Source: Candidatus Velthaea sp.
Lineage (GTDB): Bacteria > Vulcanimicrobiota > Vulcanimicrobiia > Vulcanimicrobiales > Vulcanimicrobiaceae
DNA length: 56,159 nt
NCBI GenBank assembly: GCA_050012475.1
Contig: JBEKHC010000021.1
Location: 1-56,159 of the forward strand
Reading direction: 5' to 3'
Shown: positions 1-56,159 of the stretch, in pieces
How positions within the stretch are numbered: the first letter of the stretch is position 1
Layout: every line of letters starts with the position of its first letter
Position numbers and translations under genes: made by a program
The notes under the pieces: generated by a model
The model's input: only the letters and a program-made list of their open reading frames with translations
The model's database searches: none
Told to the model about the DNA's origin: nothing

Positions 1-703
1 CGACCATCCACAGGACGAGAACCGCGATCCAGACCGCGAACTGTCCGAGCGGCTCGCCGCCCACGGAGACCCCGCGAAACGTCTCGATGAATTGCGTCGA
101 GGGCAGCAGCCGCAGCGCCGCGCTGACTGCATGGGGAAAGCGGTCGATCGGAACGTATGCGTCCGAGAGAAACGCCAGCGGTACGGTGAGGATCGAGGCG
201 ATGTTGTTCGCGCTTTCCGTCGTGCGGGCGAGCGCGCCGATGATCGTGCCAAGCGACACGAACGTTGCCGTACCCAACAGCAAGATCGCGAAGATCGAAA
301 CCGGATTGCCGGTGATGCGGACGTGGAAGAGCAGCGCACCGACGACGATGAGAATGAGCGCCTGCGCTCCGAGCAGCGCGACGCGATACGTCACGAGCGA
401 GGCGAAGAACACCCAAGCCGGCATCGGCGTGATGTACACGCGGCGCAGCAAGTGCTTTTCGCGAAAGGTTGCGAGCATCACGCCGACGCCCCAAAAGCCG
501 GAACTCAAAACTTGCGCGCCGATGATGCCAGGCACTAAAAACGCCGATGATTTCGACGTGACGCCGTCGGAGAACGCGAATGAGAACAACACCAGGAAGA
601 AGACCGGCATCGCCAGCGTCCAGAACATCATCTCGCCGTCGCGCCGAAAATACCACAGGAAGTGCATCTTCGTTTGCGTCGCAAACATCCGCCAAAGCGT
701 CAT
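1..703 (-). CDS. ABC-2 type transporter permease (3' end runs off the window)
   Basis: Manual translation from ATG at 703 (MTLWRMFATQTKMHFLWYFRRDGEMMFWTLAMPVFFLVLF...FLVPGIIGAQVLSSGFWGVG) gives multiple TM helices. The start overlaps the stop of the ABC ATPase (ATGA). Not in the ORF track because it is truncated. Confidence 0.88.
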   Translation of the reverse strand, partial: MTLWRMFATQTKMHFLWYFRRDGEMMFWTLAMPVFFLVLFSFAFSDGVTSKSSAFLVPGIIGAQVLSSGFWGVGVMLATFREKHLLRRVYITPMPAWVFFASLVTYRVALLGAQALILIVVGALLFHVRITGNPVSIFAILLLGTATFVSLGTIIGALARTTESANNIASILTVPLAFLSDAYVPIDRFPHAVSAALRLLPSTQFIETFRGVSVGGEPLGQFAVWIAVLVLWMV

Positions 704-1626
704 TCTTCAACCTCTTCGATCGTTTCGCCGGTGATCGCGATGAACGCGTCTTCCAGAGTCGGCCGGTGCATGTCGAGCGCGGTTATTTTGGCGTCGAGCG
801 CATTGGCTTGCGTCACGATCGCGGCCAGCGCCAGTCCGGGCTCTCCGCGCGTCGCAAGTTTCCACTCGTCGCGCGTCTTCGTCCAGGTGCCTAAATCTTC
901 GAGCACGCGATCTGGGGCGAAGCCGTTTGCGACGATCGAAACCGTCGCATCACCGCCAAAGCGCGCGACAAGGTCCGCCGGCGTTGCTTCGGCGACGATC
1001 CGGCCGCGTTGGACCATGCAGATGCGATCGCTCAGGCGCTCGGCCTCTTCGATGTAGTGCGTCGTGAGGACGATCGTTTTGCCGCTCGCGCGCAGCCGCT
1101 CGACTTCGGTCCACAAGATGCGCCGGCCGAAGGCGTCCATGCCCGCGGTCGGCTCGTCGAGAAACAGCACGTCGGGATCGTGCTGCAATGCCAGCGCCAG
1201 CGCCAGGCGCTGCTGCTCGCCGCCGGACAGCTGCGCCATTTGGCGGTCGAGCTTGCCTTCCAGACCGACGCGCTCGGCCAGTTCGTGCACCCGCGGCGGG
1301 ATGCTGTAGTACGCGGCGTACAACTCGAGGACTTCGCGCACGTTGGCTTTTTCGGGCAACGACGTGGCTTGCAGCTGCACGCCCATGCGGCGGCGCAACT
1401 GAACGAGATCGCGGGCGCGGGTCGGATCTAGGCCGAGAACGCGAATCGTCCCGGAGGTCGGCTTGCCGATCCCGATGCAGCACTCCAGCGTCGTCGTCTT
1501 GCCGGCGCCGTTGCGGCCCAGCAGGCCGAAGATGGTTCCGGCTTCGACCGTAAAACTCAACCCGGCAACGGCTTCAACGTCGCCGTATCGCTTCACCAAC
1601 CGGTCGACGACGATCGCTGCGCTCAC
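700..1626 (-). CDS. ABC transporter ATP-binding protein (DrrA/multidrug export type)
   Basis: Walker A GRNGAGKTT, signature LSGGEQQR, Walker B LFLDEPT, H-loop TTHY. Real start is probably GTG at 1626; the rest of ORF 700..3180 is an antisense shadow. Confidence 0.93.
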   Translation of the reverse strand: MSAAIVVDRLVKRYGDVEAVAGLSFTVEAGTIFGLLGRNGAGKTTTLECCIGIGKPTSGTIRVLGLDPTRARDLVQLRRRMGVQLQATSLPEKANVREVLELYAAYYSIPPRVHELAERVGLEGKLDRQMAQLSGGEQQRLALALALQHDPDVLFLDEPTAGMDAFGRRILWTEVERLRASGKTIVLTTHYIEEAERLSDRICMVQRGRIVAEATPADLVARFGGDATVSIVANGFAPDRVLEDLGTWTKTRDEWKLATRGEPGLALAAIVTQANALDAKITALDMHRPTLEDAFIAITGETIEEVEE

Positions 1627-1725
1627 GGGAGCTTGCAATGCGGCAGCGCGGCGATTGTTTTCAGCCGCCGCACGATCGCCGGCAACCGGGCCCGGATTTT
1701 GGCACGAACGGGCGAAGCCCATGCG

Positions 1726-3372
1726 ATGCGCGCGCTCGTGTTCCGAATGCCGGTCCTCGCTGCTCTGGCAATGGCCGTCGGGGCGGCTCCCGCAACGCCG
1801 GCCGCCGGGGCGGCGCCCGCAATGCGGGCCGCTGTGGGAGCGCCCGCGCCGCCGCTCGTGCTGACGAATCTCGAGGGGAAAGCGCTGCCGGCGCTGCGCC
1901 CGCACGGCAACGTCATGGTGCTCAACTTCTGGGCGACCTGGTGCCCGCCGTGCCGGGCGGAAACGCCCGCTCTCAGCGCGGCGTACGCGCGCCTGCACCC
2001 CCAGGGCGTCGAATTCTTGGGCATCGATACGACGGAGACCGGTCCGATCGTCAAAACGTTCCTCTCGGCAAAGGGCGTTCCGTACCCCAGCGCGCTGGCC
2101 GGTCCGAGCGTGTACAACGCTTACGGCATCTCGTTCATCCCGACGACCGTCGTGCTCGATCCCGACGGCATCGTGCGCGCGCGCTGGATCGGCGGCGTCA
2201 CGCCCGCGCAGCTCGCGCACTACGTTGAAGCGGCGCGAGCGCGGCGCTCCACGACGTACGTCTCGGCCGCGCAGGCACGGATCGACGCCCTGCTCGACCC
2301 GCGGCGCTTCCGCTTCGACGGAAAGCCGGCCGGACGGCGTGCCGCGGTCGCGGCGCTCAATGCGGCGCTCGCGCGCGCGGAGGCGATCGCGCGCCGCGAT
2401 GAAACGACGGTCGACTACGAGCGCACGCAGCGCGCCGAAGGGACCTTGCTCGTAGCTGCCGGCACGGCCGTGCGCGCGCACGCTCTGACGCCGCGGGAAA
2501 AACTCGACGGACTCGTGATGTTTGCGCGCGGGTCGGGCGATCTCAATCGCTGGGACGACGCCGCCTGGGCGTACCGCGCGGCGCTGCGCATCACGCCCGA
2601 CGCGCCGGTCCTGGTGGCCGCGCTCTCGCGCGCGTACTACCGGCTGCACCACTATCCCGAGATGATCGCTCAGGCGCAGCGCTACACCCGGCTCAAACCC
2701 GAGAACGGCGATGGCTGGGCCGATCTGGGTCTCGCGTACCAGCGCGTTCGCCGGTTCCGTTCCGCGGCGCCCGCGTACGACAAGGCGCTGCGCTTGCTGC
2801 GCGCCGAGGCGGCGAAATCCCCAGCGCAAGATGCGTTCGCCGATGTCGCCGATACGTCGCTCGACGCCGCCGACGTGTACGTGTCGCTGGGCGACGAAGC
2901 CGGTGCGCGCCGCGCGTTCGATGCGGCCAATGCGTATGCCGATCGGCTTGTGGCGCACGGCACCTACGCCGAGCTCAAGCGCAACGTCAAAGAGCGCACG
3001 CAGGAGGGCCTCATCGCTACAGCGCTCGCCGGGCGGACGCGTCAACCCGTCGTTTCCGTCGTGCCTTGGACCGGCCCGGACCTGCCCGGCAGTTTGGCTT
3101 CGACGCTCAAATACCGCCTCGTGGTCGCCGCGCCCGCGGACCGCCCGGTGACGCTGCAAGCCCGAGGCCTGCGTCCGCATTGGGTCGCGTCGTTCTGCGC
3201 CGACGGCCTATGCTCGCCGCAAACGGTCTCGTTCACCGCGCCGCCCGGCGGGGTGAAAACGTTCGAGTTTCAACTCGTTCCGCCGAACGAAGGCGAGCAG
3301 CCCGGAAACGTCGCGATTGCCGTCGGCGGCGGCGCGTCCGTCGCCGTTCCCGCACCGGGCCGTGCGCGCTAG
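1726..3372 (+). CDS. Secreted TlpA/ResA-like thiol-disulfide oxidoreductase fused to TPR repeats and a C-terminal beta-rich domain
   Basis: Signal peptide, LNFWATWCPPC, cis-Pro motif FIPTT, TPR-like helices (WADLGLAYQR), C-terminal WVASFCADGLCSP. Confidence 0.85.
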   Translation: MRALVFRMPVLAALAMAVGAAPATPAAGAAPAMRAAVGAPAPPLVLTNLEGKALPALRPHGNVMVLNFWATWCPPCRAETPALSAAYARLHPQGVEFLGIDTTETGPIVKTFLSAKGVPYPSALAGPSVYNAYGISFIPTTVVLDPDGIVRARWIGGVTPAQLAHYVEAARARRSTTYVSAAQARIDALLDPRRFRFDGKPAGRRAAVAALNAALARAEAIARRDETTVDYERTQRAEGTLLVAAGTAVRAHALTPREKLDGLVMFARGSGDLNRWDDAAWAYRAALRITPDAPVLVAALSRAYYRLHHYPEMIAQAQRYTRLKPENGDGWADLGLAYQRVRRFRSAAPAYDKALRLLRAEAAKSPAQDAFADVADTSLDAADVYVSLGDEAGARRAFDAANAYADRLVAHGTYAELKRNVKERTQEGLIATALAGRTRQPVVSVVPWTGPDLPGSLASTLKYRLVVAAPADRPVTLQARGLRPHWVASFCADGLCSPQTVSFTAPPGGVKTFEFQLVPPNEGEQPGNVAIAVGGGASVAVPAPGRAR

Positions 3373-4232
3373 ACTTCGAGCGTACGGGTGCTGCGCATCC
3401 GCGCGTGGCCGCCGACCCAGACATCCGCGATCGCGTTGTTTTCCAGGCCCAGGATCGCGCTCAGCCGGCTCGGCGACGGCGGATGCATGAACGTGCCTTG
3501 ATCGAACGTGAAACGATCCGTCGTGCGCCCGGCGCAGTCGTGCAGGAACGCGGCGAGCAGACCCGCCGCCATTCCGGTCGCGGATTCTTCGGGGATGCCG
3601 ACGCGCGGCGCGAACATCCGGATCGTTGCATCGAACGTCGGATCATCGGCGGGTGCGAATACATAGTAGCCTGCTACGTCGGCGGTCTGGGAGATCGCCT
3701 CGATGGCGCGCATGTTCGGCACGACGGCCGCCAACATCCCGGTGTGCGGCAGCGGCACGAGCAAGAACGCCGTGTCGTGACGCGCGATCGTCGGCGATGA
3801 GACAAACGCCGTCGCCTCGCTCAGGCCGAGCGACGCCGCGATCGTCCGTGGATCCGGGCCGGGCGCGTAACGGGCCGGAAGCTGCTGCATGAAGACGCGC
3901 CCGTCACCTTCGAATCGAATGACCCGCGGGCCGGCGATCGTATGTTTGATCGTCGAATTGCTGAAACGCCCGCGCTGGGCAAGCAGGCCGAACGCCGCGA
4001 CGGTTGCGTGGCCGCAGTCGGGAACGCGCACCTTGGGCGTGAAGACGTCGAAGCGAAAACCGTCGTGCAATTCGCTGATGAACGCCGTTTCGGAGTAGCC
4101 CAGCTGCGCGGCGATCGATTGCATTTGGGTTTCGCTCAGATCGGACCGATCGAGAACGACGCCGGCGAGATTTCCGCCGTCGCGCTCATCGACGAAGGCG
4201 GCCACGACTTCGGCGATCACCGAACTGCTCAT
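3369..4232 (-). CDS. PhzF-family isomerase/epimerase
   Basis: GGNLAGVV, LGYSETAF, CGHAT, RMFAP..GIPEESATG motifs. Confidence 0.92.
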   Translation of the reverse strand: MSSSVIAEVVAAFVDERDGGNLAGVVLDRSDLSETQMQSIAAQLGYSETAFISELHDGFRFDVFTPKVRVPDCGHATVAAFGLLAQRGRFSNSTIKHTIAGPRVIRFEGDGRVFMQQLPARYAPGPDPRTIAASLGLSEATAFVSSPTIARHDTAFLLVPLPHTGMLAAVVPNMRAIEAISQTADVAGYYVFAPADDPTFDATIRMFAPRVGIPEESATGMAAGLLAAFLHDCAGRTTDRFTFDQGTFMHPPSPSRLSAILGLENNAIADVWVGGHARMRSTRTLEV

Positions 4233-4311
4233 CCGAACGCACTGCGCGACGCGGCGCGCGTGGTCCTCGTGTGAGACGATTTGGCGAAGCCTAAACGCCG
4301 CGCTGAACGTG

Positions 4312-5604
4312 TTAACCCCCGGCTCGCCGCTCGGCGACGAAGCGAAGAAACGCTTCGTATAAGGTCTTCATGCTCGTGGGCAGCGTGCGATAGTAGTACG
4401 CGCTCGCGATCATCGGCATGTCGCGCGGCGCGACGACCGTTCGCGCTTGCCGGGCGAACGCCGCGAGCGTCGCAGCGACGGGCTTTTCGCTGCCGTCGCT
4501 GCGCACGATGCCCAGCGTGCACTCATGGCCGAAGTCGACGAACGGCGCGGAGCTGCGGATGTCGTCGGGATAGTCGGCCCAACACCACCAAGACGCGCCG
4601 AGCCGGCCGTCGGCGTGCAGCCGATCGAGCACGTTCGCACCCATGAATGCCTGTTCGTCTTCGGTCAGGCACGGGTAGGTGGCGAAGACCGGATCGTCCG
4701 GCGATACCTCCAACGGCGGCGGGTCGCCCGGTAGAGCGAATCGCTCTAGGGCCGAGAACTTGTCCGGCGGGCAGGTCGGGTTGCCGAAGCCCGTGACCAG
4801 CACCGGCTGCAGTGAAAACGCCGCGGTCAGCATCGCCAGAAACGGCATCACCTCGGGGTCGAGCCGATTGCGCGCGATCGCCGTCGACACGGTGTCGCCC
4901 TGCATCGACGCAAAGCCGAACGGCACACAAAGCGATCCCAGCCGAATGCTGCGGTCGGTCGTGAGATCGCCGCTGAACGTTCCGGCCGTCACCGGCACCG
5001 TGTCCGCTTCGCGCAACGCGTGGGTCAACCGGCGGCTCCAGTTCGCGACGACGGCTTCGTCGGCCGGCGCTTTCGAGTGCTCGCCGGACGTCACCATCGC
5101 GTGCGACGGTTCGCGCACGTCGCTGAAGCGATGGCCGATATCCCAGGCGAAAAGCGCGGGATGCGCGCGCAACCGCTGCGCTGCAGCGCGCGCGAAGACG
5201 AGCTGGGCTTCGAGCAAAGCGCCGCGATACAGATCGCCGCAGCCGAACGCCGATTCACGTTCGCCGGTGAACGTCCGAAACCGGCCGCGCGGCGCGTGCC
5301 GGTCGAGCGCCCAATCCGGCAGATAGTTGGCGCCGTGCGCGTGGCCGCAGAAGAGCACCGGCAGCGCGCGCAAACCGTTGTCGCCCGCGAGCGACATGAC
5401 GGTTTCGAGCCGGTCGAGCATGAGCCCATCGATGCGGTCGGGCTGCGGCGCAAAGGCATCCCAGCGCAGGAAGAAACGAACCGTATCGAGTCCCAGCGCG
5501 GCAATTTGGGCGAAATCCGCGCCGATCTCTCCAGCGTCGAAGCGCTGCCACATCGCGGTCGCCGAACGCCGCGGCCAATAGTTCACGCCCAGTGAGAATC
5601 TCAT
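4312..5604 (-). CDS. Clan GH-A (GH5/beta-mannanase-like) protein with degenerate catalytic motifs
   Basis: GVNYWPR, VRFFLRWDAF, WWCWAD, LGIVRSDGSEKP match GH5-like mannanases. The expected W..GNE is WDIGHR and the expected EFG is TGFG. Confidence 0.8.
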   Translation of the reverse strand: MRFSLGVNYWPRRSATAMWQRFDAGEIGADFAQIAALGLDTVRFFLRWDAFAPQPDRIDGLMLDRLETVMSLAGDNGLRALPVLFCGHAHGANYLPDWALDRHAPRGRFRTFTGERESAFGCGDLYRGALLEAQLVFARAAAQRLRAHPALFAWDIGHRFSDVREPSHAMVTSGEHSKAPADEAVVANWSRRLTHALREADTVPVTAGTFSGDLTTDRSIRLGSLCVPFGFASMQGDTVSTAIARNRLDPEVMPFLAMLTAAFSLQPVLVTGFGNPTCPPDKFSALERFALPGDPPPLEVSPDDPVFATYPCLTEDEQAFMGANVLDRLHADGRLGASWWCWADYPDDIRSSAPFVDFGHECTLGIVRSDGSEKPVAATLAAFARQARTVVAPRDMPMIASAYYYRTLPTSMKTLYEAFLRFVAERRAGG

Positions 5605-5675
5605 CGCGACGCCTCGGCACCAGCTGTGCACTTGCCTGCGCGAGGCGCCGTCATCGACGGGGAAAGAAACGCCTC

Positions 5676-6269
5676 ATGATCTCGCACCGCATCTTTCGTC
5701 CCGCGTGCTTTGCGTTTGCCTCCTTGGCCTTCGCCGGTGCGCTGTGCGGCGCGACCGGCGCCCAGAGCCAGCCCGCCGCGCCGGCGTCGGGCGGCCCGGC
5801 ATGTCCGCAAGTCGCGGCCGGACTCAGCGCGACGATCGACACGAAGAAAGTCAAAGCAGGCGAGATGTTTCACTTTGCGACGACTGGTCCGGTGACCAGC
5901 GACGGCGTGACCATTCCGGCGGGCACGAACGGCATTGGATTGATCGCAACGCTCGACCACTCCAAGAGCCAAGGACATTCGGGGTACCTCGTCCTCGAGG
6001 CTCGCTATCTCGAACGCGCGGACGGCGTCCACGTTCCGGTCACGCTGTTGCCGGGCGGCGACGGACACGCCGCCTCCTTCGTTCGCGCCGGCAGTTCGAG
6101 CGCCGGCCTCATCGGCTACCTGCCATACTACATCGGGACTGCGGCGGGCGTGTACAACACGTTTCACCACGGGAAAGACGCGGCGGTCGTCGCCGGCGCG
6201 CCGCTGCAGCTCCTCGTCGGCGATGCCTTTTATGCGGGGACGTGCCGCGTCGACATCGATCAGCGTTGA
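5676..6269 (+). CDS. Secreted hypothetical protein (VirB10/TrbI-like beta domain)
   Basis: Signal peptide. The LSATIDTK..GEMF..VTIPAGT..G pattern resembles TrbI-like domains. Confidence 0.6.
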   Translation: MISHRIFRPACFAFASLAFAGALCGATGAQSQPAAPASGGPACPQVAAGLSATIDTKKVKAGEMFHFATTGPVTSDGVTIPAGTNGIGLIATLDHSKSQGHSGYLVLEARYLERADGVHVPVTLLPGGDGHAASFVRAGSSSAGLIGYLPYYIGTAAGVYNTFHHGKDAAVVAGAPLQLLVGDAFYAGTCRVDIDQR

Positions 6270-7480
6270 GCGGCGCGCAAACAGCGGTACACCGCCGATT
6301 CGAAGTCGAGATAGGCCGGAAACGAGACCGGGTCGATGAACGGGAAGATTTGCGTCGCCCAGAAGCCGCCGAGCCCGTTCCGCCGATCGATCCAATAAAA
6401 GAGATTGGCGATTCCGGCCCAGCCCAGTTCGCCCGCGGGCCGGCCGGTGGGCGCGGTGTCGTCGTTGATCATCCACCCGTATCCCCACGACTTGGAAAGG
6501 CCCGGAAAGAAGTCGAGGGCGTTGGACTCGCGCGGCAGCGCGCCGGGCAGCGGCCGAACCTTGAGCGCTCCGAGTCCGTTGCGCGCCATCCGCTCGACCG
6601 TGTGCGGCTGCAAGACGCGGTCGCCATCGGGGGCGGCGCCGTCGTTCAGGATCATGCGGATGAACTTGACGAAATCGGCCGCCGTGCCGTACAGTCCGTG
6701 ACCGCCCATCTCCAGCTGCGGATCTTGCGGGAGTTCGATGAGCGGCTTGGCGCGCAGCGTTCCGTCCGCCGCGCGGAGGTGAATGGTGGCGCGGCGTGCG
6801 CGCAGTTCGGGCGTCAAGCGAAACCCGGTCTCGCGCATGTCGAGCGGCGCGAACACGTGCTCGCGCAACACGTCACCAAGCCGCTTTCCGCGCACGGCCT
6901 CGACGATTCTGCCGGCCCAATCGATGCTGATGCCGTATTCCCAGCGCGTCCCGGGATCGAACAACAGCGGCGTCGCGAGCGCTGCCGCCATCCCGCTCAC
7001 GACGCTGGGAACGCCGCGCGCCTTGCCGTAGCGCACGAGATCGGGACTGAACATGTCGTACCCGAATCCCGACGTGTGCAGCAGCAACTGTTCGATGGTG
7101 ACGTCGCTGACCGGATCGCGCAGCAGCGGTTCGCCATCGGCGTCGAACCCTTCGAGCACCCGGCTTTCGGCGATTTCGGGAACGTAGGTACGCGCGGGAT
7201 CGTCGAGCCGGAGCAAACCATGCTCGACGAGCTGCATCACCGCAACCGACGTGATCGCTTTGCTGCACGAGTAGAGGCAGAGCACCGTGTCGTTCGTCAT
7301 CGGCGTTTCGCGTTCCAAGCCGCGCCGTCCGGCTGCACCGGCGTAGCGCGTTTGCGTTCGGTCGGTCACCATCGCGACCACACCGGGTACGCCGTTTTCT
7401 CGTTCGACTGCCGCGCGTAACACATCGTCGGCGGCCGCCTGGAGCGCGCGGTCGAAGTCGCGGGCCGTTGCGCTGGTCAC
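6260..7480 (-). CDS. Serine hydrolase, beta-lactamase class C/esterase family
   Basis: SxxK (YSCSK), LLLHTSG, LLFDPGTRWEYG, GGHGLYGT, WAG motifs. Confidence 0.92.
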   Translation of the reverse strand: MTSATARDFDRALQAAADDVLRAAVERENGVPGVVAMVTDRTQTRYAGAAGRRGLERETPMTNDTVLCLYSCSKAITSVAVMQLVEHGLLRLDDPARTYVPEIAESRVLEGFDADGEPLLRDPVSDVTIEQLLLHTSGFGYDMFSPDLVRYGKARGVPSVVSGMAAALATPLLFDPGTRWEYGISIDWAGRIVEAVRGKRLGDVLREHVFAPLDMRETGFRLTPELRARRATIHLRAADGTLRAKPLIELPQDPQLEMGGHGLYGTAADFVKFIRMILNDGAAPDGDRVLQPHTVERMARNGLGALKVRPLPGALPRESNALDFFPGLSKSWGYGWMINDDTAPTGRPAGELGWAGIANLFYWIDRRNGLGGFWATQIFPFIDPVSFPAYLDFESAVYRCLRAAQR

Positions 7481-7914
7481 AACGGCGAAAACGCGTGGCG
7501 ATCGTCGGCGTCGAGAATGTCCAGCATCTTCGCCAGCTCGGGGTGCACGGCGAGGACAGGATGGCGTTGGCGCACCAGTTCCTGATCGGCGGGCGACATG
7601 CGGTCGACCACGAACGATTCGAGCTTCGCGTTCATCGCCGGCGCGTTCGAAGGATCGATGCGCGCCGCGAGCCAGGCGACGACTTCGCCTTCGTCGGCGG
7701 CCTGAGCGACGGCTGCGCGGAATTCATCCATTTGGAGCCCTAAGCGCCGCACGACGAATGCGCTGAAGCCCGTGTCGTGATTCAGGTAGGCGCCCATGTT
7801 TCCACCCGGCAGCTCGGCTCGCAGCTTGTCGATGGTGCGCGGCAACAGGTAAAAGCCCAGCAGCGTCTCGCGGGCCGCGCGCGGCGGACGCGCGCTCAAA
7901 TCCAATGGGGTCAT
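7477..7914 (-). CDS. DUF5069-like protein
   Basis: DLSARPPR...LPRTIDKLRAELPG N-terminus and C-terminal LDADD. RBS GGAGGGG upstream. Stop overlaps the esterase start. Confidence 0.7.
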   Translation of the reverse strand: MTPLDLSARPPRAARETLLGFYLLPRTIDKLRAELPGGNMGAYLNHDTGFSAFVVRRLGLQMDEFRAAVAQAADEGEVVAWLAARIDPSNAPAMNAKLESFVVDRMSPADQELVRQRHPVLAVHPELAKMLDILDADDRHAFSPL

Positions 7915-8077
7915 CGCTGCTCCCCTCCAAGCCGCTTGCGTCTCGCGCAACGCGTCGGGTTTCGGCTTCGCCGCAGCCGTTCGCCGTCGCCTTTTCGCAT
8001 GATATGCGCCGCTTCGCCTACGGCAAGTCGACCAAGGTCTCGCTCGTCCTGGCCGGCGTATCCGGTACCATAGACCT

Positions 8078-8359
8078 ATGGACGGTCGGCAGATTTCGGC
8101 TCCGGCACGCTCGAATCGCGAACGGCTCGCGCAGCTCGAGCGCGCGCTCGCGCGTTTGACGCCCGACGGCACAACGCTTGCTCCGGCGCATCTCCGCGCT
8201 TGGCGCGGCGAAGCGTTCAACGGTTTCTTCGTCCGCATCGATGCGTCGACGTTCGCGCTGCACGTCGGCGACGGCCGCTACGTTTGGCTCGACGCCGAGC
8301 ACGACCTCGATGGACTGCTTCCCGGCGAAGCCGTCCGTCAAATGCGTCCGCGCGCCTAA
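8078..8359 (+). CDS. Small hypothetical protein
   Basis: 93-aa ORF with protein-like composition filling a gap; no recognised family. Confidence 0.45.
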   Translation: MDGRQISAPARSNRERLAQLERALARLTPDGTTLAPAHLRAWRGEAFNGFFVRIDASTFALHVGDGRYVWLDAEHDLDGLLPGEAVRQMRPRA

Positions 8360-8730
8360 ATCGATTCCTCTCGGCTTCGCTCGGCGAAATCTTAGGATTG
8401 TGCTTCGCCGATCGGTGCCGTTCAACGCTGTGCGCCGAGCCGCGCATCATCAGTCGCCGGGCAAAGCTCGGCGGCCGCCCATTCTCGACTTCCCCAGCGC
8501 GCACCGGCGGCGAATCGCGGCGAAATTGGCGAAATTCCGTTAGACATGCTATTCATTCGGGTAGGACGCCCTAAGCTGTTTCTCCTCGCGAGGACTTTCG
8601 GGGGGCGTTTTCGGAGGAAGCGTATGGCCCACAGGGCGTTGTACTCGTGCGCAGCCGCGAGTAAAGCGATCGCCGGCCGACCGGAGCGAAAAGTGAAATC
8701 GATCGAATGCTGACCGCGGCCGATTGATCG

Positions 8731-10242
8731 GTGAGCGATATCGTGCTCTTGCTTTCGAGCCGCGAAAGCCGGACGCAAATCGCCCAATGCCTCATTCCGC
8801 AGCACGAAGTTCGTTTCTCTTTGCCTAGCCCGCACACCGCGGCGAACGACCCCGACGGCGACACGGATCTCATCATCGCCGACGGCGCCGGACTCGCGAG
8901 CGTCGCCGCGCAGATCGCGCGTGAGCGCCGGCGTTGCGAGCCGGTGCTGCTGCCGGTGCTGCTGTTGAGCGATCGATGCAGCGTCGCCGCAATGGACGCA
9001 GCGCTGTGGGATATCGTCGATGACCTCGCGTTGCGCTCGCTCGACCGGGGCGAATTGCAAGCGCGCGTCCAGAGCTTGCTGCGCAGCCGCGAATGCTCGA
9101 AGACCGTGACGACCGTGGCGCCGGCTGCGGGCCACGAGCGCAAGGTTACGCAACGCTTTCAGCAAGCCGCGCTGCCGCGGCGGCTGCCGCGGGTTCCCGG
9201 GCTGACCTTCGGTGCGTTCTATCGCCCCGGGATGGACGAGGCGCAAGTCGGCGGCGATTGGTACGACGCGATGCAGCTCGCCGACGGGCGGGTCGTTCTT
9301 TCGATCGGCGACGTTTGCGGTTCGGGACTCGACGCCGCGGTCGCGATGGCGACGGTGCGCCATACGTTTCGCGGTGCCGCGCAAATCAATCCGGATCCGG
9401 CGGTCATGCTCGACGCCGCGCATCGCACCCTGCGCACGGAGAGTCAAGACAGCATCGTCACCGCGTTCGTCGCCGTTTTCGATCCGATCACGGCGTTGAT
9501 TTCGTATGCGTCGGCCGGACATCCGCCGCCGTTGCTCCGCAGCCCCGACGGCACGATCGTCGAACTCGCCGCCTCGGGCGCGCCGCTGGGTTTGCCCTTT
9601 CACGTCGAACGAACCGTGAATCTCATCAGTATGCCGCTAGGCTCGCTGCTGGTGCTGTACACCGACGGTCTGACCGAGGCGACGCGCGATCCGATCGCAG
9701 GCGAAGCCGGCGTGCGGCGGGCGATGAACAGCGACGCCGTTCGCGCGTCCAGCAACGTCGCCTTGGCCATTCACGATGCGGTGATCGACGGCGCATCGCC
9801 CGACGACATCGCGATTCTCAGCGTCGCGCACGTCGAGCGGGATCTCGCCCGCGAGCGGCTCTCGCACTGGTCGTTCGACGCGCGCGACGCGGTCGCCGCG
9901 CGCGACGTGCGGGCCGAGTTGGTCAGCGAACTGCAGCGCGTTCCGCTTACCGATGCGGGCGTCGCGAACGCGGAACTGGTGTTTGCCGAGCTGCTCGGCA
10001 ACGTCGTGCGCTACGCCGCGAAATGGGTCGACGTCACGCTCGATGCCAGCGGTGCGCTGCCGGTCCTGCATATCCTCGACGGCGGGCCGGGCTTTCGCTA
10101 TTCACCGCGTTTGCCGCTCGACGTGCTGAGCGAACGCGGCCGCGGTCTGTTCATCGTCGCCCAATTGACCGAAGAATTCCATGTGACGAAGCGTCCGCAC
10201 GGCGGCAGTCATGCGCGCGCGGTGCTCTCGCGCAGCTGTTGA
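8731..10242 (+). CDS. REC-like + SpoIIE/PP2C phosphatase + RsbW-like HATPase fusion
   Basis: VGGDWYD, IGDVCGSG, SAGHPPP, LYTDGLTE, DDIAIL (PP2C); ELLGNVVRYA, DGGPG, ERGRGLFIV (HATPase_c). Confidence 0.9.
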   Translation: MSDIVLLLSSRESRTQIAQCLIPQHEVRFSLPSPHTAANDPDGDTDLIIADGAGLASVAAQIARERRRCEPVLLPVLLLSDRCSVAAMDAALWDIVDDLALRSLDRGELQARVQSLLRSRECSKTVTTVAPAAGHERKVTQRFQQAALPRRLPRVPGLTFGAFYRPGMDEAQVGGDWYDAMQLADGRVVLSIGDVCGSGLDAAVAMATVRHTFRGAAQINPDPAVMLDAAHRTLRTESQDSIVTAFVAVFDPITALISYASAGHPPPLLRSPDGTIVELAASGAPLGLPFHVERTVNLISMPLGSLLVLYTDGLTEATRDPIAGEAGVRRAMNSDAVRASSNVALAIHDAVIDGASPDDIAILSVAHVERDLARERLSHWSFDARDAVAARDVRAELVSELQRVPLTDAGVANAELVFAELLGNVVRYAAKWVDVTLDASGALPVLHILDGGPGFRYSPRLPLDVLSERGRGLFIVAQLTEEFHVTKRPHGGSHARAVLSRSC

Positions 10243-10281
10243 CCGCGGGGGACGACGGTTCGCATGCGGAACGGTTGCCGC

Positions 10282-10590
10282 ATGATTCATCTCATTGCTC
10301 TGATAACCGCTAAACCCGGACAGCGCGCCGCAGTGCTCGCGGCGTTCAAGGCGAACGTACCCAACGTCCATGCCGAACCGGGCTGCCTCGAATACACGGC
10401 GACCGTCGACGTCGACGGCTTCGCGGACGTGCAGGCAGCGCTCGGTCCCGACACGTTCGCGGTGGTGGAAAAATGGGCTGGACCCGAAGCGCTGCGCTCG
10501 CACATGACGTCCGCGCACATGACGGCTTATGGTCAGCAGACCAACGATCTCATCGCACATCGCTTGCTCCACATCCTCACGCCGGTTTGA
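10282..10590 (+). CDS. Antibiotic biosynthesis monooxygenase / putative quinol monooxygenase (YgiN-like)
   Basis: AEPGCLEY, VVEKW, H...HM motifs of the ABM family. Confidence 0.85.
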   Translation: MIHLIALITAKPGQRAAVLAAFKANVPNVHAEPGCLEYTATVDVDGFADVQAALGPDTFAVVEKWAGPEALRSHMTSAHMTAYGQQTNDLIAHRLLHILTPV

Positions 10591-10611
10591 TCCGCGACCG
10601 CGGGCGTTCGT

Positions 10612-12123
10612 TCAGCGATAGAATTGGACGAGATCGGCTTTGAGCGCCGCATGCGCGACGGGGTTGAGGTAGATCATGTGGCCCGCCGGATAGTAGCCGA
10701 ACGTGATATGTCCTTGCAGTTCCGGAGCCAGGCCCAGGTGGGCCAGCGAATATTCGGTCGCGAAAAACGGCGTGGCGAGATCGTAGATGCCGTTGGCTGA
10801 GAAAACGCGCAGATACGGGTTCGCCGTCAGCACATTGCGTAACTCGCCCAAGACGTTGACGCCGGCGATGCTGCCGTTGTCGCCGCGATGCCACTGCCAC
10901 TGCCGGAAGACGTCGGAGCTGAGGAATTCGTAGCGCGCGTCGGTCTGATAGTGAAGTTCGTTGCGGACGTACGCATTGAAGGCCGCGGTGAACGCGCCAA
11001 AAACGGCATCGGCGCTGGGATCGGTTTCGGCGCGGTCGGCGACCGGATCGACATCGAAGCCGCGAAATCGCGCGTCGAATCGGCCGATCGTTTCGTCCGT
11101 TGCGTTCAAGAGCTGCTTCTCGAAGCGGTCCGGGTCGACGCGCAAGCGTGAACGCAGCACGTAGTCGAGCGGCAACCCGGTGTCGGCATGCAATTGTTGT
11201 GCGACTGCGTCGCGTTCGGCCGGTGCAAGGTTCGCGCCTTTGGCTAAGGCGCCCAGGTACGGGCCTTCGGCAAACGCGCGGACCGTTTGCAGCAACGCCG
11301 GCAGATCGGCGGGCGGCCGCGCAAGTTTGTGATGATACGCGGCAATTGCGGTTTCGCTGGGCAGAAACAGCCAATAGGGCAAATCGTTGCCGGGCTGCGT
11401 CGCGATCGTGTCGTAGTCGAGCACCGTCGACATCAACACCACGCCGGAGAGACTGATGCCCTCGTTCTGCAGCATGTTCGCCAAGACTGCCGAACGTGCG
11501 GTGCCGTAACTTTCGCCGGCCAGGAACTTGGGTGAATTCCAACGGTCGCTGGCGGTGATGTAACGGCGGATGAATTGCGCGAACGCCCGGCCGTCTTGTT
11601 CGACGCCGTAGAAGTCCTTCGCGCTGCCGCGGCCGGTGACGCGACTGAACCCGGTGCCGACTGGGTCGATAAACACCAGATCGCTCGTGTCGAGCAGGCT
11701 GTTGGGGTTGTCGACGACGTCGTAGGGCGGGGGCGGCGTCACGGCGCCGTTCGCGGTCACGACCATACGCGGACCGAAGGCACCCATATGGATGAGCGCG
11801 GACGCTGCGCCGGGGCCGCCGTTGTAGGCAAACGTGATCGGGCGAAGTGCGCTAGGCCCCATGCCGTTCGCGGTATAGGCGACGTAGAAGACGCTGGCCG
11901 CCGGCTCGTCCTTGGCGTCGGTGAGGATGATGGTTCCGGCGGTCGCGGTGTACGCGATCGTGCGCCTTCCGATGCGCGCCGTGTGATGCGTTGCGACCGT
12001 TTGCGCTTTGGGCAGGGGCGATGCCGGGCCGCCCGCGCCGGCGTCGGGCGCGGCACCGGCGACTCCGGCCGCCGCTACGACCAGCGCGCAGACGCATGCG
12101 AGAGCAGCGACGATCCGGCGCAA
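10612..12123 (-). CDS. Serine carboxypeptidase, peptidase S10 family
   Basis: Signal peptide, NGGPG, DPVGTGFS, GESYG, YDLATP, GHMIY. Confidence 0.93.
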   Translation of the reverse strand: MRRIVAALACVCALVVAAAGVAGAAPDAGAGGPASPLPKAQTVATHHTARIGRRTIAYTATAGTIILTDAKDEPAASVFYVAYTANGMGPSALRPITFAYNGGPGAASALIHMGAFGPRMVVTANGAVTPPPPYDVVDNPNSLLDTSDLVFIDPVGTGFSRVTGRGSAKDFYGVEQDGRAFAQFIRRYITASDRWNSPKFLAGESYGTARSAVLANMLQNEGISLSGVVLMSTVLDYDTIATQPGNDLPYWLFLPSETAIAAYHHKLARPPADLPALLQTVRAFAEGPYLGALAKGANLAPAERDAVAQQLHADTGLPLDYVLRSRLRVDPDRFEKQLLNATDETIGRFDARFRGFDVDPVADRAETDPSADAVFGAFTAAFNAYVRNELHYQTDARYEFLSSDVFRQWQWHRGDNGSIAGVNVLGELRNVLTANPYLRVFSANGIYDLATPFFATEYSLAHLGLAPELQGHITFGYYPAGHMIYLNPVAHAALKADLVQFYR

Positions 12124-12126
12124 GCC

Positions 12127-12894
12127 TTATCCGACCCGCACCGAGAGCATCGATAGTGCGCCCGCGATGATGCCGGCAGTCGGAAAGGTGATCGCATCAT
12201 CGGCTTGGCGTGCGCCCAAGATGTAGAGCAGCGGCAAGAAATGTTCGGGGGTCGGAATCGAGCGCGCAGCGTCGGGACCTAGTTCGTCAAAATCGATGAG
12301 CGGCTGGACGTCAAAGTCGCGCGCAAGCGCGCGAACGCGTTGTTCGAACCGCCCGGCCCAATCGTCGGCGGGCGGCCGCCCGAACATGACGGGCAGATTG
12401 TGCACGACGTTTCCGCTCGCGACCAGCAACACGTCGTCGTCGCGCCAGCGCGCCAATCGCCGTCCGAGTTCGTAGTGAAAGGCCGCCGGTTCATTCGCAT
12501 TCATGCTCAGCTGGACGACGGGAACGTCGGCGTGCGGGTAAACGTGGGTGAGAACCGACCACGTGCCGTGGTCCAGTCCCCAGCGCTCGTCGGCGCTCAC
12601 GGCCATCGGGGCCAGCGATTGCACGAGTTCCGCCGCGAACGCCGGATCGCCGGGCGCCGGATAGAGAAACTCCTGGAGCGGCCGCGGAAAGCCGCCGAAA
12701 TCGTGGATCGTCGGCGGCCGGTCCATCGCGGTAACGCGGGTGCCGTCGACATACCAGTGCGCTGAGATCGCGAGAATCGCGCGCGGCCGCGGGATGTGCG
12801 CACCCAGTGCCGCCCAGGCTTGGGTATACACGTTGTCCTCGAGCGCGTTCATGGGGCTACCGTGACCGAAAAAGACTGCCGGGAAACGGGCCAT
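12127..12894 (-). CDS. ygiD: 4,5-DOPA extradiol dioxygenase (LigB family)
   Basis: FFGHGSPMN, ISAHW, TIHDFGGFP, LDHGTW, SGNVVHNL, PTPEHFLPL. Confidence 0.92.
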   Translation of the reverse strand: MARFPAVFFGHGSPMNALEDNVYTQAWAALGAHIPRPRAILAISAHWYVDGTRVTAMDRPPTIHDFGGFPRPLQEFLYPAPGDPAFAAELVQSLAPMAVSADERWGLDHGTWSVLTHVYPHADVPVVQLSMNANEPAAFHYELGRRLARWRDDDVLLVASGNVVHNLPVMFGRPPADDWAGRFEQRVRALARDFDVQPLIDFDELGPDAARSIPTPEHFLPLLYILGARQADDAITFPTAGIIAGALSMLSVRVG

Positions 12895-12896
12895 TC

Positions 12897-13358
12897 CTAT
12901 CGGGCCTCCCGCTGCGCGATCGCTGCGTCGACGGAGTACGATCCGGCGCCGACAATCGCGACGGCGACGGCCACGACGACGGCATAAATGAAGTACTCGA
13001 TTCCTTCGCCCCGTTGCTGGCCGCTCCAGTTCGCAAAGAACCCGTTTGCCAGATGAACTTTGAGCATTGCGACGAGCATGTCGATCGCGATCCCAAGCGC
13101 GGCGACCCGCGTCAGCAATCCGACGACTAGCAGCAGCGGTCCAAAGAACTCGACCAAAATTACCAGCACGGCGAGCGGTGCCGGCACGTGCAGCATGCCG
13201 GTGAGTCCGTGCAGCGTACCGCCGAACCCCTGGCCGCCGAACCAACCCAACATTTTTTGTGCGCCGTGCGGAAACATCACGACGGCGAGCCCCACCCGCA
13301 GGATCAGCATCGCCGTGTCGAGCGCTGCGCGGTTGGTGGAAAACAAGGCATCGAGCAT
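12897..13358 (-). CDS. DoxX family membrane protein
   Basis: LRVGLAVVMFPHGAQK, VEFFG..LLVVGLLTR, GIEY. Confidence 0.9.
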   Translation of the reverse strand: MLDALFSTNRAALDTAMLILRVGLAVVMFPHGAQKMLGWFGGQGFGGTLHGLTGMLHVPAPLAVLVILVEFFGPLLLVVGLLTRVAALGIAIDMLVAMLKVHLANGFFANWSGQQRGEGIEYFIYAVVVAVAVAIVGAGSYSVDAAIAQREAR

Positions 13359-13488
13359 CGCTGCTACTCTACGCCGTTCGAGCGGTGCAGACAAGCACGA
13401 GAGGAACGGACTCGAGCCGCCCGTCGCCGGGATGGGCGCCCGCGGCTTCGCTCGCCCGCCGGCCCGCGGATTGGGCGAAGCCCTCGTG

Positions 13489-14904
13489 CTAGAGCTGCGG
13501 GCTCGATGCTGACGAACTCGGCCCGCTCGACGTTGGCGCTCCGGGACTTGGATCGGTCAAACTCGGCGTGGGCGACGGCGACGCCTCCGGTGTGGGCGAC
13601 GGCGGCCGCTTCCACACCGGCACCGAAGACAGCGCCGGGTCTTGACCGTCGAACGAGAACGTCGCGATGTACTTTGCGGCGACGGCACGGCCGTTTTGTG
13701 TCGCGGGGACATACGTTGAGGAAACCGCGGTTTCGATCGCTGCAGCGGTGAGCGCCTTGTTGGTGATCGAAACGATCGAGACTTCCTGCGGGGTGCCGTC
13801 GTCGGCGATCGTCACTCGCACCACGGCGGTCCCGGTCTCCCCAATCGCCAATCGCGACGAGCCGCGCTTGATCAGCCGGGCCGGAAGGATCGGTGCGGGG
13901 GTGTCACGCGGCGACCGCAGTTGCGAGAGCGCGAGTTCCTGCGCCGAGCGCAGATCTTTGGCCGTCATCCGTACGCTTTGGCGCGGCGGCAGCTTGGTGG
14001 ACGCGCCGGAGCCGGCGATGTCCAGACCGCCGTCGCTTATCGTATAGCGGTATTCGAATGCCGGCGCTTCCGAGCGAGTCGCTGCGGCGATCACCGCGAC
14101 CGTGGCCGTGCCGCCCGGTTCGAGCTCGGTGTGCATGAAGGGTCCGCAGCCGGTCTCGACGTTCCGGCAATCGAACACCTCGCCCGCCGGCCGCAGCGGT
14201 CCGCGACTGAGGTTCCGGATCCGGATGAACCAGAACAGGCCGTCGTTTTCGACCCAATCCTGCACCGCCGCGCGCGCCGGCGAGGGTGATGGCGAGGGCG
14301 TGAGGGTCGGCTCGGCGGTTGGTTTGACCGTGGCCGGGGCCGTCTCCGTGGGTTCGGGCGTGGGTTTGGCCGTCGGGGCCAGGTTGGGCTTGGCGGTGGC
14401 GGCCGGCGTAGGTTTGGCCGTCGGAGCTGCGGTGGCTGCCCGCGCGACCACATCGGCGGACGGCTGGGGTTTGGCTCCGGCGGTGTGCAGCTGGCGTCCT
14501 ACCTCGGTTGCGACGTTGCGGACGTAGTTGTCGTCATCGGCGGGCAGGGCGACCGCGGGACGGCGGCCCGAACCGCAAGCCGCACCGTGAGAAGGTTTGA
14601 AACGAATCAAAAAATAGGTCGTGCCGGCATTGCGCACCGTCGTTGCATCGATGACGTCCTGCAGGGCGGCAACGCACGACTCGATGACCACCTGACGCTT
14701 TTGCAACGGGATGCTATAGGTCATGTGCACGCTTTGGGCATCGATCGCAACCGTCGATTGCGCGACGAACGGCGGCCCGTTCGCGTTTTGGGTCACATAT
14801 GTCCAGCGCCATGTTTGAGCATCGCTTGCGCGCGGGGTTAGGAGCGCCACCGCCGAGAGGAACGCGCACGCCGCTGCCGTTTTCCACAGCCGGAGTCGTT
14901 TCAT
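13489..14904 (-). CDS. Secreted protein with Pro-rich linkers and a C-terminal TonB domain
   Basis: Signal peptide, PTAKPT-type repeats, GTAVVRVTIADDG...YVPATQNGRAV (TonB_C). Confidence 0.75.
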   Translation of the reverse strand: MKRLRLWKTAAACAFLSAVALLTPRASDAQTWRWTYVTQNANGPPFVAQSTVAIDAQSVHMTYSIPLQKRQVVIESCVAALQDVIDATTVRNAGTTYFLIRFKPSHGAACGSGRRPAVALPADDDNYVRNVATEVGRQLHTAGAKPQPSADVVARAATAAPTAKPTPAATAKPNLAPTAKPTPEPTETAPATVKPTAEPTLTPSPSPSPARAAVQDWVENDGLFWFIRIRNLSRGPLRPAGEVFDCRNVETGCGPFMHTELEPGGTATVAVIAAATRSEAPAFEYRYTISDGGLDIAGSGASTKLPPRQSVRMTAKDLRSAQELALSQLRSPRDTPAPILPARLIKRGSSRLAIGETGTAVVRVTIADDGTPQEVSIVSITNKALTAAAIETAVSSTYVPATQNGRAVAAKYIATFSFDGQDPALSSVPVWKRPPSPTPEASPSPTPSLTDPSPGAPTSSGPSSSASSPQL

Positions 14905-14947
14905 GGCGTCCCCCTTCCATTTATTGCCGCCGTTCGCATCCCGAGCG

Positions 14948-15580
14948 ATGCCGAACGTGATTGCGGTATGGCGGCGTCCGTCAAAAGATGGTCCACACGT
15001 CCCACTCGTCGTGGTCTTGCACGGGCGCGGCGCCGACGAGCACGATTTGCTGCCGGTCATCGAACGGCTGCCGCCTCGTTTTGCCTACGTCAGCCTCCGG
15101 GCACTCGTCGACGTCGACGGCGGCGGCTTCACCTGGTTCGAGAACCGCGGCATCGCGCGGCCGATCGGCAAAAGCCTGCGCGCGTCGGTGACGACGCTGC
15201 GGGCCTGGCTCGACGCCAGCGCTCCTCCGGCGGCGCGCCGGCCATGTTACCTCGTGGGCTTCAGCGCCGGAATGATGATGGCCGGCGCGTTGCTGTTGTC
15301 CGATCCCGCGCGCTTCGCGGGCGCCGTGCTGCTCAGCGGCGCGCTTCCGTTGGAGAGCGGGATCGCCGCCGAGCCGGGCCGGTTCCAGGGGCGGCCGATT
15401 TTTTATGCGCGTGGTTCGCTCGATGATGTCATTCCACCCGACCTGGTGCAGCGAAGCGAGGCCTACCTGCGCGACCGCAGCGGCGCCGAACTCACCGTGC
15501 GTCAGTATGCGCACGGGCATGCGATCACGTTGCCCGAGATCCGCGATATCGCCGCCTGGCTCGACGAACGCGGCTCCTGA
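14948..15580 (+). CDS. Phospholipase/carboxylesterase (alpha/beta hydrolase)
   Basis: LHGRG, GFSAG nucleophile elbow, DDVIP, GHAI triad residues. Confidence 0.9.
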   Translation: MPNVIAVWRRPSKDGPHVPLVVVLHGRGADEHDLLPVIERLPPRFAYVSLRALVDVDGGGFTWFENRGIARPIGKSLRASVTTLRAWLDASAPPAARRPCYLVGFSAGMMMAGALLLSDPARFAGAVLLSGALPLESGIAAEPGRFQGRPIFYARGSLDDVIPPDLVQRSEAYLRDRSGAELTVRQYAHGHAITLPEIRDIAAWLDERGS

Positions 15581-15664
15581 TCCGCATCCTCATCCGGTTC
15601 TCATGCGGTTCAAAGCAAATCCGCAGCCCCCGGCGCGAGGATACGCGTGGGAGGACAAACGTCC

Positions 15665-16111
15665 ATGAACAAATTGCAACTGACCCTCGCCACCCTCGCG
15701 GCTGCCGGAACGCTCAGCCTTTCCACCATCGCGCCGGCGTCGGCCGACAGCGCCGCCTCGACGCGCAACATCATCCTCGGCGCGGCGGCCATCGCCGGCC
15801 TCGCGATCGAAGCAAACGTCGCGCACAAGAACGCGCAAGCCGACACGATCTCGGGATATTTGCCCGACGGCTCGGCCGTGTACGGCGACGGCCACGTCGT
15901 CGCGCAAAACGGCTACTCGTACTATCCGGGCAACAACGGTCAAACGGTTTCGTGCAGCGGCGGCCAGTGCAGCTTGGCGTACGCCAACAACGGCAACGGC
16001 AGCGATAACGGCAACATCGCATTTGGCCGCAACGGCTATAACGCCAATCTCTTCAACGGCAGTGCCGCGAATTACGGCAATCCGTACAACCAAAACCGCG
16101 ACGGCCGCTGA
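15665..16111 (+). CDS. Secreted hypothetical protein with an Asn/Gly/Tyr-rich tail
   Basis: GGAGG RBS, signal peptide, low-complexity C-terminus. Confidence 0.75.
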   Translation: MNKLQLTLATLAAAGTLSLSTIAPASADSAASTRNIILGAAAIAGLAIEANVAHKNAQADTISGYLPDGSAVYGDGHVVAQNGYSYYPGNNGQTVSCSGGQCSLAYANNGNGSDNGNIAFGRNGYNANLFNGSAANYGNPYNQNRDGR

Positions 16112-16213
16112 TGCGAAGAGCCTGAGGCGCCGCATCGACCTCGAAGCTCCGTTGCCGGTAGCGAAGCCTCACCGTCCTCGCGCGGACCAAGGTGGGCCGC
16201 AGGTTGCGCCGGT

Positions 16214-18919
16214 ATGATCGTTCCTATCATGCCCACCTCTCCGCTATGCCGCGCGCTGCGCATCTCGTTTCTGTGCTTGCTCGGCGCGCTGATACTTGCC
16301 GCCGCGCCCGTCGAACCGACGGCCGGCGCAAGCGGCGTGCTCAAGGCGACGCTGGCGAACGGGCTGCGCGTCGTCATCGTGCGCAACGCGATCGGACCGG
16401 TGGTTTCGACCGATCTCACCTATTTGGTGGGTTCGCGCGACGATCCGCCGGACGTTCCGGGCATGGCGCACGCGCAAGAACACATGATGTTCCGCGGCAC
16501 GCCGAATCTCTCGACGAGCGAATTGGGCACGGTGGCGACCGCGCTGGGCGGTGAATTCAACGCCGCGACCACCGACTCGACCACGCACTATCAATTCACG
16601 GTTCCGGCCGCGGATCTCGACGCCGTGCTGCGGATCGAATCCGACCGGATGCGCGACGTCCTCGATGCGCAGGCGCAATGGGAAAACGAGCGCGGGGCGA
16701 TCGAGCAGGAAGTGCTGCGCGACCAATCCGAACCGGGCAACGATTTCTTTCGCGACGTGCAACTGATCGCGTACGCGCACACGCCGTATGGCCACGAAGG
16801 CGTCGGCACGCGCGCCGCGTTCGACCGCCTCACCGGACCGCGCATCAAGGAATTTTACAACCGCTGGTACGCGCCGAACAATGCGGTGCTCGTCGTCGCG
16901 GGCGACGTCGATCCGGCTCAGACGCTCGAGGGGATTCGAGCGCGTTTCGAATCGATACCGCGGCGCGCGGTTCCGGCCCACGCGGTGGCGCATTTCGAGC
17001 CGCTGCGGCGCACGGTTTTGGCGCGCCCGACGACCCTGGTGTATCCGCTTGCGGCGGTCGGCTTTCGCCTGCCCGGCGTCGACAGCGATGACTTTTTGCC
17101 GTCGTTCGTTCTGCAGGGAATTTTGGACTCCCAACGCAGTCCGCTGCGTTCGCTCGTCGACACCGGCGCGGCACTCGATGCCGATTGGGTTTCTTTGCCC
17201 TACGTCGATGAAGCGCAGCTGGGCTTTGCCACTGCCGCCTTGCGTCCCGGTGCAGATCCGCTGCGCGCGTCGCAACAGCTCGAGGAGATTCTCGCCGGCT
17301 ACGCGCGAGGCGGTATTCCCAGCGAACTCTTCGAGACGACCAAACGTCTGTTGATCGCCGGCCAGGAGGAAAGCCGCAACTCGATCGCGTCGCTGGCATC
17401 GGACTGGGCGACGACGATCGCCGTCGATCGCGAGCCGTCGATCGTCCGCGAGCAGGAGCTTATCGCGAACGTGACGCTAGCCGACGTCAACCGCGTTGCC
17501 AAGAAGTATCTGCGGCCGGATCAAGCGATCGTCGGCGCACTCACGCCGTCGGCCGACGCGTCGCAGAACGCGCAGGCGGCGCCGCCGCAGACCGGGCCGG
17601 AGAAGCCGCTTGCCGCGCAGCCGCCCGTCACCCACTTGCCGGAGTGGGCCAACCGGCTCGTCGAGCACATCACCGTTCCGGCCGCCACCCGCCGCCCGGC
17701 GCAGATGAAGCTATCGAACGGGATCACGCTCGTCGTTCAGCCGGAAACCATTTCGGACTCGGTGTTTTTGTACGGCAGCGTCAAAACGAACCCCGTGCTG
17801 CAGGAAAGCGTGAGCAAAGCCGGCGTGTCGTCGGTGCTCGCGGCGATCTACGACTACGGGACGCTCGACGCGGATCGGCGCACGTTTCAACGCGCGCAGG
17901 ATGACGCCGATTCGGACGTGTCCGGCGGAACGAGTTTCGGCTTGCAGTCGACGTCGCGCTCGTTCGATCGCGCCGTCGCACTGTTGGCCCAAGCCGAGCT
18001 TCGGCCGCGTTTCGATCAGGCCACCTTTACCCTGGCGCGGCAACACGCGACCGAAGAGCTGCAAACCGCGCTCAATGGCTCCAGTTCCCTCGCCAACCGG
18101 CGCTCGGCGCGGCTGTTGCTCCCGGCCGGCGATCCCGAACTGCGGGAACCGACGGTCGACTCGCTGGCGGCGCTCAGCCTCGACGACGTCAAGGCGTACT
18201 ACGCGAAAACCATGCGGCCCGATCTGACCACGATCGTCGTCGTCGGCAACGTCACCCCCGACGTCGCGCGCGCCGCGATCGAACGCGAATTCGGTTCGTG
18301 GCATGCGACGGGCAGCGCGCCCGACGTGCGGCTCGCGCCGGTGCCGCTCAATCCGCCGGGCGAGGTCCGGCTTTCGTTACCGATCGCCCAGGACTCGGTG
18401 ATCTTCCAGCAGATCGTGGACATCACGCGCACGTCGCCCGACGTCAGCGCCTTGCTGTTGGGCAATGCGATTCTGGGCGGCGGATCGCTGGGGCCCGAAC
18501 AGAGCCGGCTCTTTCGCGACCTGCGCCAAAACGCGGGGTTGGTGTATTCGATTTCCTCTCAGCTCGAGCCGCGCCGGGAGCGCTACGAGCTTTCGATCGA
18601 GTACGCGTGCTTGCCGGCGAACCAGGCGCGCATCGGCGCGCTCATCGACGCCGAGATCAGACGAATGCAAACCGAACCGGCCGGCAGCTTCGAGCTGTCC
18701 TTGGCCAAAGCATCGACGGTCCGGCAAACGGTGATTGCAGATTCGTCGATCAACTCGATTGGTGCAGCTTTGCTCGATGATGCGGAAAACGGCTTCCCGT
18801 TCGATCAGCGCCAAATCGACGCGCGCAACTTTTTGCGCGTCGACGCGCGCGCCGTCGTGTCCGCGATGGCCGGCTATGTTCATCCCGATCATTTCGTGCG
18901 CGTGATCGAAGGGCCATAA
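16214..18919 (+). CDS. M16 family zinc protease (pitrilysin-like, two-module)
   Basis: HxxEH (HAQEH), NAAT, FYNRWYAPNN, SRLFRDLRQNAGLVY. Confidence 0.93.
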   Translation: MIVPIMPTSPLCRALRISFLCLLGALILAAAPVEPTAGASGVLKATLANGLRVVIVRNAIGPVVSTDLTYLVGSRDDPPDVPGMAHAQEHMMFRGTPNLSTSELGTVATALGGEFNAATTDSTTHYQFTVPAADLDAVLRIESDRMRDVLDAQAQWENERGAIEQEVLRDQSEPGNDFFRDVQLIAYAHTPYGHEGVGTRAAFDRLTGPRIKEFYNRWYAPNNAVLVVAGDVDPAQTLEGIRARFESIPRRAVPAHAVAHFEPLRRTVLARPTTLVYPLAAVGFRLPGVDSDDFLPSFVLQGILDSQRSPLRSLVDTGAALDADWVSLPYVDEAQLGFATAALRPGADPLRASQQLEEILAGYARGGIPSELFETTKRLLIAGQEESRNSIASLASDWATTIAVDREPSIVREQELIANVTLADVNRVAKKYLRPDQAIVGALTPSADASQNAQAAPPQTGPEKPLAAQPPVTHLPEWANRLVEHITVPAATRRPAQMKLSNGITLVVQPETISDSVFLYGSVKTNPVLQESVSKAGVSSVLAAIYDYGTLDADRRTFQRAQDDADSDVSGGTSFGLQSTSRSFDRAVALLAQAELRPRFDQATFTLARQHATEELQTALNGSSSLANRRSARLLLPAGDPELREPTVDSLAALSLDDVKAYYAKTMRPDLTTIVVVGNVTPDVARAAIEREFGSWHATGSAPDVRLAPVPLNPPGEVRLSLPIAQDSVIFQQIVDITRTSPDVSALLLGNAILGGGSLGPEQSRLFRDLRQNAGLVYSISSQLEPRRERYELSIEYACLPANQARIGALIDAEIRRMQTEPAGSFELSLAKASTVRQTVIADSSINSIGAALLDDAENGFPFDQRQIDARNFLRVDARAVVSAMAGYVHPDHFVRVIEGP

Positions 18920-19097
18920 CCTGTCGTGGTCGCGGGGAGTTTGGGCGCGAGCGAGCGGTCGCATTGCGTTCAACCTTCGCCGTCCGCGCGGCGCGCAGCG
19001 CTATCCACCTGGCCCAAAGACGTTCGGTCCGCGCATCTGAACACATCGGACTTGCCGCGGCCGCGCCGCGCACCGCCCTCGCTTTTCGGGAGGAAGC

Positions 19098-20579
19098 ATG
19101 GGACAGCCAATCGAGCAAGCGACTAAGACGCAACTGCCGGCCGGATATAGTCCGCGCCTTGCCAACGACGACCTCATTCCGCTCAAAGATCAACACTGGA
19201 GCGCGTACAACATCTTCGCGTTTTGGATGTCCGACGTCCACAGTGTCGGCGGCTATGTGTTTGCGGGAAGTCTGTTCGCGCTTGGCTTGACGAGTTGGGA
19301 AGTACTCGTCGCGCTCATCATCGGCATCAGCATCGTCAACGTCTTTTGCAATCTGGTCGCGAAACCGAGCCAGGTCAACGGCGTGCCGTATCCGGTGATG
19401 TGCCGGGCGACTTTCGGCGTGCTCGGGGCAAACGTGCCGGCGATGATTCGCGGACTCATCGCGGTAGCGTGGTACGGCATCCAAACCTATCTGGCATCGA
19501 CGGCGTTCGTGGTGATCGCGATCAAGTTCTTTCCTCACGTCGCGCCGTACGCCGACGCTGCACGGCACGGCTTTGCCGGCTTGTCGTACTTGGGCTGGTT
19601 CGGCTTCATGTCGTTGTGGGTGCTGCAGGCGCTGGTGTTTTGGAACGGCATGGAAGCGATCAAACGGTTCATCGATTTCGCCGGCCCTGCGGTGTACGCG
19701 GTAATGTTCGCTCTCACCGCGTGGCTGGTGTATAAAGCCGGCTGGCAAAATATCCATTTGGATCTCAGCGCCGTCAAGTACCACGGCTGGGAAGTCGTGC
19801 CGGTGATGATCACGGCGATCGCGCTGGTCGTGTCGTATTTCTCCGGGCCAATGCTCAATTTCGGAGACTTCTCGCGCTACGGGAAAAGCTACGGCGCGGT
19901 GAAGCTCGGCAACTTTTGGGGCCTGCCGCTGAACTTTCTGGCGTTCTCGCTCGTCACGGTCATAACGACGGCCGCTACGCAGCCGGTCTTCGGAAAAATC
20001 ATCACCGATCCGGTCGAGATGGTCAGCCGGATCGACAACGCGACCGCGGTGGTGCTCGGTGCGTTGACGTTCGTGATCGCGACGATCGGCATCAATATCG
20101 TGGCGAATTTCGTTTCGCCCGCGTTCGATTTCTCCAACGTCGCGCCGAGCAAGATCAGTTGGCGCGCCGGCGGGATGATCGCCGCCGTGGCCTCGATCTT
20201 CATCACGCCGTGGAATCTGTTCAACAGCCCGGCGGTGATCCATTACACGCTCGATATTTTGGGCAGCTTCATCGGCCCGCTGTTCGGAATTTTGATCGTC
20301 GATTTCTATCTCATCAAACGCCAGCAGATCGCCGTCGACGATATGTTTTCGATGTCGCCGGCGGGGCGCTACTGGTACGAACACGGCGTGAACCGGAGCG
20401 CCGTGTACGCGCTCGCGCCGGCCGCGCTGATTGCGATCTTGTGCGTGATCGTCCCGGCATTGCACGGATTCGCGAATTTCTCGTGGTTCATCGGGGTTGG
20501 ACTGGGCGCGCTGTTCTATCGACTGCTTGCGCGGCCGGTGGCGTTCGGCTCGGGCGTGCCCGCGCCGGCGACGTCGTGA
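19098..20579 (+). CDS. NCS1 nucleobase:cation symporter (allantoin/hydantoin permease)
   Basis: About 12 TM helices; FWMSDVHS, WYGIQTYL, LNFGDFSRY, INIVANFVSPAFD. Confidence 0.92.
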   Translation: MGQPIEQATKTQLPAGYSPRLANDDLIPLKDQHWSAYNIFAFWMSDVHSVGGYVFAGSLFALGLTSWEVLVALIIGISIVNVFCNLVAKPSQVNGVPYPVMCRATFGVLGANVPAMIRGLIAVAWYGIQTYLASTAFVVIAIKFFPHVAPYADAARHGFAGLSYLGWFGFMSLWVLQALVFWNGMEAIKRFIDFAGPAVYAVMFALTAWLVYKAGWQNIHLDLSAVKYHGWEVVPVMITAIALVVSYFSGPMLNFGDFSRYGKSYGAVKLGNFWGLPLNFLAFSLVTVITTAATQPVFGKIITDPVEMVSRIDNATAVVLGALTFVIATIGINIVANFVSPAFDFSNVAPSKISWRAGGMIAAVASIFITPWNLFNSPAVIHYTLDILGSFIGPLFGILIVDFYLIKRQQIAVDDMFSMSPAGRYWYEHGVNRSAVYALAPAALIAILCVIVPALHGFANFSWFIGVGLGALFYRLLARPVAFGSGVPAPATS

Positions 20580-21337
20580 AGATCAAGCTCATCAATCCCA
20601 ACACGACGGCTTCGATGACCGCGATGATGGGCGAGTGCGCGCGACGCGTCGCGGCGCCCGGAACGCAGATCGTGGCAGCGAATCCGTCGATGGGACCGCC
20701 TTCCATCGAAGGCTGGTACGACGAAGCGCTGGCGCTGCCGGGTCTGCTCGCCGAAATCGCGTCCGGCGAGGTCGACGGCTGCGATGGGTACGTCATCGCA
20801 TGCTTCGGCGATCCCGGCTTGTTCGCCGCGCGGGAAGTCGCGCGCGGACCGGTGCTGGGCATCGCCGAAGCGGCGATGCACGCCGCGAGCTTGATCGCGC
20901 CGAGTTTTTCGGTCGTGACCACGCTGAGCCGCACGTGCGGCATGGCCTGGCACCTGGCCGAACGCTACGGGATGCGGCGCTTCTGCCGCAGCGTGCGCGC
21001 CGCGGACGTTCCCGTGCTCGACTTGGCCGTCGCGGGTTCGCGCGCGCAGCACGCGATTGTCGAAACCTGCCGGCAGGCGCTGGGCGTCGACGGCGCGGAA
21101 GCGATCGTGCTCGGCTGTGCGGGCATGGCGGATCTCGCGGCGCAGATCGCCGATGCAATCGGCGCGCCGGTCATCGATGGCGTTACCGCGGCCGTCAAGT
21201 TCGTCGAGGCGCTCGGCGCACTCGGCTTGGCAACCGCCAAAAGCAGCGAGTTCGCGCCGCCGCTGGAAAAACGCTACACTGGTTTACTCGCGCCGTTCAG
21301 CCCAAACCCCGCCGCTCCGCTGATCGCCGCGCGGTGA
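20576..21337 (+). CDS. Asp/Glu/hydantoin racemase (allantoin racemase-like)
   Basis: INPNTT, IACFGDPG, LGCAGM, PVIDG. GTG start overlaps the permease stop. Confidence 0.92.
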   Translation: MKIKLINPNTTASMTAMMGECARRVAAPGTQIVAANPSMGPPSIEGWYDEALALPGLLAEIASGEVDGCDGYVIACFGDPGLFAAREVARGPVLGIAEAAMHAASLIAPSFSVVTTLSRTCGMAWHLAERYGMRRFCRSVRAADVPVLDLAVAGSRAQHAIVETCRQALGVDGAEAIVLGCAGMADLAAQIADAIGAPVIDGVTAAVKFVEALGALGLATAKSSEFAPPLEKRYTGLLAPFSPNPAAPLIAAR

Positions 21338-21355
21338 CGCAGCCGAGACGGAGTT

Positions 21356-22000
21356 CTAAACGAAGCCGGCTTTGATCGCGTAGACCGCCGCTTGCGTGCG
21401 CGCGGAGACGTTGAGTTTGGAGAAGATCCGGCTGACGTAGTTCTTGATCGTCTTTTCGGACAGCTTGAGTTTTCCGCCGATCTCTTTGTTTGCCAGCCCG
21501 CCTGCGATCAGGCGCAGAATCTCGGCTTCGCGCAGCGTCAGATCGGCCAGGGCCGAACCGGCATTCGAGGCATAGCGGCGTTTGAGCATGCCGCCCGCGA
21601 CGCGCGGATCGACGTAGCTCGAGCCGCTGGCGAGGACGCGAAACGCGACATCGAGTTCGCTCGGGGAGATGTCTTTGACGACGAATCCGTCGGCGCCCGA
21701 CGCGATGCTGCGCTGCATGACGTCCGAGTTCGCGTAGCTCGACAGAACGCAGAACCGAACCTCGGGGCAGACGCTGCGCGCGACGGCCAGCGCCTCGGTG
21801 ACGTCGTGCGTGGCGTTGTCGAGGCCGAACACGATGAGATCCGGCCGCGTTCGCTGCAGATCCTCGGCGCGCACGGTCGACGCATCGCCGACGACGCGGA
21901 TCAGCGGGTTCTCGTTGAGGAACGAATGGAGCGCCTTCGCAATAAGCGATTGGCGTTCGATGATAAAGGTCCGAAGCGGGGCCAGATCGTGCGCAATCAT
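21356..22000 (-). CDS. NarL/LuxR family response regulator with an atypical receiver domain
   Basis: LTLREAEILRLIAGGLANKEI...LSEKTIKNYVS HTH. The REC domain has FG where LD is expected. Confidence 0.88.
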   Translation of the reverse strand: MIAHDLAPLRTFIIERQSLIAKALHSFLNENPLIRVVGDASTVRAEDLQRTRPDLIVFGLDNATHDVTEALAVARSVCPEVRFCVLSSYANSDVMQRSIASGADGFVVKDISPSELDVAFRVLASGSSYVDPRVAGGMLKRRYASNAGSALADLTLREAEILRLIAGGLANKEIGGKLKLSEKTIKNYVSRIFSKLNVSARTQAAVYAIKAGFV

Positions 22001-22298
22001 CAAGAACTCCTGTAACCCCTTACACCAAAACGGCGCGCCGGGAAAAAACCGGCGAGGTCATGTGTGAAATATACGGTATGAGGGAAGCTTTTACACTTAT
22101 CAAAAAATGGGATCTTTGAGGGTTTTTAGCAATTTGTCCAGTGACGGGTGACACGACTCCAGCTTCTTGCTCGGAAATGTCGGGGATGTCGCTGGCTCGC
22201 CTGTCGACCTGACCTATCTACGACGGCAGTGGAGAAAACGTCACCGGTGAGCGCGAAGAATGGCCCAGCGCACCGGCGTTAGACGAAAGAGGACCAGC

Positions 22299-23606
22299 GT
22301 GGCAACGATCATCGAGTCGCAACCGATCGACCCAGAGCTCGTCTACGCCGACAATGCCCGCCGGCTTCCGGCGCTCGAGCGCGACTACACCGCGCTCGGC
22401 GAACGGCTGGCCCGCAGCGGCGTCGACATCGAGGCGGTGAAGCGTACGGTGGCCACCTTTACGGTCGCCGTCCCGAGCTGGGGCGTCGGCACCGGCGGCA
22501 CGCGGTTCGCCCGTTTCCCCGGCATCGGCGAGCCGCGCAACATCCACGACAAGCTGCAAGACTGCGCCGTCATCAACCAGCTCGTGCGCTGCACGTCGGC
22601 GGTCTCCGTCCACTTTCCCTGGGACTGGGTCGACGATTTTGCGGCGCTGCGGGCCGAAGCGGCGCACTTCGGCTTGAGCTTCGATGCGGTCAACTCGAAC
22701 ACGTTTCAAGATCGGCCCGGTGCCGCGCTTTCCTACAAATTTGGCAGCCTGACCCACACCGATTCGGCGGTCCGGGCCGCGGCCGTCGAGCACAATCTAG
22801 CCTGCATCGACGCCGGCCGGAAGCTTGGCAGCCGCGCGCTGACGGTGTGGATCGGCGACGGCTCGAGCTTTCCGGGTCAACAGCATTTCCGGCGCTCCTT
22901 CGAGCGCTACTTGCAGAGCACGCACGCGATCTACGGCGCGCTGCCGTCAGACTGGCGCATGTACCTCGAGCACAAGCTCTTCGAGCCGGCCTTCTATTCG
23001 ACCGTCATCCAGGATTGGGGCAGCAGCCTGGTCGCGGCGCAGATCTTGGGCCCGAAGGCGCTTTGCTTGGTCGATCTCGGGCATCATGCGCCGACGGTCA
23101 ATATCGAGATGATCGTGGCCCGGCTGATCGGCTGCGGCAAGTTGGCTGGATTCCATTTCAACGACAGCAAGTACGGCGACGACGATCTCGACAGCGGCGC
23201 AATCCAGCCCTATCGCCTGTTTCTCGTCTTCAACGAACTCGTCGATGCCGCGCGCGACCGGGTGGCTGGCTTTGAGCCGGCATACATGCTCGACCAGTCA
23301 CATAACGTGACCGATCCGATCGAAAGCCTGATGGTCAGCGGCACCACCGTTGTGCGCACCTTCGCGCAGGCGCTGCTCGTCGATCGGGCTGCGCTCGACG
23401 GGTATCAAGATGCGAACGACGCGCTCATGGCGACCCAGACGCTCAAGTCAGCGTTCGAGACGGACGTCGGGCCGATCGTTGCTCGGGTCCGCCTCGAAGC
23501 CGGCGGGGCGATCGACCCGCTGGCCGTCTATCGCGCCTCGAACTACCGGCGCCGCGTCGCCGAGATCCGGCCCCGGTCCAGCAGCATCGGCGGGGGGATT
23601 GTGTAG
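22299..23606 (+). CDS. rhaI: L-rhamnose isomerase (RhaI/Pseudomonas type)
   Basis: PSWGVGTGGTRFARFP, EHKLFEPAFYST, DLGHH, FHFNDSKYGDDDLD, DQSHN. GAGG RBS before GTG 22299. Confidence 0.88.
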   Translation: MATIIESQPIDPELVYADNARRLPALERDYTALGERLARSGVDIEAVKRTVATFTVAVPSWGVGTGGTRFARFPGIGEPRNIHDKLQDCAVINQLVRCTSAVSVHFPWDWVDDFAALRAEAAHFGLSFDAVNSNTFQDRPGAALSYKFGSLTHTDSAVRAAAVEHNLACIDAGRKLGSRALTVWIGDGSSFPGQQHFRRSFERYLQSTHAIYGALPSDWRMYLEHKLFEPAFYSTVIQDWGSSLVAAQILGPKALCLVDLGHHAPTVNIEMIVARLIGCGKLAGFHFNDSKYGDDDLDSGAIQPYRLFLVFNELVDAARDRVAGFEPAYMLDQSHNVTDPIESLMVSGTTVVRTFAQALLVDRAALDGYQDANDALMATQTLKSAFETDVGPIVARVRLEAGGAIDPLAVYRASNYRRRVAEIRPRSSSIGGGIV

Positions 23607-25037
23607 GCCAACGGCTTCGGCCGCGATGCGTTCGGCCATGTTGCCGAAAATGAGCGAGTGGAACGGCAGGACGCTGAACCAGTACAAATAGCCGAAGATG
23701 CCGCGCGGCTCGAAAAACGCCGTCTGCCGCAGGGTCGTTCCGCCGCCCTCGCGCGGTAACGCCTCGAACTGCAGCCACGCCCGGCCAGGTACCTTCATCT
23801 CGGCGCGCAGCCGCAGCAAATCCGGCGGCCGATAGGCCTCGACGCGCCAGAAGTCGACGGCGTCGCCGACGCGCAGGTCGGTGGCCGAGCGTCGTCCCCG
23901 CCGGATGCCGATTCCGCCGACGAGCCGGTCGAGCAGGCCGCGCAAGTACCACAGCCGATCGGCGTAGAGCCAGCCGCGCCGGCCGCCCAAACCGGCGAAG
24001 ACCGTGAAGACGGCCGGCGGTGCGGCATTGGCCGTGCGCTCGCGACGGTCGATGAGCATCCCCTCTTCGAGTCCGGCGAACTCGCCGGGCAGCGTCCGAA
24101 CGTCGAAAGCGTCGAACCACGTCGTCTGCGGTCCGGGCGTGAGATAGCGGTCCAGCGCTCGCCGCAGCGCGAGGTCGTAGCCCGCTGGGACGATGTCGGG
24201 AAACGTCCGGCGCGCGGCATCGTCGTGCACGATGACTTCATTATACAGTCCCTCGATGAGGGGACGCGCGATCGAGGCTGGGATCGGCGTGACGAGGTGG
24301 ACCCAATAGGACGACAAGCGCGGCGTAAACAGCGGGACCACCCACATCCGGCGCGTCAAGCCGCGGACTTTCGCATAGCGCAGCATCATCTCGCGATACG
24401 AAACGATGTCGGCTCCACCGATCTCGAAGATGCGGCCCTCTCCAGCAGGAAGGCCGAGCGCGGCCATCAGGTAGGCCAGCACGTCACGAACGCCGATGGG
24501 CTGACAGCGGGTCGCGACCCAACGCGGAGCGATCATCACCGGCAGCCGCTCGGTCAGGTACCGGATCATCTCGAACGACACACTGCCCGAGCCTACGATG
24601 ATCGCGGCGCGGAATTCGATCACCGGGACGCCGGCGGAGCGCAAGCAGTCGCCGACCTCGTGACGGCTTCGAAGGTGACGCGACAAGCCGGCATCGTCGT
24701 CGACGCCGAGGCCGCCGAGAAAGATGATGCGCCGCACGCCCGCGGCGCGGGCGGCGCCGCCGAATCGTTCGGCGGCGAGCCGGTCGCTGCTGGTGAAGTC
24801 GCGCCGGTCGTCGCTCATGGAGTGAACGAGATAATACGCGGCCTCGACATCTGCCAGCGCCGCGCGCATCGCTTGCTCGTCGAACACGTCGCCGCGGACG
24901 ATCTCGACGTCCTCGAACCGGCCCTCGAGCCGAGCCGGCTCGCGCGCGACGCAGCGCACGGTGTGCCCGGCGGCGACGAGGTCCGGAACGAGCCTGCCGC
25001 CGATGTATCCCGTCGCGCCGGTTACGAGGACGCGCAT
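23448..25037 (-). CDS. NAD(P)-binding SDR oxidoreductase with DUF2867 (YbjT-like)
   Basis: VTGATGYIG, YYLVHSM, GSGSVSFEM, DFWRVE..LRLRAEMKVPGRAWL. Confidence 0.9.
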   Translation of the reverse strand: MRVLVTGATGYIGGRLVPDLVAAGHTVRCVAREPARLEGRFEDVEIVRGDVFDEQAMRAALADVEAAYYLVHSMSDDRRDFTSSDRLAAERFGGAARAAGVRRIIFLGGLGVDDDAGLSRHLRSRHEVGDCLRSAGVPVIEFRAAIIVGSGSVSFEMIRYLTERLPVMIAPRWVATRCQPIGVRDVLAYLMAALGLPAGEGRIFEIGGADIVSYREMMLRYAKVRGLTRRMWVVPLFTPRLSSYWVHLVTPIPASIARPLIEGLYNEVIVHDDAARRTFPDIVPAGYDLALRRALDRYLTPGPQTTWFDAFDVRTLPGEFAGLEEGMLIDRRERTANAAPPAVFTVFAGLGGRRGWLYADRLWYLRGLLDRLVGGIGIRRGRRSATDLRVGDAVDFWRVEAYRPPDLLRLRAEMKVPGRAWLQFEALPREGGGTTLRQTAFFEPRGIFGYLYWFSVLPFHSLIFGNMAERIAAEAVGLHNPPADAAGPGPDLGDAAPVVRGAIDGQRVDRPAGFEADPSNDRPDVRLER

Positions 25038-25110
25038 GCGCTGCTCTTGACGGCGGGAAGGGCGTGACTTGGGTTCAGGCTCGCCTCCAGGTCCGGATCT
25101 TGGTGTTCCC

Positions 25111-26172
25111 CTATTGGATCGTCAATACCATGTTTGCGTCGCAACTCACGGTTGCCAGATTGTACACGGCGTTGAGATTGCCGTGCGAGTTCGTCGTTTT
25201 GGACCCGACTGCCAGGGTCCCGGGAACCGGATAGTTCGTTCCGGTTGAATAGGTCTGCCCGGTGACCGGGCTTGTCGGCGTGCCCGAATTGTTGAGCACC
25301 AGCGCAAGCGTTGCGGTGCCAAGGCTGTTGCACTTGGCATTGAACGGTTGACCGTAGGCGAACGACCCGTTGGTGTACCATGAGCCGCTCAGCCCCAGAA
25401 GCTGCGTTCCGGGTGTCGTGAACGGTCCATTGTTCGTGAGCGTGAGAATATGGCTGGGCGTGGTCGTTTCCACGACACTGAAGGAGCCGTTGTCGAACGG
25501 AGTGGTTCCTTGGCCGACGATCGGGAATCCGTCGAAGTCGGCGGCCACAGCGGTCAACTTGTAGAGGCCGGTCGCCGTATTGAACGAGTTGGCGCAGCCG
25601 TTGTTGAGCGCGTTGTTGGCCGCCGTGTCGCATTCGATGTACCCGCTGCCGATCGTGCCGCTAAGCGTGAGCGACTGCGGCGCATTGACGCCCGGCTGCA
25701 TGGCTCCGTACGAGATCTGGCCTTCGGACAGCACGTACGCCGGCGTTCCGCTGATCAGCACGACGCCGAAGGTATGTGAGCCGGGCAGCGTGTCGATCGT
25801 TGCGGCAAATGTGAAGTAGCCCGTGCTGGCGGTATTGTTGAGTGTCAGCTTGGTGTTGCCGTCGGCGCTGGTGTAGCTGTACGGCCCGCCAGTGTTGTAA
25901 ATCGAGAGCGAATCGAAGGCTTTCGTTCCGTCGATAATGAGCGTGAGCTTATCGGTGCCCGGAGAGATCGACTTCGTCTGATGCGTCGACGACGTGCCCA
26001 CCGGCGCTGCGGGGATGCGAAACGTCACCGTCGTCGTGGCGATCTTCGAGGAGCCGCCGTTCGCCGTGTTCGAGACATTCGGGACGCCGGACACGCTTGA
26101 ACCGCCGCCGCTGCAGGCAGCCAAAGAGAACAAGCCGAGCAGCCCAGCGATTGTAATATGTTTACGATTCAT
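25111..26172 (-). CDS. Hypothetical surface lipoprotein (Thr/Ser/Gly/Asn-rich)
   Basis: MNRKH.. basic N-terminus, hydrophobic core, lipobox LAAC followed by a SGGGSS tether, beta-rich body. Confidence 0.8.
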   Translation of the reverse strand: MNRKHITIAGLLGLFSLAACSGGGSSVSGVPNVSNTANGGSSKIATTTVTFRIPAAPVGTSSTHQTKSISPGTDKLTLIIDGTKAFDSLSIYNTGGPYSYTSADGNTKLTLNNTASTGYFTFAATIDTLPGSHTFGVVLISGTPAYVLSEGQISYGAMQPGVNAPQSLTLSGTIGSGYIECDTAANNALNNGCANSFNTATGLYKLTAVAADFDGFPIVGQGTTPFDNGSFSVVETTTPSHILTLTNNGPFTTPGTQLLGLSGSWYTNGSFAYGQPFNAKCNSLGTATLALVLNNSGTPTSPVTGQTYSTGTNYPVPGTLAVGSKTTNSHGNLNAVYNLATVSCDANMVLTIQ

Positions 26173-26523
26173 ATCACAGTGTTCGGCCGGCCTGCTTGCA
26201 AAGTTTACCAAGCCGTAGCAATTCACTCGAGCTGCCCGGCCCAGCCGTCTCTCGAATCGGTCATACCGGTTCCGTTTGAAAAGAATTGGCCAAACGGACA
26301 ACGATCCGCTTCGGACAGGGCGATCTTCGATGCTGGCCGCTGCGGACAATCGGCCGATCGCAGCCCGCAAACGGTAGCGACCCCGCGTCCCGACGATGGG
26401 GTCGGGCGCTTCACGCCGATGGCCAAATGCTCCCCCGGCCCGCCGTGAAACAAGCCAGGACGAAAGAAAATTCCGCTCTCTTCTAAGCCTTGGCTCCGAA
26501 GAAACGAAACGGCGAACCCGGAC

Positions 26524-26890
26524 TGGGCGTGCTAACGCGGGTGGGCGCCGATGCAGCGGCGCGAACACCCGGGCAGCAACGGACCAGCTCGGCGACCAAT
26601 CGCCCGCAGCTGGCACGATTGAGCGCGACGTCGAGACCCCTGCCATACGCAGCGGCAGCGGCGACAACCCAAAATCGTCTACGCTTTCACAAAGCGCGAC
26701 AGCAGTCGCGGCTTGGGCGTGCTAACGCGGATACTCGTCGATGAAGCGGAACTTCGGTTCGCGAACACCCGAGAAGAAATCAACCAAGTCGGCGACCATT
26801 CGCCCGCAGCTGGCACGATTGAGCGCGTATGTAGAGCCGGTGCGATAAGCAGCGGCAGCGGGAGAAGCGGAGACTTCGTCGATGCTTTCG
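26524..26890. repeat. Imperfect tandem duplication, two units about 190-200 bp apart
   Basis: Exact blocks: TGGGCGTGCTAACGCGG at 26524 and 26714; TCGCCCGCAGCTGGCACGATTGAGCGCG at 26600 and 26800; AGCGGCAGCGG at 26651 and 26851. Confidence 0.9.
26532..26690 (-). pseudogene. Degenerate duplicate of the 3' end of the 26722..27075 gene
   Basis: Translates to AAAAY....ALNRASCGRLVAELV....GVR, then (after a 10-nt deletion frameshift) IGAHPR*, versus AAAAY....ALNRASCGRMVADLV....GVR..IDEYPR* in the intact gene. Confidence 0.75.
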
Positions 26891-27075
26891 GAGTCGATGA
26901 ACGTTGCGCGCAACGACCCCTCAGCGGTCATTTCGATGACGGCCGATTGACCGTCGTAACCCCAACAAACCATGTTTCCGGTCCGGCTGACCGTGATGTT
27001 GCTACCGAATTTCGCGGCTAACGGGGCGGCGATGCTGGAAAGCCACGTCGCGGGAGCCGATGTCGAAGAATACAT
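26722..27075 (-). CDS. Small hypothetical protein (117 aa)
   Basis: AGGA RBS before ATG 27075; globular-looking composition. Confidence 0.65.
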   Translation of the reverse strand: MYSSTSAPATWLSSIAAPLAAKFGSNITVSRTGNMVCWGYDGQSAVIEMTAEGSLRATFIDSESIDEVSASPAAAAYRTGSTYALNRASCGRMVADLVDFFSGVREPKFRFIDEYPR

Positions 27076-27176
27076 TACCGTCCTGGTTTCGCGCGAAAAC
27101 CGACACGAAACCTCGGACAACCGGTTCGGCGTCGCCCGACGGCGCTCGCCAAATGTATAAATCTAGGGAAGATCGC

Positions 27177-27437
27177 CTAGCGGGCGAGGCGTCCCGCGAT
27201 CATTGCGCTAATAACTTCCGGGGCAGCCGATGCTTGCCGAAAGTCGACCGAGTACTTATCGCCCTGGTCGAACGAAAGCTTCGCGGTCGCTTCGTCGTCG
27301 GAAATCGACGCCACAGCGGTACCCTTGGCAGTGACCCAGATCGCCGAGTCCCAGGAAAGTTCTTCCGTGCGGACTTCGGATCCAAGACGCGACCGAACGC
27401 CCGTGTTAACCGCGTCGATCCATTGATCAAATGTCAT
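27177..27437 (-). CDS. Small hypothetical protein (86 aa)
   Basis: GGAG RBS before ATG 27437 (MTFDQWID...). Confidence 0.65.
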   Translation of the reverse strand: MTFDQWIDAVNTGVRSRLGSEVRTEELSWDSAIWVTAKGTAVASISDDEATAKLSFDQGDKYSVDFRQASAAPEVISAMIAGRLAR

Positions 27438-27620
27438 TTCAAACTCCAAGTTTTTATCCAAAAGGCCAGAGGCCATCTCTAGCATACTCTCCATATGGCC
27501 GCAAAGCAAGGCCTTTACCTGGACTTTTATAACGCGCGGCGCGGCATTCGTTTCGGGTAGGGTCCGTCAATCGGCCAAACGCCCGCGGAAACCGCTTCAG
27601 GCGCTGCGCGGGGCGCCCGT

Positions 27621-29063
27621 TTAGGCCGGACGAGGCCGCCGTTCTTCGCGAATCGTGCCGTTTTCGATCGTGCAGATGCGCGGCGTGAGCGCGACGATAT
27701 CGTCGTCCTCATCGTGGGCGATCGCAACGAGGGTAGTCCCGGCGTTGGCCATATCGCCCAACAGCGCCCGCAGGGCGCCCCGAAAAACGGTATCGAGCCC
27801 GTTCCAGATCTCGTCGAGGATGAAAATGTCCGGCCGGCGCACGAGGCTGCGCGCGATGAGGACTTTGCGCCGTTCGCCGAAGGAGAGCTGGGTGAAGGTC
27901 CGGCCGCGCAGCGATGCCAGCCCGATCCGGCCGATCAGTTCTTCGACCGCCGCCCGCTGGGCAGCGGTCGGCTCGCCGAACAGTCCGATGCTCGATGGAA
28001 AGCCCGAGGCAATCACCGCCTCGACGGTCTCGCCGCGGTCGTAGGCGATTTGCAAGTCGTCCGAAACGTGCGCCACGCGCTCCTTGAGTGTCCAAATGTC
28101 GAACGGCTCGCGGAGGCCGAAGCGGACCACGTCGGCGCCGGTCGCCGGCGCGATCGTGCCCGCGATCAGGCCCGCGAAGGTGGTCTTGCCGGCCCCGTTC
28201 GCACCGCGGATCGCGGTGTGCTCGCCGCGCCGGAGCTGCCAATCGACGCGGCGCAGAACCAGTGTCCGGCCGCGGTAGACGTCGGCGTGGCGGATCCGCA
28301 CCAAGACCGGAGCGTCCGTCAGCGAATCGGTGGCGACCTGACCGCTCGCGCGCGCGAGGCGCCGGTCCGCCGGCCGGCCGGGTGCCGCGGCAACGGTTCC
28401 GTCGCGCAAGGTTGCGCTGTGGGTGATCGCCGTCGGGAAATCGCTCAGCCGGTGGGAGGCGACGATGAGCGCTACCGAGCCTACGATGCGGTCCAGAAAC
28501 GCCAACACGTCGCGGCGCGCTTCTCTGTCCAACCCGTTGGTGAACTCATCGAGGATGAGCACTCGCGGTTCGCGGACCAGCGCGCGCGCGATCAGCAGGC
28601 GCCGGACCTGGCCCGACGACAGCTCGCGCAGCGGCCGTGAAGCGAAGTCGCCGAGCTCGAAATGGCCGATGAGCGCGTCGACACGTTCGGTTTGCCGAAC
28701 GTCGAGCGTTCGCGCGATGTACACCAAATCGTCGAAACCGCTCTCGATGACCGCCCGTCCGGCGAGTGGAAGGTCCAAGCGGACGTAGCGTTCGTGTTGT
28801 TCGGCGGAAACATGGCGAATCCACGTCGCTGCGCGGGTAACGGAGTCGAGCCGGACGCCGTCGGGCGAATAGGTGCGGCTTGCGCCGTCGTAGTCGATCC
28901 ATTGCGTCCCGGCGATGACGCGCAACAAGGTGCTTTTGCCCGAACCGTTTGGGCCGACGAAGGCCCAGTGTTCGCCGGCCCCCAGCGACCACGTAACGTT
29001 TTTGAGAATGTGACGGCCGGCGAGGTGAACGTTGACGCCTTGCAGGGAGATCAGCGGCAGCAC
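27621..29063 (-). CDS. ModF-like ABC ATPase with two nucleotide-binding domains
   Basis: GPNGSGKST/LSSGQ/LILDE and GANGAGKTT/LSFGE/FILDE. Confidence 0.88.
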   Translation of the reverse strand: MLPLISLQGVNVHLAGRHILKNVTWSLGAGEHWAFVGPNGSGKSTLLRVIAGTQWIDYDGASRTYSPDGVRLDSVTRAATWIRHVSAEQHERYVRLDLPLAGRAVIESGFDDLVYIARTLDVRQTERVDALIGHFELGDFASRPLRELSSGQVRRLLIARALVREPRVLILDEFTNGLDREARRDVLAFLDRIVGSVALIVASHRLSDFPTAITHSATLRDGTVAAAPGRPADRRLARASGQVATDSLTDAPVLVRIRHADVYRGRTLVLRRVDWQLRRGEHTAIRGANGAGKTTFAGLIAGTIAPATGADVVRFGLREPFDIWTLKERVAHVSDDLQIAYDRGETVEAVIASGFPSSIGLFGEPTAAQRAAVEELIGRIGLASLRGRTFTQLSFGERRKVLIARSLVRRPDIFILDEIWNGLDTVFRGALRALLGDMANAGTTLVAIAHDEDDDIVALTPRICTIENGTIREERRPRPA

Positions 29064-29074
29064 GGTCCCGCGGT

Positions 29075-29755
29075 TCAGTGTTTTGCGCGCACGAAAATCG
29101 TCGTGAGTTTCGGTTTGAGCGGAAACATTTTCGGCAGCCGGTAGGGCGTCGCGAAGATCGAGATGACGATCGTTCCGATGCTGATCGGAACGATCCAGCG
29201 CAGCTGCATCGGGACGCCGTGCGCGTTGATGACCACGAACGCGGTGACTGCCGAGATGTACGCCGCAATCATCGCGGTCATGTGCGCGAGCAGCGTTCCG
29301 TTGCGTGAGCGCGGCCCGAAAATCCCGCGCAGATCGTTGAGGGCGAAAGCAATCGCGATCCCACCCAGTCCCGCCATGATCGGCGACAAGCTGCGCATGA
29401 GCTTATCTGGGGGCGTCGCGGCGATCCAGAACAGCCAGATCGCGGCCAGGATCGTGACGAATGCCGCGCCGATGTCGACGCCGTTGTCGAGCGCATCTTC
29501 GCGCCGGCGTTTTCGGCGTAAAATGACCCGAAAGCCGTTGAAGATATAAAAGGCGCTGACGAACGACAGCGCGAGCAAGAAGATGTGCCCTTTGGGCTGC
29601 CACATGAAGCCGGCCGTGAAGAGCACCATAGCCATCGCGGCCATGAAAGCCTTGCCCCAGCGGCGATGCCAGCGACCGCCCTTTCGCGCGAAAAGCGCCG
29701 CCGGTGCGACCACCAGGACGAACGTGCCGAAGATCACGTGCAAAACGGTCATCAT
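29075..29755 (-). CDS. DUF2306-like membrane protein
   Basis: LHV..G, KGGRWHRRWGK, HMTAMIAAYISAVTAF; multiple TM helices. Confidence 0.75.
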   Translation of the reverse strand: MMTVLHVIFGTFVLVVAPAALFARKGGRWHRRWGKAFMAAMAMVLFTAGFMWQPKGHIFLLALSFVSAFYIFNGFRVILRRKRRREDALDNGVDIGAAFVTILAAIWLFWIAATPPDKLMRSLSPIMAGLGGIAIAFALNDLRGIFGPRSRNGTLLAHMTAMIAAYISAVTAFVVINAHGVPMQLRWIVPISIGTIVISIFATPYRLPKMFPLKPKLTTIFVRAKH

Positions 29756-29784
29756 GGTCGCTTCGGAACGGGTACAAGACGCGA

Positions 29785-30237
29785 GTGAGCCGCGCCTTCA
29801 TCAAAGACCGGGACGATGACGTTCCCGAACTCGTTATTCAATCGCACATCGCCGGCGTTCCGGTCCCGGTGACGCCTGCCGGCCGGTCGTTGCTCCAAGA
29901 GCAACTGCAGCGCGCGCAGAGTCCGGCTGAGCGCAAGCGCCTTGAAAATCTGATCGCGGACATCGTGGTACCCGAGCCGCCCGCCGACCGCGGCGTAGTC
30001 GCGTTCGGCGCGACCGTTGACGTGCGCGTCGACGCGGCGGCTCCGCGCCGGTTCACCATCGTCGGCGCCGACGAGGCGGACGTCCCCGCCGGCCGGATCA
30101 GCGCGCTCTCGCCGCTGGGCAAAGCGCTCCTGGGCGCCCGCGTCGGCGACGTCGTCACCTGGCGTCGTCCCGTTGGCGACGTCGCTGTGACGATCGACGC
30201 GATCGCGTACGAAGGAAGCCCCGGGGACCGGCCCTAA
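29785..30237 (+). CDS. GreA/GreB-family protein with a short N-terminal domain
   Basis: SRAFIKD N-terminus; VAFGATV, IVGADEAD...ISALSPLGKALLG GreA C-terminal domain. Confidence 0.85.
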   Translation: MSRAFIKDRDDDVPELVIQSHIAGVPVPVTPAGRSLLQEQLQRAQSPAERKRLENLIADIVVPEPPADRGVVAFGATVDVRVDAAAPRRFTIVGADEADVPAGRISALSPLGKALLGARVGDVVTWRRPVGDVAVTIDAIAYEGSPGDRP

Positions 30238-30366
30238 GCCACGCGGCCGGCCCGCTCAGATCGGCGTTGCCGGCGATTGGGTCGATCGCCATGATAGGGT
30301 GGTGCGCCGCCGGCCGGAATATGGCGGGAAATCGGCATTTTTCCGCAAGGATCGGATTCTCTGGAT

Positions 30367-32451
30367 TTGCCCGCCCGCCATAAAACGAGCCTCCTGAACG
30401 GGTCTTCCGAGGGCTCTCTTTCGGTCGATCTCGATCAGTGCGCGCAAGAGCCGATTCATATCATCGGCCACATTCAGAGTCACGGCTTGCTCTTCGCGCT
30501 CTCCGAGCCGGACTTCATCGTCCAGCAGGTCAGCAGCAACGTCGATGCGCTCGTCGGGCTCAAACCCGAAACCGTGCTCGGCCGGCCCTTCGACAGCGTG
30601 GTGGGGCGGCTGCAATTCGAGGCGTTCGAGACGCTCGTTCGAACGAACGATCTGCTCACCCCCGATCCCATTCGAATGTTCGTCGGCGACAAGGCGCACA
30701 AGATGAATTGCATCGTGCACCGGCAAGACGGCGTGCTCATCGTCGAGCTCGAACTCAAGCGCGGCGTCCATTCGCTCGAACCGCTCAATATTGCGTCGCA
30801 CTTGCGCATGCCGCTCATGCACATGGAGCGGGCGTCGAGCATCCTCAAATTAGCGCAAGTAGCTGCAACGGAGATCCGCCAGCTCAGCGGCTTCTCCCGG
30901 GTGATGGTCTACCGTTTCGATGAAGCTTGGAACGGCGAAGTCATCGCGGAGGCCGTGGCCGGCTCGACGGTCACCTATTTGGGACTGCGTTTCCCAGCCA
31001 GCGATATTCCGGCGCAGGCGCGCCGGCTGTTCTTACTCAATCACCTGCGCCTCATCGCCAACGTCAAGTCCGAACCCGTGCCGATCGTCCCCGAGATCGG
31101 CCCGCGCACCGGACGTCCGCTGGATCTGACGCGGTCGGCCCTGCGCAGTCCGTCCCCGGTGCACATCGAGTATCTCAAGAACATGGGCGTCGGTTCGTCC
31201 TTGACCATTTCGATCGTCGTCGAACATCGGCTGTGGGGACTGATCGCCTGTCACCACCGCAAGGCGCACCACGTCGACACGCCGACCCGTTCGGTCTGCG
31301 AGCTCATCGGTGAGATGCTGGCTTCGCAAATCGCGCTGAGAACCGACAATGCAGCGCTCAAGCTGCGTTTGAGTTCGCACAAGCTCTTGGAGAAATGCCT
31401 CAAGGATCTCGAAGCGGCAAAATCGCTCGTCGATGCGGCCTTCGCGCGCGTGCGGCTGCTGAATCTGTTCGACGCGGACGGACTCATTGCGCGGATCGAC
31501 GATATCGTGACGACGCAGGGCGAGGTGGTCGGGGAAGAGCAGCTGTTGCCGGCAATCGACAAACTGCGCAGCCAGGCGTCGCGCGGCGTCGCGATGTCGA
31601 ATGCGCTGGGTGCGCTCGACTCGAGCGCCGAGTCGTACGCTAAAAAAGTGAGCGGAGCGCTGTACGTCGGCTCGTCGGAACCAAACGGCGACTACCTGCT
31701 GCTCGTGCGCGGCGAGGTCATCGAAACGGTTCGCTGGGCCGGCAATCCGGACAAACCCGTAGAGCCCGGTTCGGGCGGCGCGCTGCGGCCGCGAACGTCG
31801 TTTGAGGCGTGGCAGGAAACCGTGCGCGGGCGCAGCCGGCCCTGGACCGACCTCGAACTGGAAAACGCGCACGCGCTGCGCGAACTGCTCATGCGGCTGG
31901 AAGAAGAGCGCCGGCTGCGCAAATTCGAGGAGCGGGTGCGCTATATGGCGCATCACGACGCGCTGACCGGCCTATTTAACCGCGATTCGATCAACCTCAA
32001 GCTCGAGCAGTGCGTGAACGAGGCGAACGCTGCGGGCTCATCGTTCGCCGTGATCTTCATCGATCTCGACGGCTTTCGGGGCTTCAACGACCGCTTCGGT
32101 CATGCCGCCGGCGATCAGGCGCTCGAGACGGTGGCCGAGCGAATGCGCAAGTTGGCCCGTTCCGAAGATCTCGTCGGCCGGCTGGGCAACGATGAGTTCA
32201 TCTTCATCGTGCCGACCTTCTCGGACGACACCGCGCGCGCCGTCGCCCGGCGTCTGCTCGGCGCGATCGAGGAACCGTTCGGCTCCGGTCCGGGCTTCGA
32301 GCTCGAGATCAGCGCGAGCCTGGGGCTGAGCCGATACCCCGAGGATGGCCGAAACGGCGAGGCCCTGGTCGGTCGGGCATATCTGGCCATGCATCGGGTC
32401 AAGCTCCGGGGCGGCGGCGGTTTCGAGGCCTTCGAGGACGGAGAAGGGTAG
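30367..32451 (+). CDS. Bacteriophytochrome (PAS-GAF-PHY) fused to a GGDEF domain
   Basis: CAQEPIH..G.IQSHG, RVMVYRF, FPASDIP, PVHIEYL, LWGLIACHH, PRTSF; DALTGLFNR, DLDGF..FNDRFGH..GD, RLGNDEF. Confidence 0.93.
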   Translation: MPARHKTSLLNGSSEGSLSVDLDQCAQEPIHIIGHIQSHGLLFALSEPDFIVQQVSSNVDALVGLKPETVLGRPFDSVVGRLQFEAFETLVRTNDLLTPDPIRMFVGDKAHKMNCIVHRQDGVLIVELELKRGVHSLEPLNIASHLRMPLMHMERASSILKLAQVAATEIRQLSGFSRVMVYRFDEAWNGEVIAEAVAGSTVTYLGLRFPASDIPAQARRLFLLNHLRLIANVKSEPVPIVPEIGPRTGRPLDLTRSALRSPSPVHIEYLKNMGVGSSLTISIVVEHRLWGLIACHHRKAHHVDTPTRSVCELIGEMLASQIALRTDNAALKLRLSSHKLLEKCLKDLEAAKSLVDAAFARVRLLNLFDADGLIARIDDIVTTQGEVVGEEQLLPAIDKLRSQASRGVAMSNALGALDSSAESYAKKVSGALYVGSSEPNGDYLLLVRGEVIETVRWAGNPDKPVEPGSGGALRPRTSFEAWQETVRGRSRPWTDLELENAHALRELLMRLEEERRLRKFEERVRYMAHHDALTGLFNRDSINLKLEQCVNEANAAGSSFAVIFIDLDGFRGFNDRFGHAAGDQALETVAERMRKLARSEDLVGRLGNDEFIFIVPTFSDDTARAVARRLLGAIEEPFGSGPGFELEISASLGLSRYPEDGRNGEALVGRAYLAMHRVKLRGGGGFEAFEDGEG

Positions 32452-32478
32452 GTGGGTTGCTCTACGGGTTAGCCTTCA

Positions 32479-32524
32479 GGCTTCGCCCAAGCCGTCCGGT
32501 CGCGGCTGGGCTTCGCCCAAGCCG
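32479..32524. repeat. Two direct copies of the 16-mer hairpin GGCTTCGCCCAAGCCG (REP-like)
   Basis: Copies at 32479-32494 and 32509-32524. Related intergenic copies at 13467-13482 (minus, 15/16 match), 7963-7979, 46896-46911 and 4277-4291 (minus). Confidence 0.6.
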
Positions 32525-32567
32525 GCCGTCGCGTCTGAAAGCCCGACGCGTTCCCTGGGGACCGGGG

Positions 32568-32596
32568 TAGCCATTGCGGCGCGGAAGCGGTATACT
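32568..32596 (+). promoter_or_regulatory. Putative sigma70 promoter of rpsR-rplI-lon-dnaB
   Basis: TAGCCA-N17-TATACT. Confidence 0.5.
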
Positions 32597-32744
32597 CACT
32601 TGAGCGCCTTTGAGCGATCCCGGCAGCCGTGTTTGCTTGGGATCATTTTTTCGGCGAAATCCGCCCTTTCGGCGGTCGTCCCGAACCGGGACGTGTGTAG
32701 GGGCGCCGCGTGCGCCCGTTACCCACCTACATGAAAGAAGAGTC

Positions 32745-33002
32745 ATGCCACCAGCCAAAAAGCGCACCGGCGGAGCCGCCAAAAAAGAACGCCGTCCCAA
32801 GCGCAAGGTTTGTAATTTCTGCGCCGACAAGCTGCCGGACATCAACTATAAGGATGCGACGCGCTTGCGCAAGTACATCAGCGAACGCGGCAAGATCTTG
32901 CCGCGGCGCATCTCGGGCAACTGTGCGCGCCATCAGCGCGGCTTGACGGTTGCCGTCAAGCGTGCCCGCATCATCGCATTTCTTCCGTTCGCGTCCGAAT
33001 AG
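32745..33002 (+). CDS. rpsR: 30S ribosomal protein S18 (Zn-binding C+ type)
   Basis: [38 protein letters not shown]. Confidence 0.98.
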
Positions 33003-33023
33003 TCGAAGGGTTTTTCAGAACGT

Positions 33024-33473
33024 ATGAAAGTCATTTTGCTGAACGACGTCGCGTCGCTCGGTAAGCGCGGGACCGTGGTCAATGTTGCCGACGGCTACGC
33101 GAACAACTATCTCTTTCCGCGGGATCTCGCCGCGGAAGCATCCGGCGGCGCCCTCAAAATGCTCGAGCAGCAAAATCGCGCCAAGCAAAAGCGGCAAGCC
33201 GAAGAAGTCGCGAACTCGCGCGAAGTCGCCGACCAACTGGAGCAGATGGTGCTCAAGGTCGCCGCGAAGGCCGGCGGCAACGGCCGGCTGTTCGGAACCA
33301 TCACCAACGCCCAAGTGGCGGACGCGATTCACCAGCAGCTCAACGTCGCGATCGATCGGCACAAGATCGAGATGAAAGACGGCATCAAGGCGCTGGGAAC
33401 GTATCCCGTGCAAGTTCGCTTGGGCAACAACATCGTCGCGAAAACATCGGTGCAGGTCGTCAATCAAAGCTAA
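33024..33473 (+). CDS. rplI: 50S ribosomal protein L9
   Basis: MKVILLNDVASLGKRG..V.VADGYANNYLFP, GRLFGTIT. Confidence 0.98.
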   Translation: MKVILLNDVASLGKRGTVVNVADGYANNYLFPRDLAAEASGGALKMLEQQNRAKQKRQAEEVANSREVADQLEQMVLKVAAKAGGNGRLFGTITNAQVADAIHQQLNVAIDRHKIEMKDGIKALGTYPVQVRLGNNIVAKTSVQVVNQS

Positions 33474-33490
33474 GGATGTAGGCCTTTCCG

Positions 33491-35440
33491 GTGGCTGACT
33501 CGGAAGAGAATCCGCACGTCGGGCGCTTCCGCCGTAAATACGGCGGCGATGAAGGAGTGCGTCGCGAGGTCGCGGCGCTCTTCGACGTGCTTTCGGCGGC
33601 GCTGGGTCCCGAGAAAGTCGTGCTGCGCGCGGGGAAGCTCGGCACGCTCAAGCAAATGCGGTCGACGGCGTTGCCCGATCGTCTGCTCGCGTTGCAGCGG
33701 CTGGTCTTCGAGGACCCCACCATCGAGAAGGTGCCGGCAAAGCCGCAGTATCGCAAGATCATCGGCGAGATCGAAGACGCGCTGGCCGATCTCGTCGCGC
33801 AGCGCAACGTCGAAGAGAGCCTCGAACGCAAGATCAACGCCAAGATGTTGCTGCGCCATCAAGAGTATCTGCGCGATCTCAAATTGGAGGCGTTGCGCGA
33901 GGAAGCCGGCCCCGAAACGCCGGCGACGCAGCGCAAGCTCGACGATCTCGCGGCGCTCGACGGGCGCAAGCTCAACACGGCCGCGCTCGACGTTCTGCGG
34001 CCGCGCACGCTGGGCGAGATCGTGGGCCAGAAGTCGGCGATTCGCGCGCTGATCGCCAAACTGACCTCGCCGTATCCGCAGCATGTCATTTTGTACGGCC
34101 CGCCCGGGGTCGGCAAAACGACGGTGGCGCGGCTGGCGCTCGAACTCGCCAAGGCCCGGCCCCATGCGCCGTTTGCCGCCGATGCTCCGTTCGTCGAAGC
34201 CAGCGGAACGACGCTGCGCTACGATCATCGGGAAACGACGAACCCGCTGCTGGGCAGCGTGCACGACCCGATCTATCAGGGTTCGCGGCGCGAGTTCGCC
34301 GAGGGCGGCATCCCCGAGCCCAAGCTGGGCTTGGTCACCCGGGCACACGGCGGCGTGCTGTTCATCGATGAGATCGGCGAGATGGACGCGACGATGCAGA
34401 CCAAACTGCTCAAAGTCCTCGAAGACAAGCGGGTGACGTTCGAGTCGTCGTACTACGACGAACACGATCCCGGCGTCCCGGCGTACGTCAAGAAATTGTT
34501 CGCCGACGGCGCGCCGGCTGATTTCATTTTGATCGGTGCGACAACCCGCGACCCGGATGCCATTGATGCGGCGATCCGTTCGCGCTGCGCTGCGGTCTAC
34601 TTCGAGCCGCTCACCCAGGCGCAAGTGATCCGGATCGTCGAGGAAGCCGCCGAACGGCTGGGCACGAAGATTGCCAAGTCGGTGCCGGCCCTGATCGCAT
34701 CGTATACGATCGAGGGCCGCAAAGCGGTGCAAATCCTGGCCGATGCGCACGGTCACGCACTGTATCGTCAGGGCGCGCGGACGCGGGCGCTCATGGTGCG
34801 CGACGAAGACGTGATCGACGTGGTGCAGGCCGGGCGGCTGTCGCAGCACACCCTCGCGCGGGCACGGCGCGGCAAGGAAATCGGCAAGATGCACGGCTTG
34901 GGCGTCATGCATTACGTCGGATCGATCATCGAGATCGAGGCGGCGGCGTTCCCGGCCCGGGAAGCGCGCAAAGGTGCCGTGCGCTTCAACGATACCGCCG
35001 GGTCGATGTCGCGCGACTCGGTCTTCAATGCGACGGCGATCGTGCGCGCGCTCGCCGGGATCGATCCGGCCGACTTCGACCTTCACGTCAACGTCGTGGG
35101 CGGCGGAAACATCGACGGCCCGTCGGCGGGATTGGCGTTCTTTTTGGCGTTGTATTCCGCGCTCACGAAAACGCCGTTGCCGCAGGACGTGGCAGTTACC
35201 GGCGAAGTCTCGATCGCCGGCAACGTGCGTGCGATCGGCGGCGTCGTCGAAAAGTTGTATGCGGCGCGCCAGGCCGGGATGCGCGCGATCGTCATTCCCA
35301 AAGAGAACGCGCGTGAGATCGAGGCGACGCCCGACGGCATCGCCGTCATTCCGGTTGCGTCGGTCGCCGATGCGCTCGCCGCGTGCGGCTTGCGCGTTCC
35401 GCTGCCGCCGTTGACCCGCGCGCGCAAGAGCGCGCGATGA
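33491..35440 (+). CDS. lonC: Lon-family ATP-dependent protease (LonC/LonB clostridial type)
   Basis: LRPRTLGEIVGQ, YPQHVILYGPPGVGKTT, NPLLGSVHDPIYQG, LFIDEIGEM, Ser-Lys dyad DGPSAG...EKLYAA. Confidence 0.88.
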   Translation: MADSEENPHVGRFRRKYGGDEGVRREVAALFDVLSAALGPEKVVLRAGKLGTLKQMRSTALPDRLLALQRLVFEDPTIEKVPAKPQYRKIIGEIEDALADLVAQRNVEESLERKINAKMLLRHQEYLRDLKLEALREEAGPETPATQRKLDDLAALDGRKLNTAALDVLRPRTLGEIVGQKSAIRALIAKLTSPYPQHVILYGPPGVGKTTVARLALELAKARPHAPFAADAPFVEASGTTLRYDHRETTNPLLGSVHDPIYQGSRREFAEGGIPEPKLGLVTRAHGGVLFIDEIGEMDATMQTKLLKVLEDKRVTFESSYYDEHDPGVPAYVKKLFADGAPADFILIGATTRDPDAIDAAIRSRCAAVYFEPLTQAQVIRIVEEAAERLGTKIAKSVPALIASYTIEGRKAVQILADAHGHALYRQGARTRALMVRDEDVIDVVQAGRLSQHTLARARRGKEIGKMHGLGVMHYVGSIIEIEAAAFPAREARKGAVRFNDTAGSMSRDSVFNATAIVRALAGIDPADFDLHVNVVGGGNIDGPSAGLAFFLALYSALTKTPLPQDVAVTGEVSIAGNVRAIGGVVEKLYAARQAGMRAIVIPKENAREIEATPDGIAVIPVASVADALAACGLRVPLPPLTRARKSAR

Positions 35441-36807
35441 ACGCTCCGCAATATCTCTCCGCCGTCGACCGGATCCCGCCCAACAATTTAGAAGCCGAGA
35501 TGGCGCTGCTGGGTTCGGTGCTCGTCGACAAGGAGATGATGGCGACGGTCAGCGAGATCGTGCGCCCCGAAGATTTCTACGCCAGCCTGCACGAGACGAT
35601 TTTTCACGCCCTTTTGGCGCTCAACGAACGCGGCGAACCGCTCGACAAGATCTCACTGGCCGAGGAACTGCGTTCGCGGGGCATGCTCGACAAAGTCGGC
35701 GGCATCGCCTATTTGTCGTCGCTGATGGACACCGTCGCGACTGCCGCGTCGGCAGAGTACTATGCCAAGATCGTGCGCGAGAAGTCGTCGCTGCGCGGCT
35801 TGATCCACGCCGGCACGCAGATCAGCAAGCTCGGCTACGAAGCCGAAGACGATGTTCCCGCGGCGCTCGATTCGAGCGAACAGATCGTATACGACGTCAC
35901 CAATCGCGGAACGAGCAAGAAGTTTGCTCCGGTGGGCGATCTGCTGCTGGGTGTCTTCCAGGACCTCGAGCGGCGCTTCGAGCACAAGGGCGACCGCACC
36001 GGCGTCACCAGCGGCTACCGAGACATCGACGACTACACGGCCGGCTGGCAGCCGGGCAACTTGGTCATCGTCGCCGCGCGGCCGGCGATGGGAAAAACGT
36101 CGATGGCGCTCAACATGGCCGTCGCCGCGGCGAAAGACGAGCGGCTCCCGATCGCGATCTTCTCGCTCGAGATGACCAAACAAGAACTCGTCGAGCGCTT
36201 CATCTCATCCGAAGGCCGGCTCGACGCCTCCAAACTGCGCCGTGGTTCGATCAAAGAAAACGAATGGGAAGACATCGGCAAAGCGATGGGCGTGCTGCAC
36301 GACCTGCCGATCTATCTCGACGATTCGGGTTCGGTCACCGTCACGGAGATTCGCAGCCGCTGCCGGCGGCTCAAGTCCAGCGTTGGGCTTGCGGCGGTCT
36401 TCATCGACTACTTGCAGCTCGTGCGTCCGGGGACGATGGGCCGCAACGTCAACCGCAACGAAGAACTTTCGGATATTTGCCGCGTGCTCAAAGCGACGGC
36501 CAAAGATCTGAGCATTCCAATCATCGCGCTGGCGCAGCTCAACCGCGGCGTCGAAGCGCGCCAAGACAAGCGCCCCATGCTCGCGGATTTGCGCGACTCC
36601 GGCGCCATCGAACAAGAGGCGGATCTCGTTACCTTTTTATACCGCGATGCGTACTACAATCGGGAAACGACGCCCGATCCGGACTTGACGGAGTTCATCA
36701 TCGCCAAGCATCGCAACGGCAAAGTCGGGACGGTTCGGTTGCGGTTCTTGCAAGAGCACACGCTGTTCGTGCCGTACGGCGACGAGTCGCACTTCGCTGG
36801 ACCGTAA
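35437..36807 (+). CDS. dnaB: Replicative DNA helicase
   Basis: PPNNLEAEMALLG, AARPAMGKT, FSLEM, IDYLQL, QLNR, DLRDSGAIEQEAD, AKHRNG. No intein. Confidence 0.98.
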   Translation: MNAPQYLSAVDRIPPNNLEAEMALLGSVLVDKEMMATVSEIVRPEDFYASLHETIFHALLALNERGEPLDKISLAEELRSRGMLDKVGGIAYLSSLMDTVATAASAEYYAKIVREKSSLRGLIHAGTQISKLGYEAEDDVPAALDSSEQIVYDVTNRGTSKKFAPVGDLLLGVFQDLERRFEHKGDRTGVTSGYRDIDDYTAGWQPGNLVIVAARPAMGKTSMALNMAVAAAKDERLPIAIFSLEMTKQELVERFISSEGRLDASKLRRGSIKENEWEDIGKAMGVLHDLPIYLDDSGSVTVTEIRSRCRRLKSSVGLAAVFIDYLQLVRPGTMGRNVNRNEELSDICRVLKATAKDLSIPIIALAQLNRGVEARQDKRPMLADLRDSGAIEQEADLVTFLYRDAYYNRETTPDPDLTEFIIAKHRNGKVGTVRLRFLQEHTLFVPYGDESHFAGP

Positions 36808-36841
36808 ACCGCGAGCTTCCTCGCTGGAGTAAGTTGAGCGC

Positions 36842-36874
36842 CTTAAGTCCGGCTTAACCTTCGTCCGGTACATT
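36842..36874 (+). promoter_or_regulatory. Candidate Pho-box promoter of the TonB-dependent receptor
   Basis: CTTAAGTCCGG-CTTAACC (11-bp period), 9 nt, then TACATT. Confidence 0.6.
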
Positions 36875-37076
36875 GGCTTTGCGGCGCCGTTCGGGTTCGT
36901 TCATGCAGCGAACCCGCTCGGTCGCGTGCAACTCATCCGTGATGCTGAGCGGGCTTCGCGCACGATTCGTGCATGCTCGGCCGGCTTTATGCGCGCTGAT
37001 TCAGCGCGTCTTTATGAGTGGCCGCGCCGGGCATTTGGCGTCCGCTTCACTATCGCACGACTATTTTGGGGGACTT

Positions 37077-39872
37077 TTGAACGCTCTGCGACGTCTGGCG
37101 AGTGCCGTGCTCATCGGCCTTTTCGTCGATTCCGCGGCCGTCTTGCCGCCGTCGACGGCATCGGCGCAGGCCTCTGCGACACAAATCAGCGGCACGATTG
37201 TCTCGCAAGACAGCGGCCTTGGAATCAGCGGTGCTACCCTTGTCCTAACGCAGGGCCCGAACGTGTTCGCGACGACCACGACGAACGCGTTGGGTAACTT
37301 CTCGTTTCCGAATGTTGCTCCCGGAGAGTACAGCGTGACGATCCGTGCAACGGGCTACACGCAGACACGCATCGAAAGCATTGTCGTCGTCAACGGCACG
37401 ACGACGGCGGTTCGCACGCCGCTGCGGCGCGCGCAAACGAACAATACCGGCGGCATCCGGGAAATCGGGCGGACGAACGCCACGAGCCGGGCCACCTCCG
37501 TGGCGTCGACCGCGACGATTCAGTACAACGTGGATCCCGACCAGATCCAGAGCCAGGGCTTCTTCAAGGCTGCCGACGCGGTCGCGCAGCTTCCAGGCGT
37601 CAATCTCACCGGCGGCCCGCACACGGTCGGGGACGACACCTCGATTGATATTCGCGGGCTCGGCAGCGGTGAGGTCCGACCGCTCCTTGACGGGCATCCG
37701 ATAGGCCCGATCGGCGTCTACAGTCCCGATTACTTCAACTATAACAATACGCCGTACGGACTCCTCGACAACATCAACGTCACCTACGGCTCCGGGGCGA
37801 CGGGCTTGTACGGGGTCGACGTCATCGGCGGCACGATCGATCTCCAGACGCTCTCACCGACGACGCGGCCGCATGGTGACGTGCTGCAGGAATTCGGCAA
37901 CGACGGAACCGCCGAAACGCTGATCAAAACCACGGGTTCGCTCGGCAAATTCGGCTACGCGGTCGGGCACGACGTGCAGGGCACCTACGGTCCGCTCGCA
38001 CCAGGCTTGGTGTTCCAGGGTGCGCGTCCCAACAACAACGGGAACTTGCAGAACGGCGGCGCGTGTCTGCCGGCGACCGTCGGGGCGAACACGATTCCCG
38101 ACGTGACCTCCTGCAACACGGCCTTGAACACCTACTCGGTCAGCGCAAACTTCAAGGTCCTCAACGATATCGCAAAACTGCGCTACAACTTGACACCGAC
38201 GACGGCGTTCACCGTTACCGCATACGACAGCAACACTCATGCTGATAGCACCGGAAACGGCGATAACGACTATCTGCCCTACCCGGCACGTTTGGCGCTG
38301 ATCCAGGCCCAGACGCCGACATGCCCCGGCGGCTACCTTGCCGTCACCGACGCAAATCCTCGAGCCTGTTTGACGGCGCAGCAGCTCGCTGCGGCAACGT
38401 CCGGGCCGGACGGCGGCGGCGAAGATCGCAACCGCGGCACCAGCCTGCAAGACTTTTCAGCCCGCCTCGCGTCGCAAATCGGCATCAACGCGATCTCGGT
38501 GAGCGCGTTCAGCGATTATTACAACTTTCACAAATATTCCGACGCGGCCTCCGGCCTGGATCCGACGGGGACGTTCTTCGTCGGCACCGGAACGTACTTG
38601 GATAAATATCTGACGCACGGCTTCTTAGTCACCGACGACATCGCGACGGTGAAGAATGATGTCGGCTTCGGCTATTACGTCGAGCACCAGCAGACCTCGG
38701 GTGATAATCGCGCGTACGATAGTACGACAAACAGCGTGTCGTTCGTGCCACAGCCGACGCTTGGCGAGGGCGACTATAGCTTCTTCCTGCGCGACAACTA
38801 CACGCTCAATGACAAGGTGTCGACCTTCCTCAATGCGTGGGATCGCCGCAGTAGCGTCACGCAGCACACCACGCTCGATCCGCGTGTCTCGCTGGTCTTC
38901 AAACCCACCGCACACGACGTCGTGCGCCTTACCGCCGGGCAGGCCGACGGTGATCCGGCCGCCAGCACGGTTGCCGCAAATGCCTTGTCGGGGATAACAA
39001 ATCCAAATAGCTTGAATCCGACGTGTAATCCGCTGATCCCCAACGTCGTCGCGTCGGGCGGCAATCCGGATCTCAAACCCGAGCGCTCGTCGGACCTGGA
39101 GGCCGGTTACGGACACCGCTTCTGGTCGGATACTTCACTCAACGTCGTCGGCTATGTTTCCAGCGTACGAGACCAGATCTTCTCGGGCGCTTTCCCGATC
39201 ACGCCGCTTGCGCTCGCCGATCCGTCGATTCTCGGCAGTCTTGCAGGTTTCGCAACGAAGATCAATGCGGCGTGCGGAACGTCGTTGACGGCGGCCGACG
39301 TTTCTTCGCGCCTGGGCTTGTCGGGTTACTTCAACTCGGCGTCGGCACTGTATCGCGGCATCGAGGCCAGCGGCCGCGTGCGCGTGGCGCCCTGGATCCG
39401 GTTCGACTACAGTTACGACATTCAGTCGTCGCAGCAGTTCGGTGAGCCGGCGAACGTCCTGGTAAACAATCCGTTCATCCTCAACGGCAGTCAGATCTAC
39501 GCGATCCCCGTTCACAAGTTCAACGTGGGCGCGGACTACACGGGCCTGCGGGGCTATGAAGCGCAGTTGCAGCTGTATTACATCGGAAACAACAACACGC
39601 TCAACCGGCCGGCTTATACGTACTACAACGGCTTTTTGTCGAAGTCGGTCGGCCATAATCTGTCGCTCACACTTAGCGCCTACAATTTGTTCAATCAAAA
39701 CTCGCAGAGTTATGGCTATTTCGGCCAGCAGCTGCCGGCCCCGACCAACTCCTACTATACCGGCGACTCCTCGGCGATCGGCCAGGTCGTTGGCTTAGGC
39801 CCGGGAACGCAAGAAGAGCTCTTCGGCCTACAGCCGCGACTCATCACGCTCCAGATCAACGCCCGCTTCTAG
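37077..39872 (+). CDS. TonB-dependent receptor with an N-terminal carboxypeptidase-regulatory-like domain
   Basis: Signal peptide, ISGTIV..GNFSF..GEYSV, plug IDIRG..LLDGHP..YG...GGTIDL, GNPDLKPE, NLFNQ, terminal F. Start TTG 37077 is tentative. Confidence 0.9.
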   Translation: MNALRRLASAVLIGLFVDSAAVLPPSTASAQASATQISGTIVSQDSGLGISGATLVLTQGPNVFATTTTNALGNFSFPNVAPGEYSVTIRATGYTQTRIESIVVVNGTTTAVRTPLRRAQTNNTGGIREIGRTNATSRATSVASTATIQYNVDPDQIQSQGFFKAADAVAQLPGVNLTGGPHTVGDDTSIDIRGLGSGEVRPLLDGHPIGPIGVYSPDYFNYNNTPYGLLDNINVTYGSGATGLYGVDVIGGTIDLQTLSPTTRPHGDVLQEFGNDGTAETLIKTTGSLGKFGYAVGHDVQGTYGPLAPGLVFQGARPNNNGNLQNGGACLPATVGANTIPDVTSCNTALNTYSVSANFKVLNDIAKLRYNLTPTTAFTVTAYDSNTHADSTGNGDNDYLPYPARLALIQAQTPTCPGGYLAVTDANPRACLTAQQLAAATSGPDGGGEDRNRGTSLQDFSARLASQIGINAISVSAFSDYYNFHKYSDAASGLDPTGTFFVGTGTYLDKYLTHGFLVTDDIATVKNDVGFGYYVEHQQTSGDNRAYDSTTNSVSFVPQPTLGEGDYSFFLRDNYTLNDKVSTFLNAWDRRSSVTQHTTLDPRVSLVFKPTAHDVVRLTAGQADGDPAASTVAANALSGITNPNSLNPTCNPLIPNVVASGGNPDLKPERSSDLEAGYGHRFWSDTSLNVVGYVSSVRDQIFSGAFPITPLALADPSILGSLAGFATKINAACGTSLTAADVSSRLGLSGYFNSASALYRGIEASGRVRVAPWIRFDYSYDIQSSQQFGEPANVLVNNPFILNGSQIYAIPVHKFNVGADYTGLRGYEAQLQLYYIGNNNTLNRPAYTYYNGFLSKSVGHNLSLTLSAYNLFNQNSQSYGYFGQQLPAPTNSYYTGDSSAIGQVVGLGPGTQEELFGLQPRLITLQINARF

Positions 39873-39969
39873 CTGCTCTGATTTCGCCCTGGACATCGTC
39901 GCTACGCGGCTCAATTGTTGAAGCAAACTTCGCCGCTAAGCTCCTCGCCAGGCGGCTGGTTTGCGGCTG

Positions 39970-40521
39970 CTACGTGCGGGCCTCGGCCACTTCGTGCATC
40001 TCCGGGTCGCCGATGCCGTGGTCGAGATAGGAGCGGGAAAGCTCGACGTATTCGGGCGAGGCGTGCTCGACCCACCAAACCGCATCGCCTTCGAGCTTCT
40101 TTTTGACCGTTGCCGGCGCTCCCGCAGCCAGCACGCCCGGCGGGATCTTCGCCCCGGCGCCGACGACCGAGCCGGCGCCGATGAGGGTCTTGGCTCCGAC
40201 GACCGCCGCGTTGAGGACGACGGTGTTGCTGCCGATGAGCGCCCCGTCCTCGATGACGCAGTCTTCCATGATCGTGCAGTGCCCGATCGTACAGTCGTCT
40301 CCGATGATGGTTTGATTGCCGGTGCTGACGTGGACGACACTGTTGTCTTGTATAGACGTGCGGGCTCCGATGCGGATGGGTCCATTGTCGCCCCGAACGA
40401 CCGCCCCGAACCAAATGCTCGATTCCTCGCCGATCTGTACGTCGCCGATGAGCACCGCGGTCGGCGCCACGAACGCGCTTTCGGCCACCTTCGGGCGCTT
40501 CCCACGGTACTCGATGATCAT
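39970..40521 (-). CDS. Gamma carbonic anhydrase family (YrdA/CaiE-like) protein
   Basis: Hexapeptide repeats, IGDVQIG..SSIW..VVRGD, IQDNSVVH, IGH; AGGAG RBS. Confidence 0.9.
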   Translation of the reverse strand: MIIEYRGKRPKVAESAFVAPTAVLIGDVQIGEESSIWFGAVVRGDNGPIRIGARTSIQDNSVVHVSTGNQTIIGDDCTIGHCTIMEDCVIEDGALIGSNTVVLNAAVVGAKTLIGAGSVVGAGAKIPPGVLAAGAPATVKKKLEGDAVWWVEHASPEYVELSRSYLDHGIGDPEMHEVAEART

Positions 40522-40578
40522 CCCACTCCTCCGGCGAACGCTTCTGCCTGCTAACTTGTCGGTTTGAACCGAGGTCCC

Positions 40579-40833
40579 TTGAGCCAACATCGCCACCAGA
40601 CCCCCCTGCGCGGCACGAAGGTCACGCCGCGTCCAGCACCGGCCAACCCCGACTACCGGGAGGTCAACTATGCCTATGCCGGTCAGGAAGGGCACATTCA
40701 CGAGATCGTCACGATCGGCGGCCGTCAACTCGCCAAGGTCGGTTTCGACGATCGCAAGATCGTGTATTACTTCCTCGACGATCTGGAGATGGACGAAGCG
40801 GCGCGCAAGCGCACCTTTCACGACCTGCCGTAA
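40579..40833 (+). CDS. Small hypothetical protein (possibly an SH3/KOW-like barrel)
   Basis: GAGG RBS and TTG start; YAGQEGHIHEI...AKVGFDD..IVYY pattern. Confidence 0.65.
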   Translation: MSQHRHQTPLRGTKVTPRPAPANPDYREVNYAYAGQEGHIHEIVTIGGRQLAKVGFDDRKIVYYFLDDLEMDEAARKRTFHDLP

Positions 40834-40844
40834 CGCTGCGGCAG

Positions 40845-41516
40845 CTACCGGAAGATGCCGTCGTCCAATCCGGTATTGACGCGATAGTCGGTCATGTTCC
40901 AGGCTTCCACGAGTTGCGCGCGTTCGTAGCGCTTGCGGGCGACGATCGTGCCGCTTTGCGACACGTCGATGACGTCGCGGGTGATGTCGCGATCGGCCGC
41001 CGAGTCGCCGGGACACGCGACCCGTTCGCGGTCGAGGACGATCTCTTCGGTCGGCTCGCCGTCGATTGCAGGTCCGCTATGCTCTTGGAGGTCGTCCCGG
41101 TACTGCTCGAGACACGCGACGATGTTGCCCAGGACCGGCGTGCGAACACCGTTGCCGCGCAACGACGTGAAACGGTGGTCGTCGACGCTGCCGCGGATCT
41201 TGAGAAATGAAAGACCCGCCCGATACGCGACTAGGTCCTCCCCGCCTGTCCAGACGACCGTCGCGACGCGCCGATCCGCCGACATGACGTCCAACCGTGC
41301 CTGCCCCGGCTTGCGGAAAAAGTAATGCAGCACGCGATCTTCGGAATTCGCGCCGAGGACTTCGTGAGCGAGGATCGTGACGCTATAGTCCCGGGTGTTC
41401 GACCACGCTGCCGCGAGCCGGTCGAGCGCGGTTTCGGCGCCGGCCGGGCCTACCGTCGCGCCGGTCAATCCTGCCGCCAGCGCTGCTGCGGCAACCCAAT
41501 TCCAAGTTCGACCCAC
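40845..41516 (-). CDS. LolA-like / outer-membrane lipoprotein-sorting domain protein
   Basis: Signal peptide, DYSVTI, FFRKPGQARLD, YRVNTGLDDGIF C-terminus typical of the LolA-like fold. Confidence 0.7.
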   Translation of the reverse strand: MGRTWNWVAAAALAAGLTGATVGPAGAETALDRLAAAWSNTRDYSVTILAHEVLGANSEDRVLHYFFRKPGQARLDVMSADRRVATVVWTGGEDLVAYRAGLSFLKIRGSVDDHRFTSLRGNGVRTPVLGNIVACLEQYRDDLQEHSGPAIDGEPTEEIVLDRERVACPGDSAADRDITRDVIDVSQSGTIVARKRYERAQLVEAWNMTDYRVNTGLDDGIFR

Positions 41517-41624
41517 GTCGCGTTCACCTCGCGGTCAGTGTATCGGCCGAGGATGAGAGAAATCTGAATGCCCGAACGGGCGGTCGGCTACGCCGTGCCG
41601 GCGATCTGCCCGCTGCGGCGTGTG

Positions 41625-41951
41625 CCAGGCGGCGGCGAAAAGCGGCTTGAACCGAGCGCTGCTCGATGCGGGCTTGGAATTCTTCGACGTTTGGTTGGCG
41701 AGAAGGCTGAAAGCGCCGTTCGCCGAGTGGTCGATGTCGAAACAAAATATTCGTCGCAGGAGTGCAGCAAATGCGGCACGATTGCGGCGAAGAGTCGCCG
41801 GAGAAGGCGCTTCGCTCGTATCGCGTGTGGGTTCACCCTTCACGCCGGTCTGAACGCGGCGCTGGTGATTCGGGAACGAGCGCAATTGGCGCTCGCGAGT
41901 GAGCCATATCCGGCCGAGGACGTCGGTCGCAGGGCACGATGCACTGCGTAG
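41625..41951 (+). pseudogene. tnpB: Truncated, frameshifted tnpB (IS200/IS605 family) remnant
   Basis: One frame gives AAKSGLNRALLDAG; another gives EKAESAVRRVVDVETKYSSQECSKCG...RFARIACGFTLHAGLNAALVI. N-terminus absent, RuvC-III D replaced by G, one Zn-finger C replaced by R. Confidence 0.85.
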
Positions 41952-42017
41952 GCACACACCACGAAGATAGACAAGAAGCCGACGACGCCCGAGCGAAAAC
42001 GCGAGCGTTCGTCGTGA

Positions 42018-42050
42018 ATACTACGTCATGGAGATTAAGGATAGATAAAC
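42018..42050 (-). promoter_or_regulatory. Candidate Pho-box promoter firing leftwards
   Basis: Minus strand GTTTATCTATC-CTTAATC, 9 nt, then TAGTAT; same geometry as the sites at 36842 and 46941. Confidence 0.45.
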
Positions 42051-42125
42051 AGCGCTTCGGACGCGCGTGGCGGCAAGCCATTTGTGACATTGCGCAGTTC
42101 GCCGTGCGGTGCTACCATCGCGACG

Positions 42126-43049
42126 ATGCCACTCATTCCGTTAGCCCCGCCGATGCCCGTGCCGCTCGCGGGCGGTTTCGATTACGTGACGGTGGACGCT
42201 GCGCACCGGCGCGTGTATGCTGCTCACACCGGCGCGTCGACGCTGCTGATCGTTGATGCCGACTCGGGTGCCGTTCTCCATCAAATTAGCGTCGGCCCGA
42301 TGCACGGGGTCGCTTACAGCGCCGATGGGACGAAGGTGTACACCGGCAACGGCGACGACAAGAGCGTCTCCGAAAGCGATCCAGCGACATTCAAGGTCAT
42401 GCGCACGGCGCCCGTCGACGGACCGGTCGACGCGATCGCGCTCGACGAGTCGAAGGGGCTCATCTATGCCGACGAAGACGACGGAACGCGCATCTTCGTC
42501 ATCGATGTCAAAACGATGAAGCAAATCGCGACCGTTGCGCTGCCGGGGCACAAGCCCGAGTACCTCGCGGTCGATCCGGCTACCCACGCCGTGTATCAGA
42601 ACATTGCCGATAAATCGGAAGTGGCGGTCGTCGACCCGCAGCAATTTTCCGTTGCTTCGATCGTTCCGACGCCCGAACTCACCTCGAATCACCCGCTCCA
42701 GTACGACGCCGGCTTCAAGCAAATCGTTGCCGGCGGCGCGAACGGCGTTCTGGGCGTGTACGATCCGGCGGGCAAAAAGCTGTTCCAGGCGGCGCTGCCG
42801 CCCCATGTCGATCAGTGCGACCTCGATCAGAGCACGCACCTCCTGGCGTGCGCAGGCGGAACGGGGATCACGGTCTTTCAATTGTCCGCCGACGCGGCGC
42901 CCAAAGTCGTCGGTTCGTCTACCGGAACGTATCGCGTTCACACGCTTGCCTTCGATGCGAAGACCCACGACGTCTGGGCGGTCATGGTCGACGACGGACC
43001 GTCGAAGGCCGGCTACATTCAGCGCTTTTCGCTCGGCGCCAAGCCATGA
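42126..43049 (+). CDS. YncE/YVTN-type beta-propeller protein
   Basis: GGFDYVTVD..HRRVY.AH, repeated blades (V.VID, LAVDP). Confidence 0.85.
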   Translation: MPLIPLAPPMPVPLAGGFDYVTVDAAHRRVYAAHTGASTLLIVDADSGAVLHQISVGPMHGVAYSADGTKVYTGNGDDKSVSESDPATFKVMRTAPVDGPVDAIALDESKGLIYADEDDGTRIFVIDVKTMKQIATVALPGHKPEYLAVDPATHAVYQNIADKSEVAVVDPQQFSVASIVPTPELTSNHPLQYDAGFKQIVAGGANGVLGVYDPAGKKLFQAALPPHVDQCDLDQSTHLLACAGGTGITVFQLSADAAPKVVGSSTGTYRVHTLAFDAKTHDVWAVMVDDGPSKAGYIQRFSLGAKP

Positions 43050-44125
43050 AGAAAATGAGCGTCCAACTGCGCACGCTGGCAGCGATCGGTCTCGCGACGC
43101 TGGCAATCGGCGGATTTCCGCGAGCGAGCGGCGCCGCCGGCGGTGCCGTGCCGCACTACGATCATATCTTGGTGATCGTCGAGGAAAACAAAGGCTACGC
43201 GACGGTTCTCAATCGCGGCGAAGCGCCGAACATCAGCCGACTGGCGGCGACGTACGGAACCGCGACGCAGATGTTTGCCGAGGTGCATCCCAGCGAACCA
43301 AACTACGTCGCGCTGCTCGGCGGCGATACGTTCGGCATTCACGACGACGACGCGTGGTACTGCGTTCCGAACGATACGCATCCGTCGTGCAAGGGGGCCG
43401 GCGAGCCCGGATTCGTCGCGCACTTGATCGACGGTCCGAACCTTGCGAGCCAACTGCGGGCCAAGGGCTTGGGTTGGCGCGCGTACCTCGAGAGCCTTCC
43501 GGCACCTGGCTCGCTGGCGATCGTTTCGCCCGAATCCGCCACCGAACCGGCCGCTTTGTATGCCGCGAAGCACACCGGCTTCACCAACTTCGCGTCCGTC
43601 CACGCCGATCCGGACTTGCAGAACGAACTCGTCGGGTTCGATGCGCTCAGCGCCGACTTGCAGGCGGGACGCATCCCGGCGTTCGCGTTCATCGTGCCCA
43701 ATCAGTGCAACGAAATGCACGGCATCGATTCACCCAAGGCGCCGCCGGATTGCGCCAAGGACGATGCCGGACTGGTCCGCCGCGGAGATACGGTCGTGGG
43801 GAACCTCGTCGCCGAAATTCAAGCCTCGCCAATCTGGAGCAACGGGAACACCGCTATCGTCATAACGTGGGACGAAGACGGCAAGGCCGATCGGCTGCCC
43901 GGCGCGCCGCAATCGTGCTGCGTGATTGACGCCCACAATCCGGGCGGCGGCCACATTCCGACGATCGTGATCACCAACCGCGGCCCGCATGGCGTGAGCG
44001 ATCCGACACCGTACGATCACTATAGCCTGTTGCGGACGTTCGAAGATGCGTTCGGTCTCGGCCATCTCCGTCACGCCGGCGACCCTGGTGTGCAGGCAAT
44101 GACGCCGCTCTTCGCGCTGAAATGA
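43046..44125 (+). CDS. Secreted phosphoesterase (acid phosphatase/phospholipase C family)
   Basis: Signal peptide, DHILVIVEEN, HPSEPNY, KH, PNQCNEMH, ITWDE, YDHYSLLRT. Confidence 0.9.
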   Translation: MKKMSVQLRTLAAIGLATLAIGGFPRASGAAGGAVPHYDHILVIVEENKGYATVLNRGEAPNISRLAATYGTATQMFAEVHPSEPNYVALLGGDTFGIHDDDAWYCVPNDTHPSCKGAGEPGFVAHLIDGPNLASQLRAKGLGWRAYLESLPAPGSLAIVSPESATEPAALYAAKHTGFTNFASVHADPDLQNELVGFDALSADLQAGRIPAFAFIVPNQCNEMHGIDSPKAPPDCAKDDAGLVRRGDTVVGNLVAEIQASPIWSNGNTAIVITWDEDGKADRLPGAPQSCCVIDAHNPGGGHIPTIVITNRGPHGVSDPTPYDHYSLLRTFEDAFGLGHLRHAGDPGVQAMTPLFALK

Positions 44126-44850
44126 GCGTGCCAACGCCTGCGGCGATGACAAGGCCCGGTCGGGCTCGAAGGTACGCGACGTTGAACGCGGTGCTCGAGA
44201 CCTCGGCCATCATCTTCGATCTCGACGGCGTACTCGCCGACTCGAGCGTGGTCGTCGACCACGCCTGGATCGAGTGGGGCGACCGCCACGGGATCGATCC
44301 CGGGCTGATCCGGCAAACCATTCCCGGTAAGCGAACGCGCGATTCGATCGCGCTTCTCGCGCCCGAAAGTGACGTGGAAGCTGAAGCGGCGCGCATCACC
44401 GCGCGCGAGCAAAGCTTGGTCGACTTCGTGACGCCGATTCGCGGCGCGGGCGCGCTGCTGGCCCAATTGCCGGCCGGCAGCTGGGGCGTTGCGACGTCGG
44501 GCACCGACGCCATCGCCCGCTCGCGGCTCGCCCATGCCGGCTTGCCGGTTCCGGACGTCCTCATTAGCGCGGACATGGTCCGGCGCGGCAAACCCGATCC
44601 CGAAGTCTATCTCCGGGCGGCAGCGGGACTCGGCGTCGATGCGACCGCTTGCATGGTCTTTGAGGATGCCCCCAGCGGCGTTCTTGCCGCAAGGGCAACC
44701 GGCGCGACCGTGGTGGGCGTGTTGACCTGGGCCGAGCGCTCACTCCTGCAGGTGACCTACGCCGTCAAGGACCTGCGAGCGGTGCACGTGACGGCGCTCG
44801 GCCGGCGCCTGCGCGTCGAATTGCACGATCCGGAGCCGGCAAGAACTTGA
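44122..44850 (+). CDS. HAD-IA family hydrolase (sugar phosphatase YfbT-like)
   Basis: FDLDGVLADS, VATSG, GKPDPE, FEDAPSG. Start could be further downstream. Confidence 0.9.
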   Translation: MSVPTPAAMTRPGRARRYATLNAVLETSAIIFDLDGVLADSSVVVDHAWIEWGDRHGIDPGLIRQTIPGKRTRDSIALLAPESDVEAEAARITAREQSLVDFVTPIRGAGALLAQLPAGSWGVATSGTDAIARSRLAHAGLPVPDVLISADMVRRGKPDPEVYLRAAAGLGVDATACMVFEDAPSGVLAARATGATVVGVLTWAERSLLQVTYAVKDLRAVHVTALGRRLRVELHDPEPART

Positions 44851-44882
44851 CTTTCGAGCGCCGTGCGGCCTCGGCATTCGCC

Positions 44883-44912
44883 TTGACGGAAACAGGCGCC
44901 CTATGGTAGGTT
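44883..44912 (+). promoter_or_regulatory. Putative promoter of the leu leader/leuA
   Basis: TTGACG-N18-TAGGTT with a TG extension. Confidence 0.5.
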
Positions 44913-44919
44913 CGAGGAG

Positions 44920-44982
44920 ATGAAGGGCTCGATGCGCGTTTTGGCGCTGCGTGAACTCCTTAGCGGCTCGCTCCAAGAGTAG
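44920..44982 (+). CDS. Putative leucine leader peptide MKGSMRVLALRELLSGSLQE
   Basis: 20-codon ORF with 5 Leu codons directly upstream of leuA, followed by a terminator-like hairpin. Confidence 0.65.
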   Translation: MKGSMRVLALRELLSGSLQE

Positions 44983-46746
<1,764 letters not shown>

Positions 46747-46767
46747 GTCAACAGCTTGAGGAACGAA

Positions 46768-46796
46768 ACGCCGGCCTCACGCCGGCGTCCTGGTTT
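46768..46796 (+). terminator. Possible terminator hairpin after leuA
   Basis: ACGCCGGC-CTCAC-GCCGGCGT, weak T tail. Confidence 0.4.
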
Positions 46797-46940
46797 CGAA
46801 TGGTGTCCTCGTCCGCTCCCTTGGGCGCCGAAAATGATCTGCTGATGTTGCGCTCGACTAGCCGATGAGTTTCGCCTAGCGAACCGAATCCGGAGCGGCT
46901 TCGCCGAGCCGGGGCGGTATTATGGTGTTCTTGAGGATAC

Positions 46941-46973
46941 GTTAAACTCGGCTTAAGAGGCCTGAGGCACACT
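46941..46973 (+). promoter_or_regulatory. Candidate Pho-box promoter of the phn operon
   Basis: GTTAAACTCGG-CTTAAGA (11-bp period), 9 nt, then CACACT, just upstream of phnD. Confidence 0.6.
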
Positions 46974-47006
46974 CGTTGCATTCCGCTTACCCGTGCGAGG
47001 TGCAAC

Positions 47007-47924
47007 GTGTCGCGATTTCTTCCGCCGCTGCTGTGCGCGTTCGCTCTTTCGGCGACGCCGTCGCTGCCGGCCTCGGCTCAAGCCCAGCCGGCCACCGCAG
47101 CCGGCTGTCCCAACGGAGGAACGGTGCGCTTTGGGCTCGAGCCGTTCGAGGCTGCGTCGCGCTTGCTCCCGGCGTACGATGCGCTGACCAAACTCGTGAG
47201 CGCGAAACTCGGCTGCCCGGTCGAACTGTTGATTACCACGAGCTACAACGCCGAGATCGAGGCCATGCGAAACGGCAAGCTCGACGTCGCTGAGTTTGGT
47301 CCGCTCGGATACGTGCTTGCACACCAAGTCGCGCATGCCGACGCCGTGGCGACGTATGGTGACGACACTGGCAAACCCATCGCTTACTATGCGAGCATCG
47401 TAAGCTGGCGTGGTTCGGGAATCACCTCGCTCAAGGATATCGCGAACCATTCGTTCGCGTACTCTGACCCGGCCTCGACGTCGGGCCACTTGTTTCCGGC
47501 TTACGGCTTACGGACCCATGGTATCGATCCGGATCACGGCATTCGCCCAATGTACGCCGGCAGCCACACCGCATCGTTCGAGGCGATCCGGAACAAAAAG
47601 GTCGATGCGGGGGAGCTCAACAGCAACGAAGTGGATAGCGCGACGGAGGCCGGCGAGTACACACCGGCTGACTGGGTGACGCTGTGGAAATCGGATCCGA
47701 TTCCCAATGATGCGATTGCCGTGCGACGCGACTTGCCCGACGCGTTCAAGCTGCGCTTCGCCCAAGTGATGCAGGCGCTGCCGTTCAGCGAGTTGCCGCC
47801 GGACGTCGTCAAGGTCTTTCCGGCCACGAAGACCACGCGCTTCGTGCCCATGCCCGACGCCGCCTACGACGGGATCCGCGACTTGGTGAAAACGCTGAAC
47901 GTCGATCTGACCAAATTATCGTGA
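47007..47924 (+). CDS. phnD: Phosphonate ABC transporter substrate-binding protein
   Basis: Signal peptide, SYNAEIEAMRNGKLD, DPASTSGHLFP, GSH, IPND. Confidence 0.93.
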   Translation: MSRFLPPLLCAFALSATPSLPASAQAQPATAAGCPNGGTVRFGLEPFEAASRLLPAYDALTKLVSAKLGCPVELLITTSYNAEIEAMRNGKLDVAEFGPLGYVLAHQVAHADAVATYGDDTGKPIAYYASIVSWRGSGITSLKDIANHSFAYSDPASTSGHLFPAYGLRTHGIDPDHGIRPMYAGSHTASFEAIRNKKVDAGELNSNEVDSATEAGEYTPADWVTLWKSDPIPNDAIAVRRDLPDAFKLRFAQVMQALPFSELPPDVVKVFPATKTTRFVPMPDAAYDGIRDLVKTLNVDLTKLS

Positions 47925-48694
47925 TCGCGGCCGAACCGCGCACGGGCACGTTGCTGGACGTGCGCGATCTCTCGATGCGGTTCGCCAACGGTTTCCAGGC
48001 GTTACGCGACGTGAGTCTGTCGATGCGGCCCGGCGAGCTCGTGGTAGTCCTGGGCAGCAACGGGTGCGGGAAATCGACCCTCCTGCGCTGCATGGCGCGT
48101 CTCCTCACCCCGACGAGCGGAACGATTCGCATCGGCGACGAGGATTTTTCGCGCTTGTCCGGTGAGGCGCTGCGTCGTGCGCGCTGCACGGTAGCGTTCG
48201 TTTCGCAACAAGCAAACCTCGTGCGCCGGCGCAGTGTGCTGGCAAACGTGGCGACGGGAACGCTTGGCCGGCATAGTTCGTTTGCCTCAGCGCTGGGATT
48301 CCTGCCCACGGCGGAGCTTTCGTTTGCGCACGAACAGCTGTGCATCGTGGGCTTGGGCGATCGGGCGCCGCAGCGCGCCGGCACGCTGTCCGGCGGCCAG
48401 GCGCAGCGCGTCGCGATCGGGCGCGCGCTCGCGCAGCGTCCGCGCGTCCTGCTGGCCGATGAGCCGGTCGCCAGCCTCGATCCGGACGCGGCGATCGACG
48501 TGTTGACGCTGTTGCGAAAGCTCGCCAACGAGGGCTTGGGCATCGTTTGCGTGCTGCACCAACCGGAGCTCGCTTTGCGCTTTGCCGATCGTATCGTCGG
48601 CATTCGCGCGGGCGAGATTGCGTTCGACGCGCACATTTCGGCGGTATCGACGGCGTCGATCGCGACCCTGTATGCCGGCAGCACGGCGGCGTGA
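47921..48694 (+). CDS. phnC: Phosphonate ABC transporter ATP-binding protein
   Basis: GSNGCGKST, LSGGQAQRVAIGRAL, LADEPVASLDP, LHQ. Confidence 0.93.
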   Translation: MIAAEPRTGTLLDVRDLSMRFANGFQALRDVSLSMRPGELVVVLGSNGCGKSTLLRCMARLLTPTSGTIRIGDEDFSRLSGEALRRARCTVAFVSQQANLVRRRSVLANVATGTLGRHSSFASALGFLPTAELSFAHEQLCIVGLGDRAPQRAGTLSGGQAQRVAIGRALAQRPRVLLADEPVASLDPDAAIDVLTLLRKLANEGLGIVCVLHQPELALRFADRIVGIRAGEIAFDAHISAVSTASIATLYAGSTAA

Positions 48695-49503
48695 AGCTCG
48701 TTCCCCAACGCGGTTCGCTCGCAGCCGCGATGCCGGCTGCAACCACGCACGGAGCTTGGCGCCTCGTCGCCGGAGCGTTCGGTGTGGTCCTCGTCGTCGC
48801 GCAGGCGCTCGTGGTGGTGAAAGCACGGCCGCAGGATCTCATAACCGGAGCAGCCGGCATGGCCGATATTCTCCGCCGAGCGGTACCGCCGAACTTCGGC
48901 TTGTTGCCGGCGACGATGTGGCCCACGCTCGAGACCTTCGACACGGCGCTCTTCGGAACGGTCGCAGCGATGCTTTTTGCGCTGCCGCTGGCGATCTTTG
49001 CGGCGCGCAACACGACGCCGTCCCGCCTCTTGTATCTGCTCTCGCGCGGAATGATTGCTCTCACGCGCGTCGTTCCCGACTTGATTTGGGCGCTGCTTTT
49101 CGTCACCGCCGTCGGCTTGGGCCCGTTCCCAGGAGCGCTCGCGTTAGCCGTACACTCGATCGGCATGCTCGGGCGATTGTTTGCCGAGGTGATCGAAGAC
49201 ATGGACATGGGCCCGGTCGAGGCCTTGACCTTGACCGGCGCCTCGCGCTTGCAAGTCTTTACGCATGCGGTCGTCCCGGGCGTCGCACCTTCGTTGCTCG
49301 GCATTGCGCTCTACCGGCTCGACGAGAACGTTCGCTCGTCCCTGGTGCTGGGGTTTGTCGGCGCGGGCGGCATCGGTTTTCAAATTCTCTCAGCGATGAA
49401 TCTGTTTCAGTATCGCGACGTTTCGCTCTACTTGATGTTGACGTTCGTGCTGGTCGTCGTGGTCGAGCGCTTGTCGGCGACGCTGCGTCGTGCCGTCCTG
49501 TGA
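48691..49503 (+). CDS. phnE: Phosphonate ABC transporter permease
   Basis: AARNTTP, VPDLIWALLF..AVGLGP, YRLDENVRSS.VLGFVGAGGIG. Confidence 0.93.
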   Translation: MKLVPQRGSLAAAMPAATTHGAWRLVAGAFGVVLVVAQALVVVKARPQDLITGAAGMADILRRAVPPNFGLLPATMWPTLETFDTALFGTVAAMLFALPLAIFAARNTTPSRLLYLLSRGMIALTRVVPDLIWALLFVTAVGLGPFPGALALAVHSIGMLGRLFAEVIEDMDMGPVEALTLTGASRLQVFTHAVVPGVAPSLLGIALYRLDENVRSSLVLGFVGAGGIGFQILSAMNLFQYRDVSLYLMLTFVLVVVVERLSATLRRAVL

Positions 49504-49961
49504 ACTTGAGCACGGAACGTCAGCGCTGGCTGCGCGTGCTCGCACTCGCGCCGTTCGCTCGGCTCGCGCGTGACGTGAGCGAGCTGGAACCGCTGCCGGC
49601 TTTCGTCCATGTGCGCGGGCCGGAAGTCGGCCTGGCGATGGTTCAGGGGCGGGCCGGCGCGGACGGCGCACCGTTCAACCTGGGTGAAATGACCGTTACG
49701 CGGTGCACGCTGCGGGTCACGATCGTTGACGATGAAGTCCGCAGCGGCTTCGCCTGCATCGCCGGGCGTTCACCACGGCACGCCGAACTCGCCGCCTTGT
49801 GCGACGCAATGCTGCAAAGCGTACGCTGGCGCGAGACGGTGATGCAGCGCGTGATCGCGCCGGCGGAACGAGCCTTGGCCGAGCGACGGGTGCTGGCCGC
49901 GCGGCGGCGGGCGGCGACAAAAGCGGAGTTCGTCACCGTCGTTCGGTCGGGTGAAGCGTGA
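49500..49961 (+). CDS. phnG: C-P lyase subunit PhnG
   Basis: RQRWLRVLA, PEVGLAMVQGR, FNLGEMTVTRC, AELAALCDA, TKAEF. Confidence 0.93.
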   Translation: MNLSTERQRWLRVLALAPFARLARDVSELEPLPAFVHVRGPEVGLAMVQGRAGADGAPFNLGEMTVTRCTLRVTIVDDEVRSGFACIAGRSPRHAELAALCDAMLQSVRWRETVMQRVIAPAERALAERRVLAARRRAATKAEFVTVVRSGEA

Positions 49962-50530
49962 GCGCGGTTTTCGATCCGGTCCACGTGGCGCAGCGGACGT
50001 TTCGGGCGCTGCTCGCGGCGCTGGCCCACCCCTGCCGTGAAGTGACGATCGACGAAGAGCTGGGCGCGCCGAGCGAGTTGGGGCCGGCGTTGGCGGCGGC
50101 GGCGTTAACGCTGCTCGACCGTGACACGGCCGTTTGGCTTGACCCGGCGCGGATCGCGGCTCGTGCGTGGCTCGCCGCCCGAACCGGCTGCCGGTTCGTC
50201 ACAGCGCGCGAGCAGGCCCAATTCGGCATTATCTTGGAGGCCGAAACGCTTTCGCCGCTCGCGCGTTGGCCTGCGGGCACCGCCGAGGATCCCGAGGATT
50301 CAGCGACGCTGCTCGTGCGCGTCCGCGATTTTGACGGCACATTCGAGGTCGCGCTGACCGGACCGGGCATCGAGAGCGAGGCATCTTTGGGCAGCGTTTC
50401 GCTGACCCGGCGCTTTTGGACCGAATGGATGGACAACGTGTCGCGCTATCCGCTGGGCGTCGATTGCTTTCTGTTCACCTCGACGGGCGTCGTGGGTCTG
50501 CCGCGGACAACGCGCGTCGCGCCGGCATGA
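49958..50530 (+). CDS. phnH: C-P lyase subunit PhnH
   Basis: DPVHVAQRTFRALL, LTLLD.DT.VWL, GT...PEDSATL, LTGPGI, YPLGVD, GLPRTT. Confidence 0.93.
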   Translation: MSAVFDPVHVAQRTFRALLAALAHPCREVTIDEELGAPSELGPALAAAALTLLDRDTAVWLDPARIAARAWLAARTGCRFVTAREQAQFGIILEAETLSPLARWPAGTAEDPEDSATLLVRVRDFDGTFEVALTGPGIESEASLGSVSLTRRFWTEWMDNVSRYPLGVDCFLFTSTGVVGLPRTTRVAPA

Positions 50531-51603
50531 CGTACGTCGCGGTCAAAGGCGGCGAACGCGCGATTGCGAATGCCGAAGCCCTGTTGCACGCGCTGCGCCG
50601 CGGCGACCCGGGAACGCCGGATCTCACGGTCGAGCAGATCCAGAGCCAGCTTGGCCTTGCCGTCGACCGCGTGATGTGCGAAGGCAGCCTCTACGACCGG
50701 TCGCTCGCGGCGCTGGCGATCAAACAGGCCTGGGGCGATCTCGTGGAAGCGGTGTTTCTGACGCGCGCCTTCCGCACGACGCTCGAGCGTTTCTACGACA
50801 CGCTGCCGATTGAAACGTCGCAGATGGAACTGGTTCGACGCATCTCGGCCATCTTCAAGGACATCCCAGGCGGCCAGATCATCGGGCCAAGCTTCGACTA
50901 CACGCAGCGGTTGCTGGATTTCAGCCTGCTCGCGGGCAACGGAAAATTGCCGCACGTGCTCGACGATGCGGAGATCGGGCCGATTCCCGGCGTGATCGAT
51001 CTGCTGCGCAGCGAAGACCTGATCGCGCCCGACGAATGCGAAGTGCCGGCGGCGGTCGCGGACTTGACCCGCGACCCGCTGCGCTTTCCCGCCGAGCGCG
51101 CCCTGCGTCTGCAGGCGCTGGCGCGCGCCGATGAAGGCTTTCTGCTCGGACTCGCTTACTCGACGCAGCGCGGATATGGCCGCAATCATCCCTTCGCGGG
51201 CGAGGTCCGGGTGGGCGACGCGGAAGTGACGGTGTTCGACGACGAGTTGGGCTTCGAGGTGGTCATCGGCGAGATCACGGTGACTGAGATTCAGATGGTA
51301 AATCAGTTCGTCGGCAGTGCGCGCGAGCCGGCGCAGTTCACTCGCGGCTACGGACTGACCTTGGGCTATAACGAACGCAAAGCCATGTCGATGGCGCTCG
51401 TCGATCGCGCGTTGCGCAGCGACGAATACGGAGAACGCGTCCGGGGACCCGCGCAGGACGCCGAATTCGTCCTCTCGCACAGCGACAATGTCGAAGCGCA
51501 AGGCTTCGTGCAGCATCTCAAGCTGCCGCATTACGTTGACTTTCAGGCCGAATTGCAGCTGATCCGCGGGCTGCGAGCTCAGGTCAACGAGGATGCCACG
51601 TGA
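50527..51603 (+). CDS. phnI: C-P lyase subunit PhnI
   Basis: YVAVKGGERAI, RRISA.FKDIPGGQ, YSTQRGYG..HPF, HLKLPHYVDFQ. Confidence 0.96.
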   Translation: MTYVAVKGGERAIANAEALLHALRRGDPGTPDLTVEQIQSQLGLAVDRVMCEGSLYDRSLAALAIKQAWGDLVEAVFLTRAFRTTLERFYDTLPIETSQMELVRRISAIFKDIPGGQIIGPSFDYTQRLLDFSLLAGNGKLPHVLDDAEIGPIPGVIDLLRSEDLIAPDECEVPAAVADLTRDPLRFPAERALRLQALARADEGFLLGLAYSTQRGYGRNHPFAGEVRVGDAEVTVFDDELGFEVVIGEITVTEIQMVNQFVGSAREPAQFTRGYGLTLGYNERKAMSMALVDRALRSDEYGERVRGPAQDAEFVLSHSDNVEAQGFVQHLKLPHYVDFQAELQLIRGLRAQVNEDAT

Positions 51604-52478
51604 TCGCCGTTGCGCGGACAATCGCCGGGCGGCGCAGCGATCGTGCGGCGCGCGGCTTCAATTTCGGTTATCTCGACGAGGGCACGAAGCGGTCGATCCG
51701 CCGCAGTTTGCTCAAAGCGGTCGCGATCCCGGGACATCAAGTCCCGTTCCGCTCGCGCGAGATGCCGATGTCCTATGGTTGGGGCACCGGCGGCATTCAG
51801 GTGACCTCCTCGATCATCGGTCTCGACGACACGCTCAAGGTGATCGATCAAGGCGCCGACGACACGACGAACGCGGTCAGCATCCGGCAGTTCTTCCGCA
51901 AGACGTGCGGCGTGCCCACCACGACTCGCACCGCCGATGCTACGATCGTGCAGACGCGTCACCGGATCCCCGAAACGCCGCTGCGCGAAGGGCAAATTCT
52001 GGTCTATCAGGTGCCGATCCCCGAACCGCTGCGCGAACTCGAACCCTCAGAAGTGAAAACGAAGAAGATGCACGCGCTCGAGGAGTACGGTCCGATGTAC
52101 TTGCGGCTGTACGAGGACATCGCAACGTACGGCCGGATCGCAACTGCCTACAACTATCCGGTGCTCGTGCACGGCCGGTACGTGATGAGTCCCAGTCCGA
52201 TCCCGCGCTTCGACAATCCCAAGCTTCACGCCAACCCGGCACTGCAGCTCTTCGGTGCCGGGCGCGAAAAGCGGTTGTACGCCGTGCCGCCGTACACCCG
52301 GGTCGAAAGTCTATCGTTCGACGATTATCCGTTCGAGCGCGAAACGTGGCAGCGGGCTTGCGAGTTCTGTGCTTCGCGCACCAGCTATCTCGACGAAGTC
52401 GTCGTCGGCGACCGCGGCGAGCGGATTTGGATCTGTTCGGACACCGACTTCTGCGCCGAGCGACGGAGTCAAGCGTGA
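51600..52478 (+). CDS. phnJ: Radical SAM C-P lyase PhnJ
   Basis: KAVAIPGHQVPF, GWGTGGIQ, VIDQGADD, CxxC-x21-CSDTDFC. Confidence 0.97.
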   Translation: MIAVARTIAGRRSDRAARGFNFGYLDEGTKRSIRRSLLKAVAIPGHQVPFRSREMPMSYGWGTGGIQVTSSIIGLDDTLKVIDQGADDTTNAVSIRQFFRKTCGVPTTTRTADATIVQTRHRIPETPLREGQILVYQVPIPEPLRELEPSEVKTKKMHALEEYGPMYLRLYEDIATYGRIATAYNYPVLVHGRYVMSPSPIPRFDNPKLHANPALQLFGAGREKRLYAVPPYTRVESLSFDDYPFERETWQRACEFCASRTSYLDEVVVGDRGERIWICSDTDFCAERRSQA

Positions 52479-53245
52479 AACCGCTGCTGCGCGTGTGCGG
52501 GGTGAGCAAGCGCTTCGGCCGCCACATCGCTTGCGACGATGTTTCGCTCGAGCTTTTTGCGGGACAGGTTTTGGGCCTCGTCGGTGAGTCGGGTTCGGGC
52601 AAGACAACGCTCTTGCACACGCTCCTGGGCGATCTTCAGCCCGATGCGGGCGAGGTCGTGTACAACTCTGCCGACGGTGATGCACTCGTGCTGTCCGGCC
52701 TCAGCGAAGCGCGCCGCCGGCATCTGAGGCGCACCGAGTGGGGGCTCGTGCATCAAAATCCGCGCGACGGGCTGCGCATGTACGTCAGCGCCGGCGCGAA
52801 TGTCGCCGAACGGCTGCTCGACGGCGGCGCTCGCAATTATGGTCGCATTCGCGAAACCGTGCTGCACTGGCTGCGTGAGGTTGAAATCGATCCATCGCGC
52901 GTCGACGAACGGCCCGCCACCTTTTCCGGCGGCATGCAGCAGCGTTTGCAGCTTGCGCGCGTGCTCGTCACGCATCCCCGCCTCGTGCTCATGGACGAAC
53001 CTACCGGCGGTCTCGACCTTTCGGTTCAAGCGCGCTTGCTGGACCTGATTCGGACGCTCGTGCGCGAGCTGCACTTGAGCGTTATCGTCGTCACGCATGA
53101 TATCGGCGTCGTGCGGCTGATCGCCGACCAGGTGCTGGTGATGCGGAAAGGCCGGATCGTTGAAAGCGGGATCGCCGACCGCGTCTTGGACGATCCGCAA
53201 CATCCGTACACGCAGCTGCTCGTGAGCGCAGCGCTCGTTCCGTGA
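52475..53245 (+). CDS. phnK: C-P lyase ATPase PhnK
   Basis: GESGSGKTT, RTEWGLVHQNPRDGLR, FSGGMQQR, VLDDPQHPYTQLLVS. Confidence 0.95.
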   Translation: MKPLLRVCGVSKRFGRHIACDDVSLELFAGQVLGLVGESGSGKTTLLHTLLGDLQPDAGEVVYNSADGDALVLSGLSEARRRHLRRTEWGLVHQNPRDGLRMYVSAGANVAERLLDGGARNYGRIRETVLHWLREVEIDPSRVDERPATFSGGMQQRLQLARVLVTHPRLVLMDEPTGGLDLSVQARLLDLIRTLVRELHLSVIVVTHDIGVVRLIADQVLVMRKGRIVESGIADRVLDDPQHPYTQLLVSAALVP

Positions 53246-53946
53246 TCGCTTCGCCGGCGCCGCTGCTGCGCGCAACGGGGGTAGCGAAAACCTTCACTCT
53301 GCATCTGCAGGGCGGAACGCGGCTGGCCGTGCTGCACGACGTATCGCTCGAGTTGCGGGCCGGCGAATGCGTCGCGCTGGCGGGCGTTTCGGGCAGCGGC
53401 AAGTCCACGTTCATGCGCGCGCTGTATGGAAACTACGGGATCGACGCGGGTTCAATCGTCGTGCGCGACGGCGACCGCGACGTCGACCTGACGGGCTTGG
53501 AACCGCACGAACTCACGGCGCTGCGCGCGCGCACGGTCGGCTACGTCAGCCAGTTCTTGCGGGTCATTCCGCGCATCCCGGCGCTCGAGATCGCGACCGA
53601 ACCGCTCGTCGCGACCGGCGTCGAGGCGGCGCTGGCGCGAACGATCGTGAGCGCGCTCTTTACGCGGCTGGCGCTGCCGCAGCGCTTGTGGCAGCTTTCG
53701 CCCACGACGTTTTCCGGCGGCGAGAAACAACGCGTGAATTTGGCCCGGACGCTGGCCGTCGCGTATCCGGTTCTGCTGCTCGATGAGCCGACGTCGGCGC
53801 TGGATGCGGACAGCCGCGAGCGCGTGATCGGTCTGCTGCTCGAACGAAAAAAGGCCGGGGTTGCGATGGTCGGGATCTTTCACGATGACGAAGTTCGTCG
53901 CCGGCTGGCCGACCGTTGCGTCTCGTTCGGGTTGAAGCCGGAATGA
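53242..53946 (+). CDS. phnL: C-P lyase ATPase PhnL
   Basis: KTFTLHLQGG, YVSQFLRVIPR, TFSGGEKQRVN, GIFHD. Confidence 0.95.
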   Translation: MIASPAPLLRATGVAKTFTLHLQGGTRLAVLHDVSLELRAGECVALAGVSGSGKSTFMRALYGNYGIDAGSIVVRDGDRDVDLTGLEPHELTALRARTVGYVSQFLRVIPRIPALEIATEPLVATGVEAALARTIVSALFTRLALPQRLWQLSPTTFSGGEKQRVNLARTLAVAYPVLLLDEPTSALDADSRERVIGLLLERKKAGVAMVGIFHDDEVRRRLADRCVSFGLKPE

Positions 53947-55106
53947 TGATCGATACGATGCAACGCCTGGAGTCCGGTCGTGCGGCATACACCAACGGGC
54001 GCCTGCTATTGCCGGATCGCGAAGTCTGGGGAACGCTGATCGTCGAGAACGGCCGTATCGCCGACATCGGTGAGGGCCTCTTTCGCGGTGGCGTCGACGT
54101 CGGCGGCGCGATTTGCATGCCTGGTTTGGTCGAGCTTCACACCGACAACATCGAGACGGTGCTCGCGCCGCGGCCGGGCGTGCGCTGGCCGCTGGAGTTG
54201 GCCGCGCACTATCACGATCGCAGCATCATCGCCGCGGGGATCACGACGGTTTGCGATGCGATTGCGCTGGGTGACACCCTGCCGGGAAGCTCGCGCCTCG
54301 AATACTACGCACCGATCATCGAGGTCATCGCGCGCGGCGCTGCTGCCGGGCGCTATGCGTCCGACCATCGGATCCACTTGCGCTGCGAACTCGTCTACGA
54401 TGAACTCGTCGAGGTCGTGGCGCGGTTTATCGACGAACCGCTAGTAGTTCTGCTATCCGTCATGGACCATACGCCGGGTCAGCGCCAGTTCGCCGACCTC
54501 GACAAGTTCGAACAGTACTACGGCGGCCGCTATGGCTTAGACCGCGCCGGCATCGCTCGCGTGATGGAAGATCGCCTGCGTGCGCAAGAACGCCACGCGG
54601 CGAGCAATCGAGACCGCGTCGTCGCGATGGCGCGCGAACGATCGATCCCGCTCGCGACCCACGACGACGCCTTGCCCGAACATATCGCCGAAGCGGTGCG
54701 TGAAGGCGCCGCCATCGCCGAGTTTCCGACGACGGCGCAAGCCGCTCGAGCCGCGCGCGAATCCGGGCTGCACGTCCTCATGGGCGCGCCCAACGTCGTC
54801 CTGGGCGGATCGCAGTCCGGCAACGTTTCCGCGCTTGCGCTTGCCGCGAGCGGCTTGGTCGACATCTTCTCGTCCGACTACGTCCCGCAGAGCTTGCTGC
54901 AGGTGCCGTTCGCACTCGCCGCGGCGACGCGAGCACCACTCTACGAGACGGTGCGCAGCGTGACGAGCACGCCGGCGCGCGCGATCGGGTTGACCGACCG
55001 CGGAACGCTCGAAATCGGCAAACGCGCCGATCTGCTCTTTGTCGATGTGGATCGCGACCAGCCGCGCATATGCGGCGTCGTCAGCGCCGGCGTGCGCGTC
55101 GCGTGA
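53943..55106 (+). CDS. phnM: Alpha-D-ribose 1-methylphosphonate 5-triphosphate diphosphatase
   Basis: PGLVELHTDN, HLRCE, MDHTPGQRQF, THDD, AEFPTT, GAPNVV.GGS.SGN, SSDYVP. Confidence 0.96.
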   Translation: MMIDTMQRLESGRAAYTNGRLLLPDREVWGTLIVENGRIADIGEGLFRGGVDVGGAICMPGLVELHTDNIETVLAPRPGVRWPLELAAHYHDRSIIAAGITTVCDAIALGDTLPGSSRLEYYAPIIEVIARGAAAGRYASDHRIHLRCELVYDELVEVVARFIDEPLVVLLSVMDHTPGQRQFADLDKFEQYYGGRYGLDRAGIARVMEDRLRAQERHAASNRDRVVAMARERSIPLATHDDALPEHIAEAVREGAAIAEFPTTAQAARAARESGLHVLMGAPNVVLGGSQSGNVSALALAASGLVDIFSSDYVPQSLLQVPFALAAATRAPLYETVRSVTSTPARAIGLTDRGTLEIGKRADLLFVDVDRDQPRICGVVSAGVRVA

Positions 55107-55294
55107 GCTTCGCCGCGCGTGCCGGCAACGTGCTCCCATGGGCGCTGCTGGGTGCACTCGTCATAGCGGGCGCCGCGGTTCCGGCCGTGGCGCCGGTTCG
55201 CGCCCCGGCCGGGCCGCTCGGAGCGCACGTTCGGGCCGACCGCACCTTGGACTGCCGGGTCGCCGTTTCGGTCGCCGGTGGATGCCGGCGATGA
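55103..55294 (+). CDS. Small hypothetical membrane/secreted peptide (63 aa)
   Basis: GTG overlaps the phnM stop and its TGA overlaps the next ATG; one hydrophobic segment. Confidence 0.45.
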   Translation: MSFAARAGNVLPWALLGALVIAGAAVPAVAPVRAPAGPLGAHVRADRTLDCRVAVSVAGGCRR

Positions 55295-56159
55295 CGGATC
55301 TCGCGCCGGCGACGGCGCTCGTGCGGCCGGCCGCGCTTGACGACCGCGAGGCGATCGTCGCACTCGTGGCGGCGATGGGCGGACACGAAGAGGTTGCCCA
55401 GAGCGCAAAACCGTTCGCTATGCTGGCCGCCGTGCTCGCCGCGCCCGAGAGCCGAGTCCTGGTGGCCGAGCGCGCGCGCCGTGTCGTCGGCGTCGCAGCG
55501 CTGCACGTCCGGACCTCGCTCCTGCGCGATCGGCGGGAGGCCTGGCTGGGCGTGCTGGCCGTCGCTCCCGAGGTGCGCTCGAGCGCCGTCGGCGCGACAC
55601 TGCTCGAGGCCGTCCAACGCGCTGCCGCGCAGCTCGGCTGCGCTGCGATCGTGCTGGAAACATCGCAAGTTCGCGAGCGCGCGGCGGCCTTTTACGCGCG
55701 CGAAGGCTTTGTCGAAAGCCGGCCTGCGCGACGGTTCGAGCGAGCCGTGGCCGCCGTCGACGGTACCCTGCCGGAACGGTTTCTCGCCGCCGCGGCGCGC
55801 GCGGCGACGCGGGCGGCCGAAGCCGTGGCCGGGCGCGGCCAGGCGGATCCGATCGGTGTCGGCGCCGACGGTGCGCCGACCGAAGCGGCCGACGCCGCCG
55901 CCGAGGGCGCCGCGGTCGCCGAGCTTCTGGCCCTCGGCATTCCGATCGTCAGCGAAGAAGCCGGGTTGGTCGGCGCTGCGGCGTTGGATCCCGCGCAGCC
56001 CTGGATCTCGCTCGACCCATTGGACGGCAGCCGCAATTTCGTCAACGGGTTTCCCTGCTACGCAATGTCGGCCGGCTTGGTCCAGGCCGGAAAAGCCTTA
56101 GCGGGCCTGGTCGCGGATCTTGCCGGGGGTCCGCGCTGGGAGGCCAGCGGCGGGGGCGG
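55291..56159 (+). CDS. PhnO-like GNAT acetyltransferase fused to an inositol monophosphatase/FBPase-family domain (3' end runs off the window)
   Basis: Stop-free manual translation from ATG 55291: GNAT (LAVAPEVRSSAVGATLL...LETSQVRERAAAFYAREGF), then GADGAPTEAAD..AE, VSEE, DPLDGSRNF. Missing from the ORF track. Confidence 0.87.
   Translation, partial: MTDLAPATALVRPAALDDREAIVALVAAMGGHEEVAQSAKPFAMLAAVLAAPESRVLVAERARRVVGVAALHVRTSLLRDRREAWLGVLAVAPEVRSSAVGATLLEAVQRAAAQLGCAAIVLETSQVRERAAAFYAREGFVESRPARRFERAVAAVDGTLPERFLAAAARAATRAAEAVAGRGQADPIGVGADGAPTEAADAAAEGAAVAELLALGIPIVSEEAGLVGAAALDPAQPWISLDPLDGSRNFVNGFPCYAMSAGLVQAGKALAGLVADLAGGPRWEASGGG

Follow-up and report, generated by a model that had tools for sequence, protein, structure and literature searches.

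The locus described here raises the question of how C-P lyase operons that lack phnN and phnP recover phosphate. PhnCDE imports phosphonates, and PhnGHIJKLM then produces PRcP. E. coli uses PhnP to open the PRcP ring, which gives ribose 1,5-bisphosphate, and PhnN to turn this product into PRPP; a 2023 review mentions organisms that lack PhnNOP yet grow on phosphonates (PMC10574752). A variant exit is known in PhnPP, whose product is ribose 5-phosphate (PMC8774927).

The original prediction for this DNA proposed that a PhnO-like acetyltransferase (GNAT) fused to a phosphatase serves as a bifunctional enzyme of a variant exit route. The fusion, its linkage to phn genes, and the absence of PhnN and PhnP have all held. 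The remainder is less secure, as the GNAT domain falls below the PhnO cut-off and a DUF1045 gene lies adjacent. Our preferred reading, held with evenly balanced confidence, is that the fusion is a C-P lyase operon-tail protein whose phosphatase replaces PhnN, with a predicted conversion of ribose bisphosphate to ribose 5-phosphate and Pi.

A GNAT-phosphatase fusion at the end of a phn operon

The window, meaning the whole 56,159-nucleotide stretch that was analyzed, is an entire contig (C21), and its end interrupts the fusion gene. Overlapping genes in the order phnD-C-E-G-H-I-J-K-L-M precede the fusion, with the core phnGHIJKLM genes in one cluster. The features are as follows.

46930..46959, + strand: three 8-base units with an 11-base period, likely a Pho-type box, upstream of phnD (score 15/24)
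47007..47924, + strand: phnD-type binding protein (PF12974; TIGR01098 over cut-off, TIGR03431 under)
47921..48694, + strand: phnC (TIGR02315 246 bits, cut-off 266)
48682..49503, + strand: phnE (TIGR01097 over cut-off; overlaps phnG directly, no phnF)
49500..49961, + strand: phnG (Pfam/NCBIfam matches)
49958..50530, + strand: phnH (Pfam/NCBIfam matches)
50527..51603, + strand: phnI (PF05861)
51600..52478, + strand: phnJ, C-P lyase (PF06007)
52475..53245, + strand: phnK (TIGR02323 over cut-off)
53242..53946, + strand: phnL (TIGR02324 over cut-off)
53943..55106, + strand: phnM (TIGR02318 over cut-off)
55103..55294, + strand: 63-codon coupling ORF with a hydrophobic N-terminus (no Pfam/NCBIfam match; overlaps the fusion start)
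55291..55758, + strand: GNAT domain of the fusion, PhnO-like, below cut-off (Pfam, NCBIfam, alignment)
55765..56159, + strand: N-terminal half of an IMPase/FBPase-fold phosphatase (Inositol_P match)
Contig C131 (L001 10600-10214), minus strand: remainder of the phosphatase, 128 aa (in-frame continuation)

The frame that opens with the ATG at 55291 is stop-free over 289 codons to the contig end, as originally described. This 289-residue part matches Acetyltransf_1 (residues 47-140, E 2.4e-13) and Inositol_P (residues 162-286, E 5.2e-16, profile positions 3-134 of 271), such that an HMM scan recovers both predicted domains, and the phosphatase motifs quoted earlier are present in the sequence. 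The downstream sequence was retrieved from a second contig. The final 23 window bases are the reverse complement of the end of C131, whose minus strand supplies 128 in-frame residues and a stop codon, including the last metal-ligand motif, for a full fusion protein of 282 + 128 = 410 aa. A 726-base contig of public run X1, which may be the source sample of the window DNA, bridges the join with zero mismatches (window 56020-56159 plus C131 9992-10600).

Homologue P0003 is likewise 410 aa long; its identity is 89% with the window part and 97% with the C131 part. Both Pfam domains occur in 85 of the first 86 homologue matches, whose lengths range from 381 to 503 aa. Furthermore, the region between the domains is covered by contigs of runs X2 and X3 with no indels. 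The GNAT-phosphatase fusion is therefore real, rather than a chance or misread frame. The two-domain homologues, the length of P0003, and the X1, X2, and X3 contigs rule out a frameshift or assembly artefact.

The fusion had been described as joined to phnM by overlapping start and stop codons. Operon coupling stands, but it is not direct, as the 63-codon ORF (55103-55294) intervenes. Judged from its sequence and place, this ORF is possibly a relic of a second phnD, which is found at that position in three relatives; its likeness to the signal peptides of the relatives' phnD genes is weak and not significant (shuffle p 0.05, 0.06, and 0.25). At the phnE/phnG junction (window 49500), where phnF is missing, most relatives carry a GntR/UTRA gene.

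Behind the fusion, overlapping codons continue on C131 into DUF1045 (TIGR03223 over cut-off), a second phnM, and a TIGR03308 hexapeptide gene. The operon end (L001:7742-9504, minus strand) holds the last two of these, and the second PhnM-like gene scores 303 bits, under the TIGR02318 cut-off. The same trio of DUF1045, second PhnM-like, and TIGR03308 genes is also present in G230, G294, and L033-L035. The long ORF that follows the operon (L001:4302-8051, minus strand) may encode a tricorn-type protease, judging from its motifs. On the other side, genes for a beta-propeller protein, a PF04185 phosphoesterase, and a HAD hydrolase (window 42084-44850) immediately precede leuA and the phn operon and are possible additional phosphorus-scavenging genes. 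A short ORF with two Cys pairs (window 41568-41951) resembles what we take to be the zinc-ribbon end of an IS605-type gene.

Linkage to C-P lyase and a survey of the known exit enzymes

We examined 401 genomes of the phylum, of which 18 carry the phosphatase subfamily and 11 carry phnJ. All 11 phnJ genomes have the phosphatase 2.6-3.5 kb downstream of phnJ, counting kin that are not independent, compared to seven of the other 390 genomes, and a family-level search of 348 genomes found no further carrier. The predicted linkage to phn genes across genomes is thus tight. These operons fall into two deep PhnJ clades, with a third lineage in metagenome locus L052, and their PhnI proteins are 35-44% identical between lineages. 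Among 22 metagenome loci of the subfamily, 12 have a phn-associated gene (including this organism's own locus and two near-duplicates), seven have none, and three are uninformative. More distant IMPases were represented by 41 loci, many of them short, and no core phn gene appears at any of them. Beyond the phylum, the evidence for linkage comes from metagenome loci L052 and L054 and from proteins P0166 and P0184.

Architecture variants separate the two domains. The G294 operon has the phosphatase without the GNAT, the N-terminal domain in the L052 operon is degenerate with no Pfam match, and in P0091 the phosphatase comes first and the GNAT second; the PhnO score of P0091 (60 bits) is the highest among those scanned. 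What regularly accompanies C-P lyase is therefore the phosphatase, with the GNAT as an optional addition. In the P0166 cluster (two 823-aa proteins), a PhnM-like domain (338 bits) is fused to the GNAT and the phosphatase; P0166 belongs to a distant lineage and has a different phosphatase mobile loop. In P0184, a PhnZ-like piece comes after the C-terminal part of the phosphatase, with a probable frameshift in between.

Co-occurrence with the known exit enzymes was also assessed. Neither PhnN nor PhnP is over cut-off in any of the 18 carrier genomes, including this one (93.8% complete), and the E. coli control is positive. The PhnN-like match in this genome is a guanylate kinase. PhnPP (NF041661, cut-off 500) is likewise over cut-off in none of the 18 carriers, a test that no control genome passed either, and 17 of the 18 have an unlinked PHP homologue of the PhnPP superfamily (71-130 bits). 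DUF1045 occurs in three of the 18 carriers, including this genome, always directly behind the phosphatase gene. The remaining eight of 11 operons lack a linked ring-opening enzyme (DUF1045, PhnP, or PhnPP), and five of these eight genomes have no PF13563 2H enzyme. Two results, the linkage in 11 of 11 phnJ genomes and the lack of any PhnN or PhnP score over cut-off among the 18 carriers, make a variant exit our best reading. The earlier statement that phnN and phnP are not in the window stands for those two genes, but RcsF/DUF1045, a proposed PhnP substitute (PMC3840354), adjoins the fusion on C131. For this reason, the phosphatase in this genome would most simply replace PhnN only.

In the order of DUF1045, second phnM, and TIGR03308 genes, the operon resembles the DUF1045/RcsF type, but phnN is absent here and a phosphatase gene abuts DUF1045; a published survey found DUF1045 near phnN in 86% of cases (PMC3266647). 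The fusion phosphatase would share with PhnN (TIGR02322) its position in the pathway, acting on the bisphosphate after ring opening (PMC10574752), but the folds are unrelated, and PhnN forms PRPP with ATP, in contrast to the hydrolysis to ribose 5-phosphate and Pi proposed here. PhnPP (phosphoribosyl 1,2-cyclic phosphate 1,2-diphosphodiesterase) is likewise a variant exit, but it has a PHP fold and cleaves both bonds with one enzyme.

The two domains and the proposed reaction

The phosphatase domain belongs to the inositol monophosphatase superfamily (PF00459, 59.4 bits for the incomplete window part against a gathering cut-off of 27), with the EE, DPxDG(T/S), and C-terminal Asp signatures and an alpha-beta sandwich fold. 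Metal ligands E222, E223, D242, D245, and D359 are invariant in 123 of 123 full-length homologues, as are R248, R325, and R327, and H358, beside the last metal ligand, is kept in 120. A structure model of P0003 (pLDDT 91.9, pTM 0.91) has as its closest solved folds MJ0109 (Z 31.6, rmsd 2.3, 242 residues aligned) and AF2372 (Z 31.2). The Arg-x-Arg pair of the family aligns with that of these archaeal enzymes, where we take it to bind the distal phosphate.

With the archaeal dual IMPase/FBPases (MJ0109, AF2372; PRK12676), the family has in common the fold, the metal ligands, a short mobile loop, and Arg-x-Arg. However, identity is 27-34%, and scores are 103-146 bits against the PRK12676 equivalog cut-off of 264 (P0003, 135 bits; 15 homologues, 103-146). 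The family differs further in an Arg after the DG-S/T motif, a His before the last Asp, the GNAT fusion, the phn-operon context, and its separation as a subfamily. The SuhB, HisN, and CysQ cut-offs (332, 275, and 229) are not reached either: P0003 scores 70 for HisN and 61 for CysQ, and SuhB scores are at most 42 among homologues. By way of the MJ0109 alignment, position 349 can be taken as the counterpart of human E213; all but one of 123 homologues have Ala, Asp, Gly, Ser, or Thr there. The lack of Glu or Gln at the E213 position has been given as a criterion that allows a second phosphate in the IMPase family (PMC2080633).

When the phosphatase-domain profile was run against 1.84 billion representatives, full-length matches scored at least 206 bits and the next at most 149, a drop that indicates a small, separate subfamily. 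Source names of the homologues point to Vulcanimicrobiaceae/Eremiobacterota, with more distant members in Actinomycetota and Dormibacteraeota; this genome presumably falls in the first of these groups. Half or more of the sampled words were recovered in four runs, all of them soil or peat metagenomes, from three studies, and no RNA run was among those listed. A genome-contig scan with P0003 returned no fusion relatives, just five unrelated GNATs; the viral scan gave no match, plasmids gave generic IMPases only, and the Atlas gave generic GNAT and IMPase clusters only. A housekeeping FBPase or IMPase role is disfavoured, as GlpX was found in five of five genomes tested and this genome has two other IMPase genes. 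One of the other IMPase-family matches in this genome (L006, contig C147:5794-6522) contains a TGA stop.

The original prediction likened the GNAT domain to PhnO. PhnO (PRK10146) is indeed the best NCBIfam GNAT match for the window domain and is matched by 19 of 20 members. However, the window score is 46.1 bits against an equivalog cut-off of 142 (maximum 60.3 among the homologues scanned), so the domain is PhnO-like and not PhnO, and it scores nearly as well against generic and aminoglycoside acetyltransferases. Beyond the match itself, it shares with PhnO the GNAT fold and a place at the tail of a phn operon and differs in a family-specific MGGH motif and the phosphatase fusion. This copy has Ala at position 99, where 107 of 123 homologues have Gly, and Ala at position 132, where 106 of 123 have His; the X2 and X3 contigs that cover both positions carry no other letters there. 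The GNAT may be weakened in this copy. From the operon context, we tentatively suggest a PhnO analogue that N-acetylates 1-aminoalkylphosphonates, an assignment that falls a little short of an even balance.

As in the established pathway, PhnCDE takes up phosphonate and PhnGHIJKLM turns it into PRcP; the genes for both steps are present here. On our preferred reading, the PRcP ring would then be opened by the adjacent DUF1045/RcsF protein in this genome, and presumably by an unlinked housekeeping phosphodiesterase in the eight of 11 operons without DUF1045. Finally, the metal-dependent IMPase/FBPase-fold domain would remove the ring phosphate (at the 1- or 2-position) while the conserved Arg pair holds the 5-phosphate. 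We infer a ribose bisphosphate substrate because the nearest solved relatives act on both IMP, with its ring-bound phosphate, and FBP, a furanose bisphosphate, and ribose 1,5- or 2,5-bisphosphate combines both features. The predicted reaction, from either bisphosphate to ribose 5-phosphate and Pi, is somewhat favoured over its negation. The GNAT would be an optional passenger whose acetylation might serve entry and detoxification.

A literature search found no report that joins inositol monophosphatase to C-P lyase or phnM, or Eremiobacter or WPS-2 to phosphonate, among sources that excluded most subscription papers. Unnamed phosphatases and acetyltransferases inserted in phn operons are mentioned in one paper, whose Fig. 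S5 may bear on novelty (PMC9426474). The domain folds and the pathway are known; their combination and its fixed place in operons that lack PhnN appear undescribed. The fusion phosphatase is a specific, assayable candidate, found in all C-P lyase operons sampled from the phylum. If the reading is true, the pathway would gain an exit that needs no ATP, and the gene could mark phosphonate use by peat and soil bacteria and possibly also their release of methane from methylphosphonate. Its reach is capped because the family is small and lineage-limited.

Carriers without C-P lyase and alternative explanations

No phnJ is present in seven of the 18 carriers, one of which is a single-contig genome that is 99% complete, and phnM was found in none of five phnJ-less carriers tested. 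Homologs unlinked to phn genes had been named as evidence that would speak against the predicted role: 11 of 18 carriers are linked, but the other seven retain conserved copies. These copies keep the catalytic motifs, and rough Nei-Gojobori estimates from eight pairs give dN/dS values of 0.12-0.23 for the phosphatase and 0.05-0.34 for the GNAT, both similar to phn-linked pairs. Purifying selection on these copies implies that the phosphatase is useful without ribose bisphosphate from C-P lyase.

The phn-less copies adjoin valS, thiC, ilv/leu genes, or pyrG, and at the valS and pyrG sites G357 and L039 have a whole phn operon. In trees, phn-less copies group with phn-borne ones at moderate support (87/82, 92/70, and 82/93). 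Together with a frameshifted phnZ-like gene in G011, these shared sites and groupings fit a loss of the operon in which its last gene was kept. On the other hand, nine phn-less members form a clade with strong support (100/99), which, like the purifying selection, speaks for some use of the protein without C-P lyase. A suggested detoxification role for PhnO without C-P lyase in Salmonella (PMC3463581) offers a precedent for keeping the GNAT after operon loss. In G011 (L109:8700-10540), a single-contig genome without C-P lyase, a box-like repeat and a frameshifted phnZ-like gene precede the fusion. The repeat scores 15, a value reached by 68 of 600 random windows, and the frameshift could reflect either a pseudogene or a sequencing error. 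A PhnZ-GNAT-phosphatase triple fusion was rejected in this genome, where the frameshifted phnZ-like gene runs into the fusion frame.

Three units with an 11-base period upstream of phnD score at least 15 in 10 of 11 operons versus 50 of 1,500 random 300-base windows, a count that is partly circular because the Pho-type box consensus was chosen after inspecting the same upstream regions. No such box lies within 400 bases upstream of any of 13 phn-less copies, which therefore do not look starvation-regulated. Among the 12 top-scoring box sites in this genome, one precedes a PHO4 phosphate transporter gene (L143:4948-6786, contig C31), and the genes behind two others that were inspected have no clear phosphate link. 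A second box lies about 2.5 kb from the L143 PHO4 box, before a gene of no tested family.

The alternative that survives best holds that the fusion contributes a co-transcribed, broad-specificity phosphate-starvation phosphatase, which strips esters imported by PhnCDE or stalled 5-phosphoribosyl-phosphonates while housekeeping enzymes perform the true exit. Purifying selection in the seven genomes without C-P lyase agrees with such a role, as do the promiscuity of the IMPase family (PMC2080633, PMC8553519) and the PHP enzyme of 17 of 18 genomes, which could perform the exit. However, a generic scavenger would need neither to occur in 11 of 11 operons from divergent lineages nor to be fused to PhnM, and the upstream box is missing at all 13 phn-less copies. 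We retain this explanation as unlikely though deserving of weight, because detoxification by the GNAT would leave the conserved phosphatase unexplained.

A second and improbable alternative is that the phosphatase by itself opens PRcP and releases Pi, as a PhnPP analogue on the IMPase fold. This would account for the eight of 11 operons without DUF1045, PhnP, or PhnPP, three of them in genomes that are 95-97% complete in one to eight contigs with no PF13563 match, and for H358 and R248, both missing from the archaeal enzymes. However, three genomes, this one included, retain DUF1045 directly behind the phosphatase gene, housekeeping enzymes of PHP or metallo-beta-lactamase fold could open the ring, and we know of no phosphodiesterase with an IMPase fold. 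If true, the enzyme would to our knowledge be the first such phosphodiesterase and would form a third unrelated exit beside PhnP plus PhnN and PhnPP; with the PhnO analogue (and PhnM in one lineage), entry and exit steps would reside on one chain.

Least probable is that both domains act sequentially on one amino-bearing phosphorus compound independently of C-P lyase, possibly with a PhnZ-like oxygenase: the domains stay together after operon loss, are fused in either order (P0091), and have a PhnZ-like gene directly upstream in six of 11 phnJ genomes and phn-less G011 and downstream in P0184, but two phn operons have no GNAT or only a degenerate one, four phnJ genomes (this one included) have no PhnZ-like match, and the G011 phnZ-like gene is frameshifted.

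Some further observations concern the phn-less genomes and their surroundings. A search for phosphonatase in five phn-less genomes, run without a positive control, gave no match. The PhnD-like gene of phn-less carriers was rejected as an operon remnant: it is a paralogue at an unlinked site and resembles the TIGR04553 type more closely. Four genomes that have no C-P lyase (L114:5692-9431 of G039 and L115-L117) carry genes for a TIGR04553-type PhnD/C/E-like transporter that enclose a YdfG-like dehydrogenase gene. In G376 (L111:8674-9252), the fusion has behind it, on its own strand, a gene for an inorganic pyrophosphatase, which would suit pyrophosphate released by PhnM.
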